Part shown: piece by piece, positions 1 through 64,000 of the stretch
How the letters are laid out: every line of letters begins with the position of its first letter
How positions within the stretch are numbered: the first letter of the stretch is position 1
Assembly (NCBI GenBank): GCA_963813335.1
Contig: CAWEYL010000001.1
Location: forward strand, 384,001-448,000
Source: an uncultured Chloroflexia bacterium
Lineage (GTDB): Bacteria > Chloroflexota > Limnocylindria > Limnocylindrales > CSP1-4
Direction of reading: 5' to 3'
DNA length: 64,000 nucleotides
Translations under genes and position numbers: made by a program
The notes under the pieces: model-generated
What the model saw: only the letters and a program-made list of their open reading frames with translations
Told to the model about the DNA's origin: nothing
The model's database searches: none

Positions 1-1239
1 CTGTACCAGGTCGCGACGGGCGTCCTGTCGCCGGCCGAGATCGCCCAGCCGCTGCGCGCGATCCTGCGCAAGCGGCGCAACACGACGGTCATCCTCGGCG
101 AGGCCACGGGCATCGACCTCGAGCGGCGCCGGGTGGTCCTGTCCGACGGCGGGCCGATCGAGTACGACACCCTGATCGTCGCGACCGGCGCACGCCACTC
201 CTACTTCGACCATCCCGAATGGGCGATGCTCGCGCCGGGGCTCAAGACCATCGAGGACGCGACCGAGATCCGGCGCCGGATCCTCATCGCCTTCGAGGCC
301 GCCGAGCGGGAGGCCGATCCCGACCGCCGTCGCGAGTGGATGACGTTCGTGCTCGTCGGCGGCGGACCGACCGGGGTCGAGCTGGCCGGGGCGCTCGGCG
401 AGATCGCCCGCCAGTCGCTCCGGCACGACTTCCGATCGATCCATCCCGAGGACGCCCGGATCGTCCTCGTCGAGGCGATGGATCGCATCCTGCCGCCGTA
501 CCCGCCGGACCGCTCGGCCTCGGCGCAGCGCCAGCTCGAGCGGCTGGGCGTGACCGTGCGGACGTCGACCCGCGTCATCGACATCGACGAGCGGCAGGTG
601 CGCGTGGTCTCCGCCGCGGGTGAGGAATCGATCCCGACGCGGACCGTCCTCTGGGCGGCCGGCGTCACGGCCTCCACCTTCGCGCGGACCGTGGCGAAGG
701 CCGCCGGCGCGGAGACCGACCGTGCCGGCCGGGTGCTGGTCGGGCCGGACCTGACCCTGCCCGGCCATCCCGAGGTCTTCATCGTGGGCGACGCCGCGGT
801 GGAGCCGTGGCAGGAGGGCAAGCCCACGCCCGGCGTCGCCCAGGGCGCGATCCAGGGCGGCTCGTACGCGGCGAAGGTCATCCGGCGGCGCGTGCTCGGG
901 CGGCCACACGACCCCTTCCGCTACAGCGACCACGGCGACGTCGCCGTCATCGGTCGGCTGTCCGGTGTCACCAACATCGGATGGCTCGGCCCGTTCGGGC
1001 GGCAGGGCGGCTTCACCGCTTGGCTCCTCTGGCTGGGCATCCACATCACCTACCTGATCGGGTTCGCGAACCGGATCGTGGTGCTCGTCCGCTGGGGCTG
1101 GACGTTCCTCACCCACGGCCGGAGCACGCGCCTGATCACGGGCCAGGCGCTGCTGCCGCCGATCGAGGAGCCGGAGCCGCCGGCGCTGGCACCCCTCGAC
1201 GAGGAGACCGTGGCCGACCGGGACCTGGCCGGAGCCTAG
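1..1239 (+). CDS. ndh: Type II NADH dehydrogenase (5' truncated by window edge)
   Basis: Frame open from base 1 (LYQVATG); YDTLIVATGA, GLKTIEDA, VGGGPTGVELAG, LWAAGV, FIVGD motifs. Confidence 0.9.
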   Translation: MYQVATGVLSPAEIAQPLRAILRKRRNTTVILGEATGIDLERRRVVLSDGGPIEYDTLIVATGARHSYFDHPEWAMLAPGLKTIEDATEIRRRILIAFEAAEREADPDRRREWMTFVLVGGGPTGVELAGALGEIARQSLRHDFRSIHPEDARIVLVEAMDRILPPYPPDRSASAQRQLERLGVTVRTSTRVIDIDERQVRVVSAAGEESIPTRTVLWAAGVTASTFARTVAKAAGAETDRAGRVLVGPDLTLPGHPEVFIVGDAAVEPWQEGKPTPGVAQGAIQGGSYAAKVIRRRVLGRPHDPFRYSDHGDVAVIGRLSGVTNIGWLGPFGRQGGFTAWLLWLGIHITYLIGFANRIVVLVRWGWTFLTHGRSTRLITGQALLPPIEEPEPPALAPLDEETVADRDLAGA

Positions 1240-2591
1240 GCGCCCGGCAGCTCGATCCGGAACGTGGTGCCGGTCGACCCGGTGTGCTCGACCACGATCG
1301 TTCCCCGGTTCGCCGCGAGGAGCTCCCGCGCGATGGTGAGCCCGAGGCCGCTCCCGGTCGCGCCGGCCGGTCGCGGGATCGACGGCCCGGGCAGGGTCGG
1401 CGCGGTAGAAGCGCTCGAAGACGTGGGGGACGTCGTCCGGCGCGATCCCGGGGCCCTCGTCCGCGACACGGAGCGCGACCCTCGGGTCCTGGTCGTCGAC
1501 GACCGGTCCGATCTGGCCGGCTGAGACGGTGACGCGACCGCCCGCCGGGCTGTGCGCGATCGCGTTGCCGATGACGTTGCGCAGGACGCGCGACAGGTGA
1601 CCGGGGTCGACGGTGCCGCGCAGGCCGGCCGGGACCGCGACCACGAGCGCGACCCCGCGCTCGCGGCGGAGCCCGTCGAGCTCCATCTCGACGTCGTGGA
1701 CCGCCGCGTCGAGGTCGACCGCCGTCGGCTGCGCCTGGAGCGGCGCGGCCTCCGCGCTGGCGAGGTCGTTCAGCTCCGCCACGACGCTGCCGAGCGCCGA
1801 GGCGGCCGAGCGCGCGGCCTCGAGGTTCTCGCGGTCGGCCGGCACGACGCCATCGACCATCGCCTGGAGCTGCGACTCGAGGACGGTGGCCGGCGTCGCC
1901 AGGTCGTGCGCGATATCGCTGGCTGCCCGGCGCCGGAGCATCTCGGACCGGCTCGAGCCGGTCCGCCATGGTGTTGAACGCGGTCGCCAGCTCGGCGGAT
2001 TCGCGGTCGCCGCCGCCGGTGGCGCGGGCATCCGGATCGCCCGCCCCGAGCCGCCGGGCGGCGTCGGTCACATCGCGCACCGGGCGGGTGAGCCGGTCCG
2101 CGACGATGGCCGACGCCAGCGCGATGCCGATCACGCTGAGGACGCCGCCGAGGATCAGCGCGGCGTTGAACAGCGGCAGGAACCCGCGGTCGCTGACACG
2201 CGCCGGCAGGTCGGCCTCCAGCGTCCCGAGCGCGCTCCCGTCCGCCGCTTCGATCGGCGAGGTGAAATGGACGACGTCGCCCTCGGGCGCCTTGCCGAAC
2301 GCGTACGAGGGTCGTGCCGTCGGGGCTCACGACACGGACCTCGCCACCCAGGTTCGTCGCGAGCCGGCGGACCACCGCCTGGGCGCGGACGGGGCGGTCG
2401 AGCCGGTCGGAGAGGTTGGACGCCGCGTCGTCGAGGCGCTGCTGCTGCTGATCCTCCAGGACGGTCTGGAACCCGTTGCTGACCACGCGGTTGACGACGA
2501 GCCCGGTGATGAGGAGGACGCCGAGCACGATCGCCCCGAGGATGAGCCCGAGCCGCGCCCCGAGCGACAGGCGGCGCGAGGCCCCGGTCAT
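1236..2591 (-). CDS. HAMP sensor histidine kinase (frameshifted)
   Basis: Two TM segments, HAMP (ELATAFNTMADRL), H-box AHDLATP, G2 box GSGLGLTIARE; pieces lie in different frames. Confidence 0.85.
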
Positions 2592-3326
2592 GCCTCGTCC
2601 CGCGTCGCGACCAGCCGATAGCCGACCTGCGGGATCGTCTCGATCAGCCACGGGTCGGCGGCATCGTCCCCGAGCTTGCGCCGCAGGTTCGCGACGTGGA
2701 CGTCGACCACGCGGTCGTAGACGTCGTCGGGGCGACGCGTGACCGCGTCGAGCAGCTGCTCGCGCGACAGGACCGCGCCGGGATCGCGCGCGAGCGCGCA
2801 GAGCAGGCCGATCTCGCCCGGCGTGAGCCGGCCGGTCGAGCGGGCCGTCGGCGGAACTGAGCGTGAAGCGCCGGGTGACCTGGTCGACGGTCACCCGCCC
2901 ACCGGCCAGCGACAGCGCCCCGGGCGTCGTCGGGCCGGCGCCAGACCGGCTGGTCCGCCGCAGGATCGCGGCGACCCGGGCCGTCAGCTCGTGCGGGTTG
3001 AAGGGCTTGGCGAGGTAGTCGTCGGCGCCCATCCGCAGGCCGGCGATGCGCTCGGCGTCGGAGCGCTTCGCCGAGGCGATCAGCACGGGGATGTCCGTCG
3101 AGGCCCGGATGGCCTCGAGGACGGCCTCGCCGCCGAGGCCGGGCAGCATCAGGTCGAGCACGACGAGGTCGATGGGCGCGTCGTCGCTCGCGTCGACCGC
3201 CTCGATCGCGGCTCGGCCATCGCCGACCACGGTCACGGCATGGCCGTCGCGCTCGAGGTAGAGCCGCAGCAGGTCGCGCAGGCGCGGCTCGTCCTCGACG
3301 ACCAGGATATGGGCACGTGCCGGCAT
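2588..3326 (-). CDS. OmpR-family response regulator (frameshifted)
   Basis: ILVVEDE, LDLMLP, GADDYLAKPF, C-terminal DVHVANLRRKL; ATGA overlap with the kinase. Confidence 0.9.
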
Positions 3327-3465
3327 GGGCGGCATCCTAGCGGGGCGGCTGTTCAGGAGTCGTGAAGACCGGCCCGGGTCTCCACACACGTTCTTGATGG
3401 CCGGGTCCGAACCTGTGGCCACGGCACGACCGATCCAGGGTCGTGCGTCGCAGGGGACCACACGA

Positions 3466-4158
3466 ATGTCCAAGCTCCGTCTCGCCGGCTTCTCCGGCGC
3501 CCTGGTCGTCGCCGCGATCGTCGGCGGGACCGTCATCAACGCGGTGTCCGCCGCGCCGGGCCACGGTCCCGCCGGACCCGCCACCGTGCCGGCGGCCGCA
3601 CCGACCGCGCCCACGACCGGCGCTTCCGCCGAGTACTGCGCGACGTTCCGGGCCGCGTTCGCCAAGGAGCTCGGCGTCACCGAGGATGCGTTGCAGACCG
3701 CCGCGAAGAACGCCCTCGCCGCCACCATCGACAAGGCCGTCGCCGACGGCGACCTGACCAAGGCGGCCGCCGACCGGCTCAAGGCACGAGTGGCCGCCGC
3801 CCCGGCCGACGGCTGCAAGCTCCTCGCCGGCTACCAGCAGCGGATCGCCAAGGCGGCCCGCGGCGCGCTCGGCGTCATCCGCGACGGCTTCGAGGCCGGC
3901 GCCAAGGCCCTTGGCATGCCCGCGGCCGACGTCCGGGCCGCGCTCAAGGACGGCAAGACCCTCAAGGACCTCGCCACGACCCAGAAGGTCGACTACTCGA
4001 CGGTCAGCGCCGCGATCGTCGCCGCGGTGAAGGCGGACCTCGACAAGGCGGTCGCCGATGGGACCATCAAGCAGGCCCGCGAGGACCGGGTCCTCGACCG
4101 CCTGACCAAGGCGCTCGCGGACGGGCGCCTGCGGCCGGCCGCCACGCCGGCCGGCTGA
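3466..4158 (+). CDS. Secreted helical hypothetical protein, divergent from the two-component genes
   Basis: Signal peptide; repeated IDKAVADGDLT/LDKAVADGTIK motif; strong GC3 bias. Confidence 0.75.
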   Translation: MSKLRLAGFSGALVVAAIVGGTVINAVSAAPGHGPAGPATVPAAAPTAPTTGASAEYCATFRAAFAKELGVTEDALQTAAKNALAATIDKAVADGDLTKAAADRLKARVAAAPADGCKLLAGYQQRIAKAARGALGVIRDGFEAGAKALGMPAADVRAALKDGKTLKDLATTQKVDYSTVSAAIVAAVKADLDKAVADGTIKQAREDRVLDRLTKALADGRLRPAATPAG

Positions 4159-4174
4159 CCGGCGACCGCACCAG

Positions 4175-4208
4175 ACCGGGGCCGTCGGCACCATTCGACG
4201 GTCCCGGT
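4175..4208 (+). terminator. GC-rich hairpin, possible terminator
   Basis: ACCGGGGCCGTCG-loop-CGACGGTCCCGGT just after the stop; no long U tract. Confidence 0.45.
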
Positions 4209-4355
4209 TACGCTACGCACCGGTTCCTCGTCCTATTCCGTTGACCGCCGACCGTCCCCTCATCGATGGTACGGAAGTCCTGGCCGCTCGGCCGGGACGC
4301 GGATCGGGGTCGGGGCCCCGATCATCCCTCATCCTCCCTGCCTGCGACGAGACCG

Positions 4356-7300
4356 ATGACCTCCGCCAGACGCCACCTCAGCGCGGTCGCCGCGCTCGCG
4401 CTCACCGCGATGCTGCTGCCGCTCAGCGCGAGCACGGTCGCAGCCGAGTCCGGGGCGACCGTCCCGTCCGGGTTCCGCGACGAGCTCGTGTGGGGCGAGC
4501 CTGCCCGATCATCCGATGGTGGTGTCCTTCGCCCCCAGCGGAAAGGTCTTCGTGGCCCTCAAGGGCGGGGTCATCAACGAGTACGACAGCCTGACCGACG
4601 CCACGGCGACCCAGCTCGTGAACCTGGCGCCCGAGGTCGACAACTACTGGGACCGCGGCCTCATGGGGATGGTCGTGGACCCGCAGTTCCCGACCCGCCC
4701 GTATGTCTACGCCCTGTACGCGTACGACCACCAGCTGGGCGATCCGCCCGGTGCGAAGTGGGGCGACGCCTGCCCGACGCCGAACCCTGGCGGCAACACC
4801 GACGGCTGCATGATCTCGGGCAAGCTCGTCCGGCTGACGACGAACTCGGCCGGGACGTCGGTCAGCAGCACCAAGACCCTGATCGAGGACTGGTGCCAGC
4901 AGTACCCCAGCCATTCGCTCGGCAGCCTGGCCTTCGGTCCGGAGGGCGCGCTGTACGTCACCTCCGGCGACGGCGCCAGCTTCAACGGACCGGACACCGG
5001 CGACGAGGGCGGCTCCTTCGGCGGCTCGTCGATCACGCCGGTCAACCCGTGCGGCGACCCGACGAACGAGGGCGGCGCCCTGCGCTCGCAGGACATCCGC
5101 ACGACCGGCGACCCCCTGGGCCTCGACGGGACGGTCCTGCGCATCGACCCGGACACCGGGCGCCGCCTGGCCGGACAACGCGAACTTCGGGAGCGGCAGC
5201 GCCAACGCCCAGAAGGTCATCGCCTACGGCCTGCGCAATCCCTTCCGGATGACGATGCGCCCGAACGGCAAGGTCTGGCTCGGCGACGTGGGGTTCACGA
5301 ACTGGGAGGAGATCGACACCATCCCGGACGCCAGACGCGGCGCCGCGCAACTTCGGCTGGCCGTGCCGGGAGGGCAACGTCGCCACGCCGCAGTACGCCG
5401 GCCTGGACATCCCGCTCTGCACCAGCCCGCCGGCGCTCGCCGGCCCGGCCTACACGTACAACCACGCCGACACCGTCACCAACGACGACTGCGGGACCGG
5501 CAGCTCGTCGATCTCGGGCATCGCCTTCCGCACGACCGCGGGCAACTACCCGAGCAAGTACGACAACGGCCTGTTCTTCGCCGACTACACGCGCCGCTGC
5601 ATCTGGTTCGCCCCGGCCTCGAGCGGGACCGCGAACCCGGACTTCACGTCGATCGAGCAGTTCGCCAACCTGCGCCGGTCGAGCGACACCAGCGGCGGCG
5701 CGGTCTACGTCGGCGTGACTCCGGCCGGCGACGTCATCTACGCCGACTACGACCGCCAGGAGATCCGGGCGATCCACTACAACGCCGCGCTGCCGCCCAA
5801 CGCCGCGTTCACCGCGACCCCCACGTCCGGCCCGGCTCCGCTCGACGTCGACTTCGACGCCAGCGCGTCCAACGACCCGAACGGCGACCCCATGACGTTC
5901 GACTGGGACTGGAACAACGACGGCGTGTACGACGACAGCGGCGTGACCCAATCGCACACGTTCACGACCCTCGGCAACGTCACGGTCCGCCTGCGGGTGA
6001 CCGCGGGCGGCGAGTCACGACACCGCCTCCCGGGTCATCAACGTGGGGAACACGCCACCCACGCCGACGATCTCCACCCCGGCGTCCTCGCTGACCTGGA
6101 GCGTCGGCCAGTCGATCTCGTTCTCCGGGACCGCGAACCGACACCCAGGATGGGACGTTGGCCGCCTCGAAGTTCACGTGGACCCTCGCCGTCGAGCACT
6201 GCCCGTCGAACTGCCACGAGCACATCATCCAGACGTTCACGGGGGTCAAGAGCGGGACGTTCGGCGCCCCCGACCATGATTACCCGTCGTACATCCGGCT
6301 CTACCTCAAGGTCACCGACAGCGGCGGCCTGAGCACGACCGTCTCGCGCGACCTCCAGCCCAAGACCAGCACGATCGACGCCGTGTCGGTGCCGGCCGGG
6401 GTCACCCTCGGGATCAACGGCAACACCGGCGACCCGCCGCCGACCGGCACGGGCATCGTCGGGTCGCACCTGACGGTCACGGCACCGTCGTCGGTGAGCT
6501 TCGGCGGCGAGGACGTCTACTCGTTCAGCAAGTGGTCCGACGGTGGTGCCCGCAACCACGCGGCCAAGATCAACCTCGCGCCGACGACGCTGACGGCCAC
6601 CTACAAGAAGACCTCCGGTGACGCCTCGGGCACCTGCAGCGGCGCGACGACGGTCAGCACGTCCGGGGCGTGGCGGACCGGCCTGCTGACCACGGATACC
6701 GACGTCGACTGGTACAAGTTCTCGCTGACGTCGTCGGCCACGATGCGGATCATCCTCGGCAACCTGCCGGAGGACGCCAGCCTGAGCCTGTACAGCGGCT
6801 GCTCCAAGCTGCTGGTCACGTCCGACCGCGGGGGTACGCAACACCGAGGAGATCTTCAAGAGCCTCGCCAAGGGCAGCTACTCGATCAAGGTGACGACCA
6901 AGGGCACCGCGTCGACGGACCCGTACTCGCTGAACATCCGCAAGATGGCCTCCGGCCTGAGCGTCGTGACCAGCTCGTCGCGCGTCGACGGTTCGTCGCT
7001 GATCACCGTCGGCGAGGTCTACAACGGCACCTCGGGCGCGCAGGGGCCATCGGTGATCACGGCCAAGCTCTACAACGCCGCCGGCAAGCTCCTCGCGACG
7101 CGCACGGGCCGGACCGACATGTCCGTCCCGAAGGGCGCGCGGATCCCGTTCCGGATCGTCGGCAGCGTGCCGGCCGGCTGGGCCAAGACCGTGGTCACGG
7201 TCGCTGGCGTGGCCACCAGCCAGACGCTGGTCAACCTGACGTTCTCGGGCGTCACCATGGGCTACGACACGTCGCGCCTCCGGGTGACCGGCACCGTGCG

Positions 7301-7496
7301 CTCGAGCGTGGCGGTGAGCTCCTACCGGGTGATGATGACCACCTACAACCGCGTCGGGACGGTGGTCGACGTGGCCCGTGCGGCCCTTGGCGCCAGCACG
7401 CTGGCGGCCGGTGCGTCGACGACCTTCGACGCCTGGTCGAGCTACGACGGCACGGTCGACCGGGCGACGCTGAAGTCGGTGGGGATCAAGAAGTAA
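4356..7496 (+). CDS. Secreted PQQ-dependent (glucose/sorbosone) dehydrogenase-like propeller with PKD, PPC-like and FxLYD-like domains (several frameshifts)
   Basis: Signal peptide; DRGLMGM, SHSLGSLAFGPEGALYVTSGDG, AYGLRNPFR; PKD FDASASNDPNGD; DVDWYKF; VGEVYN..AKLYNAAGKLL. Confidence 0.8.
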
Positions 7497-8607
7497 CCAC
7501 CTGGCGGAGGCCGTCACCGGCGCGCAGCCGCTCGAAGCCCGCTTCCAGCTCGTCGAGGCCGATGCGCCGATCGATGATCCGGTCCACCGGCAGCCAGCCG
7601 TCGAGGTGCAGCTGCGCGTAGCGCGGCAGGTCGACCGCCGGGTCGGCGAACCCGTAGTTCGATCCCAGGATCCGCCGACTGCCGTCCACGAACGGGTAGA
7701 CCGCGAAGGACGCCCGCGCGTCGACCGGGGTCATGCCGACCAGGACCGCCGTGCCGCCCAGCGGCAGGCTCTCGATGGCCAGTTCGACCGTCTCGACCCG
7801 GCCGATGGCCTCGAAGACGAAGTCCGGGCCGCCGTCCGTCAGCTCGCGCAGCGCGGCGACGGTCGCGGCCGTGTCGGAAGCGGCGAGGATGGCGTCCGTC
7901 GCCCCGATCCCGCGTGCCGTGTCCAGCTTGGCGGCGACCCGGTCGATCGCCACGATCCGGGAGGCGCCGGCCAGCACCGCGCCCATGACGCACGACAGCC
8001 CCACGCCGCCGAGCCCGACGACGGCGACGCTCGCCCCGCGCGGGACCTCGGCCGTCTTCTGGACCGCCCCGACCCCGGTCGTCACGCAGCAGCCGATCAG
8101 GGCCGCGACGGCCGGGTCGATGCCGTCCGGGATCGGGATGGCGGCCTCGCGCGGCACGACCGTCGCCTCGGCCATGGTCGCGATCCCGCAGTAGCTCAGG
8201 ACCTCGCGGTCGTCCGCGTCGCGCACGACCGTCGCGCCGTCGAGCATCCGGTGCCGGAAGGACGGGGAGTCCGGGCAGGCCCACGGCCGGCCCGCCCGAC
8301 AGGCGCGGCAGACGCCGCACGGGATCAGCCAGGACAGGGCGACCGGCTGGCCCACGTGCCGGTCGGTGACCCCGGGTCCCACGGCCTCGATGATCCCGGC
8401 GCCCTCGTGCCCCATCACCACGGGGAGCGGCCGCGGCCAGTCGCCGTCGCGGACGTGCAGGTCGGAATGGCAGACACCGGACGCGAGGATCCGGACCCGG
8501 ACCTCGCCGGCGCGCGGCGCGGCCAGGACCAGCGGCTCGATCCGGGCGGGCGTGCCGCCCTCGCGCAGCACCGCGCCGCGGATCCCGATCGGCGCGGCCG
8601 CGGCCAT
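7486..8607 (-). CDS. Zinc-dependent alcohol dehydrogenase
   Basis: GVCHSDLH, GHEGAG, CGVCRAC..C, GLGGVG. Confidence 0.9.
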   Translation of the reverse strand: MAAAAPIGIRGAVLREGGTPARIEPLVLAAPRAGEVRVRILASGVCHSDLHVRDGDWPRPLPVVMGHEGAGIIEAVGPGVTDRHVGQPVALSWLIPCGVCRACRAGRPWACPDSPSFRHRMLDGATVVRDADDREVLSYCGIATMAEATVVPREAAIPIPDGIDPAVAALIGCCVTTGVGAVQKTAEVPRGASVAVVGLGGVGLSCVMGAVLAGASRIVAIDRVAAKLDTARGIGATDAILAASDTAATVAALRELTDGGPDFVFEAIGRVETVELAIESLPLGGTAVLVGMTPVDARASFAVYPFVDGSRRILGSNYGFADPAVDLPRYAQLHLDGWLPVDRIIDRRIGLDELEAGFERLRAGDGLRQVVTS

Positions 8608-10340
8608 CAGATCTCCGTCTCGCGGCGGCGCTCCGCGAGCCTGGCCGGCGCGTAGGGGACGTAGTCCGGCCACCACATCGCCCCGTCGACGGCGGCGGCC
8701 AGCGTGTCGTGGTCGGGCGTCGCGATCCCGGCCAGCCCGGCGCGCACCGCCTCCGCGGCGACCACGTGCGCGATCGAGCGCGACACGTCGCGCAGGGCCT
8801 CGACCGGCGGGTAGAGGGCTCCGCGCTCGAGCCGGTCGGCCGTGACCGCGTCGGCCAGCGTCCGCGCGGCCAGCAGGAACATCCGCTGGGTGATGCGCCC
8901 CGCCTCCGCCACGATCGCCCCGAGGCCGACGCCCGGGAAGATGAACACGTTGTTCGCCTGCCCGATCTCATGCCGCCGTCCGTCGCGCTCCACCGCGTCG
9001 AACGGCGAGCCGGTCGCGATGATCGCGCGGCCGTCGGTCCAGTCGAGGATGTCGCGCGGCACCGCCTCCGCGGCCGAGGTCGGGTTCGACAGCGGCAGGA
9101 CGATCGGTCGCGGTGTGCCCTCGGCCATCGCGCGGAGCGCGGCTTCGGTGAACGCGCCGGCGACCCCGGTCGTGCCGACCAGCACGGTCGGGCGCAGCCG
9201 CCGGATCGTGCCGACCAGGTCCGTCGGCCCGGCATCCGGGCCGGGCGCGGGCACCGCCAGCACGCGCTTCATCTCGTCGAGGTCGTCGCGGCCCTCGTGG
9301 ACGAGGCCGTGCGTGTCGACAGCCGCGATCGCCCGCGCCGCGTCGGCCGGCGACAGCCCGGCCTCGAGCATCGCCAGGCGGAGCAGCCGGTAGATGCCGA
9401 TCCCCGCCGCGCCCGCGCCGACCAGCACGATCCGGGCGTCCGCGAGGGCGCTGCCCGTCGCGCGCAGCCCCGCCAGCACGCCCGCCACGACGACCGCCGC
9501 CGTCCCCTGGATGTCGTCGTTGAACGACGGCACGCGCTCCGCGTAGCGGTCGAGCAGCCGCAGCGCGTTGGTCTGCTTGAAGTCCTCGAACTGGATGATG
9601 CAGCCGGGCCAGACGTGCTCGACCCCGGTGACGAACGCCTCCACGAGCGCGTCGTATTCCGCGCCGCGCAGGCGCGGCGCCCGGTGTCCGAGGTAGAGCG
9701 GGTCCGCGAGGAGGGCCGGGTTGTCCGTCCCGACGTCGAGGGACACCGGGAGCGTCAGCGCCGGATGGATGCCGCAGGCCGCCGTGTACAGGGCGAGCTT
9801 GCCGATCGGGATCGCCATGCCGCCGGCGCCCTGGTCGCCGAGGCCCAGGATGCGCTCGTTGTCGGTGACGACGATGAGCCGGACATCCTCGTACGGGCCC
9901 TGGCGGAGCATGTCCGGGATGCGGTCGACATCCGCCGGCGTGATCCAGGTGCCGCGCGTGCGGCGGATGATGTGGCTGTACTCCTGGCAGGCCCGTCCGA
10001 CGGTGGGCGTGTAGACGATCGGCAGGAACTCGTGGAGGTGCTCGGCGAGCAGCCGGTAGAAGAGCGTCGCGTTGCGGTCCTGCAGCGCGGCGAGCCCGAT
10101 GTAGCGCTCGAGCGCGTCGTCCTTGCGCCGGAGGTGCTCGAGCTCGAGCTCCATCTGCTCCTCGATGGTCAGCACGCGGTCCGGGAGCAGTCCGTGCAGG
10201 CGGAAGGCGTCCCGCTCCTCGTGCGGGAAGGCGAGGTCCTTGGTCAGGAGGCGGCTCCCGAGCAGCGCCGGCCCGGCGAGCCGGATGGCGGCGGGACGGC
10301 CGGCGGCGATGTCGTCGTACGGATCGGGCAGTCGGCGCAT
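8607..10340 (-). CDS. maeA: NAD-dependent malic enzyme
   Basis: PIVYTPTVG, ERILGLGDQG, QFEDF, FNDDIQGT, GAGAAG, LSNPTS, GQANN. Confidence 0.93.
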   Translation of the reverse strand: MRRLPDPYDDIAAGRPAAIRLAGPALLGSRLLTKDLAFPHEERDAFRLHGLLPDRVLTIEEQMELELEHLRRKDDALERYIGLAALQDRNATLFYRLLAEHLHEFLPIVYTPTVGRACQEYSHIIRRTRGTWITPADVDRIPDMLRQGPYEDVRLIVVTDNERILGLGDQGAGGMAIPIGKLALYTAACGIHPALTLPVSLDVGTDNPALLADPLYLGHRAPRLRGAEYDALVEAFVTGVEHVWPGCIIQFEDFKQTNALRLLDRYAERVPSFNDDIQGTAAVVVAGVLAGLRATGSALADARIVLVGAGAAGIGIYRLLRLAMLEAGLSPADAARAIAAVDTHGLVHEGRDDLDEMKRVLAVPAPGPDAGPTDLVGTIRRLRPTVLVGTTGVAGAFTEAALRAMAEGTPRPIVLPLSNPTSAAEAVPRDILDWTDGRAIIATGSPFDAVERDGRRHEIGQANNVFIFPGVGLGAIVAEAGRITQRMFLLAARTLADAVTADRLERGALYPPVEALRDVSRSIAHVVAAEAVRAGLAGIATPDHDTLAAAVDGAMWWPDYVPYAPARLAERRRETEI

Positions 10341-10421
10341 CCCCTCGAGGATAGCGGTCCCGGTCGCCGCTAGCCCCATCGCGGGGTGGCCATCCGCGCC
10401 CGTCCCGGGCATCCTGTGGGC

Positions 10422-12042
10422 ATGCATCCCCGACCCGCCGCCCTTGTGTTGGCCGTCCCGCTGCTGCTCGCGACCATCCTGACGGCCGCCGGAGCGACCG
10501 ATCCGGCCCCCGCGAACGCCGCCTTCCCGGCCAAGGACAGCCGCTACCACGACTACGCCGAGATGGTCGCCACGATCCAGGCGGCGCAGGCCGCGCACCC
10601 CGACATCGTGCAGGTGCAGTCGATCGGCAAGAGCTACCAGGGCCGGGATATCTGGGCGGTCAAGGTCTCGGACAACGTGGCCGTCGACGAGCTCGAGCCC
10701 GAGGTCCTGTTCGACGGGCTCCATCACGCCCGCGAGCACCTCTCGCGTCGAGCAGACCCTGGCCATCCTCGGCTGGCTGACCGACGGCTACGGCACCGAC
10801 GCGGCCATCACCCGCCTGGTGAACCAGCGCGAGATCTGGCTCGTGCCGATGGTCAACCCGGACGGCGGCGAGTACGACATCGCCGGGACCACGTACCGGG
10901 CGTGGCGCAAGAACCGCCAGCCCAACAGCGGGACGACGGCGATCGGCACCGACATCAACCGCAACTACGGCTACCACTGGGCGTGCTGCCACGGCTCGTC
11001 GGCCACGAAGTCGTCCGCGACCTACCACGGCTCGGCGGCCTTCTCGACGCCGGAGGCGCGTGTGCTGCGCGACTTCATGGCTCAGCCGCCGCGTGGACGG
11101 ACAGCAGCAGATCAAGGCGGCCATCACGTTCCACACCGCGGGCGAGCAGGTGCTCTGGCCGTATGGCTACACGAAGACCGACGTGCCGGCCGACATGACC
11201 GCGCGCCGACCACGCGGCGCTGGTGGCCATCGGCAAGCACATGGCCGCGACGAACGGCTACACGCCGATGCAGTCGAGCTCGCTGTACGTCACCGACGGC
11301 GACGAGATCGACTGGGCGTACGGCACGCAGCGGATCTGGATGTACACGTTCGAGCTGTACCCGTCGCACAGCAAGGTCAGCGGGAACGCCCGCTTCTACC
11401 CCGCCGGACGAGCTGATCGCCGCGGGAGACCGACCCGGAACAAGGCCGCGATCCTGTACCTCATCGACCACGCCGGCTGCCTCTACGCGGTGATCGGCCT
11501 GACCCAGGCGAACTGCGGGCCGTTCTTCGACGACTTCGAGATCGCCCGCGGCTGGACCGTCGAACCCGCTCGGGACGGACACCGCGACGTCCGGGGCCTG
11601 GCAGCGCGGGACCCCGCAGGCGACGGCGCGGCAGACCGGCACGGCGATCTCCGGCGTCGCGCGTCATCGCCACGGGGCCGGCGGCCGGCTCGAGCGTCGA
11701 TGCGAACGACCTCGACGGCATCACCAGCATCCGCTCGGCGCTGATCAACGCTGCCGGCGACGCTCGGCAAGCTGACGTTCCGCTACTACCTCGCCCACAG
11801 CTCGAACTCGTCGCCGCAGGACTACTTCCGGGCCTGGGTCGAGCGCGAGGACGGGACCCGCACGCTCGTCCGTCAGGAGCTCGGAGCCGCCAACCTCGAC
11901 AACCCGCACTGGACCGCGATCAGCGTGCCGTTGACCCCGTGGGCCGGCGAGACGGGTCCGGATCGTCTTCGAGGCGGGCGACGTCGGCGCGTCGAGCACG
12001 GTCGAGGCGGCCGTGGACGACGTGCGGGTCACTCGCCCGTAA
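10422..12042 (+). CDS. Secreted M14 zinc carboxypeptidase (carboxypeptidase T-like) with C-terminal beta-sandwich domain (frameshifted)
   Basis: Signal peptide; GKSYQGR, HHAREH, NPDG, WRKNR, DINRNY, FHT, TFELYP. Confidence 0.85.
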
Positions 12043-13216
12043 CGAGCGGCAGGGCGAACCGGAACGTCGTCCCGCCACCGGCCGGCGAACCTACCGAGAT
12101 CGTCCCGCCGTGGGCCTCCACGAGCCCGCGCGCGATCGCCAGCCCCAGTCCGGAGCCGCGCGAGTCGGTGCCCTTGACGAAGCGGTCGAAGACGTGCGGG
12201 AGCAGCGCTGGATCGATCCCTGGCCCGGTGTCCGCGACGCTCAGGACGAGCCACGACGCCCTCGACGGCCCCGCCGATCGTCACGCGACCGCCGGCCGGC
12301 GTGTGGCGGAGCGCGTTGGCCACCAGGTTCGAGAGCACCTCGCGGATGCGGACGGGTCGATCTCGAGGATCGGCAGGTCGCCGTTGGAGACGTCGAGGCG
12401 ATCGCCACGGCGGCCGCCTCGGCCGCCGGTCGGAACGAGCGCGACGACGTCGGCGACGAGCAGGTCCGGGTCGGTCGGCTCCGGGATGGAGCGGCAGCGT
12501 GCCGGCCTCGGACAGCGCGATCGTGCGCAGGTCGTCGATCAGCCGACTCGAGGACGCGGGTCTCGTCGAGGATCGGCGCGAGGTGGGCCGGCGTCGGGCG
12601 GGTAGACCCCGTCGACGATCGCCTCGAGATTGCCGGTGATGACCGCAGCGGCGTGCGCAGCTCGTGGCTGACGTCGGCGAGCAGCGTTGCGGCGCTGCTC
12701 CTCGTCGGTCTCGAGCCGGGCGGCCATCGTGTCGAAGCCGCGGGCGAGCTCCTGGATCGGCTGCGAGATCGGACCGCGGTCCGGCCGACCCGGACCCCGT
12801 AGTCGCCGTCCTCGACCCGACGGGTCGCGTCGACCATCCGGTCGAGGTCGCGTGCGGCGCCGAGGCGTCCGCGCAGCAGCCCAGCGACGAGCACGATGCA
12901 CGACGACCGCGACGATGATGATCCCGGCAGCGGCCCGAGGCTCGACGAGGACCGACGCGCATCGCCGCGACGAGCGACCCGACGATGATCGAGGAACAGC
13001 AGCGCGAAGAGGCAGCCGAACCCCTGGCGGCGCATGCCACGGCGCCCCGCCGCGGGCGTCCTGGCTCGGGCATAGCGCGCGCGACGGCGCATCTGGCGCG
13101 CCCACGGGTCATGGATGTCCCAGTCGGGGTCGTTCCAGGGGCGGGTGCGGCCGCGGTCGGCCCGCCAGCGCGGTCCGGCGGGCCGGGCGGCGTGGTGCGC
13201 TCGGGCCGGCGCTCAA
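12029..13216 (-). CDS. HAMP sensor histidine kinase (heavily frameshifted; start approximate)
   Basis: LARGFDTMAARL, LADVSHELRTPL, NLVANALRHT, GSGLGLAIAR fragments. Confidence 0.8.
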
Positions 13217-13916
13217 GCGGCCGACCCGCGGTCGTCGGCGAACCGGTAGCCGACGCCGTAGACGGTCAGGACGTAGCGCGGCTCGCGCGGGTCTGGCTCG
13301 ACCTTGCGGCGCAGGTTCTTGATGTGCGAATCGATCGCCCGCTCGTACGACTCGAACGCGACGCCGCGGAGCGCGTCGAGCAGCTGCGAGCGGGTGAAGA
13401 TGCGGCCCGGGCTGGCGGCCAGCGTCGCGAGGAGCCCGAATTCGGTCGCGGTGAGGTCGACGGTCCGGCCGGCCGACCTCGGCGCGCATCCGCGGCACGT
13501 CGAGGACCACGTCGCCGGCGCGGATGATCGTCGGCCGCCGCGGGCGGCCGCGCCCTCGGTCCGACGGAGGACCGCCTTGACCCGCGCGACCAGCTCGCGC
13601 GGGCAGAACGGCTTGGTCAGGTAGTCGTCGGCCCCGAGCTCGAGGCCGAGCAGCTTGTCGAGCTCGTCGTCGCGCGCGGTGAGCATGACGATCGGGATGG
13701 TCGAGTCGCGGCGCAGCTCGCGGGTGACGTCGAGGCCGTCGAGTCCCGGGCAGGCCGAGGTCGAGGACGACGAGGTCGGGGCGATGGCGGCGGACCGCTC
13801 GCGAGCGCGGACGGGCCGTCGGCCGCGGTCAGCACCGCGAACCCGGCGTGCTCGAGGTAGTCGCGGGCGAGCTGGACGATCTTCGGCTTCGTCGTCGACG
13901 ACGAGGACGGTCTCAT
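13213..13916 (-). CDS. OmpR-family response regulator (frameshifted)
   Basis: IVQLARDYLE, GADDYLTKPF, YERAIDSHIKNLRRK, TVYGVGYRF. Confidence 0.9.
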
Positions 13917-13990
13917 GCGCGGCATCGTAGTGGGGTAGGGGAGACGGATGCGCCCCCGGGCCGTGGACCGGGGGGCGCTGGGATGGGAGG

Positions 13991-14500
13991 TCAGCCGGCC
14001 GTGGCCGGCGGCGGTGGCCGGTCCCGCGCTCGCCGGGGTCGGTCGGCGCTCGTCGACCGGGCGGCCGGGTCGTGCGCGTCGCGGTGCCAGTCGTCGAAGT
14101 CCTCGTGCGCAGGACGCCTCCCAGCGGTCGTAGCGGCTGCCACCTGGCCGGCCCGTAGCCGGGGCCGCCGGGACCGCACCGGCCCGCCGGGACCCCAGCC
14201 GCCTGGCGCCCCAGGGCGGTGCCGGCCGCCGAAGAAGATCGCCCGGATGAGCCCGAAGACGATGAACGAGGAAGAGGAGGGCTCCGAGGAACCCGAAGAT
14301 CCCGAAGCCGAAGCCGAACGGGTGCCAGCCGTAGCCGACGCCGTAGGCGGGGACGACGACCGGCGTGACGACCGGCGCCGCTGGCGGCCGCGGTGGTGAC
14401 CGCGGTCTGGAGCCCGGCCTGGTAGGCGGTCGTGGCGATGACGCCCGCCGCCGATCGCGAGGACGGCGATCAGCAGGATCGCGGCGATGATGCGGCGCAT
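13991..14500 (-). CDS. Small membrane protein upstream of the two-component genes (frameshifted)
   Basis: AAGGAG SD; hydrophobic N-terminus; YGWHPFGFGFGIFGF TM; FDDWHRDAH tail. Confidence 0.65.
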   Translation of the reverse strand: MRRIIAAILLIAVLAIGGGRHRHDRLPGRAPDRGHHRGRQRRRSSRRSSSPPTASATAGTRSASASGSSGSSEPSSSSFIVFGLIRAIFFGGRHRPGAPGGWGPGGPVRSRRPRLRAGQVAAATTAGRRPAHEDFDDWHRDAHDPAARSTSADRPRRARDRPPPPATAG

Positions 14501-14568
14501 GCTGCGCTGCACTCCTTGTCTGTGCGGGTCCACCTCGGACCCTGTCTGCGGCACAGCCTCGCCCGGCG

Positions 14569-14587
14569 GTGTGGAGCGAGTGTGGAG
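14569..14587 (-). promoter_or_regulatory. CTCCACAC direct repeat with 11-bp period, putative OmpR-type regulator site
   Basis: Plus strand GTGTGGAG at 14569 and 14580. Confidence 0.55.
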
Positions 14588-14615
14588 AGGGCGTGGCGCG
14601 CTGGTCGAGGTAGTC

Positions 14616-14644
14616 TTGACAGTGCAACGTCGCACTGTTAGGAT
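14616..14644 (+). promoter_or_regulatory. Sigma70 promoter with palindromic operator in the spacer
   Basis: TTGACA-17 bp-TAGGAT; ACAGTGC-N6-GCACTGT inverted repeat. Confidence 0.75.
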
Positions 14645-14651
14645 ACGGCCA

Positions 14652-15284
14652 GTGCCAGACGACCACGCTACTCGCTCACCGAGCTCGCCGACCTGGCCGG
14701 GGTCACCCCGCGCACGGTCCGCTACTACCTCGCCTCGGGCCTGCTGCCGGCGTCCGGGCCAGTCCGGCCCGGGCGCCAAGTACGGCGACGAGGACCTGGC
14801 CCGTCTGCGCCTGATCCGGCGGCTCCAGCGCGGAGCACCTACCGCTCGCCGAGATCCGGCGCCGGATCGAGGGCCTCGACGACGAGGACGTGCGCGCCCT
14901 CGCCCTCGAAGCGCAACCCCGCCGACCGACTCCGCCTGGAGTACCTCCGCCGCGTGCTCGAACCCGCCCGCCCCGCCCCGCCGTCCCCGTCGAGCGCAGC
15001 GGCCCGACCGGCGCAGCTCCTGCGCCGGCTGGCCAGCGAGGGCCCGCCGTCCGACTGGCGGCCGGCCGCGATGCCATCGCTCGCGGCGGCGTCGCCGCCG
15101 TCGGCCCCCACGGAGGTGGCTCGCCCGGCAACGACCGTCGGTCGACCGCTCGCAGTGGGAGCGGATCGCCCTCGCCCCCGATGTCGAACTCCACGTCCGT
15201 CGGCCGCTGAGCCGGCTCCAGAACAAGCGGGTGGACCGTCTCGTGACGATCGCCCGAGAACTCCTCGAGGAGGACCGATCATGA
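14652..15284 (+). CDS. MerR-family HTH regulator (frameshifted)
   Basis: YSLTELADLAGVTPRTVRYY, LARLRLIRRLQ, C-terminal WERIALAPDVELHV. Confidence 0.8.
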   Translation: MPDDHATRSPSSPTWPGSPRARSATTSPRACCRRPGQSGPGAKYGDEDLARLRLIRRLQRGAPTARRDPAPDRGPRRRGRARPRPRSATPPTDSAWSTSAACSNPPAPPRRPRRAQRPDRRSSCAGWPARARRPTGGRPRCHRSRRRRRRRPPRRWLARQRPSVDRSQWERIALAPDVELHVRRPLSRLQNKRVDRLVTIARELLEEDRS

Positions 15285-16584
15285 CCGATCATCACGACCC
15301 AGACCTTGGAGGTCCGCCAGGACCGCCGTTTCATCCGACCCGGCAGCCACAGCAAGCGGTTCGTGCGTCGCCACGCGTGACGGCGCCCCGCGCGACCGGC
15401 GAGCGCGGCGCCGGCCGCCTGTCAATCTGGCGATCGTGCTCGACCGCTCCGGCTCGATGTCCGGGCCGAAGCTGGCCATCGCGAAGCTCGCCATCGAGGA
15501 GGCCATCGGCCGGCTCGAGGCCGAGGACCGCTTCAGCCTCGTGGTGTACGACGACATCGTCGACGTCGTCTTCGAGTCGACGCCCGCCACGCCCGGCGCG
15601 CGCCGCGGCGGCGATCGACCGGCTGCGCGACATCGAGGCGCGCGGCAGCACCAACCTCGCAGAGGGCTGGCTGCGCGGCTGCGAGCAGGTCGCCGCGCAT
15701 CTCGCGGCCGGACGGCGTCGACCGCTGCCTGCTCCTGACCGACGGCCTGGCCAACGTCGGGATCACCGATCCCGACGACGCTGACCGGTCACGCGGCCGC
15801 GCTCCGCGCGCGGGGCGTGTCCACGACCACGTTCGGGGTCGGCAACGTACTTCGACGAGGGGCTGCTCCAGGCGCTCGCCGACGCCGGCGGCGGTCACTT
15901 CTACTACATCGCCGACGCGCCGCAGATCCGCGACGCCATCACCTCCGAGGTGGGGGAGACGCTCGAGGTCATCGCCCGCGACGTCGTGCTCGAGCTGACG
16001 GCGCGCGACGACATCCGGATCGAGGCGATCAGCCCCATGCCGTGACGAGCGGCGGCGACCGGACCAGCGTCGCCCTCGGTGACCTCGGTCTCCGAGCAGA
16101 TCGTCGAGGTGGTGCTGCGGCTGTCGTTCCCGTACGGGGACGCTCGGCCGCGAGACCGGGGCGATCGTGGCCCTGACCGACCGCGACGGCGTCTTCGCCG
16201 GCAGCGGCACCGCGCCGATGGAGCCCGTTCGGCTGACGTGGACCTACGCGGACGACCAAGCCAACGACGCGCAGCCGCGCGACCGCGAGGTCGACCGTGC
16301 CGTCGCCCGGGTGTTCGCGGCCCGGGCCCGCCAGGAGGCTGTCGCGAGCAACCGCGGCGGCGACTTCGCCAACGCGGGCCGGGTCCTGGCCGCCACGGCT
16401 CGACGCATCCGCGCCTACGCGGGCAAGGACGCCGAGTTGCGCGAGCGTGGCCCGGACGCTGGAGGCCGAGCAGGGCCTCTATGCGGCCCCGATGGCGGAG
16501 TCAGCGCGCAAGCAGGCGCACTACGCGAGCGCGAACGCCCTGCGCAGCCGCGACGCGATGGGGCACTCCCGGCGCGAGGCCTGA
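15281..16584 (+). CDS. vWA domain protein (frameshifted)
   Basis: MIDAS LDRSGSMS, GSTNL, LLLTDGLANVG, TTFGVG; ATGA overlap with merR. Confidence 0.85.
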
Positions 16585-16693
16585 TCACGCACGGAGCGGG
16601 CGTTCGGGGCTTGACTGCGCGGTATAGTCCCTTCGTCAGGCCCCGTTCATCCGCACGTGCCCAGCGGCGGGAGCCAGGAAGCGGAGGGTTCGG

Positions 16694-17336
16694 ATGTCCA
16701 TCGAAGGCGTCATCGTCGGCCTGCTGGCCGTCGTGATCGGTGCGGCCTGGGCGATCTACGGTCTCAAGTTCTTCACGATCCTGCTACCGCTGTGGGCCTT
16801 CATCTTCGGCCTGGCCGCGGGCGCGCAGTGGAGCCAGGAGATCTTCGGCCAGGGCTTCTTCTCGACGGTCCTGTCGTGGATCATCGGGTTCGGGTTCGGC
16901 CTGTTCCTCGCGGTGATCTCGTTCTTCTGGTACTACGCTGCGGTCGTGATCCTGGGCGGCGCCCTGGGCTACGCCCTCGGTGTCGGCCTGATGGACTGGC
17001 TGAACATCGATGCGAGCGTCCTCGGGATCCTCGTCGGCCTGATCGTCGGGGCGGTCTTCGCCTTCGCGACGTTCGTCCTCGGTGTGCCGGTCTTCCTGGT
17101 GATCTACTTGTCGGCCATCAGCGGCGCGGCGGCAGTCGTCAACGGGGTGCTGGTCGGGCTCGGGATCGATCAAGCTGGCGGATGCTCGATTCCAGCTTCT
17201 TCAATGCCCTCTTCAAGGAGGGCGCCGTCGGGATCATCGCGTGGATCGTCCTCTCGGTGGTCGCGATCATGTACGGCAGCTCCGTGACGTCGGGCGGACG
17301 GCCGCCTCGATCGACCGGGCGGCCTACCGCTACTAG
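16694..17336 (+). CDS. DUF4203/TM198-like multi-pass membrane protein (3' frameshifts)
   Basis: GGAGG SD; Gly-rich TM helices; [12 protein letters not shown]. Confidence 0.65.
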
Positions 17337-17358
17337 CCCATCGGGGATCGCCCCGACC

Positions 17359-18885
17359 ATGCAGCCGCGGTCGCTCGTCGCCGCCATCGACCAGGGGACG
17401 ACGAGCAGCCGCTGCATCCTCTTCGACCGGTCCGGCTCGGTCGTCGCCAGCCACCAGCTGGAGCACGAGCAGATCACGCCCCGGCCCGGCTGGGTCGAGC
17501 ACGATCCCGACGAGATCGTCGAACGCGTCCGTGCGTGCGTCCGCATCGCGCTGCGCGACGTCGGGCGCCGACGCCGGCGCGCTGGCCGCCGTCGGCATCA
17601 GCGACCAGCGCGAGACGACGGTCGTCTGGGACCGCCGGACCGGGCGGCCCGTCCACAACGCCATCGTCTGGCAGGACACCCGGACGGCCGACGCGGCCGA
17701 GCGCCTCGCCGCCGGCGGACCCGGGCGGCATGGACCGGTTCCGCGCGACGACCGGCCTGCCGATCTCGACCTACTCGTCGGCGCTCAAGCTCGCCTGGAT
17801 CCTCGAGGCCGGCGGCCCCGACCGGCGGGCGGCGGCGGAGGCCGGCGACCTCCTCTTCGGCACCATCGACAGCTGGCTGATCTGGAAGCTCACCGGCGGG
17901 CTCCATGGCGGACGTCCACGTCACCGACGTCACGAACGCCTCGCGGACCATGCTGATGGGCCTCGAGACGCTCGACTGGGACCCGGCGCTGCTCGACGCG
18001 GTCGGGGTCCCGGCCGCGATGCTGCCGGGGATCCGCAGCTCGTCGGAGGTCTACGGCCACGGCGTGGGGGACCTCGCCGGCGTCCCCATCGCCGGCGATC
18101 TCGGCGACCAGCAGGCGGCGCTCTTCGGGCAGACCTGCTTCGCGCCCGGCGAGGTCAAGTGCACCTACGGCACGGGCTGCTTCATGCTCATGCACACCGG
18201 CGAGCGTCCGGTCCAGTCGAGCCATGGCCTGATCACGACGGTCGCGGCGCGGATCGGCGATGAGCCGGCCACGTATGCGCTCGAAGGTTCCGTCGCGGTC
18301 GCCGGGTCGCTGATCCAGTGGCTGCGCGACCAGCTCGGCATCATCAGCGACGCCTCGGAGGTCGAGGCGCTCGCCCGGTCCGTGCCCGACAGCGGCGACG
18401 TCGTCTTCGTCCCGGCCTTCTCCGGGCTGTTCGCGCCGCACTGGCGGAGCGACGCCCGCGGCGTGATCGCCGGGCTGACCCGCTTCGCGACGCGGGCCCA
18501 CATCGCCCGGGCCGCCCTCGAGGCCACGGCCTACCAGGTCCAGGAGCTCGGCGTGGCCATGGTCGCCGACCTCGACGCGCCGCTCCCGCCGGAACTGCGC
18601 GTCGACGGCGGGATGATCCGCAACGACTTCCTGATGCAGTTCCAGGCGGACATCCTCGGCCGGCCGGTCGTCGCGCCGCGGATCGCCGAGACGAGCGCGC
18701 TCGGGGCGGCCTATGCGGCGGGGCTGGCGGTGGGCTTCTGGCCGGACCTCGATGCGCTTCGGGCGATGGACCGGTCCGCGCGGCGCTGGGAGCCGGCGAT
18801 GAGCGAGGCCGAGCGCGCCGCCGGGATCGCGCGCTGGCACAAGGGTGTGGAACGCACGCTCGGGTGGGTCGACCCGGCCGGCTGA
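17359..18885 (+). CDS. glpK: Glycerol kinase (frameshifted)
   Basis: [56 protein letters not shown]. Confidence 0.93.
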
Positions 18886-19102
18886 GGCGCGCCTGCAAGG
18901 TCCCTGCAACCCGAGACCGCTCGCCGGGGGCGCCGCTGCCATCCGCGAGCGGCCAAGGTGGAGCCAGCCCCGTTTCGACACGTGCCCGCGTCGACGGCTC
19001 GCGGTACCCCCACCCCATCGACGACCGGACCCTCCGGTCGCGTCCCGACCGCGCGTGCGGCACGTGTCCTCCCCCCGACGGGCATCCACGAAGGAGGACC
19101 GC

Positions 19103-20203
19103 ATGCAGCGCAGGCGAATCCTGTCGCTCGGCCTGGTCATGACCCTGTCACTGGTCATGGTCCCGGTCGCGAGCGCCCACGGCGGCTCGCATGGCAGCGA
19201 CCCCAACGACCACGGCTCCGATCGACCGGGCCAGAAGCATGTCGGCCAGACGCCCCATGGCGCGACCCAGCCGACCGCGCGGCTGGCCGCCTGGAACGAG
19301 GCGTCCGCCAAGGCCCGCGCGGCCGCGACCGCGAAGGGGCACGGCGACGCCAGGCACCACCACGCCGCCCCGCTCCCGGCGCGCATCGACCTGCCCGCCG
19401 GGTTCCAGCCTGAGGGCATCACCTCCTTCGGGAAGACGCTCTATGTCGGCTCGCTCGTCGACGGCGCCATCTGGCGAGGAAGCGCGAAGACCGGCAAGGG
19501 CGAGGTCGTGATCCCGGGCGTCGCCGGACAGTCCGCGGCGGGGATCCACATCGACTGGCGCGGACGCCTGTGGGTGGCCGGTGCGACGGACCACACGGTC
19601 CGCGTCTACAGCCTGCGAACGCGCGAGCTGCTCGCCACCTACACGTTCCCGACCGCTGGCTTCCTCAACGACCTGGTGATCACGCGCACGGGCGTCTACG
19701 CGACGGATTCGCTGAACGCCCAGCTCGCGTTCATCCCGTTCAGCCCGTGGGCGAAGCTACCGGCGCCCGACCAGGCGACCACCATCGCCCTGACCGGTGC
19801 CATGGCCATCGCCGGCGGCTTCAACGCCAACGGCATCGTCGCCAAGGGCGGCAAGCTGATCACGGTCCAGACCAACACCGGCCTGCTGTTCTCGATCGAC
19901 CCGGCGACCGGTGTCACCACCGCGATCGACACCGGCGGGTACAGCCTGCTCCACGGTGACGGTCTGCTCCTGCGGGGGCGGACGCTGTTCGTGGTCCGCA
20001 ACCAGGACGACCTGGTCGCCGTGCTCAAGCTGGGCAAGGGCCTGGCCACGGCCACGAAGGTCGCCGAGCTGACCTCCGCCGACCTCGACATCCCGACGAC
20101 CGCGACCTTCGCGGCCGGCCGGCTGTGGGTCGTCAACGCCCGGTTCTCGACGCCGCCGACGGCGACGACCGAGTACTGGATCACCCGGCTCACCGGGAAG
20201 TAG
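19103..20203 (+). CDS. Secreted SMP-30/gluconolactonase-like beta-propeller with His-rich N-terminus
   Basis: AAGGAGG SD; signal peptide; GFQPEGI, FLNDLV, NANGI, GDGL, DIPTTA. Confidence 0.75.
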   Translation: MQRRRILSLGLVMTLSLVMVPVASAHGGSHGSDPNDHGSDRPGQKHVGQTPHGATQPTARLAAWNEASAKARAAATAKGHGDARHHHAAPLPARIDLPAGFQPEGITSFGKTLYVGSLVDGAIWRGSAKTGKGEVVIPGVAGQSAAGIHIDWRGRLWVAGATDHTVRVYSLRTRELLATYTFPTAGFLNDLVITRTGVYATDSLNAQLAFIPFSPWAKLPAPDQATTIALTGAMAIAGGFNANGIVAKGGKLITVQTNTGLLFSIDPATGVTTAIDTGGYSLLHGDGLLLRGRTLFVVRNQDDLVAVLKLGKGLATATKVAELTSADLDIPTTATFAAGRLWVVNARFSTPPTATTEYWITRLTGK

Positions 20204-20284
20204 CCGGGCACCAGGCCCGGTCCGGACGACGGGCTGCATCGAGCCGATCCATCCGGCCCTGTACAGCGGTGCGACCATGGATGG

Positions 20285-20809
20285 ATGCAGTCCGACGGAC
20301 GGGCAGCGCGGAGGACCTCGACATGGGTGGTCCTCCGCGCTGTGCTGGTCTCGGGGCTGCTGATCGGCACGCTGGGCTGTGGCGCGGCCGTCACGTCCGA
20401 GGCGGTCCCGGTCGCGCGAGCCCCCGGTGACGGTGGGCCGGGCGTCGCGAACCGGCCGGTCAACATCAACGAGCTCCTGGTGCAGACGATCATGGTCAGC
20501 GCCGGCCTGGGATCCCCGTATCGCGTCATCGGGATCCGGCTCGGCGTTTTGGGCGACCTCAAGGGTGTCGCGCTGGCCGACCGGGCAGCGGTCGCTGCCT
20601 GGCAGGGCACCGTGAAGACCGACCTCGACCTCACCGCCTGGAAGGTCGAGCTGGTCGGGTCGCAGGCGCGCGTCGACTGCGGGAGCGGGGCATGCGGCGA
20701 TCGGTTCGCCTACGTCGAGGCGTACCTGACCGGCAACGGGCGCTCCATCCTGGAGATCACGATGCACCCGCTCCCGCCCGGGGACCCGCGGGTCCCACCC
20801 GGCGGCTAG
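20285..20809 (+). CDS. Hypothetical protein, possible lipoprotein
   Basis: Hydrophobic segment ending TLGC; fills the intergenic gap. Confidence 0.5.
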   Translation: MQSDGRAARRTSTWVVLRAVLVSGLLIGTLGCGAAVTSEAVPVARAPGDGGPGVANRPVNINELLVQTIMVSAGLGSPYRVIGIRLGVLGDLKGVALADRAAVAAWQGTVKTDLDLTAWKVELVGSQARVDCGSGACGDRFAYVEAYLTGNGRSILEITMHPLPPGDPRVPPGG

Positions 20810-21630
20810 CGCCAGCGGGGGAGCGGGGCCAGGAACTCGACGATCGCGCCGGCGAGGCGCTCGGGGACCTCCATGCCGATCATGTGGGCCACATCCGGCC
20901 AGACGATGGCGCGCGCATCGGGTGCGGTCGCCTCGAGGTGGCGGGCGGTCTGCGCCACCTCGGACACGTCGAGTGCCCCGGCGATGGCCAGCACCGGGGC
21001 GCGCAGCTCCTCGAGCCGCTCGGCGGCGGGTGGATCGAGCCGGATCCGCTGCCCGAAGACGTGGCCCTCGACGTAGAGCGGCGCGTCCCACGACCGGATC
21101 GCCTCGCGGATCCAGGACGGGACGCGGGTGGGCGGCTGGCCCGGGCCGTCGACCCAGACCCGGATGTCGATCTCGGCGACCGCGGCCGGGTCGGGCGGGT
21201 CGAGCGACTCGAGACGGTCCATTTCGGTAAACAGCTCGACCTCTTCCGGCGTCGCATCGCCATCGAACCCGCCGAGGCCAGCCCCGACCCCGACGACCGC
21301 CACGACCCGCTCGGGGTAGGCGATCGCCGTATCGAAGGCCGTCGCGCCGCCGCGCGAGTTGCCGACCAGCGCGGCGCGGCCGATGCCCGCCGAATCGAGC
21401 ACGGCGACCAGGTCCGCGGGCTCGGCGAAGGCCACGTCCTCGGTGGTCGAGCGGCCCCACCCACGCGCGTCGTAGCGGATGACGCGATAGCCCGCGGCCA
21501 CCAGCAGCGGCGCGAGGGCGTCCCAGCTGTCCAGGCAGGCGATCCCGGCGTGCACCAGGACGACCGGCGGGCCGGCACCCTCGTCGACGACGCGCAGCCG
21601 CCCGCCGGGCACCTCGACGAACGCCATCAT
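20806..21630 (-). CDS. Alpha/beta hydrolase
   Basis: VHAG, YDARGWGRS, GNSRGG, C-terminal AHMIGME. Confidence 0.9.
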   Translation of the reverse strand: MMAFVEVPGGRLRVVDEGAGPPVVLVHAGIACLDSWDALAPLLVAAGYRVIRYDARGWGRSTTEDVAFAEPADLVAVLDSAGIGRAALVGNSRGGATAFDTAIAYPERVVAVVGVGAGLGGFDGDATPEEVELFTEMDRLESLDPPDPAAVAEIDIRVWVDGPGQPPTRVPSWIREAIRSWDAPLYVEGHVFGQRIRLDPPAAERLEELRAPVLAIAGALDVSEVAQTARHLEATAPDARAIVWPDVAHMIGMEVPERLAGAIVEFLAPLPRWR

Positions 21631-21650
21631 CGGTCGTGACCTCCGCGGAT

Positions 21651-21667
21651 TCTCAGGCGGTTCTCAG
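21651..21667. promoter_or_regulatory. TCTCAG-N5-TCTCAG direct repeat (MprA-box-like)
   Basis: tctcag gcggt tctcag in the intergenic region. Confidence 0.45.
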
Positions 21668-21866
21668 ATGCGACCGACAGGATGACACCCATCCTCCCTC
21701 CCCGGCGACACAAGACGCCGGCGAGCCAGCGCCGAACGACGACCTCCTCCTGTCGGACGGCCCGCGCTCGCCGGCGTTCGCCGTTCCAGTCGGCCAAGAC
21801 CCGGGGCTCGGGGCACCTCGCCACGTCGTCTCCACGCGGGCTCCACAGTCATCGACGGTGGGCCCC

Positions 21867-22051
21867 ATGGATATCGATCAAACCGACCCCATCATCTCGG
21901 TCGAGCACATGACCAAGCACCATAAGAAGGCGACAACGCGGCGGCGGTCCTCCACCCGATGTGGCTGGACGCGCTCATCACCGGTGGGTTCTTCCTGTTC
22001 TTCATGGTCGTCGGGACGACCCTCTTCGTGCGGGCCGACCGCAACCGCTGA
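21867..22051 (+). pseudogene. Deletion remnant of an ABC-2 transporter (ATPase N-terminus joined to permease C-terminus)
   Basis: MDIDQTDPIISVEHMTKHHKKATT, then in another frame AAVLHPMWLDALITGGFFLFFMVVGTTLFVRADRNR*. Confidence 0.55.
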
Positions 22052-22178
22052 CGGACCGGCCCGGACCGCGGACCGCGGGTCTGGACGGGCCTGTCGATTC
22101 GCGGCAGGCCCGTTCGTCACTGGTTCGAAGGGCGACCGAGGCACCGTTGACCGAGGTCCCTCAGCAGGAGACGGACCG

Positions 22179-22529
22179 ATGGCAGACGCACGCGTGATCC
22201 ACTTCGAGATCGTGGGCAAGGACCAGGGCGCCCTCCAGCGCTACTACGGGAACCTGTTCGGCTGGAAGCTCAACACGGACTTCCCGGGCGGCTACGGGAT
22301 GACCGATCCGGCCCAGACGGGGCTCATCGTCGGTGTCGGCGCCACGCCGGACGGGTCCGCCGGCCACGTCACCGGCTACGTCACGGTCGACGACATCAAC
22401 GCCACCCTGGCGAAGGCGGTGGATCTCGGCGGATCCGTGATCATGCCCAAGTTCAGCCCGGACGGGAACGCCCAGCTGGCGCTGGTGGCCGACCCCGAGG
22501 GCCACGTCCTGGGCCTGACCGAGATGTGA
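22179..22529 (+). CDS. VOC/glyoxalase family protein
   Basis: AGGAG SD; VIHFEI, YYGNLFGW, VDDINATL, DPEGHVLGL. Confidence 0.88.
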   Translation: MADARVIHFEIVGKDQGALQRYYGNLFGWKLNTDFPGGYGMTDPAQTGLIVGVGATPDGSAGHVTGYVTVDDINATLAKAVDLGGSVIMPKFSPDGNAQLALVADPEGHVLGLTEM

Positions 22530-22919
22530 TCGTCGCGCCACGACGTGGCGCGACAACGAGGCGATCAGACGGGGCGCCGGCACTGCCGGCGCCCCGTTCC
22601 CATGCCCGGGAATCCGGTGCCGCGGCGCCACGAACGGGACCCTGTCGGGACCATCGTCCTATGGCGATCCGACCCCCGCGGAGGACAGTTCAGGGAGTGC
22701 GGTCGGGTCGCGTTTCGAACGGTCGAGAGCGGTCCGAGCCACGACGCCCGGAGGACCACCCGGACGGAGACCGTGATCGCCGCGGCGCCCCGAACGCGCG
22801 ACCGACACGGTCTCCAGGGATCCGTGGGGACGGGCGGGACAAGGCGCTCGGCTCCCTCCGCCGACGCTCCATCCAGATCCTTGGGAGTGCCCCCTGATGG
22901 ATCCGTTCCAGCAACTTCG

Positions 22920-24212
22920 ATGACCAGGCGACGGACCCCACGCCGCCCGCAGCCGCGCGACCGCGGCGCCCTGCTGGCCTACACGGCCATCACGACCCTG
23001 GCCGGCTTCGCCTCGCTCGTCTGGGCGGCCGCCACCTTCCCGATCGACGAGGCGATCTCCCTCACCGCGGCCGGCGGCCGCGAGGGGATCCTGCTCGGCC
23101 TGATCTTCTGGATCGCGATCGGACTCCTCGGCGGGACGCGCGTCGAGCGCATGCACGGCCACGGCGTCCTCACCTTCCACCTCCCGTTCATCATCGCGGC
23201 CATGGCCGTCGGCGGCCCGACCGCCGGCGCGCTGGTGGCGCTCCTGTCCACGATCGAGCGGCGCGAGCTGCGCGAGGTGCCGTGGTACGGCACGGTGGCC
23301 AACCACGCCCACCTGACCCTGTCCGCGGTCGTCGGCGGTGTCGTCCTGCTGGGGATCGAGCGCTGGCTCGGGGTGCTCCTGCCCGACAAGCCGCAGGCGG
23401 TCGCGCTGATCGCCATCATCGGCGGGGGTGGGCTGATGACCCTGATCGCGATCAGCCTGGCTGCGGGGACCGTGCATCTCCGCGACGGTCTCACGCGCGG
23501 CGAGCTGCTGCGCCTCTACGACACGGCCTACCGGGCGACCGCCGCCACCGAGGTGGTCCTCGGCTGGATCCTCGCCTACACCTATACCGCGCTCGGCTGG
23601 TGGGCGGCGCTCGTCGCGGCGATCCTGGTCCTCGCCGTCTGGCAGAGCCATGACGCCACGACGATCTCGCACCACGACCCGATGACCGGCCTGTTGAACC
23701 GCTCCGGCTTCGACGTCCGGCTGGCCCACGCCATCGACGCCTCGCAGCGCCACGACCGCCTCGGCGCGCTCCTGGCCATCGACCTGGACGGCTTCAAGGC
23801 CATCAACGATCGCAACGGCCACCCGGTCGGCGACGAGGTGCTCCGCGTCGTCGGCGAGCGGCTGCAGGCCTCGATCCGCCTGACCGACGCGGCGGTCCGC
23901 CTCGGCGGCGACGAGTTCGGGGTCCTCCTGGTGGACCTGCCGAACGCCGGGACCGCCAAACGGCTCGCCAAGCGGATCCACGACACCATCGCGAGGCCCA
24001 TGGACGTCGACGGCCGGCCGCTCCAGGTCGGCGCCTCCATCGGCGTCTACCTGATCGAGCGCACGCGCAAGCCCCCCACGACGGGGCTGGTCCACGAGCT
24101 CGCCGACAAGCTGATGTACGAGGCGAAGGTCGCCGGTGGCGGCATCCGCTTCTCGGACCGGGCGGGCGACGCCATGATCGCCGCGAACGAGGAGCTCGCG
24201 ACACTCATCTGA
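22920..24212 (+). CDS. Membrane-bound diguanylate cyclase
   Basis: Multi-TM N-terminus; DPMTGLLNR, DLDGFKAIND, RLTD I-site, GGDEF. Confidence 0.9.
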   Translation: MTRRRTPRRPQPRDRGALLAYTAITTLAGFASLVWAAATFPIDEAISLTAAGGREGILLGLIFWIAIGLLGGTRVERMHGHGVLTFHLPFIIAAMAVGGPTAGALVALLSTIERRELREVPWYGTVANHAHLTLSAVVGGVVLLGIERWLGVLLPDKPQAVALIAIIGGGGLMTLIAISLAAGTVHLRDGLTRGELLRLYDTAYRATAATEVVLGWILAYTYTALGWWAALVAAILVLAVWQSHDATTISHHDPMTGLLNRSGFDVRLAHAIDASQRHDRLGALLAIDLDGFKAINDRNGHPVGDEVLRVVGERLQASIRLTDAAVRLGGDEFGVLLVDLPNAGTAKRLAKRIHDTIARPMDVDGRPLQVGASIGVYLIERTRKPPTTGLVHELADKLMYEAKVAGGGIRFSDRAGDAMIAANEELATLI

Positions 24213-24260
24213 GGGTGCGACCCGTTTGACGGTTCCGGGCGCAGCCGTGACCCTGTCCGG

Positions 24261-25457
24261 GTGCTTCAGCGACTCGCGGTCGCGGTCCTGGCGATCCTCC
24301 TCGTCGGCTGCGGCCCATCCACCCCGACGCCGAGCGGCGATGCCAGTGCGCCCGCGGATACCAGCGCGAGCCCGGATGCCAGCGGATCGGCGAACGGCCC
24401 GACCGACGACCCGAGCGCGCCCGCGACCCCGGTCCCGGCGCCCGGCCACGAGGTCTACGGCTACGTCCCGTACTGGGAGATGGACGGCACCATCGCCGAC
24501 CACCTCTCGAAGACCACGCTGACCACCCTCGCGCTCTTCTCGGTCACGAACCGGCGGGACGGCTCCATCGACGACAGCCAGAACGGCTTCAAGCGGATCA
24601 CCGGCCCCGTCGGCCAGCAGATGATCGCGGAGGCGCACGACCGCAAGGTGCGCGTCGAGGTCGTGTTCACCAGCTTCGGGAAGGCGCGCAACAAGCAGCT
24701 CTTCGGCGGCACGGTCGCGAGCCAGGACAAGGTCATCGCGTCCCTGGTCGCGTTCGCGCACGAGATCGGCGTCGACGGCATCAACGTCGATGTCGAGTCG
24801 ATGGACCAGGAGTTCGTGCCGGCCTACGGCGCGTTCGTGGGCCGGCTGCGGGCCGCGCTGCGCGGGGACACGGGGCGGGGACAGGTATCCGTGGCCACCA
24901 CCGCCCACACCGTCGGGGCGGCGATGGCGGCGGCTGCCGCCGCGGCCGGTGCCGACCGGATCTTCATGATGGGTTACGACTACCACTGGGCGGGCTCCGC
25001 GCCGGGGGCCTCGGCGCCCATGGACCGCCGCGACGGCCAGCCGCAGGACCTGCCCTGGTCGCTCGACCTGTACGCGGCGGCCGGCGTGCCGGTCCAGCGG
25101 ACGATCCTGGGCCTGCCGTTCTACGGCATGTCCTGGCCGGTCACCGGGCCGGAGCTCGGCGACCCGGACACCGGTCGCGGCGACACCTGGATCCCGTCGG
25201 ACCACCTCTCGACGTACGCGGACAGCTCGCTCACGCCGACGCTCGACCCGATCGAGCAGGTGGACTTCTACGCGGTCCCGGACGGCGCGGGCTGGCAGGG
25301 GATCTACGTCGATTCGCCCGCGACCCTCACGCCCAAGCTGGCCCTCGCCGACGCCCGCGGCCTCGCCGGCGCGGGGTTCTGGGCGATCGGCTACGAGCGC
25401 GGTCTCCCGGGCTACGCCGACCTCGTCAAGCGGTTCGCGGACGGCAAGTTGGACTGA
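24261..25457 (+). CDS. Glycoside hydrolase family 18 lipoprotein
   Basis: LVGC lipobox; DGINVDVE, MMGYDYH, LGLPFYG, GAGFWAIGYE. Confidence 0.85.
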   Translation: MLQRLAVAVLAILLVGCGPSTPTPSGDASAPADTSASPDASGSANGPTDDPSAPATPVPAPGHEVYGYVPYWEMDGTIADHLSKTTLTTLALFSVTNRRDGSIDDSQNGFKRITGPVGQQMIAEAHDRKVRVEVVFTSFGKARNKQLFGGTVASQDKVIASLVAFAHEIGVDGINVDVESMDQEFVPAYGAFVGRLRAALRGDTGRGQVSVATTAHTVGAAMAAAAAAAGADRIFMMGYDYHWAGSAPGASAPMDRRDGQPQDLPWSLDLYAAAGVPVQRTILGLPFYGMSWPVTGPELGDPDTGRGDTWIPSDHLSTYADSSLTPTLDPIEQVDFYAVPDGAGWQGIYVDSPATLTPKLALADARGLAGAGFWAIGYERGLPGYADLVKRFADGKLD

Positions 25458-25521
25458 CCCGCCCGGAGGTATCCTCCCGCCGATGGTCGGCCGGTCCCTG
25501 GCCGACCCCGATGGAGGCACG

Positions 25522-25980
25522 ATGAGCGACCTGCCGTACACGCTGGTCAAGTACGCCCACGTCCTGGCCGCGATGGTCTGGGTCGGCGGGGTCTTCTATT
25601 CGCAGGTCCTCGCCGCGCGCGCCGGCCGGTCCGACGACCCCGGCGAGCTGCCGCGGACCGCCCGGGCGATCGGTGCCCTCGGGCTCAAGCTGTTCCTGCC
25701 GACGGCGATCATCCTGTTCGTGGCGGGCTTCACCCTCGTGCTCATGCGCTGGCAGTTCTCGCAGCTCTGGGTCTCCCTCGGGATGGCCACCTGGCTGATC
25801 CTCGTCCTGATCGGCGCGCTGTACCTCGGGCCGAACGGGGCCAAGGTCGGCAAGTTGTTCGCGACCGAGGGCCCGACGTCCGTGGCGGCCCGCGCCGGCC
25901 TGACCCGGATCTTCCTGGTCACCCGGCTCCAGCTCGTCCTGCTCGCATTCGTCGTGTTCCTGATGGTCGCCAAGCCGTAG
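25522..25980 (+). CDS. DUF2269-like membrane protein
   Basis: KYAHVLAAMVWVGG; C-terminal LMVAKP. Confidence 0.75.
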   Translation: MSDLPYTLVKYAHVLAAMVWVGGVFYSQVLAARAGRSDDPGELPRTARAIGALGLKLFLPTAIILFVAGFTLVLMRWQFSQLWVSLGMATWLILVLIGALYLGPNGAKVGKLFATEGPTSVAARAGLTRIFLVTRLQLVLLAFVVFLMVAKP

Positions 25981-26055
25981 CGGATCGGGAGTACCCCACG
26001 GGGGCCGGACTCCTGGGGGATGCCGCGGTGCGGTGCGGGGCTGCACCGTCCGGGC

Positions 26056-26500
26056 ATGAAGTTCGTCCTGCGGATCGGCATCATCCTGCTGTTCGTCGGC
26101 GGCGCATACGTGTTCCGCGACCGGATCAGCGGCGGGGCCGGCGAGCTCAAGGTCGGCGACTGCTTCGACGTCCCGTCGGCGGTGACCGAGACGGTCAAGG
26201 ACGTCCAGCATCACCCCTGCGACGAGCGCCACACCGCCGAGGTCATCCTCGTCACGAAGCACCCCGCGGCCAAGGGCGCGAAGGTGCCGAGCGATGCCGA
26301 CCTGCGGACCTATCTCGCGAACACGTGCGGCGATGCGCTCGACGCGTACGTCGGCACGACGAAGGCCGACCTGTACGACCTCGGGGCGTTCTATCCCGAC
26401 CGACAAGGACTGGGCCGACAACGAGCGGGGCGTGACCTGCTATCTCACGAAGCTCGACGAGTCCCCGATGACGGCCTCGGCCAAGGTCAAGAAGACCTGA
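26056..26500 (+). CDS. Septum-formation-like Cys domain protein (frameshifted)
   Basis: TM, LKVGDCF, PCDERHTAEV, PTDKDW..RGVTC. Confidence 0.7.
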
Positions 26501-26504
26501 CCAC

Positions 26505-27377
26505 TCAGACGAGCGGCGCGACCTCGCGGGCGAACCGCTCGGCGCGCGCGACGACCTCGGCGGCATCGGTCGTCCCGAACGCGAGGGCCAGGTGGGTGAC
26601 ACCGATCGCGGCGAACGCCCGCACCTCGGCCGCGATCTCCTCCGGCGTCCCGCGCATCGAATACGACGTGTCCGCGCTCGGGCCGAAGTCCACGTTGACC
26701 CGCGCGGAGAGCGACGGCATGGGTCGCCCGGCCGCCTCCGCAGCCGCCCGGATCACCGGCAGCCGCTCGGCGTACGCCGCCGGTCCGGTGGAGCTCGAGT
26801 GGTAGCCGTCGCCCAGCTCGCCGACCCGGCGGAGCGCCGGCTCGGCCCGCCCACCGATCACGATCGGCAGCGGGGACTGGACCGGCAGCGGCTCGAACTC
26901 GAAGTCGTCGATCGTGTGGAAGCGGCCGTGGAACGGCTCGCGCGACCCGGACCACAGGTGGCGCCAGAGCCGGATCGTCTCGTCGAGGTAGGCGCCGCGG
27001 ACGCGCAGCCGCTCGCCCATGCCGAGATTGCCGAACTCCGTCGTGTTCCAGCCGATGCCCACGCCGGCCGTCACGCGGCCGGCGCTCAGGTCGTCCAGGG
27101 TGGCCAGCTCCTTCGCCAGCAGCACGGCGTTCCGCTGCGGCACGACGATCACGCTCGTGCCCAGCCGGAGACGCGGATGGCGCGCCCCCACCCAGGCCAG
27201 CACGAGGATCGCCTCGTAGATCCGGCCGTACTCGTCGACGCTCGCGTGGTCGACCAGGACGTGGTCGGTCGTCCAGACGGTCGACCAGCCCAGTCGGTCG
27301 GCGACCTCGGCGCCGGCCTCGATGCCCTCGGCGGAGGCGCCCGCCCGGAAGTTCGGAAGACACAGTCCGTAGTCCAT
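26505..27377 (-). CDS. LLM-class (probably F420-dependent) oxidoreductase
   Basis: VWTTDHV, LGTSV..PQRN..LAKELATLD, GIGWN..EF. Confidence 0.85.
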   Translation of the reverse strand: MDYGLCLPNFRAGASAEGIEAGAEVADRLGWSTVWTTDHVLVDHASVDEYGRIYEAILVLAWVGARHPRLRLGTSVIVVPQRNAVLLAKELATLDDLSAGRVTAGVGIGWNTTEFGNLGMGERLRVRGAYLDETIRLWRHLWSGSREPFHGRFHTIDDFEFEPLPVQSPLPIVIGGRAEPALRRVGELGDGYHSSSTGPAAYAERLPVIRAAAEAAGRPMPSLSARVNVDFGPSADTSYSMRGTPEEIAAEVRAFAAIGVTHLALAFGTTDAAEVVARAERFAREVAPLV

Positions 27378-27452
27378 GCCCGGAATGGTATGCGTCTACA
27401 CTCACCCAAGTCGGGCGCCCGGATGACGGCGCTGACACGAAGCGAGGTCTTG

Positions 27453-27710
27453 ATGGCAAAGCACTCCAAGTACGAGCGTGAGCAGCGACTCGCCGAGACA
27501 GAACGCGTCAAGGAAGTCGAAAGCGCCTGGGTGAAGAGCCTCACGCCGGCGGCCGCCGCGGCCTTCACCGCCTCGGTCCAGGCCGCGCGGGAGCGCCCAC
27601 CGGCCGAGCGCCGGCCCGACATGGCCCCCGGGACCGCGCCGCGGCCGCCCCGTCCCGGCCACGAGCCGAAGCCACCCAAGGACGCGCCTCGCTCGCGACG
27701 GGACTCCTAG
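27453..27710 (+). CDS. Small hypothetical protein
   Basis: GAGG SD; MAKHSKYEREQRLAE; DMAPGTAPRPPRPG. Confidence 0.6.
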   Translation: MAKHSKYEREQRLAETERVKEVESAWVKSLTPAAAAAFTASVQAARERPPAERRPDMAPGTAPRPPRPGHEPKPPKDAPRSRRDS

Positions 27711-27713
27711 GCG

Positions 27714-28088
27714 GTGCGCAAGCGGAAGGTCACCTATCCGGTGGCCCGCACCAGCCGACGGCCTGCCCCCACCGATACCCCTGAAGTCACCTACGTCCGG
27801 CCGAGCGTCGTCGCCATCGACGTGAACGCCCAGAGCGGCCGCGAGGGCATCACCCTGGGCCGCCGCGTCCGGATCATCGGTGGCGGCCTGTACAGCGGCG
27901 AGATCGCCGTCGTCGAATCGATGCCGGGCGGGCTCATCCCCTCGGCGCTCGTCCGCACCGAGGCGGGGCGCACCCGACGCGTCCGCACCATCGACCTCGA
28001 GCCCGTCGGCGAGGGCGCGACCGATCGTCCGGCTGCGAGCACCCCGCCCCCGAAGCCCGAGCCCGAGGCGGACCGCGCCGACGCCTGA
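27714..28088 (+). CDS. KOW-motif-like hypothetical protein
   Basis: GRRVRIIGGGLYSGEIAVV. Confidence 0.6.
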   Translation: MRKRKVTYPVARTSRRPAPTDTPEVTYVRPSVVAIDVNAQSGREGITLGRRVRIIGGGLYSGEIAVVESMPGGLIPSALVRTEAGRTRRVRTIDLEPVGEGATDRPAASTPPPKPEPEADRADA

Positions 28089-28350
28089 CGGTCTGGATCT
28101 CCATCTCGAGCTCGCGTCCGACGCGGAGCTCGACGAGTTGCGCCGCGCGCTGCTCAAGGCGCGGGCCGCCGAGCTCTCGGAGGTCCGCCGCCGCGACGTC
28201 CGCCTGACCGCGGGCTACGGCGATGCCACGAACCGCGCGGTCATGGACGACGAGGCACGGCGGGCGCAGGTCCGCTACGACGCGCTCACGCGACTGCTCG
28301 ACGCGCTCGACCGCGCGGAGTCGACTGCCGGGCACGATCCGACCCGCTGA
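28081..28350 (+). CDS. Hypothetical helical protein (start uncertain, possibly ACG)
   Basis: Coding-like frame LELASDAELDELRRALL; no ATG/GTG/TTG at the expected start. Confidence 0.5.
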   Translation, partial: TPDGLDLHLELASDAELDELRRALLKARAAELSEVRRRDVRLTAGYGDATNRAVMDDEARRAQVRYDALTRLLDALDRAESTAGHDPTR

Positions 28351-28437
28351 GGCCCGCCATTCGCGGCCCGCAGGACGTTCCCGCGCCACAGGACGATGAT
28401 TTCGGTCGTGGGGGCAGTGACGATCGGAGGCCACAAC

Positions 28438-28884
28438 ATGCGCGTCGAGTTCACGCGTCAGCCGCACCCACGGGTCCAGGAGCGCAAGAAGAGCGGGCCG
28501 CCCACGAGAGCCGCCGAGCATGAAGGCGTCAACGGCCGGATCGCGCTGACGCTCACGAACGTCGTCGGCACGATGTGGTGTGCCTACGCCTTCGCGTGCC
28601 TGGCGCTGCTGGTCCTGCCGCAGGCGGTCGGCGGCGGGCTCCTCGCGCTCGTGCAGTGGATCAGCCAGACGTTCATCCAGCTCGTGATGCTCTCGGTGAT
28701 CATGGTCGGCCAGAACATCCTGGGCCGGGCCGCCGACAAGCAGGCGGAGATGACCTACAAGGACGCGGACGCGGCGCTCCACGAGGTCGGCCAGGTCCAG
28801 GACCACCTGCAGATGCAGGACGACGCCATCAATACGCTGCTGGCGAAGGTCGAGCAGCTGGAGGCGTCCCTCGCCAAGGCCTGA
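28438..28884 (+). CDS. DUF1003-like membrane protein
   Basis: GGAGG SD; VGTMWCAY, WISQTFIQLVMLSVIMVGQN, C-terminal coiled coil. Confidence 0.7.
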   Translation: MRVEFTRQPHPRVQERKKSGPPTRAAEHEGVNGRIALTLTNVVGTMWCAYAFACLALLVLPQAVGGGLLALVQWISQTFIQLVMLSVIMVGQNILGRAADKQAEMTYKDADAALHEVGQVQDHLQMQDDAINTLLAKVEQLEASLAKA

Positions 28885-28894
28885 CGCATGGCCG

Positions 28895-28943
28895 GGTCGA
28901 TGACCGCCTGGTCGAGATGGACTTCGGTCCGTACGAGGGCTAG
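28895..28943 (+). pseudogene. Short histidine-phosphatase-like fragment
   Basis: VDDRLVEMDFGPYEG* resembles the L.E.DFG.WEG motif. Confidence 0.35.
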
Positions 28944-28980
28944 TCCGAGGCGGCCCTCGAGGCGGACCCGGGGAGGCGAT

Positions 28981-30521
28981 TCACCTCGCGCCGTCCATCG
29001 CGCCGAAGTCGCGTTGGACGCCCAGCGGGCCGACCTCGATCACGTCTCTCTTCAGGTGCGCGATCCGGATACCGAGCTCGTTCCGCGCCTCGACGATCCG
29101 ATCCCCGGTAGTGGTCGCCGTCAGGATCCGGGCGCCACGACGCCGTGACCGTAGGTCGTCGCGTACTCGAGGACCCAGGCTTCACGGAAGGCCGCCATCC
29201 GTGCGGCCAGACCCGTCCCCGTCGGAGTGCCGAGCACGATGAATTCGTCACCGCCATCGCGGATCGCCATCGACTCCGGGATCCGTGCCAGCGCCTGGGC
29301 GAACGTCCGCAGCACCTCGTCGCCCTTCGCCATGCCGAAGGCGTTGTTGAACGTCCCGAACCCAGCGAGATCGATGAAGGCCACGTCGATCGGACGCTGC
29401 CGCGAGCCCGGGGACGGCCTCGAACAGGCGCTCCAGATCGGCGAAATAGCCGTAGAACGGAAGCCCCGTTCGTCGGTCGCGGTTGGTCACGGCGAGGTGC
29501 GGCCAGGCGAACCGGGCAGAGAACGGCAGTGACGACCGACGCAGCCACGCGAGCACCTCGACCGTCAGCCAGGTCGCCTCGGGACCGCATGCCCGCCACC
29601 AGCCGTCCGGTCGCTGACGGCTCGCGAAGCAAACGGCCGTCGGCGCAGGGTCGAATGCCGGATCGAGCCCCGCAAGCAGCTCGGCTGCCACGAACGTCGT
29701 CAGCTCGTCCGATCCACCGTCGCCATCGCCCCAGCCGCCGTCGTCGCGCTGCTGCGCCCGGACGAATGCGGTCAGGACGCCGGCGAGGTTGGGATGGACT
29801 CCGAGCGCGACCAGCCCGGTCGCGAGTTGGGCACTACCCGAGACGAGCGGCACGTCATGGAACGGGAAGCGTGTCCCGAGCACCCGCCGCCCGCCTTCCG
29901 GGCGGAGGTGGCGTACGACCCTGCGATCGCAGCCGCGAACGGGTACAGCAAGGTCAAGGCCCCCGGTCGGCGGGCCATCGCCCAGAGCGCCCAGGTGTCC
30001 GCCCACGCCCGGAGTTCCTGCACCCAGCCGGCGGCGTCGCGGCGAACCTTGGGGAGCGCCTCGTCGAGGAACGCCCGAGCCAGATCGCCGCTTGCACCCG
30101 ATCTGCGGGCGATATCACTCAGGAGGTCGAGGCTGTCCGTCAGGATGATCGGTGTGAGCAGGCGCTCGATGTCCTCGAGTGGGCGTGCCGCTCGCTCGGC
30201 CCATGCCGTGGCGTCGGCGGTGCGCCATGGTTGCCAGCTCTCGATCGGTCCGATCCACTCGGGGAACGAGCCGGTGAAGCGAGGCGTGATGCCGGGGAAG
30301 CGGGGATAGATGCCCCAGCGGTAGCGGATCGCGCCGGTCTCTCGGGTGACGCCCGGGGCCCAGCGCGACAGGAGATCGCCGGCATCGACATCGAGACCTA
30401 CGTCCCGGCGGCCACGCAGCACGGCAACCGGGAACAGCGGGTCATCATCGGTTCCGGTTCGGGCGATCGCGGCGGACCCGTCGGCGATCGCGCGTTCGAT
30501 CGAGCGTTCGGTCTCGATCAC
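28981..30521 (-). CDS. Prenyltransferase/squalene-cyclase repeat protein with C-terminal divergent GGDEF domain (about 3 frameshifts; start approximate)
   Basis: QQRDDGGWG, RQRPDGWW, DRRTGLP, FIDLAGFGTFNN..GDEVLR, RDGGDEF. Confidence 0.7.
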
Positions 30522-30682
30522 GCCTGGCTCGTCGCGGTCAAGCGGCGCATCCTGCCCCTCCGTCGCACTTCGCCCTGTCGGGCGAATGGTCGCGCGCAGG
30601 GTCCGGTCGGGCGATGACCCGAAAGTCCCGTAGGGGTCAGGCGTACGCTTCCCATGCTCGTCGCTCAAAGGACGGTGGTTGC

Positions 30683-31126
30683 GTGAAATCGAGGCGATGG
30701 GCCCTGGTCCTGCTCGCCACAGTGGTCTTGGTGGTCGGCGCTGCCGTCTGGCTGCTTCCGCCGCAACCACCGGCGCTGCCGGCGACGGCCACGGCACTGG
30801 ACTTGCGCACGCAGCCGTGGCGGCCGTGGCCGTTCGGTAGTTTCGGCTGTGGGCTTGCGGCGCTGACGCCGATCCGGGGCGAGCATGTCGGAAGCGCGAT
30901 GGTCTTCGCGGACGAGGCGAGCGGTACCGTCTTGCCGGTCGTGTGGCCCAGCGGCTATTCGGCACGACTGTTGGACGGGCGGGCCGAGCTGGTGCGGCCG
31001 GACGGGTCCGTCCTTGCCCGCGACGGGGACGTGATCAGCAACCTGGCGTCCGGTGCCGCAGATAACGGCGACCTCCTCGTCTGCCTGGATTCCGCATCGG
31101 CGCCCCTGGTCGAACCGTCACCGTGA
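30683..31126 (+). CDS. Hypothetical membrane-anchored exported protein
   Basis: N-terminal TM; VVWPSGYSAR..ELVRPDGSVLARDGD; two Cys. Confidence 0.6.
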   Translation: MKSRRWALVLLATVVLVVGAAVWLLPPQPPALPATATALDLRTQPWRPWPFGSFGCGLAALTPIRGEHVGSAMVFADEASGTVLPVVWPSGYSARLLDGRAELVRPDGSVLARDGDVISNLASGAADNGDLLVCLDSASAPLVEPSP

Positions 31127-31172
31127 TGAGCGCTTTCCGCCTGCCATCCGACTCGGATACCCCCACCGGGTA

Positions 31173-31249
31173 TTGACAAAGGGGTTGACAAATCCCGGCT
31201 CTTCGGGCATGATTCTCACCAACAGGGCTTGTCAAGACTTGACAGGCCC
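31173..31249 (+). promoter_or_regulatory. dnaG-rpoD promoter with repeated TTGACA and a downstream palindrome
   Basis: TTGACA(31185)-17 bp-CATGAT(31208); extra TTGACAAA at 31173; TGTCAAG-A-CTTGACA at 31230-31244. Confidence 0.65.
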
Positions 31250-31338
31250 ACAGTCATGTCCGGCGCCTGGCGGGGCGGTCGGACGGGTCGATCGGGCGTT
31301 GCGGGGCGGCCGGTCGGATGGGAACCAGGAGGCGCCAT

Positions 31339-33257
31339 TTGGCGGTCGGAGTCGCGGCGGAGGTCAAGAGCAAGCTGTCGGTCGTCGAGGTCGTCGGCGA
31401 GACGGTGACGCTCAAGAAGGCGGGCACCACCTACAAGGGCCTGTGCCCCTTCCACGGTGAGAAGACACCCTCGTTCGTCGTCACCCCGGCCCGCGAGAAC
31501 TGGCACTGCTTCGGCTGCGGCCTGAGCGGCGACATCTTCAGCTTCGTCATGCAGCGCGACGGCGCGACCTTCCCCGAGGCGCTCCGCACCCTCGCCCAGC
31601 GCGCCGGCGTCGAGATCGACGAGCGGACCAAGCGCGAGGACGCCCACAAGGCCCGGCTCCGCCAGGTCCTCGACCACGCGATCGCCTTCTACCACGCGGT
31701 CCTGACCTCGTCGAAGGCCGGCGCCGCCGCCCTCGACTACGTCCACGGCCGCGGCATCACCGACGCCTCGATCGAGGCCTTCCAGCTCGGCTGGGCGCCG
31801 GGCGGCTGGGACCAGATGACCCGCACGCTCCAGGCGAAGCGCGACGTCCGCCCCGAGGAGCTCGTCGAGGTGGGCCTCGCCGCGCCGCGTTCCAACGGTC
31901 GCCAGGGCGTCGTACGACAAGTTCCGCAGCCGGGTGATCTTCCCGATCCGCGACGCATCGGGCCACGCGGTCGGCCTCGGCGGCCGCCTCCTCGAAGGGG
32001 AGGGGCCGAAGTACCTCAACTCCGCGGCCACGCCGCTCTTCGACAAGAGCCGCACGCTCTACCTCATCGACAAGGCGAAGGGCCCGATCCGCCGCAGCGG
32101 CGGCCAGGCCGTGATCGTCGAGGGCTACACCGACGCGCTGATGGCCCACCAGGCCGGCTTCGACAACGTCGTGGCCAGCCTCGGGACCGCGCTGACGCCC
32201 GGCCAGGTCGCGCTGCTCACCCGCTACGCGGACCGGATCGTCCTCGCCTACGACGTCGACGCGGCCGGCGAGAAGGCGGGCACGCTCGGGGTCCAGGCGC
32301 TCGCCGGGCTGGTCGGCCAGCTCCAGTCGGACTCGTCCGGCGTCAAGCTCGAGGACGTCCGGGTCGCGCGGCTCCCCGACGGCAAGGATCCCGACGAGGT
32401 CGTGCGCGAGTCGCCCGAGGCGTGGACCGCGGCGATCGCGGCCGCCAAGCCGCTCGTCGAATACCTGATCGGCCACCACGCGGCGCGCTTCGACCTCAAG
32501 CAGTCGTCCGGGCGCGATCGGCTTCGTCGAGGCGGTCATGCCGTCCATCCGCGACATCGCCGACCCGCTCCGCCGCGACGAGGCGCTCCAGGAGGTCCGC
32601 CGCGTGTCGGGCGTGGAGGAGAAGGTCCTGCACCAGGTCCTCGAGCGCCGGCTGGCGGCCGCGGGCCCGGGCCGCGCCGGCGACCAGCAGGGCCGCATCA
32701 CCGCGGACTCGGTCCTGGCCTCGCCGGACGCCCTGCCGATCAACGACATCCTCCGCGCGGTGACGCCAGTCGAGGCCGAGCTCCTGCGCCTGCTGCTCCT
32801 CATCCCGGACCTCCAGCTCAAGGTCGTCGACGAGCTCGGTCCGGACCAGCTGCCTTCGACGGTCGCGCGCGAGCTCTTCCGGGCGATCGTGCTCCAGCGC
32901 GAGTCCAACGACCAGGGCGTCCACCCGCCGTTCGACGCCGCCGTGCTCCTGGCCGGCCTCGACGATGAAACGGCCGCCCTCGCCCGGGCGTTGTATGCGA
33001 AGCCGGGGCCGGACCCGCGGACGCTCGGCGGGAGCCAGCTCGACTACGAGGTCGGCCGCCTCCTCCTCGATCTCGAGGACGAGCGGCTGCGCGAGCGCAG
33101 CGACTACAACGAGGCCGCCCAGGGGGAGGCCGACCGGGCCGGCGACGCCGAGGCGATCGCCCGCCTGATGCTCGAACGAAAGCAGATCAACGAAGCGCGC
33201 CGGTCGCTCGACCGACGTCGAGACCAGACCCGGCTGCTCGTCAGCCACCGGAGGTAA
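31339..33257 (+). CDS. dnaG: DNA primase (2 frameshifts)
   Basis: AGGAGG SD with TTG start; [46 protein letters not shown]. Confidence 0.95.
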
Positions 33258-33259
33258 CC

Positions 33260-34993
<1,734 letters not shown>

Positions 34994-35143
34994 GCCTGGC
35001 CGCCGCGGAGGCGCCGCAGCGGGTCGCCGGGGCCGCCGGGGCCGCCTCGAGGGCGGTTCCCGGAGGCACCGGAATCGGGCTCGCGCCGTTGTCTGCGGCA
35101 TAGCCCACGAGTACTATCCGACCCCTTCCCAGGGGTAGGACGA

Positions 35144-36127
35144 ATGTACTCATCCGAACTCGAACCAGCCGGCGCGACCGGCACTCCCGACACGATAGCG
35201 GAGGGCGTCACGCTCGCCGCCGTGGCCGATCCGCCGATCGCGCTCGAGGCGCCGCGGCGCAACCGCGGGTTCCTCGACGAGCTCGCCCAGGCCATGCAGT
35301 CCGCGGCCGAACGCGAACGCGAGCGGCTGGCGACCGAGGTCGATGGCGTCGCGGGGACGCACGTCGAGAAGGTCCGCGCCCGCGGCGCGGCCGAGGCCGA
35401 GGAGCTGCGCAAGCTCGCCGAGGACGACATCACCGGGATCCACGCCTGGACCAAGGCCGAGACGGTGCGCATCCGCGAGGAAGCGGAGCGGCGCATCGGC
35501 ACCCGGCGCGTCGAGCTCGACAGCTATCTCGTGCGCCACACCGAGCTGATCGACGGCGAGGTGGGGCACATCGGCGGCGCGGTCGAGCAGTACCACCACG
35601 AGCTGGACGCGTTCTTCGGCCGGCTCGCGGCCGAGACGGACCCGGCGGAGTTCGCCCGACTCGCCGACGACCTCCCCGAGCCGCCCGACCTCGCGAAGGT
35701 GGGCGCCGATGCGCGCGCCGCCGCGGTCGCCGAGCTGGCTCGCGAAGAGGATCCGCCGCAGTCGATCGACCGCGGCGACGGCCCCGGCCCCGCCGCCGGC
35801 GGTTCGCAGCAGCTGGGCGCCTTCGACCCCGGCGCACGCGGACCCGAGCTCGTCCCGGTGATGGACGAGGCCAATGGCACGGCAGAGCGGCCGAGCGAGG
35901 CCGAGACTCCGGCCGCGGCCGGCGAGCCCACGCTCCCGGAAGGCGCCGTGGCGTCCGTCCGGATGCCGATCGAGACGGTCATCCCCGCGGTCGCCGGTCC
36001 GACCCCGCCACCCGCCGCACCCGCCAGGACGTCGACCACCCCGGTGGCCGCCGCGGCCGAGGCGACCATGCGGTTCCTCCGCTCGCTGGCCCACCAGCCT
36101 CGACCGGCGTCGCAGCACAAGGACTGA
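35144..36127 (+). CDS. Hypothetical coiled-coil protein with Pro-rich tail
   Basis: Long ORF with genomic codon bias; TACTAT -10 upstream. Confidence 0.65.
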   Translation: MYSSELEPAGATGTPDTIAEGVTLAAVADPPIALEAPRRNRGFLDELAQAMQSAAERERERLATEVDGVAGTHVEKVRARGAAEAEELRKLAEDDITGIHAWTKAETVRIREEAERRIGTRRVELDSYLVRHTELIDGEVGHIGGAVEQYHHELDAFFGRLAAETDPAEFARLADDLPEPPDLAKVGADARAAAVAELAREEDPPQSIDRGDGPGPAAGGSQQLGAFDPGARGPELVPVMDEANGTAERPSEAETPAAAGEPTLPEGAVASVRMPIETVIPAVAGPTPPPAAPARTSTTPVAAAAEATMRFLRSLAHQPRPASQHKD

Positions 36128-36160
36128 CGCCGGCGCGCGTCGGGCGGCCCCGGACGGGGA

Positions 36161-36943
36161 TCAGCGCCGCAGCGCCCAGCGTTCCGGCGTCAACCCGATG
36201 GGCTCCGTCGGGGCCGCCGCGCCGAGGCGGCGCAGCCGTCCCGTCATCCAGTCCCGGTACCACGGCGACCACGTCCGGGCACCGGCCCGCCCGCCGTTGC
36301 CATCGTGGTACTCGGCGTACGACCGCCCGAACGGCGCCTCCAGCGGATCGCGGGTCGAGGTGAAGTCGCCGGCGTCATGGAGGCCGGGGAGCAGGTCCGG
36401 CCCGATCCCCAGGCCGCGGTAGACCGACTCGACCTGGTGGAGCCACTCGTGGACGTAGCCTTGCTCGGGATCGGGGTCAGTGGCGAGCGTCGGCCAGTGG
36501 TCGGTCGAGATCGAGCTGAAGCCGGCGCCGAAGGTCGCGTCCGACGGCCCGATCGTGCAGCCCCAGCCGCACTGCGGGACCTCGGGATCGCACGGCCAGA
36601 GCGCGTAGACGGAGTCGTAGCGGCCGGGACCGGCGTGCTCCTCGAGCGCGGCACGGACCTCGCGCGGCCCCACCCACCAGTGGCCGCCACCACTCGATGA
36701 CAGGGACGGGATCGGCCGGCGCACCTCGATGATGTCGAGCGGGGCGAGCTCGGCCAGCCCGTCGCTCCAGCTCCGGACGGTGTCGGGCAGCCGCTCGACG
36801 ACGCCTTCGACGACCGCGCGCTCCTCGCGGGTCATCACCCGGCGCGCTCGCTTGCGCAGCAGCCCGGAACCCCACCGGGCGTCGATCACCGGGTAGAGCA
36901 GTACCAGCGTCCGGAAGCGCTGCGCGGTCGGGGCGTCCGTCAT
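36161..36943 (-). CDS. Hypothetical HEXXH protein (zincin-like)
   Basis: GYVHEWLHQVE followed by PGLHD; CGWGC. Confidence 0.6.
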   Translation of the reverse strand: MTDAPTAQRFRTLVLLYPVIDARWGSGLLRKRARRVMTREERAVVEGVVERLPDTVRSWSDGLAELAPLDIIEVRRPIPSLSSSGGGHWWVGPREVRAALEEHAGPGRYDSVYALWPCDPEVPQCGWGCTIGPSDATFGAGFSSISTDHWPTLATDPDPEQGYVHEWLHQVESVYRGLGIGPDLLPGLHDAGDFTSTRDPLEAPFGRSYAEYHDGNGGRAGARTWSPWYRDWMTGRLRRLGAAAPTEPIGLTPERWALRR

Positions 36944-37012
36944 GGACGGAGGGTATCGCGCCCGGCCGCCCGGCTGCCCGAGCCGCCGGGTGGCCCTGCT
37001 AGCATCCGGTCG

Positions 37013-37948
37013 ATGGCAGCGAAGCGAACGGCCAAGGCGTCGCCAGCCTCGGGGACAGGACCCGGTCCGCTCGTCGACGTCGCGTGGCTGGCGGCCCACC
37101 TCGACGACCCGGACGTGCGCGTCGTGCACGTCTCGCCGGACAAGCGCGTCTACAACAAGCGCCACATCGCCGGCGCGACCTACTCCGACCTGCACAAGGA
37201 GCTGGCCCTCAAGGGCCGGGCGCCCGAGACCGGCGACGCCGAGCGCGAGTGGCTGGTGCCCTCGCGCGAGCAGGCGGAGGCCGTGCTCCGCCGCTGGCGG
37301 GTCGGCGAGGGCGACCGGATCGTCTTCTACGACGACATCGGGATGAACCGCCAGGCGATCCGCGGCTACTGGCTGATGCGCCTTTACCGCTTCCCGCAGG
37401 ACCGCCTGCACATCCTCGACGGCGGCATCGAGGCGTGGCGGCGCGCGGGCCAGGCGACGACCACGGAGCTCCCCGAGGCGGACCTCGCCGACGGGCTCCG
37501 CCGGCCGGTCGCCCTCGGCGAGCGCGACGATGACCTGATCGCGACCTACGACCAGGTCCTCGCCTGGAGCCGCGAATCGACCGCCGGCTCCGGTCCCGCC
37601 GCGGACCGACCGACGCGGATCCTCGACGTCCGGACGGCGGGCGAGTACGTCGGCACGGACCTGCGGGCCGCACGCGGCGGTCATATCCCGGGCGCCCGGC
37701 AGCGCTGCTTCGTGGACCTGCTGACCGACGAGGGCACGTTCCGCCCGGTCGACGACATGGTCGCGCTCGTGCGCGCGTCGGGCGCCGACCCGTCCGAGAT
37801 CCGCGCCACGTACTGCCAGGGCGGCGTCCGGGCCGCGCTGGTCTGGTTCGTCCTCCGCGAGCTGGCCGGCTTCGACGGCGTCCGCAGCTATGCCGGATCG
37901 TGGGAGGAGTGGGGGAACCGCCCCGACAGCCCGATCGAGGCACCCTAG
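37013..37948 (+). CDS. Two-domain sulfurtransferase (rhodanese)
   Basis: HIAGA, LDGG, LDVRTAGEY, GHIPGA, YCQGGVRA, YAGSWEEW. Confidence 0.9.
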   Translation: MAAKRTAKASPASGTGPGPLVDVAWLAAHLDDPDVRVVHVSPDKRVYNKRHIAGATYSDLHKELALKGRAPETGDAEREWLVPSREQAEAVLRRWRVGEGDRIVFYDDIGMNRQAIRGYWLMRLYRFPQDRLHILDGGIEAWRRAGQATTTELPEADLADGLRRPVALGERDDDLIATYDQVLAWSRESTAGSGPAADRPTRILDVRTAGEYVGTDLRAARGGHIPGARQRCFVDLLTDEGTFRPVDDMVALVRASGADPSEIRATYCQGGVRAALVWFVLRELAGFDGVRSYAGSWEEWGNRPDSPIEAP

Positions 37949-38058
37949 CCGCGGCCCGTCCGACCCGCCCACGCCCTCGTGCTATCCTGTCGCGCGGCGT
38001 CGATTCGGCGCCCACTCGCGAGCGGTCCCGGCGTCTGCCCGGGGCCCCGCGTCTCCGC

Positions 38059-38133
38059 TCCGGCGTAGCTCAGTGGTAGAGCGGGCGACTGTTAATCGCT
38101 TGGTCGTAAGTTCGAATCTTACCGCCGGAGCCA
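38059..38133 (+). tRNA. tRNA-Asn (GTT)
   Basis: TCCGGCG acceptor stem, AGCTCAGTGGTAGAGC D arm, CTGTTAA anticodon loop, TTCGAAT T loop, CCA end. Confidence 0.96.
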
Positions 38134-38490
38134 CTCCTTCCCGACCCGATGCCCCGGTCCGGTGCGTCCGGACACCCCTCGACGGCGCCTTCGCCATCGC
38201 CGGCCGGCGCAGCGCAGCCGATGGCTGCCAGGCTCCCGGTCGACCGCGCACCGCGGCCCCCTGGGCGGTCCGGTGCGGAGCCGTGGTCCAGGGTGGGTTC
38301 GGGCGTCCCGATGGTCACCCGAGCTCGTAGGACTCGGCGGGCCGCCTCGTCGTCGGCAGATGCGGTGACTCCCTGCACATAGGCCGCGGCTGACGAATGG
38401 GCCGGTACGTTTCGACGCCCGCGGCGGGTATGAATCACGGGCATTCATCCGCCTCGGGTCCCCCGGGGCAGCCGCTAGTGAGAACGACGC

Positions 38491-39718
38491 ATGCCCGTCC
38501 TGCGCCGCCGCCGGGTCGCCGACCGATCGGTCCTCGCCGCCTGGTCCGTGGCCGCCCTCGTCTGGGCAGCGGCGATCCCCCTGGCGACGCCGGCGCTTGC
38601 GGCAGGCCACGGCGCCCTGTTCGCGGTCGATGTCGAGCCGGATACCGCCAGCGACGTCACCGGGACGACGTTCGTGCTGCAGGCGACCCTGTACGACGCC
38701 GCCAACAACGTCTACGACGGCCCCGGGACCGACACGCACATCCGGTTCATCTGGGACGTCGGCACCCCGAACGAGCAGCCGGAGATGAGCTGCGATACCG
38801 GCACGAACGGCACGTGCTCGGTCAGCTACCAGGCCGACAATCCGGGCGAGGACACGATCTGCGTCCAGGCTGATGATGCCAAGTCCAAGTGCGGTCCGGT
38901 CGCCAGCCAAGAGCGCAACGACCTCGAAGACTGGATCTGGCGGACCGCGACCGAACCCACGCCCACGCCCACGCCCACCCCGACGCCCACGCCCACCCCC
39001 GACGCCCACGCCCACGACCCCCACGCCCACCCCGACCCCCACGCCCACCCCGACCCCCACGCCCACCCCGACCCCCACGCCCACCCCGACCCCCACGCCC
39101 ACCCCGACCCCCACGCCCACCCCGACCCCCACGCCCACCCCGACCCCCACGCCCACCCCGACCCCCACGCCCACCCCGAAGCCCACCCCGGCCCCGACGC
39201 CGAAGCCGACACCAGCCCCCACACCGACCCCGACTCCAACGCCCGAAGCCGTCGTCGCGCCGACCCCGACCCCCACGCCCACGCCGACCGCGACGCCGAA
39301 TCCCACCCCGACCCCGAGCGCGACGCCTGATCCGTCGCCGTCGCCGGTGATCGCACCCCTCCCATCACCGACCCAGACCCCGACCCCGACGGCGCCGCCG
39401 CACAGATCGACCGCGGTCGTCGGCACGACCGGCGCTGGGCCGGTCCCGGGTCCGAGCCCGGATCACGGCGGTCGCAAGCCGGTCGGTATCGTCGACGAGA
39501 TCAGCGACAACGTCGCCGCCGGTGTCTCGACCGTCGTCAAGCCCGCCGCGGCCGCCGCGGTCGCCACGACCTTCAGCTTCCCGCTGGCCCTGATGCTGAT
39601 CGTGCTCCTCTTCCTGCTCGTCCAGTCGCGCGTCGACCGTCGCGACCCGCGACTGAAGCAGGCCGTCGGCGCCGGACCGGAGGCGCTCATCGGCTTCGAG
39701 GACGAGGAACTCCTGTGA
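38491..39718 (+). CDS. Surface protein: signal peptide, Ig-like domain, Pro/Thr stalk, C-terminal TM (+1 frameshift near 38996-39000)
   Basis: [13 protein letters not shown]; (PT)n; [26 protein letters not shown]. Confidence 0.75.
39023..39166 (+). repeat. 8 x 18-bp tandem repeat ACGCCCACCCCGACCCCC encoding TPTPTP
   Basis: Read directly; degenerate copies on both flanks. Confidence 0.9.
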
Positions 39719-42297
39719 CCGCTCGGGCGGCCACCGGTGCGGTGAACCCGCCGCTCCCAGTTCCGGCCGCATCCGCGATCGGTGGCCACGACCAGGCCCA
39801 CGCGGGCCGCGGGGACTTCACGTCGCTCAGCGACCGGATGTCGCACCTGCTCATCCTGCGGGTGGCGATCGGCGTGATCGTCTCCCTCTGGGCCGTGCTG
39901 GCACCCGAGGCGCTGGTCGAGCCGCTCGGGACGATCGGGGCCTGGACCGCCGCCTATCTCGCGTTCGCGGTCATCGGGGAGTGGGCCCGGCAGCGGACCA
40001 CCCGGTTCAATTACTGGATCCTCACCGGCCTGCTCCTGATGGACGGCGTCTACCTTGCCGCCGCGATGTACGCGACGGGCGGGACGCAGAGTCCGATCCG
40101 GTTCGTCGTCTACCTCCACCTCGTGGCGGTCTCGCTGCTGGCCTCGTACCGGACCGGCCTCAAGATCGCCCTATGGCACTCGCTGCTGCTGTTCGTCCTC
40201 CTCTATGCGCAGGCCGCCCGTCTCGTTACCGCGATCGAGGTCACTCCCGGGGTCGGCATCGAATTCGACCAGATGCCGGTCCTCAACGTCACGTCCTTCT
40301 GGCTGTTCGCGATCGCGACCTCGATCTTCTCCGCGCTCAACGAGCGCGAACTGCGACAGCGCCGCGCCGACCTGCAGGCGCTCGTCGACGTCGGCGCCAA
40401 GCTCGACACCGTCGCGGACGCGATCCGGCAGGCCGAGCTCGTGCTCGAGGCCCTCGTCGGACGCTTCGGCTTCGAGCGCGGCGTGCTGCTCGGCGAGTCG
40501 GATCGGCGGGTCGTCGTCCTCGCGACGCACGGCACGGCCGAGGCGCCGACGACCTCGAACGACCCCGACTGGATCGTGAGCCGCGCCTGGGAGCGCCGCG
40601 AGACCCTGCCCGTCAAACACCTCGACCCGACGCGCGACCCGCTGCTCGCGAAGCTCATGCCCGACGCGCGGAACGTCCTGGTCGCTCCGATGATCGCGGA
40701 CGGCCGGACGATCGGGGCCATCGTCGTCGAGCATCGCGCCCGGCGCCGGCCCGGCGTCGAGCGGCGCGTCGCGGCGATGCTCGGCCAGTTCGCGGCGATC
40801 GCCGCGCTGAACCTGCGCAACGCCGTGCTCCTCCAGCACGTGCAGGACCTCGCCGAGCGCGACTCCCTGACCGGCGCCGCCAACCGCCGCATGTTCCAGC
40901 TGGCGCTCGAGCGCGTCCTCGGTGCCAAGAAGGACGCCCATCCAGAGGACAAGGTCACCGCGGTCCTCTTCCTCGACCTCGACGACTTCAAGGTCGTGAA
41001 CGATACGCTCGGCCACGGGGCCGGCGACGCGCTCCTCGTGGCGGTCACCGAGCGCATCGAGGGGCTCGTCCGCGAGGGTGACCTGGTCGCCCGCCTCGGC
41101 GGCGACGAATTCGCGGTCCTCATCGAGGACGAGCCGTCGCTCAGCCGGGCCCGCTCGATGGCGGCACGCCTGGTCTACGAGCTCCGCGCGCCGTACATCC
41201 TCGGCGACAAGCACGTGGTGGTGTCCGCGTCGGTGGGCATCGCCAGTGCCCGCGATGCGATCGCGGGCGCGGCGGACCTCGTCCGCAATGCCGACGTCGC
41301 GATGTACATGGCCAAGGCCAACGGCAAGTCCGGCTTCTCGGTCTTCGACCCCGGCATGCACGAGGCCATGCGCGAGCGCCACGAGCTCAGCGTCGACCTC
41401 CAGCGCGCGGCGGACCTCGACCAGCTGGCCCTGATGTTCCAGCCGATCGTGAACCTCAAGACGGGCGGCTTGGCCGGTGTCGAGGCGCTCGTGCGCTGGC
41501 ACCACCCGGTGCATGGCCTGATCATGCCGGACCGCTTCATCGAGATCGCCGAGGAGACCGGGACGATCCTCCCGATCGGCCATTGGGTGCTCCGCCACGC
41601 GTGTCTCGAGGCCGCGGACTGGCTGGCCGAGGGGCAGGTCCCGCCCGAGACGTTCGTCAGCGTCAACGTGTCGGCCCGCGAGATCCAGCAGCTCGGCTTC
41701 GTCGACGGCGTCAAGGCCGTGCTCGGCGAGTCCGGCCTCGATCCGAAGCGCCTGGTCCTCGAGATCACCGAGACCGCGCTGCTGCGCGCCACGCCGACGA
41801 CGGTCGCCACACTCGAGGCGGTCCGGGCGATGGGCGTGCGCACCGTCATCGACGACTTCGGGACCGGCTACTTCTCGCTCAGCCACCTGCGCCAGTTCCC
41901 GGTCGATGCGCTCAAGATCGCCAAGGAGTTCGTGCAGGACGTCGACGAGGCGTCCAAGTCGTCTGCGCTGGCCGGCGCGATCATCGCGATGAGCCGCTCG
42001 CTCGGCATCGAGACTGTCGCGGAGGGGATCGAGACGTCCGAGCAGGCGGACCGGATGCAGCGCCTCGGCTGCGCCTTCGGCCAGGGCTACGCGTTCGCGC
42101 GCCCGATGGATGTCGCCGACCTGCTGGCGAGCTTCGGGGTCATGCCCGCCGAGATCGCCGCATCCGCCCCGGCGGCCAGGGCCGCCACGAAGCGGACGAA
42201 GGCGACTGTCGAGGCGGCGGTCGACGCCACCACGCGACGCGTCGCGGCCAAGGTCGTGCCGCCGACCCGGCCGACGCGCCGACCGGCCGGCGCCTGA
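39715..42297 (+). CDS. Membrane GAF-GGDEF-EAL c-di-GMP protein
   Basis: TM helices, GAF ([16 protein letters not shown]), [27 protein letters not shown]. Confidence 0.93.
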
Positions 42298-42378
42298 GCC
42301 GGCGAGGGTCAGGATGGCACGATCCGACTGGGCGCGGCCCGACGTGGCCTTGCCCGACGCGGGACGACCGTGGGACGC

Positions 42379-43008
42379 CTATCCGTCGTTGACGACGGGC
42401 GCCTGGCCGACGAGAGCGCCGTCGGCGAGTTCGCGGACGAGGAGATCGGCGAGGTTCGCGCGCGAGATCGGCGCGACGGTCGAGCCGGTGAGCGGGCCCG
42501 CGACGACGCGTCCCGTCCGCGGCCCGTCCGTCAGGCGCACGGCACGCACGAGCGTCCAGTCCGCCGTCGAAGCCCGGATCCGCTCGGCGGTCAGGACGAT
42601 ATCGCGGTAGGCGGTGGGCCTGACGGCGTAGGCCAGCCGGAGCCGGGCACGGTCGCCTCGCCCGAGCCGGTCCGCGGGGTCGCCCACGGCCGCGTGACTG
42701 ACCGCGACCAGGCGATGCACGCCGTGCTCGGCCATCGCGCCGAGGATCGCGGCCGTGCCGTCCGAGATCGCGTGCGCGTCGCCGCCCGGCTTCGGCCCGA
42801 GCAGGCTCACGACGGCGTCCGCCTCGGCGATCGCCCGGTCGATCGCGGCGACGTCGCCGAGCGAGCCGGCCGTGATCGTCAGGCGCGCCAGTCGCTCCAG
42901 GCGCGCGGGGTCCCTGGCGTAGGCCGTCACCGTGTGGCCCGCCAGCAGCGCCGCGTCGATCGTGAGCCGGCCGGTCGGCCCGGTGCCCCCGAAGATCGCG
43001 ATCCTCAT
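42379..43008 (-). CDS. NAD(P)H-binding protein (flavin reductase/BVR-B-like)
   Basis: IAIFGGTGPTG, WTLVR, ISRANLA. Confidence 0.85.
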   Translation of the reverse strand: MRIAIFGGTGPTGRLTIDAALLAGHTVTAYARDPARLERLARLTITAGSLGDVAAIDRAIAEADAVVSLLGPKPGGDAHAISDGTAAILGAMAEHGVHRLVAVSHAAVGDPADRLGRGDRARLRLAYAVRPTAYRDIVLTAERIRASTADWTLVRAVRLTDGPRTGRVVAGPLTGSTVAPISRANLADLLVRELADGALVGQAPVVNDG

Positions 43009-43679
43009 CGCTGCGCCACCGTGCCCGACGCGTCCGCTGCGCTCGTCGGCACGCCCCTCGCGTCCGCCGGCGCGTCGAGGTGGCAGTCCTCGTTCCAGGT
43101 CTCGATGACCGGACGGTCGCGGTCCCAGCCGAGGATCGACACGGTCGCGGTCGAGAGGGCGAAGAGCCCGCCCGAGGCGCCGGGCATCCCGAGCCACCGC
43201 GCGCCGAGGACGCGCAGCAGGTGGCCGTGGCTGAAGAGCAGGGTGTCGCCCCCGATGCCGGACGCCAGGCAGCGGGCGATGACCCGGTCCGCGCGGGCGG
43301 TGACGTCGTCGATGGTCTCGCCACCGGGCCAAGGGCCGGACCAGATGGACCAGTCCGGGAACTCGGCACGGATGTCGGCGGTCAGGCGGCCCTCGAGCGC
43401 GCCATAGTCCCACTCCATGAGGTCCGGGTCGGGCTCGGCGAGCTCGCCGAACCCGGCGAGCCGCGCGGTGTCGGCCGCGCGGGAGAGGGGACTCGTCAGG
43501 ACGAGGGCGAACGCGTGGCCCTCGAGCCGCCGGCCGAGGGCCCCGGCCTGCGTTCGCCCGACCCCGGTCAACGGGATGTCGGTCCGACCGGTATGGCGGC
43601 CGAGGCGCGCCCACTCGGTCTCGCCATGGCGGACCAGCCAGACCTGGCGCTCGGGTGCGCCCTGCGGCACGTCCGTCAT
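43005..43679 (-). CDS. Histidine phosphatase family protein
   Basis: LVRHGETEW, SPLSRA, LMEWDYGALEG, FSHGH. Confidence 0.9.
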   Translation of the reverse strand: MTDVPQGAPERQVWLVRHGETEWARLGRHTGRTDIPLTGVGRTQAGALGRRLEGHAFALVLTSPLSRAADTARLAGFGELAEPDPDLMEWDYGALEGRLTADIRAEFPDWSIWSGPWPGGETIDDVTARADRVIARCLASGIGGDTLLFSHGHLLRVLGARWLGMPGASGGLFALSTATVSILGWDRDRPVIETWNEDCHLDAPADARGVPTSAADASGTVAQR

Positions 43680-44278
43680 CCGGCGGACCCGGCGTCCGAT
43701 CCATCGCCCGTGTCCAGCGCCACGTCCGGGCGGGTCGCGGCGGCCGGATCCGGCGTGAAGAAGTCCCGGGGCCGCCAGCCGAGCAGCCCGGCCAGCATGT
43801 TCGTCGGGACCTGCGAGATCCTCGTGTTGTAGCGATAGACCTGGTCGTTGTAGAGCTCGCGGCGGTCCGCGATGATCCCCTCGAGGCGCTCGATCTCGGA
43901 CTGCAGGTCGGCCACGTTGGCCGCCGACTTGATGTCGGGGTAGCGCTCGACCGTCGCGAACAGGGTTCGGATCGCCGCGCTCGTCTGGGCGGAGACCCCG
44001 GCCTGCGCGGGGATCGGGGCGCTCGGCGCGTAGGCGGCACGGGCACGGGTGACCTCGGTGAGGACGTCGCGCTCGTAGGTCATCAGGCCCCGGACGGCCT
44101 CCACCAGACTGGGCAGCTGATCGTGGCGCTGCTGCAGCGCCACGCCGATGTTCGCCCACGCCTTGTCGATCCGCTGTCGGAGTGCCATGACAGCGTTGTA
44201 GCTTGCTACCACGATGTACGCCACGACGAGCACCACGACCCCGATCGCGAAGACGGCCGCGTAGGACGCTGCGTTCAC
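43676..44278 (-). CDS. lemA: LemA family protein
   Basis: TM; AWANIGVALQQRHD; ERYPDIKS; RRELYN. Confidence 0.88.
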   Translation of the reverse strand: MNAASYAAVFAIGVVVLVVAYIVVASYNAVMALRQRIDKAWANIGVALQQRHDQLPSLVEAVRGLMTYERDVLTEVTRARAAYAPSAPIPAQAGVSAQTSAAIRTLFATVERYPDIKSAANVADLQSEIERLEGIIADRRELYNDQVYRYNTRISQVPTNMLAGLLGWRPRDFFTPDPAAATRPDVALDTGDGSDAGSAG

Positions 44279-45342
44279 GATCCGAACCCGCCGTCGAGCA
44301 TGATCGCGAAGACCATCGCCGACCCGATGGCCAGCACCGCCCCGAGCAGCCCGACGAGGAAGCGGTCCTGTTGGCGCTCGGCGGCGGCGCCCGGGCTGCC
44401 GTAGGCGATCAGGAGCGGGCCATCGGGCACGGCCGCCACCACGAGCGTGTCGGGCGCGATCGCGAACGTGCGCTCCACCCGCGCCGCCTCCGCGGCGTCC
44501 CCGAGCGGCAGCGGGTCGGCCGCGGGGTCGATCGTCGCCGGCCGGACCGGGCGACCGATCCCGAACCCGGGGATCGCGGCATTCCCCCAGGCCTCGGCCG
44601 GGTCGTCGGCCAGGGCACCAGCCTCACGCGCCTCGGCGAGGTCCATCGCGACGTCGGGATCGTCCGCCAGGCCGTCCGACCCCAGGCCGACGTCGGCGCC
44701 GGCCGGGTCGCCCACGTCGCCGAAGGGGAGCGCCTGGCCGACGATCGTGATGAGGTCGCCCGGCTCGAGCCGCGACTCCCGATAGCCGCGGGCGCGCCCG
44801 CCCGTCGTCAGGAACGCGGGATCCGCCGAGCCCTCCGGTACGCGGACCCGCAGCAGGTCCTCGATCTGCGCGGCCGTGTCGGGCTCGGCGGCGCGGAACG
44901 CGCCACCGCTGCGCAGCGCCAGCCCGGCCGGCGGCTCGCCGAACGTGCCGGACCTATCGCCCCAGCGCTCGGGCGCATCGATGTGCGCGCCACGTGGGAA
45001 GACGCGCAGGTCGCCCGAGCCGTCGCGGATGCGGAAGCCCACGGCGCGCTCCTCGACGAGGCCGCCGCCGGTCGCGGTCCCGTCGTCGCCGTCGTCGATG
45101 ACCGCGCGGTAGTAGACGCACGGCACGCTCTGGAGCAGCGAGACCAGCGTCACCTCGGCCGGTTCGATCGTCCCGCTGACGCGGACCTCGCCGGCCGCGA
45201 TCGAGGCGATCGCCGAGGTCGACGTGTCGGCGATCCGGGTGGCCATCCCGCGCCCGCGCATCCCGCGGCCGAGAAGCGCCAGGCCGCCGGCGACCCCCAC
45301 CGCGGACACCGCCGCGACCGACGGGATGAAGGTGACGTCCAC
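44275..45342 (-). CDS. GIDE-like membrane protein (LemA partner)
   Basis: TMs at both ends; IADTSTSAIAS..GEVRVSG; PCVYYR; RESRLEPGD. Confidence 0.6.
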   Translation of the reverse strand: MDVTFIPSVAAVSAVGVAGGLALLGRGMRGRGMATRIADTSTSAIASIAAGEVRVSGTIEPAEVTLVSLLQSVPCVYYRAVIDDGDDGTATGGGLVEERAVGFRIRDGSGDLRVFPRGAHIDAPERWGDRSGTFGEPPAGLALRSGGAFRAAEPDTAAQIEDLLRVRVPEGSADPAFLTTGGRARGYRESRLEPGDLITIVGQALPFGDVGDPAGADVGLGSDGLADDPDVAMDLAEAREAGALADDPAEAWGNAAIPGFGIGRPVRPATIDPAADPLPLGDAAEAARVERTFAIAPDTLVVAAVPDGPLLIAYGSPGAAAERQQDRFLVGLLGAVLAIGSAMVFAIMLDGGFGS

Positions 45343-45495
45343 CCGGCCATCGTACGGGAGCGGACGGCCCGGATGGGGCGGTGCGGCGCGGCCCCGGCGA
45401 GTCGGCCATCCATGACGCCGCCGCGATCCTCGTGTGCTAGCCTCGGCCCCGGATACGACGAGGGCCAGTCCTCACCAGCCGATGGAGGGTCGCCG

Positions 45496-45990
45496 ATGCG
45501 GTTGAGCGAATGGAGCGACGCGGCGCCGCGGCAGAACGCCATGACCCCCAAGGTCACGGCCACCATCCAGAGCGCCCTCGAGCTGCTGGGCGCCGAGCCC
45601 GACCCGGAATGCTGGGTCGCCTGGGGCGAGGACCCGACCGTCCGCTACCTCATCTTCGTCGTGACCGCCGCCGGCATCCTGCAGGTCAACGTCCGGGTCA
45701 ACGTGCCGGGGGAGGGGCCGCGGGCCTCGGGCAAGCTCGTCCGCTGGAACCGCATCCAGATCGGCGAGCTCGCGGTCGAGATCCAGGGCGGTCACCGGCT
45801 GCTCAACTTCCAGCTCGAAGGCGTCCTCCTCCGCGGCCAGGACGACAGCGCCGACGACGTCGGCGAATTCGCGCAGGCCGTCTTCTTCGCCATGGACAAG
45901 ACGGGCCGTTCCGCCGACGGCGCCGACGAGGCCCCCACTCGTCGTGGCCCGCCGCCGATCCCGCAGTTGCCCCCGCCCAACCCGACGTGA
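45496..45990 (+). CDS. Hypothetical protein
   Basis: GGAGG SD; coding bias; GTGA overlap with the next gene. Confidence 0.65.
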   Translation: MRLSEWSDAAPRQNAMTPKVTATIQSALELLGAEPDPECWVAWGEDPTVRYLIFVVTAAGILQVNVRVNVPGEGPRASGKLVRWNRIQIGELAVEIQGGHRLLNFQLEGVLLRGQDDSADDVGEFAQAVFFAMDKTGRSADGADEAPTRRGPPPIPQLPPPNPT

Positions 45991-46661
45991 CCCGCGTCGC
46001 CGCGGTCATCTTCGACCTCGATGGTGTGCTCGTGGACTCCGAGATCTGGTGGGACGAGATCCGCACCGGCTTCGCCCGGCGACATGGCCGGGCGTGGACC
46101 GGCGAGGACCAGGCGGCGGTGATGGGCGCGAACTCGGCGGGGTGGGCGCGGATCATGCGCGAGCGCCTGGACCTGGACCTGCCCGAGCCGGAGATCGAGC
46201 AGGAGATCGTGGACGCCGTCGTCGCCCGCTACCGGACGGAGGGCGCCCCGCGCATCGATGGCGCGGTCGATGCGGTCCGCCGGATCGCGGCGGACCGGCC
46301 GGTCGCCGTGGCGTCATCGGCGCATGGCGCGGTCATCGAGGCGGCCCTCGCCGCGACAGGCCTGGCCGAGGTCTTCGAGGTCGTGGTCTCCTCGGACGAG
46401 GTCGCCCATGGCAAGCCGGCCCCGGACGTCTATCTCGAGGCGGCACGGCGGTTGGGGGTCGACCCGACGAGCTGCCTGGTGGTCGAGGACTCGAGGAACG
46501 GTGTCGCCGCGGCGCGAGCGGCGGGCATGACCGTCGTGCTCGTCCCGAACGACAGCGTCCCGCCGGCGGCCGGCACCGCGGACCTCGCCGACGTCGTCAT
46601 CCAGCGGCTCGCCGACCTCGACCCCGATGCCGTCGAGCGCCGCGTCGTGGCGGGGCGATGA
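45987..46661 (+). CDS. HAD-family phosphatase
   Basis: FDLDGVLVDSE, GKPAPDVY, VEDSRNG. Confidence 0.9.
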   Translation: MTRVAAVIFDLDGVLVDSEIWWDEIRTGFARRHGRAWTGEDQAAVMGANSAGWARIMRERLDLDLPEPEIEQEIVDAVVARYRTEGAPRIDGAVDAVRRIAADRPVAVASSAHGAVIEAALAATGLAEVFEVVVSSDEVAHGKPAPDVYLEAARRLGVDPTSCLVVEDSRNGVAAARAAGMTVVLVPNDSVPPAAGTADLADVVIQRLADLDPDAVERRVVAGR

Positions 46662-47434
46662 GCGCCGATCGGCCCCCGGCCGGTGCGGCGGTCCACCCGA
46701 TCCGCCGCTCGATCCGCTACTACATCGCCCGGATCGCGGCGTCGGCGATGACCCGGGCCTGGATGCGGCCGCGCCTCGAGGGGCGCGAGCGGCTCCCGGC
46801 AGGCCCAGCCATCTACTGCTTCAACCACATGAGCTGGTCGGACCCGTTCATGCTGATGGCGACGCTGCCCTGGCGGCCGCGCCTCTTCTTCTTCGGTCCG
46901 CGCGAGGAGGACATGCGCGTCGGCGGCCGGAACCGGGTGATGTTCTGGACCGGCACCGCGATCCCGTACAAGCCGGGCAAGAACGACCTCCTCGAGGCGA
47001 CGCGGCGCGTCGGCGCCGCGATCGAGGGCGGCGGGGTCGTGGCGATCGCGGGCGAGGGTCGGATCCATCCCGGCGAGACCGACCTCCTCCCGCTGAGCGA
47101 GGGCGCCGCCTACTTCGCCATCCGCTCGGGCGTCCCGCTGGTCCCGCTCGCCATCAGCGGCACGAGCTGGCTGCGCTTCGGCGGGCGCGTCCGCGTCGTG
47201 GTGGGGGAGCCCTTCGCCGTCAGCGGGCGGCCGACCCGCGAGGCCATCGACACCCTGACCGCCGAGCTGTGGACCCGGCTGCACGACCTCGTCCGCGACG
47301 CCCCGCCGGTGGCGCCACCGGGCCGCATCGGCCGCTGGCTGACCGAGCAGTTCAACGAGTGGCCCGAGGGCTCCCGCGAGGCGGCCCAGGCGGCCTCCAC
47401 GCCCGATCGGGCGGACGCTCCCACCGCCGCCTGA
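46658..47434 (+). CDS. Lysophospholipid acyltransferase (PlsC-like)
   Basis: NHMSWSD, AGEGRI, VPLVP. Confidence 0.85.
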   Translation: MSADRPPAGAAVHPIRRSIRYYIARIAASAMTRAWMRPRLEGRERLPAGPAIYCFNHMSWSDPFMLMATLPWRPRLFFFGPREEDMRVGGRNRVMFWTGTAIPYKPGKNDLLEATRRVGAAIEGGGVVAIAGEGRIHPGETDLLPLSEGAAYFAIRSGVPLVPLAISGTSWLRFGGRVRVVVGEPFAVSGRPTREAIDTLTAELWTRLHDLVRDAPPVAPPGRIGRWLTEQFNEWPEGSREAAQAASTPDRADAPTAA

Positions 47435-47485
47435 CGGGCGCGCTCTGGCATACTTCGGGCCGTTGACGCAGGCACAGGAGGGACC

Positions 47486-47851
47486 GTGGGCGCTACCGGG
47501 CTGTCGGGTGATCCGGCCGAATACCGCACCCGCCTCCTCGACCAGAGCGATGGCCAGATCGACGCCTGGGCCGCCGAGACGATGCGCGACGTGGCGATCC
47601 GCCGCGGCGTGATCCGCGTCGTCGAGGACTTCCGCCGGGCGGCCCGTCTCGACGAGCCAGGTTTCGAACGGGTGTTCGCTTCCGGTGGCGGCCCGCCAGC
47701 GAGCATCGGCCGCGACCGCGACGGCAACCTGATGGTGCCGGCGATCGCCCTCCACGCCCTCGTCCCGGGCATCCATGCCCAGGTCAAGGACGGCCGTGAC
47801 CGCCTCGTCGAGTACCTCGTCGAGAACTTCGAGGAGATCGTCTACGTCTGA
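47486..47851 (+). CDS. Hypothetical protein
   Basis: AGGAGG SD; coding bias. Confidence 0.65.
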   Translation: MGATGLSGDPAEYRTRLLDQSDGQIDAWAAETMRDVAIRRGVIRVVEDFRRAARLDEPGFERVFASGGGPPASIGRDRDGNLMVPAIALHALVPGIHAQVKDGRDRLVEYLVENFEEIVYV

Positions 47852-48737
47852 GGCGCCTCGAGCGCCTCGGCCGGGGGAGCCGTCCCTCGCCGGCCGCCTT
47901 GCCGGCTGGGTCCGCCTCGCCCACCCGTTCCCGTCGCTGCTCGACGGTCTCGCCACGGCGGCGATCGCGCTGGTGGCCGCCGGGGAGGCCCCGACGGCCG
48001 TCCGCCTCGGCGTCTCGATGACGGCGCTGCAGGCGTCGATCGGGATCCTCAACGACGTGGTCGATGCGCCGCGTGACGCCGGGCACAAGCCGTCGAAGCC
48101 GATCCCGGCCGGGCTCGTCGACCCGGGTCGGGCCAGGGGCGGGCTCCTGGTCGCGGCCGGCGCAGGACTGACGCTGGCCGTCCCCTCCGGGCCGGCGGTC
48201 GCCGCCCTCGCGGCCCTCATCCTCGCGATCGGATACGCCTACGACCTCCGGCTCAAGGGGACGCCCTGGTCGTGGGCGCCGTTCGCGGTCGGCATCCCGC
48301 TCCTCCCGGTCTTCGCCTGGCTCGGGGCGACCGGCACGCTGCCGCCGTTCATGGGCCGGCTGGTGGTCGCGGCCGTGCTCGCCGGGGCCGCTTTGGCGAT
48401 CGGAAACGCACGGGCGGACGCGGAGCGCGACCTCGCGGCGGGTGCCCGCTCCGTGGCGACCGAGCTCGGGCTCGGGCGCTCGTGGTGGCTCGGGCTTGGC
48501 CTGGTGGTCGCGATCCTCGCCGTGGCGGTGGGTCCGGTGGCCGACAGCGTGTCGGCCTGGTCCGCCCCGGCGCTTCCCCTGGCCGGGGTCGTCGCCGGAG
48601 CAGGGCTCCTCCTCGCCGGGGTCGCCGTCGGCCGTCGCGGGAGCCCCGCCCGGCGAGAACGGGCGTGGGAGCTCCAGGCCGTGGGGATCGCGTTGCTCGC
48701 GGTGGGCTGGCTGGGCGTGGTCACCGCCCAGTCCTGA
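47844..48737 (+). CDS. UbiA-family prenyltransferase (start uncertain, possibly ACG)
   Basis: LNDVVDAPRD..KPIPAG, YDLRLK, NARADAERD; multi-TM. Confidence 0.8.
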   Translation, partial: TSEAPRAPRPGEPSLAGRLAGWVRLAHPFPSLLDGLATAAIALVAAGEAPTAVRLGVSMTALQASIGILNDVVDAPRDAGHKPSKPIPAGLVDPGRARGGLLVAAGAGLTLAVPSGPAVAALAALILAIGYAYDLRLKGTPWSWAPFAVGIPLLPVFAWLGATGTLPPFMGRLVVAAVLAGAALAIGNARADAERDLAAGARSVATELGLGRSWWLGLGLVVAILAVAVGPVADSVSAWSAPALPLAGVVAGAGLLLAGVAVGRRGSPARRERAWELQAVGIALLAVGWLGVVTAQS

Positions 48738-48741
48738 GCGA

Positions 48742-49779
48742 TCAGCCCGGCTCGTCGCTCCGGACCATGGCGATCACGTTCTCCAGCTTGAGCTTGGAGA
48801 TCGTCAGGTACTTCGCGAGGTTCGCCCGGTCGGTGGACGGGATCGAATGCCGGACCGTCGGATCGCGCAGCACGTCGACCAGCTCTTCCACGGCCTCGCC
48901 GAGGCGCTGCTTGGCGTCGACCAGTGAGTTCTCGCCGATCGGCTGGCGGGCCGCGGGCGACCAGTCCTCGGCGGCGGCCGGCGCGGGCGCGGGCGCGGCG
49001 GCCGCGACGGGAGCCTCGACCGCCACCTCGTCCCTGACGGTCGCCGGCTCGTCGGCCGGCTCGTCGTGGACCGGCCGGGTGCGCCGGCCCTCGATCTTGT
49101 CGCGGAGCTTGATGAGCGTCAGCTCGCCGCGGGCGACCTGGGCGGCCAGCCGTCGTCGCTTGCGCGGGTCGTCGACCTTCATCAGCTCGTAGGCGTGCGA
49201 CAGCGTGTCTTTGCGCAAGGACACCAGCTCGCGAACCTCGGGCGGGGCGTCCGCGAGGCGCAGGCGGTTCTCGAGATAGCCCTTGTCCTTGCCGAGCTTG
49301 TCCGCCAGCTTGCGGATGCTGTAGCCGTGCTCGCGGACCATGCGGTCGTACATCGCCGCTTCGTCGAGCGGCGAGAGGTCCTCGCGCTGGAGGTTCTCGA
49401 TGATGGCGATCTCCAGCGCCGTGTCGTCGTCGATCTCCTCGATGAGCGCCGGGATGGTATCGAGGCCCGCGATGCGGGAGGCGCGCCAGCGGCGCTCGCC
49501 GGCGATCAGCTGGAACCGCGTGGCGTCGAGGGGACGGACGAGGATCGGCTGGAGCACGCCGTGCTCGCGGATGGACGCCGCCAGCTCGTCGAGCGTCGCC
49601 TGGTCGAACGCGAGGCGCGGCTGCTCGGGGTTCGGCTCGATGCGATCGATGGCGACGATCCGCACACCGACCGACCGGACGGGTCCGTCGGACCCGAGCA
49701 GGCTGATGATGGCGGGGGAGAGCTCCCGATCTTCGGACAGTCGCCGCGCGGCCGCGGCTCGGAAATCAGGCCGGGACAA
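48742..49779 (-). CDS. parB: ParB/Spo0J partition protein
   Basis: [34 protein letters not shown]. Confidence 0.92.
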
Positions 49780-50536
49780 GGTCGATCACCTCCCGTGCCA
49801 GCTCGCGGTAGGTGCGAGCCGCATCGCTCGACGTCGCGTACGACGTGATGGGCCGTCCGACGAGGGGTGCCTCGCCCAGCTTCACCGTGTTGCGGACGAT
49901 GCTGTTGAAGACGTGGTGATCGCCGACGACGCGCAGCTCGTCGAGCATGTCGCGCGCGAGATTGGTCCGGCCGTCGAAGAACGTCGGCAGGAGACCGAGG
50001 ATGCGCAGGTCGCGATTCAGCTTGACCCGGATCAGGTTGATCACCTTGACCAGGTTGTTGAGCCCCTTCATCGCGTAGTACTGCGTCTGGACCGGGATGA
50101 TCACCCCGTTCGCCGCGACGAGGCCGTTCACGGTCAGCAGCCCAAGGTTCGGCGGGCAGTCGATCAGCACGTACTCGTAGTCGCTGACGTGACCGTCGAG
50201 CGCTTCGCGCAGGATCTGCTCGCGACCGAGCGCCGTGAAGAGCTCGCCTTCCGTCGAGGCCAGGTCGATGTGCGCCGGTGCGACATCGATCCCGGCGATC
50301 TCGGTCGGCAGGATCACCTCTTCCAGGCTGGACCGGCCATCCGCGAGGACGTCGGCCATGGACCGCTCGACGGTGTTGAGGTTGATGCCGAGGCCAGCGG
50401 TGAGGTTTGCCTGCGGATCCATGTCGATGCACAGGACCCGATGGCCCTCTTCGGCTAGCGCACCGGCCAGGTTGATCGCGGTGGTCGTCTTGCCGACGCC
50501 GCCCTTCTGGTTCGCGATCGCGATCACGTTCGTCAC
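49766..50536 (-). CDS. parA: ParA/Soj ATPase
   Basis: [25 protein letters not shown]. Confidence 0.95.
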
Positions 50537-50620
50537 CGGGGCATCACCTCGAATCGATCGTCCGTCGGCATCCCGCGTCAGCGGGGAAGGGGAAGCGTGC
50601 GCGCCATCCTACGCCCTTCA

Positions 50621-50698
50621 TGTGGCTAACGCGACCCGGGTTATCCACAGCATCGCAGAGTTGTTCACCGAATCTGTGGATATCCGCCATGTGGAGAA
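50621..50698. promoter_or_regulatory. Cluster of five DnaA-box-like 9-mers
   Basis: TGTGGCTAA 50621, TTATCCACA 50641, TTGTTCACC 50661, TGTGGATAT 50675, TGTGGAGAA 50690. Confidence 0.7.
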
Positions 50699-50778
50699 CC
50701 GGACCCGGATGGCGCCGCCGCGCCGGTATGATGGCGACTGTCCTTGCGCAAAGACGCCAGATGGGAGCGGACCGAGCC

Positions 50779-52320
50779 GTGTCTGACAACGACGAACGAC
50801 TCCACCGACTCGACGCGACGCGCCGGCAGTCCATGCTCGGTGGCGGGACCGAACGCATCGAGCGCCAGCACGCCGCCGGCAAGCTGACGGCACGCGAGCG
50901 ACTCGAGCTGCTCCTCGACGCTGGCTCGTTCGTCGAATTCGACGCGTTCGTCACCAGCCACGACCGCGATCCCGACGCGATCCTCGGCGATGGCGTCGTC
51001 ACAGGGCATGGGACGATCGATGGTCGACTCGTCTTCGTCTTCAGCCAGGACTTCACGGTCTTCGGTGGGTCGCTGGCGGAAGCGCACGCCGGCAAGATCT
51101 GCAAGATCATGGACATGGCGATGAAGGTCGGTGCGCCGATCGTCGGCCTCGACGATTCCGGCGGCGCTCGCATCCAGGAGGGCGTCGCGTCGCTCGGTGG
51201 TTACGCGGAGATCTTCCTGCGCAACGTGATGGCGTCGGGCGTCGTCCCGCAGATCTCGGTGATCCTCGGCCCGTGCGCCGGTGGCGCCGTCTACTCGCCC
51301 GCGATGACGGACTTCACGATCATGGTGGAAGGCACCTCGTACATGTTCGTCACCGGTCCCAGCGTCGTGAAGGCCGTGACCAACGAGGACGTCGACGCCG
51401 AGTTCCTGGGCGGTGCGGTGACGCATACGACGCGCAGCGGTGTGGCCCACCTCGCGGCCCGTGATGAGGCGACCGCGTTCGACCAGGTCCGTGCCCTCCT
51501 GGCCCACTTGCCCCAGAACAACCTTGCCGACCCTGTCGTCGTGGCATCAGACGACCCGGCGGATCGCGCGGATGGCGGACTCGACGCGATCATCCCGGCC
51601 GACGCACGCCATGCCTACGACATGCACGAGGTGCTGTCGCGCATCGTCGACGACGGGGACCTGCTCGAGATCCAGCCGGGTTGGGCGGCCAACATCATCG
51701 TGGGTTTCGCACGGCTCGGCGGTCGCAGCGTCGGCATCGTGGCGCAGCAGCCATCGGTGCTCGCCGGCGCGCTCGACATCGACGCATCGGTGAAGGCGGC
51801 GCGGTTCGTGCGCACCTGCGATGCGTTCAACGTGCCGATCGTCACGTTCGTGGACGTCCCCGGCTTCCTGCCCGGCGTCAGCCAGGAGCACGGCGGGATC
51901 ATCCGCCACGGCGCGAAGCTGCTGTATGCGTATTGCGAAGCCACCGTCCCGAAACTGACCGTCATCACGCGGAAGGCGTACGGCGGTGCCTACGACGTCA
52001 TGAGCAGCAAGCACATCCGCGGTGACGTCAACCTGGCCTGGCCCACGGCGGAGATCGCCGTCATGGGCGCCGAGGGCGCGGTGAACATCCTCTACCGCGA
52101 CGAGATCGCGGCCGCGGCGGATCCAGCGGCCGAGCACGCCCGGCTCGCGGCCGCCTACGAGGCGGACGCCCTGGATCCCTACATCGCGGCCGGGCGCGGC
52201 TACGTCGACGACATCATCAGGCCGTCCGAGACGCGCTCCCGCCTGGTCCGCGCGCTGGCCATGCTCGCCGACAAGCGCGACACGAATCCCCGGAAGAAGC
52301 ATGGCAACATCCCGCTCTGA
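50779..52320 (+). CDS. pccB: Propionyl-CoA carboxylase carboxyltransferase subunit
   Basis: [43 protein letters not shown]. Confidence 0.92.
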
Positions 52321-53878
52321 CGCGGGGGCGCTCCACGACCCGTCTTTGCACAAAGACGGCCGGCCGTTCCAACGGGTCCTCATCGCCAACCGCGGCGAGA
52401 TCGCCATCCGGATCATCCGGGCCTGTCGCGAGCTGGGGATCGAGACGGTGGCGGTGTTCAGCGACGCGGATGCCGGTGCGATGCACGTCCGTCTCGCCGA
52501 CACCGCGGTCAGGCTCGGGCCTGCTCCCGCCGCCGAGAGCTACCTGCGGATCGACGCCCTCCTCGAGGCGGCGGCCTCGACCGGTGCCCAGGCCGTCCAT
52601 CCGGGATACGGGTTCCTCGCCGAGCGGGCGGCATTCGCCCGGGCCGTCACCGGGGCCGGGCTGGTCTTCGTCGGACCGACCGCCGAGGTCATCGCGACCC
52701 TGGGCGACAAGCTGGGTGCGCGGCGGCTCGCGCGCAGCGTCGGGGTCGAGACGGTCCCAGGGACGCTGGACGCCGCGCCGGTCGACCGGCCCGACGCGGT
52801 GGCGGCCGTCGTCGCCGAAGCCGAGGCGATCGGCTTCCCGCTGCTCGTGAAGGCGGCCGCCGGCGGCGGGGGACGAGGCATGCGCCGCGTCGAGCGGGCC
52901 GTGGACCTGCCAGCCGCGCTGGCGACCGCGTCGGCCGAGGCCGCGAGCGGCTTCGGCGACGGGACGGTCTACCTCGAACGGGAGGTCCGCCCGGCACGAC
53001 ACGTCGAGGTCCAGCTGCTCGGCGACGCGAGCGGAGCCGTCGTGGCCATCGGCGAGCGCGACTGCTCGATCCAGCGCCGCCACCAGAAGCTCGTCGAGGA
53101 GGCGCCGGCGCCGGGGCTCACCCGCGAGGCACGCCTGGCCCTGCACGACCGCGCGGTCCGCATCGCCTCGGCCGCAGGCCTGACCAACGCGGCGACCGCG
53201 GAATTCCTGCTCGAGCCCGGCGGCGCGGTCTGGTTCCTCGAGGTCAACACGCGCCTCCAGGTCGAGCACGGGGTCACCGAGCTCGTGAGCGGGCTGGACA
53301 TCGTCCGCGAGCAGCTCTGGCTGGCGGGGGGCCGGCCCCTGTCCGAGGCGGCCCGTGGCGCCGCGGCCGGGGCAGGGGACCCGACGAGGCATGCCATCGA
53401 GGTCCGCCTGACCGCCGAGGACCCGGGCCGAGGCTTCGCGCCGACGCCCGGCACGATCCGGCACTGGGCGATGCCGTCCGGCCCGGACGTCCGGGTCGAC
53501 ACGGCGGGCGAGGTGGGCGCTCGCGTGCCGCCCGACTATGACAACCTCGTGGCCAAGCTCATGGTCGTCGCGAGCGACCGGCCAGCCGCCATCGAGCGCC
53601 TCCGGACGGCGCTCGATGCGACCGAGGTCGCGGGGATCCAGACGACGCTCCCGTTCCATCGGTTCGTGGCTGGCGCCCCGGCGTTCCGGGAGGCGGACCT
53701 CTCGATCGACTGGGTCGAGGCGAACTGGGACGGCGAGGCGGCCCGTCTGGCCGCGCTGCGGGCCGCGGTCGACGCGGCCGCTGCCGCCTGGCGCCCCCCG
53801 CTGCCCGCGGCGACGCCTCGGGCGGCCGGCTGGCGGGCGGCGGCGCGAACGGATGCCGTCGACCGGTGGCCACGGTGA
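52301..53878 (+). CDS. Biotin carboxylase subunit
   Basis: [47 protein letters not shown]. Confidence 0.93.
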
Positions 53879-54330
53879 GGCGGCTCCGGGTGACGGACCG
53901 GGCGACCGGCACCGTCCTCGCCGAGGTGGACCCGGTCCGGGCCCCCGCCGGGACCCCGGGCGACCCGCCCCGACGTGCCCTGATCCTCCCGCTCGACGGC
54001 GGCGCCCTCGAGGTCGTGCTCGATGGCTGGCGGTTCGAGCTCGTGGTCGAGGACGCCGAGCAGGCGGACCTGCGCGACCGCGCCACGTCCTCTGCGAGCG
54101 CCGCGGCTCACGACGGGCCGCTCGACATCCGTGCCATCATCCCGGGACGGGTCGTCTCGGTGGCTGTCGTGGCCGGTGACTCGGTAGTCGCCGGCAGCCG
54201 GCTCCTCGCGGTCGAGGCGATGAAGATGGAGAACGATGTGCGTGCTCCGCGCGACGGGCTGGTCGAGCGAGTGGCCGTGGCCGCAGGCGAGACGGTCGAC
54301 CTTGGCGACCTGCTGGTGATCCTGCGATGA
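53866..54330 (+). CDS. Biotin carboxyl carrier protein
   Basis: EAMKMEN biotinylation motif. Confidence 0.9.
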
Positions 54331-56012
54331 GCGGCCGCGACCGCCCGACCGGCGAGGGGCAGGACGCCGCCCGGGAGCGCTGGCGGGCGACGCTCCGGGC
54401 CAAGGCGCTCGGCGCGGCCCCGGAGCGACGCGCGGTCTTCGAGACCTCGTCCGGGATCGAGGTCCGCGACGTCTACACCGCCGCGGACACGGCGGGTCTC
54501 GACGAGACCCGCGACCTCGGCCTGCCCGGCGAGTACCCGTTCACCCGGGGCGTCCAGCCGACGATGTACCGGAGCCGGTTCTGGACGATGCGCCAGTACG
54601 CCGGCTTCGCCACCGCGGAGGAGACCAACCGACGCTTCCGCTTCCTGCTCGACCAGGGCCAGACCGGGCTGTCCGTCGCCTTCGACCTGCCGACCCAGAT
54701 GGGCTACGACTCGGACGCCCGCGAGGCAGAAGGGGAGGTGGGCCGGGTCGGCGTGCCGATCTCGAGCCTCGTCGACATGGGCGTGCTGCTCGACGGGCTC
54801 CCGCTCGGCGAGGTCAGCACCTCGATGACCATCAACGCCACGGCGCCGATCCTGCTGGCCCTCTACGTGGCCGCCGCCGAGGCGCAGGGCGTCCCGCGCG
54901 AGCGGATCAGCGGGACCACCCAGAACGACATCCTCAAGGAGTACATCGCCCGGGGCACGTACATCTTCCCGCCGCGCCCCTCGATGCGCCTCGTGACCGA
55001 CGTCTTCGAGTTCTGCGCGACCGAGCTCCCCAGGTGGAACACCATCTCGATCTCGGGCTATCACATGCGCGAGGCCGGGGCGACGGCCGCGCAGGAGCTG
55101 GCCTTCACGCTGGCGGACGGGATCGCCTACGTCGAGGCGGCCGTGGCGCGCGGGCTCGACGTCGACGACTTCGCCGGGCGGCTCAGCTTCTTCTTCGCGG
55201 CCTGGTCGGAGCTGTTCGAGGAGGTCGCCAAGTTCCGCGTGGCCCGAAGGATGTGGGCGACGATCATGCGCGAGCGCTTCGGCGCATCGAACGCCCGTTC
55301 GCTTTTGTGCCGGTTCCACGTCCAGACGGCCGGGTCCAGCCTGACCGCGCAGTCGGTCGACAACAACGTCGTGCGGACCACGATCCAGGCGCTCTCCGCC
55401 GTGCTCGGCGGCGCCCAGAGCCTCCACACGAACGCCCGGGACGAGGCGCTCGCGCTGCCCACCGAGGAGGCCGCCCGCCTCGCCCTGCGGACCCAGCAGA
55501 TCATCGCCCACGAAGCGGGGGTGACCGAGACCCCCGACCCACTCGCCGGCTCGTACTACGTGGAATCGCTGACCAACGAGCTCGAAGCCGCCGCCTGGGC
55601 CTACCTCGACGAGATCGAGGCGATGGGCGGGACGCTCGTCGCCATCGAGCGCGGGTTCCAGCAGCGCGAGATCCAGGAGGCGGCCTACCGGGTGCAGCGA
55701 GCGATCGAATCGGGGGACCAGGTCGTGGTCGGCGTCAACCGGTTCCGCGACGACGAGGTCACCACCCCGCCGATCCACCACATCGACCCCGCCGGCGAGC
55801 GCCGCCAGATCGAGCGCGTCCGGCGCGTCCGGGCCGAGCGCTCGGCGCCCGATTGGGAGGCCGCGATGGCAGAGCTCGGCCGGGTCGCCGCGGGCGAGGG
55901 CAACCTGATGCCGTCGATCCTCGCCGCGGTCCGTGCCCATTCGACCGTCGGCGAGATCAGCGACCGGCTGCGGGTCGGCTGGGGCGAGCACCGCGAGCTC
56001 ATCACGGTCTGA
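54327..56012 (+). CDS. Methylmalonyl-CoA mutase substrate-binding subunit (no B12-binding domain)
   Basis: [40 protein letters not shown]. Confidence 0.93.
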
Positions 56013-56033
56013 CGAGGAGCGTACGCTGCCGCC

Positions 56034-56519
56034 ATGCCGTTGACCCATCCCCACGTCCCGCCCCATCTCGGCGGGCTCGGCAAGGTCCACCACGTCGCGC
56101 TCGTCGTCCGCTCCATCGAGGACTCGCTGGGCCTGTGGCGCGAGATGCTCGGTCTCGAACTCGAGACCGTGATGGACATCCCGGGCGACCATGTGCGCAT
56201 CGCCTTCCTCGGGGTGGGCGAGTCCAAGGTCGAGCTCGTCGAGCCGACCGATGACACGACCGGCGTGGCGCGCTTCCTGGCATCGAAGGGGGAGGGCTTC
56301 CACCACATCTGCTTCGAGGTCCCCAACCTGGCCGAGACCCTGCTCCGCCTCGAGATCGACGGCATGGAGCTGATCGACAGCGCGCCGCGCCGCGGCGCCG
56401 AGGGTCCCGTCGCCTTCCTCCACCCCCGCGCGTGCCACGGGGTCCTCGTGGAGCTGATCGAGGCACCCGGCGGCCCGTCCTGGGCCAGCCTTGGCTTCAC
56501 CCATGGGAGTGCCCAGTGA
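56034..56519 (+). CDS. mce: Methylmalonyl-CoA epimerase
   Basis: HHVAL, KVELVEP, GEGFHHIC, FLHP..GVLVEL. Confidence 0.9.
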   Translation: MPLTHPHVPPHLGGLGKVHHVALVVRSIEDSLGLWREMLGLELETVMDIPGDHVRIAFLGVGESKVELVEPTDDTTGVARFLASKGEGFHHICFEVPNLAETLLRLEIDGMELIDSAPRRGAEGPVAFLHPRACHGVLVELIEAPGGPSWASLGFTHGSAQ

Positions 56520-56869
56520 CCGACGACTTCGCGACCGCCATCGACGCCAGCGTGCCGCCCTCCGGTCCAGGCTGCGTCGAGTGCGAGGCCACGGGCGGCT
56601 GGTGGTTCCACCTGCGCCGTTGCGCCAAGTGCGGGCACGTCGGCTGCTGCGACACGTCGCCCTCGCAGCATGCGCGGGGGCACGCCGCCGCGACCGGGCA
56701 CCCGATGGTGCGCACGTACGAGCCCGACGAGGACTGGTTCTACAGCTTCGTGACCGACAACGCGTACGAGGGTCCGGAGCTGCCGCCGCCGCTGCATCAC
56801 CCGCTCGACCAGACGGTGCCCGGGCCCGAGGACCGCGTCCCCGACGACTGGCAGGACCACCTGAACTGA
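56516..56869 (+). CDS. UBP-type zinc finger protein
   Basis: CVEC..WFHLRRCAKCGHVGCCDTSPSQHA..H. Confidence 0.88.
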   Translation: MTDDFATAIDASVPPSGPGCVECEATGGWWFHLRRCAKCGHVGCCDTSPSQHARGHAAATGHPMVRTYEPDEDWFYSFVTDNAYEGPELPPPLHHPLDQTVPGPEDRVPDDWQDHLN

Positions 56870-56899
56870 GCCAGGCGGGGCGCGACCGGCGCCCCCGGG

Positions 56900-57742
56900 T
56901 CAGCCGCCGGGCTTGCTCGCCCTGAGCGAGAACATCAGCGGCAGCCCGCCGGGGACCTCCGCCGGCAGATACCAGTTCCCGTCCGGGCCTTCGACGAGGA
57001 AGTCGGCCGCCCAGGCGAGGAACGGGTGCTCGACGAGGGTCTCGACGCGCAGGCCGGCATCGATCAACGCGCTGACGACCTCGCCGAGGCCATGACCCCA
57101 ACCGTGCTCGGTCTGCTCGCCGACGTCGGCGTCGGGATCCGCGTAGGACCCCTGCACCGGGAAGACCAGCGGGTCCGGGTGCTCGAAGTACGGGTACGCC
57201 AGGCGCAGCTCGCCGGGCGCCACGCCCTCGTTCTCGAAGGCGTTGAAGACCGGATGGGATTCGGTGATGAAGAAGGTGCCGCCGGGCGCCAGGAAGTGCG
57301 CCACGACCGCGGCCCAGCCGCGGATGTCGGGCAGCCAGCCGAGCACGCCGCGCGACGTGTAGACGACGTCGAAGGTGCCTTCGAGGTTGGCGGGCAGGTC
57401 GTACAGGTTCGAGCAGACGAAACGGGCGTCGGGGAAGCCGAGATCGGCCGCCAGCGCCGTCGCCAGCTCGGTCGCCGCCGGCGAGAAGTCGGCGCCGGTG
57501 ACGCGGGCACCCAGCCGTGCCCATGAGAGCGTGTCGATGCCGAAGTGGCACTGCAGGTGGAGCAGGGTCTTGCCCGCGACATCGCCGACCATCTCGATCT
57601 CGTACGGGCGCAGCCGGACCCCGCCGGCGCGGAAGCCGGCCAGGTCGTAGAAGTCGCCCTCGGCATGGACCCTCGTCCATGCCTCCCAGAGCGAGCGGTT
57701 GGCCGCGAAGGAGGCCTCGTGTGAGGTCGGCTCGCCGCTCAC
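56900..57742 (-). CDS. Class I SAM-dependent methyltransferase
   Basis: LHLQCHFGIDT, FDVVYTSRGVLGWLPD. Confidence 0.88.
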   Translation of the reverse strand: MSGEPTSHEASFAANRSLWEAWTRVHAEGDFYDLAGFRAGGVRLRPYEIEMVGDVAGKTLLHLQCHFGIDTLSWARLGARVTGADFSPAATELATALAADLGFPDARFVCSNLYDLPANLEGTFDVVYTSRGVLGWLPDIRGWAAVVAHFLAPGGTFFITESHPVFNAFENEGVAPGELRLAYPYFEHPDPLVFPVQGSYADPDADVGEQTEHGWGHGLGEVVSALIDAGLRVETLVEHPFLAWAADFLVEGPDGNWYLPAEVPGGLPLMFSLRASKPGG

Positions 57743-58215
57743 CGGAGCGACCACACGAAGAGCACGTCGGTCGACCGGTCGGCGCGCCGGCAGAACGCCA
57801 CGATGCGGCCCGTCAGCTCGCGGATCCAGGGCTTCTCCTCGCGCGGCAGCGGGCCGAGCTCCTCGCCGACGAGCTCGATCCAGCGGCCGGCGATCGCGTC
57901 CAGCGCCGAATCCGGGATGCGCGCCACCGCGTCGATCCAGGACGGGTCGATGCGCTCGATCGTCCGCTCGCCGGCGGCGGCACCGGGGCCGTCGAGCTCG
58001 ATCCGGGCGTCCAGCAGGTCGACCGGCTCGTTGCTGCCGGTCGCGACCCGGGCCGACTCGGCGAACAGGTCCAGCCAGGTCGGGTCGAGCCCGCCGCCGA
58101 GCGAGAGGTGGGCATCGAAGCGCGACTCTGCGCGCTCGAGGTCCGGCTCGTCGAGCCCGAAGACGAGGAGGATCTCGCGGGCATCGCCGGCGACGAGGTC
58201 CATGCTCGCGCCCAT
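57739..58215 (-). CDS. Hypothetical protein
   Basis: Coding bias; ends DVLFVWSLR; GTGA overlap. Confidence 0.6.
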   Translation of the reverse strand: MGASMDLVAGDAREILLVFGLDEPDLERAESRFDAHLSLGGGLDPTWLDLFAESARVATGSNEPVDLLDARIELDGPGAAAGERTIERIDPSWIDAVARIPDSALDAIAGRWIELVGEELGPLPREEKPWIRELTGRIVAFCRRADRSTDVLFVWSLR

Positions 58216-58249
58216 CAGTGGCGGGTCCCTGGCCGCATCCGTCCGACCC

Positions 58250-59130
58250 CTAGCCGCGGTAGCCGGCGTCGCGCAGCAGGCCGGGGAGCTCGGTCGGGGA
58301 GCCGGCCACGCGGAACCCGGCCGCCTCCAGGGCGGCCACCTTGGACGCCGCCGTGCCGGCGCCGCCCGAGATGATCGCGCCGGCATGGCCCATGCGCTTG
58401 CCCTCGGGCGCGGTCCGCCCGGCGATGAAGGCGACCTTGGGGACGTCCTTGAGATGCTCGGCCGCCCACGTCGCCGCCGTCTCCTCGGCCGCGCCGCCGA
58501 TCTCGCCGATGAGCACGATCGCGTCGGTCTCCTCATCGGCCGCGAAGAGCTGCAGGATGTCGAGGAAGGTCGTGCCGATGATCGGGTCGCCGCCGATCCC
58601 GACGCAGGTCGACTGGCCGAGCCCCGCGTCGGTCATCGCCTGGACGGCCTCGTAGGTGAGCGTCCCCGAGCGCGACACCACGCCGACGCGCCCCTCGCGG
58701 TGGATGGACGCCGGGATGATCCCGACCTTGGCCCGTCCCGGGGACGTGGCGCCCGGGCAGTTCGGGCCGATGAGCCGGGCGCCGGCCGCCCGGACCATCT
58801 CGACCGCCGGGATCATGTCCAGCGCGGGGATGCCTTCGGTGATGCAGAAGATCGTCCCGATGCCGGCTGCGGCCGCCTCCATGATCGCGTCCGGCGCACC
58901 GGCGGCCGGCACGAAGATCAGCGAGGTGTTCGCGCCGGTCTGGGCGACGGCTTCGGCGACGGTGTCGAAGACCGGGACGGTGCCGTCGAGGGCGAGCTGG
59001 CCGCCCTTGCCCGGGGTCATGCCGGCGACGACGTTGGTGCCGTAGGCCACCAACGCGCGGGTGTGGAACTCGCCCTCACGCCCGGTGATGCCCTGGACCA
59101 GGAGCCGGGTCTCCCGCCCGATCAGGATGC

Positions 59131-59134
<4 letters not shown>
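58250..59134 (-). CDS. sucD: Succinyl-CoA synthetase alpha subunit
   Basis: [29 protein letters not shown]. Confidence 0.95.
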
Positions 59135-60307
<1,173 letters not shown>

Positions 60308-60430
60308 GGGCGGCGACGGCCTCCGGCGGTGGGCGGGCGGGAGGTCGATGGTACCGCGTTCGACCCTCTCCGGCGACCCGCCGGCCTGGGCCGCCGGCGG
60401 CGACGTCCGTCGCGTCGCTACAATCGGGCC

Positions 60431-61463
60431 ATGGCCCATCGAGTCACGCTGATCCCCGGCGACGGCATCGGGCCGGAGCTGGCGGAGGCGACCACCCGCG
60501 TCCTCGAGGCGACCGGGATCGGGTTCGACTGGGAGCGGGTCGAGGCCGGCGAGGCCGCCATCGCGACCTACGGGACGCCGCTCCCGGACGAGGTCCTCGA
60601 CGTCGATCCGGCCGCACCAAGGTCGCCCTCAAGGGGCCGATCACGACGCCGGTCGGCGGCGGGTTCCGGAGCGTCAACGTCGGCCTGCGCCAGGCGCTCG
60701 GGCTGTACGCGAACCTGCGCCCGGCGCGCTCGATGATGGGCGTCGAGTACGCGCTACTCGGACATCGACCTCGATCATCGTCCGCGAGAACACCGAGGAC
60801 CTCTACGCCGGCATCGAGCACATGGTCGGCCGCGACGCTGCGGAGAGCATCAAGATCATCACCCGCGAGGCGTCCGAGCGGATCGCGCGGTTCGCGTTCG
60901 AGTACGCGGTGGCGAACGGCCGGCACAAGGTCACGGCCGTCCACAAGGCCAACATCATGAAGCTGTCCGACGGCCTCTTCCTCGAGAGCTGTCGGACCGT
61001 GGCGGCCGCCTACGAGGGCCGCATCGAGTTCGAGGACCGCATCGTCGACAACATGTGCATGCAGCTCGTCCAGAAGCCGGAGCTGTACGACGTGCTGGTC
61101 CTGCCGAACCTCTACGGCGACATCGTGAGCGACCTGGCCGCCGGACTGGTCGGCGGCCTCGGCGTCGCGCCCGGTGCCAACATCGGCACCGAGGCGGCGG
61201 TCTTCGAGCCGGTCCACGGCTCGGCGCCCAAGTACGCCGGCCAGAACAAGGCCAACCCGACCGCGCTCATCCGTCAGCGGCGCGCTGATGCTCCGCCACC
61301 TCGGCTACCCCGAGGCCGCCGCCGACGTCGAGCGGGCGGTCCGCGAGGTCATCGCCGAGGGCCGAACGGCCACGACGTACGACCTCGGTGGGCCGGCCGG
61401 CACGAGCCAGTTCGCCGACGCGGTGATCGCCCGCCTGGCCGACCATCGGGATCGCCGGGTGAC
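60431..61463 (+). CDS. icd: Isocitrate dehydrogenase (IDH/IMDH family, probably NAD-type; frameshifted, end approximate)
   Basis: [46 protein letters not shown]; TCA gene context. Confidence 0.8.
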
Positions 61464-62279
61464 GAGCTGGCCGGCGAGCCTGCGGACCGGCCGCCCACCG
61501 CGGAAGCCGGTCGGGACCGCGCCACAGGGCTTCGGCCGGACCGCCCGCCGGGACGCCTGGTGGACCTCGCCCCTCGGCGTGGGGTTCTGGCTCGCGGTCC
61601 TCGTCCTGTACTCCGTGTTCAGCGCGCTGGTCTGGACGCCCGGTCTTCGGCGCGCCGAACGAGGCCGACGGCTACCTGTCGCCGTTCTTCTTCCCGCTGT
61701 TCCGGGACCTCGGCCTGCCGCTCGGCATCTCGCCGGCGATCCTGATCCTGTGGATCCCGATCGGCTTCCGGGTCACCTGCTACTACTTCCGGCGCGCCTA
61801 CTACCGGACCTACCTGGCCGATCCGCCCGCCTGCGCGGTGGGGGAGCCGCGCATCCATCGGCGCTACCGGATGGAGGCGGCGCTGCCCGTTCATCCTCCA
61901 GAACCTCCACCGCTTCTTCCTGTACCTCGCGGTCCTCCTCCTGGCGATCCACTGGGTCGAGGTCGTGGTCGAGCTTCGCGGGACCGGGCGGACCGCGGCT
62001 CGGGCTCGGCAGCGTGATCCTGCTCGTCGACATCATCGCTCCTGAGCGCGCTACGTGTTCGGTGCCACTCGATGCGCCACCTCGTGGGCGGGCGGCTCGA
62101 CTGCTTCTCGTGCACGCGCTCGAACCGGACGCGCCACTCCATCTGGCTGCGCCTGAGCGGCCTGAATGCGCACCACATGGTGTTCGCGTGGGCCAGCCTG
62201 CATCTCCATCGTGGTCGCGGACATGTACATCCACGCCCTCGGTCTCGGGCTGATCGCCGACCCGGCCATCCGGTTCTAG
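61460..62279 (+). CDS. Succinate dehydrogenase membrane anchor, Sdh1/Rv0249c-like (frameshifted)
   Basis: [43 protein letters not shown]. Confidence 0.75.
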
Positions 62280-62293
62280 GCCGGCCCTGACCG

Positions 62294-64000
62294 ATGGCGG
62301 ACCCGAACCTCCCCCAGACGCGGCCGCACGACGTCCTGGTCATCGGGGCCGGCGGCGCCGGGCTGCGCGCCGCCATCGAGGCGAAGGCGGCCGGGGCCGA
62401 CGTCGGCCTCGTCTGCAAGTCGCTGCTCGGCAAGGCCCACACGGTGATGGCCGAGGGCGGGATCGCCGCGGCCCTCGGCCACGTCGATGCCGCCGATTCG
62501 TGGCAGGTCCACTTCCGCGACACGATGGTCGGCGGCAAGCTACCTGAACAACCCGCGCATGGCCGAGCTCCACGCCACGGAGGCGCCGGACCGGGTCCGC
62601 GAGCTGGAGGCTTGGGGCGCGGTCTTCGACCGGACCCGCGACGGGCGCATCCTGCAGCGCCCGTTCGGCGGGCACACGCATCCGCGCCTCGCGCACGTCG
62701 GCGACCGGACCGGGCTCGAGATGATCCGCACGCTCCAGGACCGGGCCGTGGCGATGGGCATCACGGTCTACATGGAGTGCACGATCACCACGGCTCGACC
62801 ACGAGCGTGACGGGCGTGACCGGCGCCGTCGGCTACTGGCGGACGACCGGTCGGCCGATCGTCTTCCCGGCCAAGGCCGTCGTCCTCGCCACGGGCGGTA
62901 TCGGGCAGTCGTACGAGGTGACCTCGAACTCGTGGGAGTACAGCGGTGACGGCCAGGCGCTCGCCTACGCGGCCGGCGCCGAGCTGATCGACATGGAGTT
63001 CGTCCAGTTCCACCCGACCGGCATGGTCTGGCCGCCCGGCGTGCGCGGCCTGCTGGTGACCGAGGCGGTGCGCGGCGAGGGCGGGATCCTGCGCAACAGC
63101 CAGGGCGAGCGGTTCATGTGGAGGTACCTGCCAGAGGATCGCCGCGCGGAGTACGCGGCGACCGACGAGGAGGCCGCGCGCTGGGTGACGGCGGTGTCGC
63201 AGGGACGCCCGACCGAGGACCGCCGTCCGCCCGAGCTGTCCACGCGCGACAACGTGGCCCGGGCCATCTACACCGAGGTCAAGGAGGGCCGCGGCTCGCC
63301 GCACGGTGGCGTCTTCCTCGACATCAGCTACCTGCCCGCCGACCATGTCCGGCGCAAGCTGCCCTCCATGTACGAGCAGTTCAAGGAGCTCGCCGACGTG
63401 GACATCACGGCGGGACCGATGGAGGTCGGGCCCGACGACGCACTACGTCATGGGCGGCATCCGCGTCGATGCCGACACGGGGGCGACGACCGTCCCGGGC
63501 CTCTTCGCCGCCGGCGAGGTCACCGGCGGCATGCACGGCGCCAACCGCCTCGGCGGCAACTCGCTCTCGGACCTGCTGGTCTTCGGCGCGCGGACCGGGC
63601 GGGCGGCCGGGGACCATGCGCTCGCCGCCGGCGCCGACCCCCACGTGGATCCGCTCGAGGTCAGGGAGGCGATGCGCGCGCTCGATGCGCCGATCGAGCG
63701 GCGTGAGGGCGAGGACCCGTACGCGATCCAGCGCGATCTGCAGGGCATGATGCAGCGCCTGGTCGGGATCTTCCGCGAGGACGGCGGACCTCGCCGAGGC
63801 CATCCACCAGCTCGATGGACTGCGGACACGACTCGCCGGCGTCCGCGTCGTCGGCGACCGCGACGTACAACCCGGGCTGGAATCTCGTCTTCGAGCTGCG
63901 ACCACCTGCTGACGGTCTCGGAGGCGATCGCGCGGAGCGCCCGGCAGCGCACCGAGAGCCGCGGCGCCCACGCCCGCCTCGACTTCCCGAATCCCGACGA
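62294..64000 (+). CDS. sdhA: Succinate dehydrogenase/fumarate reductase flavoprotein (frameshifted, 3' truncated)
   Basis: VIGAGGAG, KAHTVMAEGG, QFHPTG, HGANRLGGNSL, ESRGAH. Confidence 0.92.

Follow-up and report, generated by a model that had tools for sequence, protein, structure and literature searches.

The window analysed here, a stretch of 64,000 nucleotides from contig CAWEYL010000001.1 of an uncultured Chloroflexia bacterium (assembly GCA_963813335.1), carries on its minus strand a gene that combines an N-terminal (alpha/alpha)6 toroid with a C-terminal GGDEF domain (Table 1). Three-frame translation with re-checked coordinates gave the start peptide VIETERS and located on this strand, at the positions given for them, all sequence strings quoted in an earlier note on this DNA. 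The reading frame is divided into four pieces (30521-c.29885, c.29884-c.29393, c.29392-c.29130 and c.29129-28984), which the earlier note had joined into one protein. The contigs restoring the frame stem from short-read assemblies of four soil-metagenome runs and represent related populations, for which identity with the source genome is not demonstrable. With the three base changes of these contigs applied, a single open reading frame of 513 amino acid residues without inner stops was obtained, which agrees with the intact homologue P0001 in 461 of 513 aligned columns (90%). The additional G at the third break regains the stretch GVVAPRILT, which matches the homologues; the second break is the weakest-supported of the three, since its evidence is a 9-letter loose end of a contig. 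The homologues are not separate genes: 32 full-length matches of 406-791 aa consist of a single open reading frame, 31 of them with the Pfam domain PF00990, and the best shares 86% identity with the first frame piece. Judged from these sequence comparisons, the joining of the pieces was correct and the locus is one intact gene, its three breaks being indel errors of the assembly. Rfam yielded zero matches within positions 28000-31500 of the window.

Table 1 Features of the toroid-GGDEF locus (positions refer to the window)
Feature	Position	Strand	Description
Whole gene	28981..30521	-	GTG start at 30521, stop 28983-28981; 513 aa after three single-base corrections
N-terminal (alpha/alpha)6 toroid domain	29482..30521	-	about 345 aa, all-helical; models, VIA-align, profile match to 8pak, motif test
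QW motif 1, QRDDGGW	29731..29751	-	translation; hhalign internal repeat; aligned to SHC-type repeats
QW motif 2, QRPDGWW	29596..29616	-	translation; hhalign internal repeat; aligned to SHC-type repeats
GGDEF domain	28984..29481	-	wide-turn motif RDRRTGL (29481-29461) to C-terminus; Pfam, 4urq profile, fold match
Nucleotide-binding segment FIDLAGFGTFNNAFGMAKGD	29319..29378	-	metal Asp, Gly at the PleD-K332 position, guanine-binding Asn and Asp
RDGGDEF signature hairpin	29241..29261	-	
Frameshift 1	29884..29885		additional A behind 29884 in two short-read contigs of about 99% identity to the window
Frameshift 2	29392..29393		GG in the window; one G fewer in a short-read contig, from a 9-letter loose end
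Frameshift 3	29129..29130		additional G behind 29129 in one short-read contig of about 94% identity to the window
His_Phos_1 relic, 75 nt	28896..28970	+	24 of 25 residues match the phosphatase following the family gene of locus L012

The full-length AlphaFold model (pLDDT 96.2, pTM 0.94; second model, pLDDT 93.5) folds residues 5-328 into an (alpha/alpha)6 toroid. The earlier note had described a Trp-rich N-terminal region followed by two terpene-cyclase-like repeats in the middle of the protein. The richness in tryptophan (2.2-3.8% in five homologues) and both QW motifs were found as described, but the toroid is not limited to the middle region and takes up the whole N-terminal part of about 330 residues. 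Only two repeats were recognisable with hhalign, which gave no internal repeat signal in the N-terminal 215 residues. Conserved positions include W69, R93, D168, E308, W311 and R330, followed by a linker of the pattern PF..RF.WP. The 50 best VIA-align matches listed are all (alpha/alpha)6 barrels, the highest being 8paj (Z 15.8, 265 residues aligned), and a profile match to 8pak covers the QW-type repeats (E 1.1e-4 to 1.3e-6). Foldseek with the N-domain alone returned nothing at E <= 1e-3. The entries 8paj and 8pak, named squalene-hopene cyclases of myxobacteria, and MstE (6sbb) are single-domain, beta-only class II terpene cyclases with the same toroid of about 340 residues; a further Z of 14.5 was reached within this group over 255 aligned residues. 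Homologues of MstE in Myxococcota and Chloroflexi, as well as its use of a DxD motif, are described in PMC12324236. PDB entries titled as MstE D109 mutants are also among the structural matches. The fold alone does not place the toroid among the terpene cyclases, because thioester domains (TED; TEP1, complement, alpha-2-macroglobulin) and sugar epimerases and isomerases of the AGE family share the barrel at Z values tied within about 1 (2pn5 15.0, 1hzf 14.0, 8h1k 14.9, 7ag4 14.4). These families have no sequence-level match to the toroid, whereas the terpene-cyclase repeats match at the profile level.

The catalytic motifs of all these enzymes and domains are missing. Unlike 8paj, 8pak and MstE, the family members have no DxDD or DxD acid, carry just two recognisable repeats and are fused to a GGDEF domain. 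Conserved acidic i/i+2 (DxD) pairs were absent from both alignments (A2, 69 sequences; A3, 35 sequences); six of the 69 members contain a D.DD string. In the alignment with 8pak, its D-A-D-S-T-A motif lies opposite D-x-L-T-T of the family, with a Leu (63/69) facing the second Asp. No Cys or His of the N-domain reaches 60% conservation across the 69 members. The zinc ligands of the protein prenyltransferase beta subunit are Asp, Cys and His, and no such zinc site was detected in the toroid; likewise, there is no conserved counterpart to the thioester Cys of TED, which sits in a CGEQ-type motif. The Pfam models agree with this picture: SQHop_cyclase scored 13.8 bits (cut-off 26.2) with weak matches in three of the 69 members (best E 0.0097), and Prenyltrans (PF00432) matched five members below its cut-off (best E 0.0073). 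The assignment to terpene-cyclase or prenyltransferase repeats made in the earlier note thus applies to the fold only. With neither a DxDD/DxD acid nor a zinc site or thioester Cys, the toroid probably has a role in binding or input. It would have descended from the superfamily of terpene-cyclase and prenyltransferase repeats, whose catalytic motifs were either lost or never present in it, and may serve as an input domain for a ligand or a partner. Sensing of a lipid or isoprenoid by the protein, or synthesis of a non-canonical nucleotide, was proposed in the earlier note and is still hypothetical; the source genome, 81% complete, yielded no gene with SQHop_cyclase_C.

The C-terminal domain was recognised by Pfam GGDEF (PF00990) in frame piece 3 with an E value of 2.4e-11 (44.1 bits, cut-off 23.8) and in 67 of the 69 members at E <= 0.1, the match spanning just the first 90-128 of the 161 profile positions when members were scanned singly. 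The NCBIfam model TIGR00254 (cut-off 37.4 bits) was not reached by P0003 (31.6), P0001 (35.7), P0051 (35.7) or P0054 (15.9). The C-terminal end, called unrecognisable in the earlier note, is indeed so by sequence, but in the model the GGDEF fold is complete: residues 339-501 superimpose on SadC (4wxo) with Z 17.4 and an rmsd of 2.5 over 157 residues, and on PleD (1w25) with Z 16.5. Foldseek gave 67 matches at E <= 1e-3, of which those listed are all GGDEF proteins (PleD, E 2e-7), and the best sequence-profile match in the PDB was 4urq (E 3.5e-14). By alignment to the canonical GGDEF domains of the source genome itself, the metal-binding Asp D377 (68/69) and the guanine-binding N385 (69/69) and D394 (67/69) are equivalent to D327, N335 and D344 of PleD, which, together with K332, are among the active residues listed in PMC6629876. 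R414 is kept in 66 members, and G416, G417, D418 and E419 in 67 each. The fourth residue of the GGDEF motif is described as acting as general base across the dimer, and monomers as being inactive (PMC6456294). The kept metal Asp, guanine-binding residues and GGDEF motif had been noted in the single sequence and are now seen in 66-69 of the 69 members. The alignment also bore out two deviations: the Lys of FKxxND is replaced by Gly in the window (family: Gly 46, Arg 18, Lys 3, other 2), and the RxxD I-site is absent in the window and present in three of 66 members. A compensating basic residue at position 387 or 392 is absent from 29 of the 46 Gly-type members. R473 (67/69) and K484 (66/69) are candidate counterparts of the phosphate-binding K442 and R446 of PleD, in a C-terminal half whose sequence alignment is unreliable.

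Compared with sensor diguanylate cyclases (PleD 1w25/2v0n, WspR, SadC 4wxo and Thermotoga maritima 4urq/4urs), the GGDEF fold is alike (Z 16.5-17.4 over 154-163 residues), and the metal Asp, the guanine Asn and Asp, RxGGDEF, the general-base Glu and the wide-turn motif D-x-x-T-G-L are likewise kept; the stretch DLAGF is common to 4urq and the family. In contrast, FK is changed to FG (FR or FK in 21/69), ND to NN and GH to GM or GQ, the I-site is missing, and the motif AD.ALY.AK..GRN of the C-terminal helix reads AR..LG..I..LK. The secondary structure of the model reveals no long helical stalk such as dimerises many cyclases, with toroid and GGDEF domain predicted as one rigid body (pTM 0.94). 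The input position is taken by an (alpha/alpha)6 toroid, for which no counterpart was encountered among described cyclases. Altered residues around a kept GGDEF motif are also a feature of non-canonical GGDEF domains, as in classes II and III in the sense of PMC13725321 and in the Hypr enzyme GacA (6d9m, Z 17.0). The family does not carry the Hypr marker, in which Ser replaces the guanine Asp: D394 is kept in 67 of 69 members, and the altered positions are the equivalents of K332 and D336.

Clustered at 50% identity, the family falls into 116 groups, and among its 126 genomic relatives Chloroflexota and Myxococcota predominate; it is mainly found in soil members of these two phyla, lineages that are poorly studied. 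A match to frame piece 2 was found in none of 24 genomes of the same genus. After the motif filter, the family tree retained a single row from Myxococcota. The signature of the GGDEF domain is present in 16 of 18 listed ORFs from Myxococcota and other phyla; the exceptions are L042, without RDGGDEF, and L045, with Gly at the first position. Five short matches considered as stand-alone toroids (P0043, P0120, P0121, P0125 and P0127) turned out to have the same architecture in truncated or frameshifted form. PADLOC defence-system models had no match in the four family members tested.

The source genome, with 18 GGDEF and four EAL matches, runs c-di-GMP signalling, and a ligand-regulated diguanylate cyclase is, on residue conservation and the models, the most likely function of the protein. 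It would be a soluble protein of two domains, in which the toroid of about 330 residues controls the C-terminal GGDEF domain of about 165 residues. Given that the GGDEF domain retains the Asp that binds Mg, the Asn and Asp specific for guanine, the hairpin Arg-Gly-Gly-Asp-Glu-Phe and the Glu serving as general base, it is expected to bind GTP, and a dimer of the protein to synthesise cyclic di-GMP. Product feedback would be absent for lack of an RxxD I-site, and activity may be low or altered in this lineage, in which Gly takes the place of the PleD Lys K332. The complete reading, one intact gene for a soluble protein with toroid input and GGDEF output that makes c-di-GMP, we consider about evenly balanced between right and wrong. 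Counted against a cyclase were the Gly at the K332 position, the changes to NN, GM and GQ, the scores below the TIGR00254 cut-off, the rigid packing without a helical stalk, the partial Pfam coverage and the lack of a conserved operon that would point to a ligand.

Several of these features would suit a GGDEF domain that binds GTP, or c-di-GMP, without cyclisation and acts as a nucleotide-sensing or scaffold module in control of the toroid. The K332 Lys is lost to Gly in two thirds of the members, mostly with no compensation nearby, the C-terminal half is divergent, and in the model no dimerising stalk extends from the rigid two-domain body. Degenerate GGDEF domains that merely bind GTP or c-di-GMP are known, as set out in section 9 of PMC13725321, and offer a precedent. 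We nevertheless regard this alternative as unlikely: 67 of 69 members from two phyla keep the entire catalytic signature, with the Glu of the general base and the two Gly residues, which is unusual for pure binding, Arg or Lys occupies the K332 position in 21 of the 69, and the I-site, by which c-di-GMP would be bound, is missing from all but three of 66 members.

The surroundings of the gene suggest a further partner. A histidine phosphatase (His_Phos_1) recurs with the family: P0054 and P0109 carry it as a C-terminal fusion, in L012, L019 and L068 it follows as the neighbouring gene in the same direction, and fragments of it persist in L014 as well as in the window. The relic in the window carries TAG where the L012 phosphatase has Trp, and its orientation is inverted relative to the L012 arrangement. 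Toroid and GGDEF palm could thus form a joint enzyme whose non-canonical product is trimmed by the phosphatase, the whole representing a small biosynthetic or signalling unit. Such a product might be a linear or modified guanine nucleotide, or a GMP moved onto a molecule in the toroid cavity, possibly isoprenoid or phosphorylated. The altered K332 position, the rigid packing of the domains, and the conserved linker and toroid residues from W69 to R330 are in line with this proposal. The phosphatase link, however, is limited to four of 79 loci and two fused clusters, ordinary diguanylate cyclases have the same guanine-specific residues and the same general base acting across the dimer, and no residues that would activate an acceptor were identified; we judge a joint enzyme to be decidedly improbable. 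An all-against-all comparison of flanking ORFs together with Pfam revealed no conserved operon partner in the 79 loci, the neighbours being lineage-specific housekeeping genes; one of the Pfam scans of the flanks covered 50 of 116 candidate ORFs, with near-identical loci left out. F420 genes, a luciferase-like monooxygenase and a thioredoxin-reductase-like gene flank the family gene in one clade of Chloroflexota; in Polyangia the neighbours are ETF-alpha and DNA polymerase III tau. Synteny with the window was limited to L035 and, as regards dnaG and rpoD, to L032.

The decay of the adjoining phosphatase gene to a relic could also be taken, together with three frame breaks inside 1.5 kb, as a sign that the frameshifts are real in the source genome and that the gene is a pseudogene, the more so as the restoring contigs stem from related populations, one of them just about 94% identical. 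Several observations speak against such decay and render it very improbable. The restoring base at 29884 is found in contigs of about 99% identity; indels aside, there are no stops, and the corrected protein is highly similar to P0001. The essential gene dnaG, located in the same window, is likewise split, as are additional GGDEF genes elsewhere in the assembly. In other long-read loci the breaks lie at different places (L035 and L015), and L012 is in one frame. Gene calls in this assembly therefore need to be read through, its frame breaks being errors.

The least credible alternative, a bifunctional protein with class II terpene cyclase or prenyltransferase activity in its toroid, has in its favour two QW motifs and the position of such cyclases (8paj, 8pak, 8zg0, 6sbb) as nearest structural and profile neighbours, but founders on the lack of a conserved DxDD/DxD acid, Cys or His, the Leu facing the second Asp of the 8pak motif and Pfam cyclase and prenyltransferase scores below their cut-offs.

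The favoured interpretation remains a diguanylate cyclase regulated through a toroid. The earlier note knew of no characterised protein with this architecture, and a literature search gave none either: no description of a toroid-GGDEF protein, no account in which a terpene-cyclase-like (alpha/alpha)6 toroid serves as input domain and no relevant paper on the structures 8PAK and 8PAJ were found. The pairing of a terpene-cyclase-like barrel with a divergent GGDEF domain hence seems to be undescribed. The practical lesson is that frame breaks in the source assembly are errors. For biology, the pairing defines a sizeable family that occurs mostly in little-studied Chloroflexota and Myxococcota of soil. 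Through this family, membrane or secondary metabolism would be coupled to c-di-GMP signalling if the ligand of the toroid is an isoprenoid or some other metabolite that is hydrophobic or phosphorylated. Should the altered active site make another product, the range of reactions known for the GGDEF fold would be widened, and a joint enzyme, if real, would mean new chemistry for this fold and a new use for the terpene-cyclase-like barrel.

The minus-strand gene at 30521..28981 encodes, after three single-base corrections, a protein of 513 amino acid residues that joins an N-terminal (alpha/alpha)6 toroid (N-domain) to a GGDEF domain. The earlier note had assembled it from four frame pieces, and the homologues retrieved are indeed continuous, full-length single ORFs, not separate genes. 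A word-indexed search with piece 1, limited to longer proteins, returned 32 matches of 406-791 aa, 31 of them with PF00990; the best (P0001, 532 aa) was 86% identical across the whole piece. An exhaustive HMMER search with piece 2 yielded 116 clusters (representatives at 50% identity) within the E <= 0.001 limit, of which 59 reached E <= 1e-30; most are of about 500 aa. Its weakest scanned matches were multi-repeat prenyltransferase or squalene-cyclase-repeat proteins, one of which matched solved cyclases and prenyltransferases. The toroid-GGDEF architecture is confirmed as real. It is uniform: ten members scanned, the majority exceeding the usual ~500 aa, showed no additional domain. Departures from it are P0054 and P0109, with His_Phos_1 fused at the C-terminus, and P0010 and P0093, with an additional GGDEF domain at the N-terminus; five short hits examined were truncated or frameshifted copies. 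Pfam holds no model for the N-domain, and no paper describing the architecture was found in the literature searched.

The family is patchily distributed. A relative is encoded on 126 stretches of the genome collection; the 79 loci kept comprise 59 from Chloroflexota (many Limnocylindria-type), 17 from Myxococcota/"delta" proteobacteria and three from other phyla. Piece 2 had no match in 24 same-genus genomes, and piece 1 matched in 6 of 401 genomes of a phylum sample, including the window's own, from two families of one class.

Pfam recognized the GGDEF domain in piece 3 (E 2.4e-11, 44.1 bits, cut-off 23.8). A full-length AlphaFold2 model, calculated from a 69-sequence alignment with the intact homologue P0003 as first row (pLDDT 96.2, pTM 0.94), shows a complete GGDEF fold at residues 339-501, matching SadC (4wxo; VIA-align Z 17.4, rmsd 2.5, 157 residues aligned) and PleD (Z 16.5). 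Foldseek gave 67 matches at E <= 1e-3, all GGDEF proteins among the matches listed. The C-terminal end, which the earlier note could not recognize, is indeed obscure by sequence but structurally ordinary, since the modelled fold is complete. Five canonical GGDEF domains encoded by this genome served as the reference for alignment, and residues were counted over 69 members. Those reported as kept are retained family-wide: the metal Asp in 68, the guanine-binding Asn in 69 and Asp in 67, and G, G, D and E in 67 each. The Arg ahead of the motif is kept in 66. According to PMC6456294, the fourth GGDEF residue is the cross-dimer general base and monomers are inactive.

Two reported losses also extend to the family. 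At the position of PleD K332, listed as an active residue in PMC6629876, 46 members have Gly, 18 have Arg and three have Lys (Arg in 9 of the 15 Myxococcota/"delta" ORFs listed). The canonical position holds no I-site, RxxD being found there in 3 of 66. Further changes are ND to NN and GH to GM or GQ. No nearby basic residue compensates for the lost Lys in 29 of the 46 Gly-type members. For PleD K442/R446, R473 and K484 are no more than candidate counterparts. In the terms of PMC13725321 the signature residues of the domain are non-canonical, and its activity is not predictable with certainty. A domain that binds GTP but does not cyclise it is conceivable; with the metal, guanine-binding and GGDEF residues kept, we regard it as unlikely.

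A branch-1 histidine phosphatase is the family's sole recurrent associate: fused to it in the two clusters with His_Phos_1, encoded by the next co-directional gene in three loci (L012, L019, L068) and present as a fragment in a fourth (L014). Beside the family gene the window carries a His_Phos_1 relic; the stop of the GGDEF gene and a 162-aa ORF are 97 nt apart, and the relic takes up the greater part of that space. In L012 the phosphatase gene comes next after the family gene and points the same way. The relic shares 24 of 25 residues with that phosphatase, has a TAG codon where it has Trp, and lies in the opposite orientation to the family gene. An apparently intact histidine-phosphatase gene, 14 kb from the GGDEF gene, is ~35% identical to the family-linked phosphatases. 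The recurrent link is the main support for a non-canonical product made jointly with toroid and phosphatase, a reading that we consider rather improbable; no family-wide conserved partner gene was found.

Features of the window bearing on the toroid-GGDEF gene
Feature	Position	Strand	Observation
Piece 1	30521-c.29885	-	
Piece 2	c.29884-c.29393	-	
Piece 3	c.29392-c.29130	-	
Piece 4	c.29129-28984	-	
Seven extra residues	30270-30332	-	YPRFPGITPRFTG vs YPRFAG in homologues; resembles short tandem duplication
QW motif QRDDGGW	29751-29731	-	
QW motif QRPDGWW	29616-29596	-	
Frameshift 1	behind 29884	.	extra A in two short-read contigs ~99% identical to window
Frameshift 2	29392	.	one short-read contig runs on nine letters, equal to window minus one G (overhang of 9 letters)
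Frameshift 3	behind 29129	.	extra G in one short-read contig ~94% identical to window
His_Phos_1 relic	28896-28970	+	75 nt; reads VDDRLVEMDFGPYEG*SEAALEADP
dnaG	31318-33250	+	zinc ribbon and start of DNAG_N in 31318 frame; remaining DNAG_N and Toprim in 31934 frame
Canonical GGDEF protein	22545-24209	+	555 aa, E 4.9e-40
Canonical GGDEF-EAL protein	40855-42105	+	in 988-aa open frame
Histidine-phosphatase gene	43176-43700	-	apparently intact; RHGET motif

In the window (G+C ~70-75%), three-frame translation gave four consecutive open pieces with a single frame change between neighbours, and the motifs quoted in the earlier note were all recovered when their coordinates were re-checked. Homologues run on continuously through the sites of the frame changes. 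Short-read contigs from four soil-metagenome runs of one study, each covering parts of the locus, differ from the window at all three sites; with these differences applied, a single ORF runs from GTG to stop without an inner stop, and of its 513 columns aligned with P0001, 461 are identical. The adjoining essential primase gene dnaG is likewise divided between two frames, probably by another assembly indel; both of its parts share one frame in the syntenic locus L035. Two more GGDEF genes of the genome (G000 C1:507981-508458 and C6:59805-60273) each yield a pair of neighbouring Pfam matches, a pattern resembling a frameshift split. In the long-read MAG loci L035 (5990-7430) and L015 (5968-7472) the family gene falls into 3-5 frame pieces with breaks unlike those of the window, and in L012 it occupies one frame. 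From the restored ORF, the intact homologues, the other split genes and the differing breaks we conclude that the three breaks are assembly indels. A true pseudogene is kept as a minor rival because the frame-restoring contigs derive from related populations and the middle break is covered by the nine-letter overhang only; we hold it to be very improbable. The seven-residue insertion seems real, as short-read contigs span it without gaps.

The earlier note's terpene-cyclase-type toroid stood as to fold and repeats. Residues 5-328 model as an all-helical (alpha/alpha)6 barrel, a fold shared by all 50 matches listed by VIA-align, and the N-domain modelled alone on 35 sequences reached pLDDT 93.5. 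The top match listed was 8paj, a myxobacterial "squalene-hopene cyclase" of 342 residues (Z 15.8, 265 aligned), followed by the TEP1r thioester domain (15.0), glucose-2-epimerase (14.9), drimenyl diphosphate synthase (14.7), MstE (14.5) and SHC (14.3). Since these scores are tied within ~1 Z, near the warning level of VIA-align for helical repeats, the modelled fold by itself would say "toroid", not "terpene cyclase". The putative kinship with terpene cyclases comes from the sequence signal: the family profile matched 8pak (E 1.3e-6 with the whole profile, 1.1e-4 with the N-domain profile), 7xkx (2e-4 and 6.7e-4) and SHC (0.03-0.06), always across the two QW repeats, the only internal repeats detectable. 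The best Foldseek rows for the N-domain were class II cyclases, all weaker than 1e-3, and a SQHop_cyclase_N hint in piece 2 stayed below threshold (13.8 vs 26.2 bits).

Across 69 and 35 aligned members the toroid has neither a conserved acidic i/i+2 pair nor a Cys or His conserved in at least 60%, so the defining catalytic features of a class II cyclase, a prenyltransferase beta subunit or a thioester domain are absent; D.DD strings occur in six of 69. In the HMMER alignment, D-A-D-S-T-A of 8pak lies opposite D-x-L-T-T of the family, in which D265 (conserved in 66 of 69 members) and L267 (in 63) flank a variable residue. By the family rule of DxDD, or DxD in MstE, given in PMC12324236, we infer this stretch to be the acid motif of 8pak. 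A catalytically active toroid is hardly credible, and we read the toroid as a predicted binding or input domain, in which the conserved W69, R93, D168, D259, D265, D280, E308, W311 and R330 would lie along either a pocket or the face between the domains.

The gene stands alone among plus-strand genes, with the small 162-aa ORF on one side and a 170-aa ORF, then dnaG and rpoD, on the other; no riboswitch or other Rfam family was found near it. In Polyangia-type loci it follows ETF-alpha in 5 of 5 (L048, L049, L074, L041, L087) and precedes DNA polymerase III gamma/tau in the first three, a neighbourhood that is lineage-specific housekeeping. The protein looks cytoplasmic, as its most hydrophobic 19-residue windows score 1.5-1.7 and that of P0003 falls on a toroid helix. 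Its most likely function, predicted with about even confidence, is to act in the cytoplasm as a diguanylate cyclase that lacks feedback inhibition and is under the control of a new terpene-cyclase-like toroid, itself not catalytic. With 18 GGDEF and four EAL matches in the genome, a c-di-GMP network is present that such a protein may feed.
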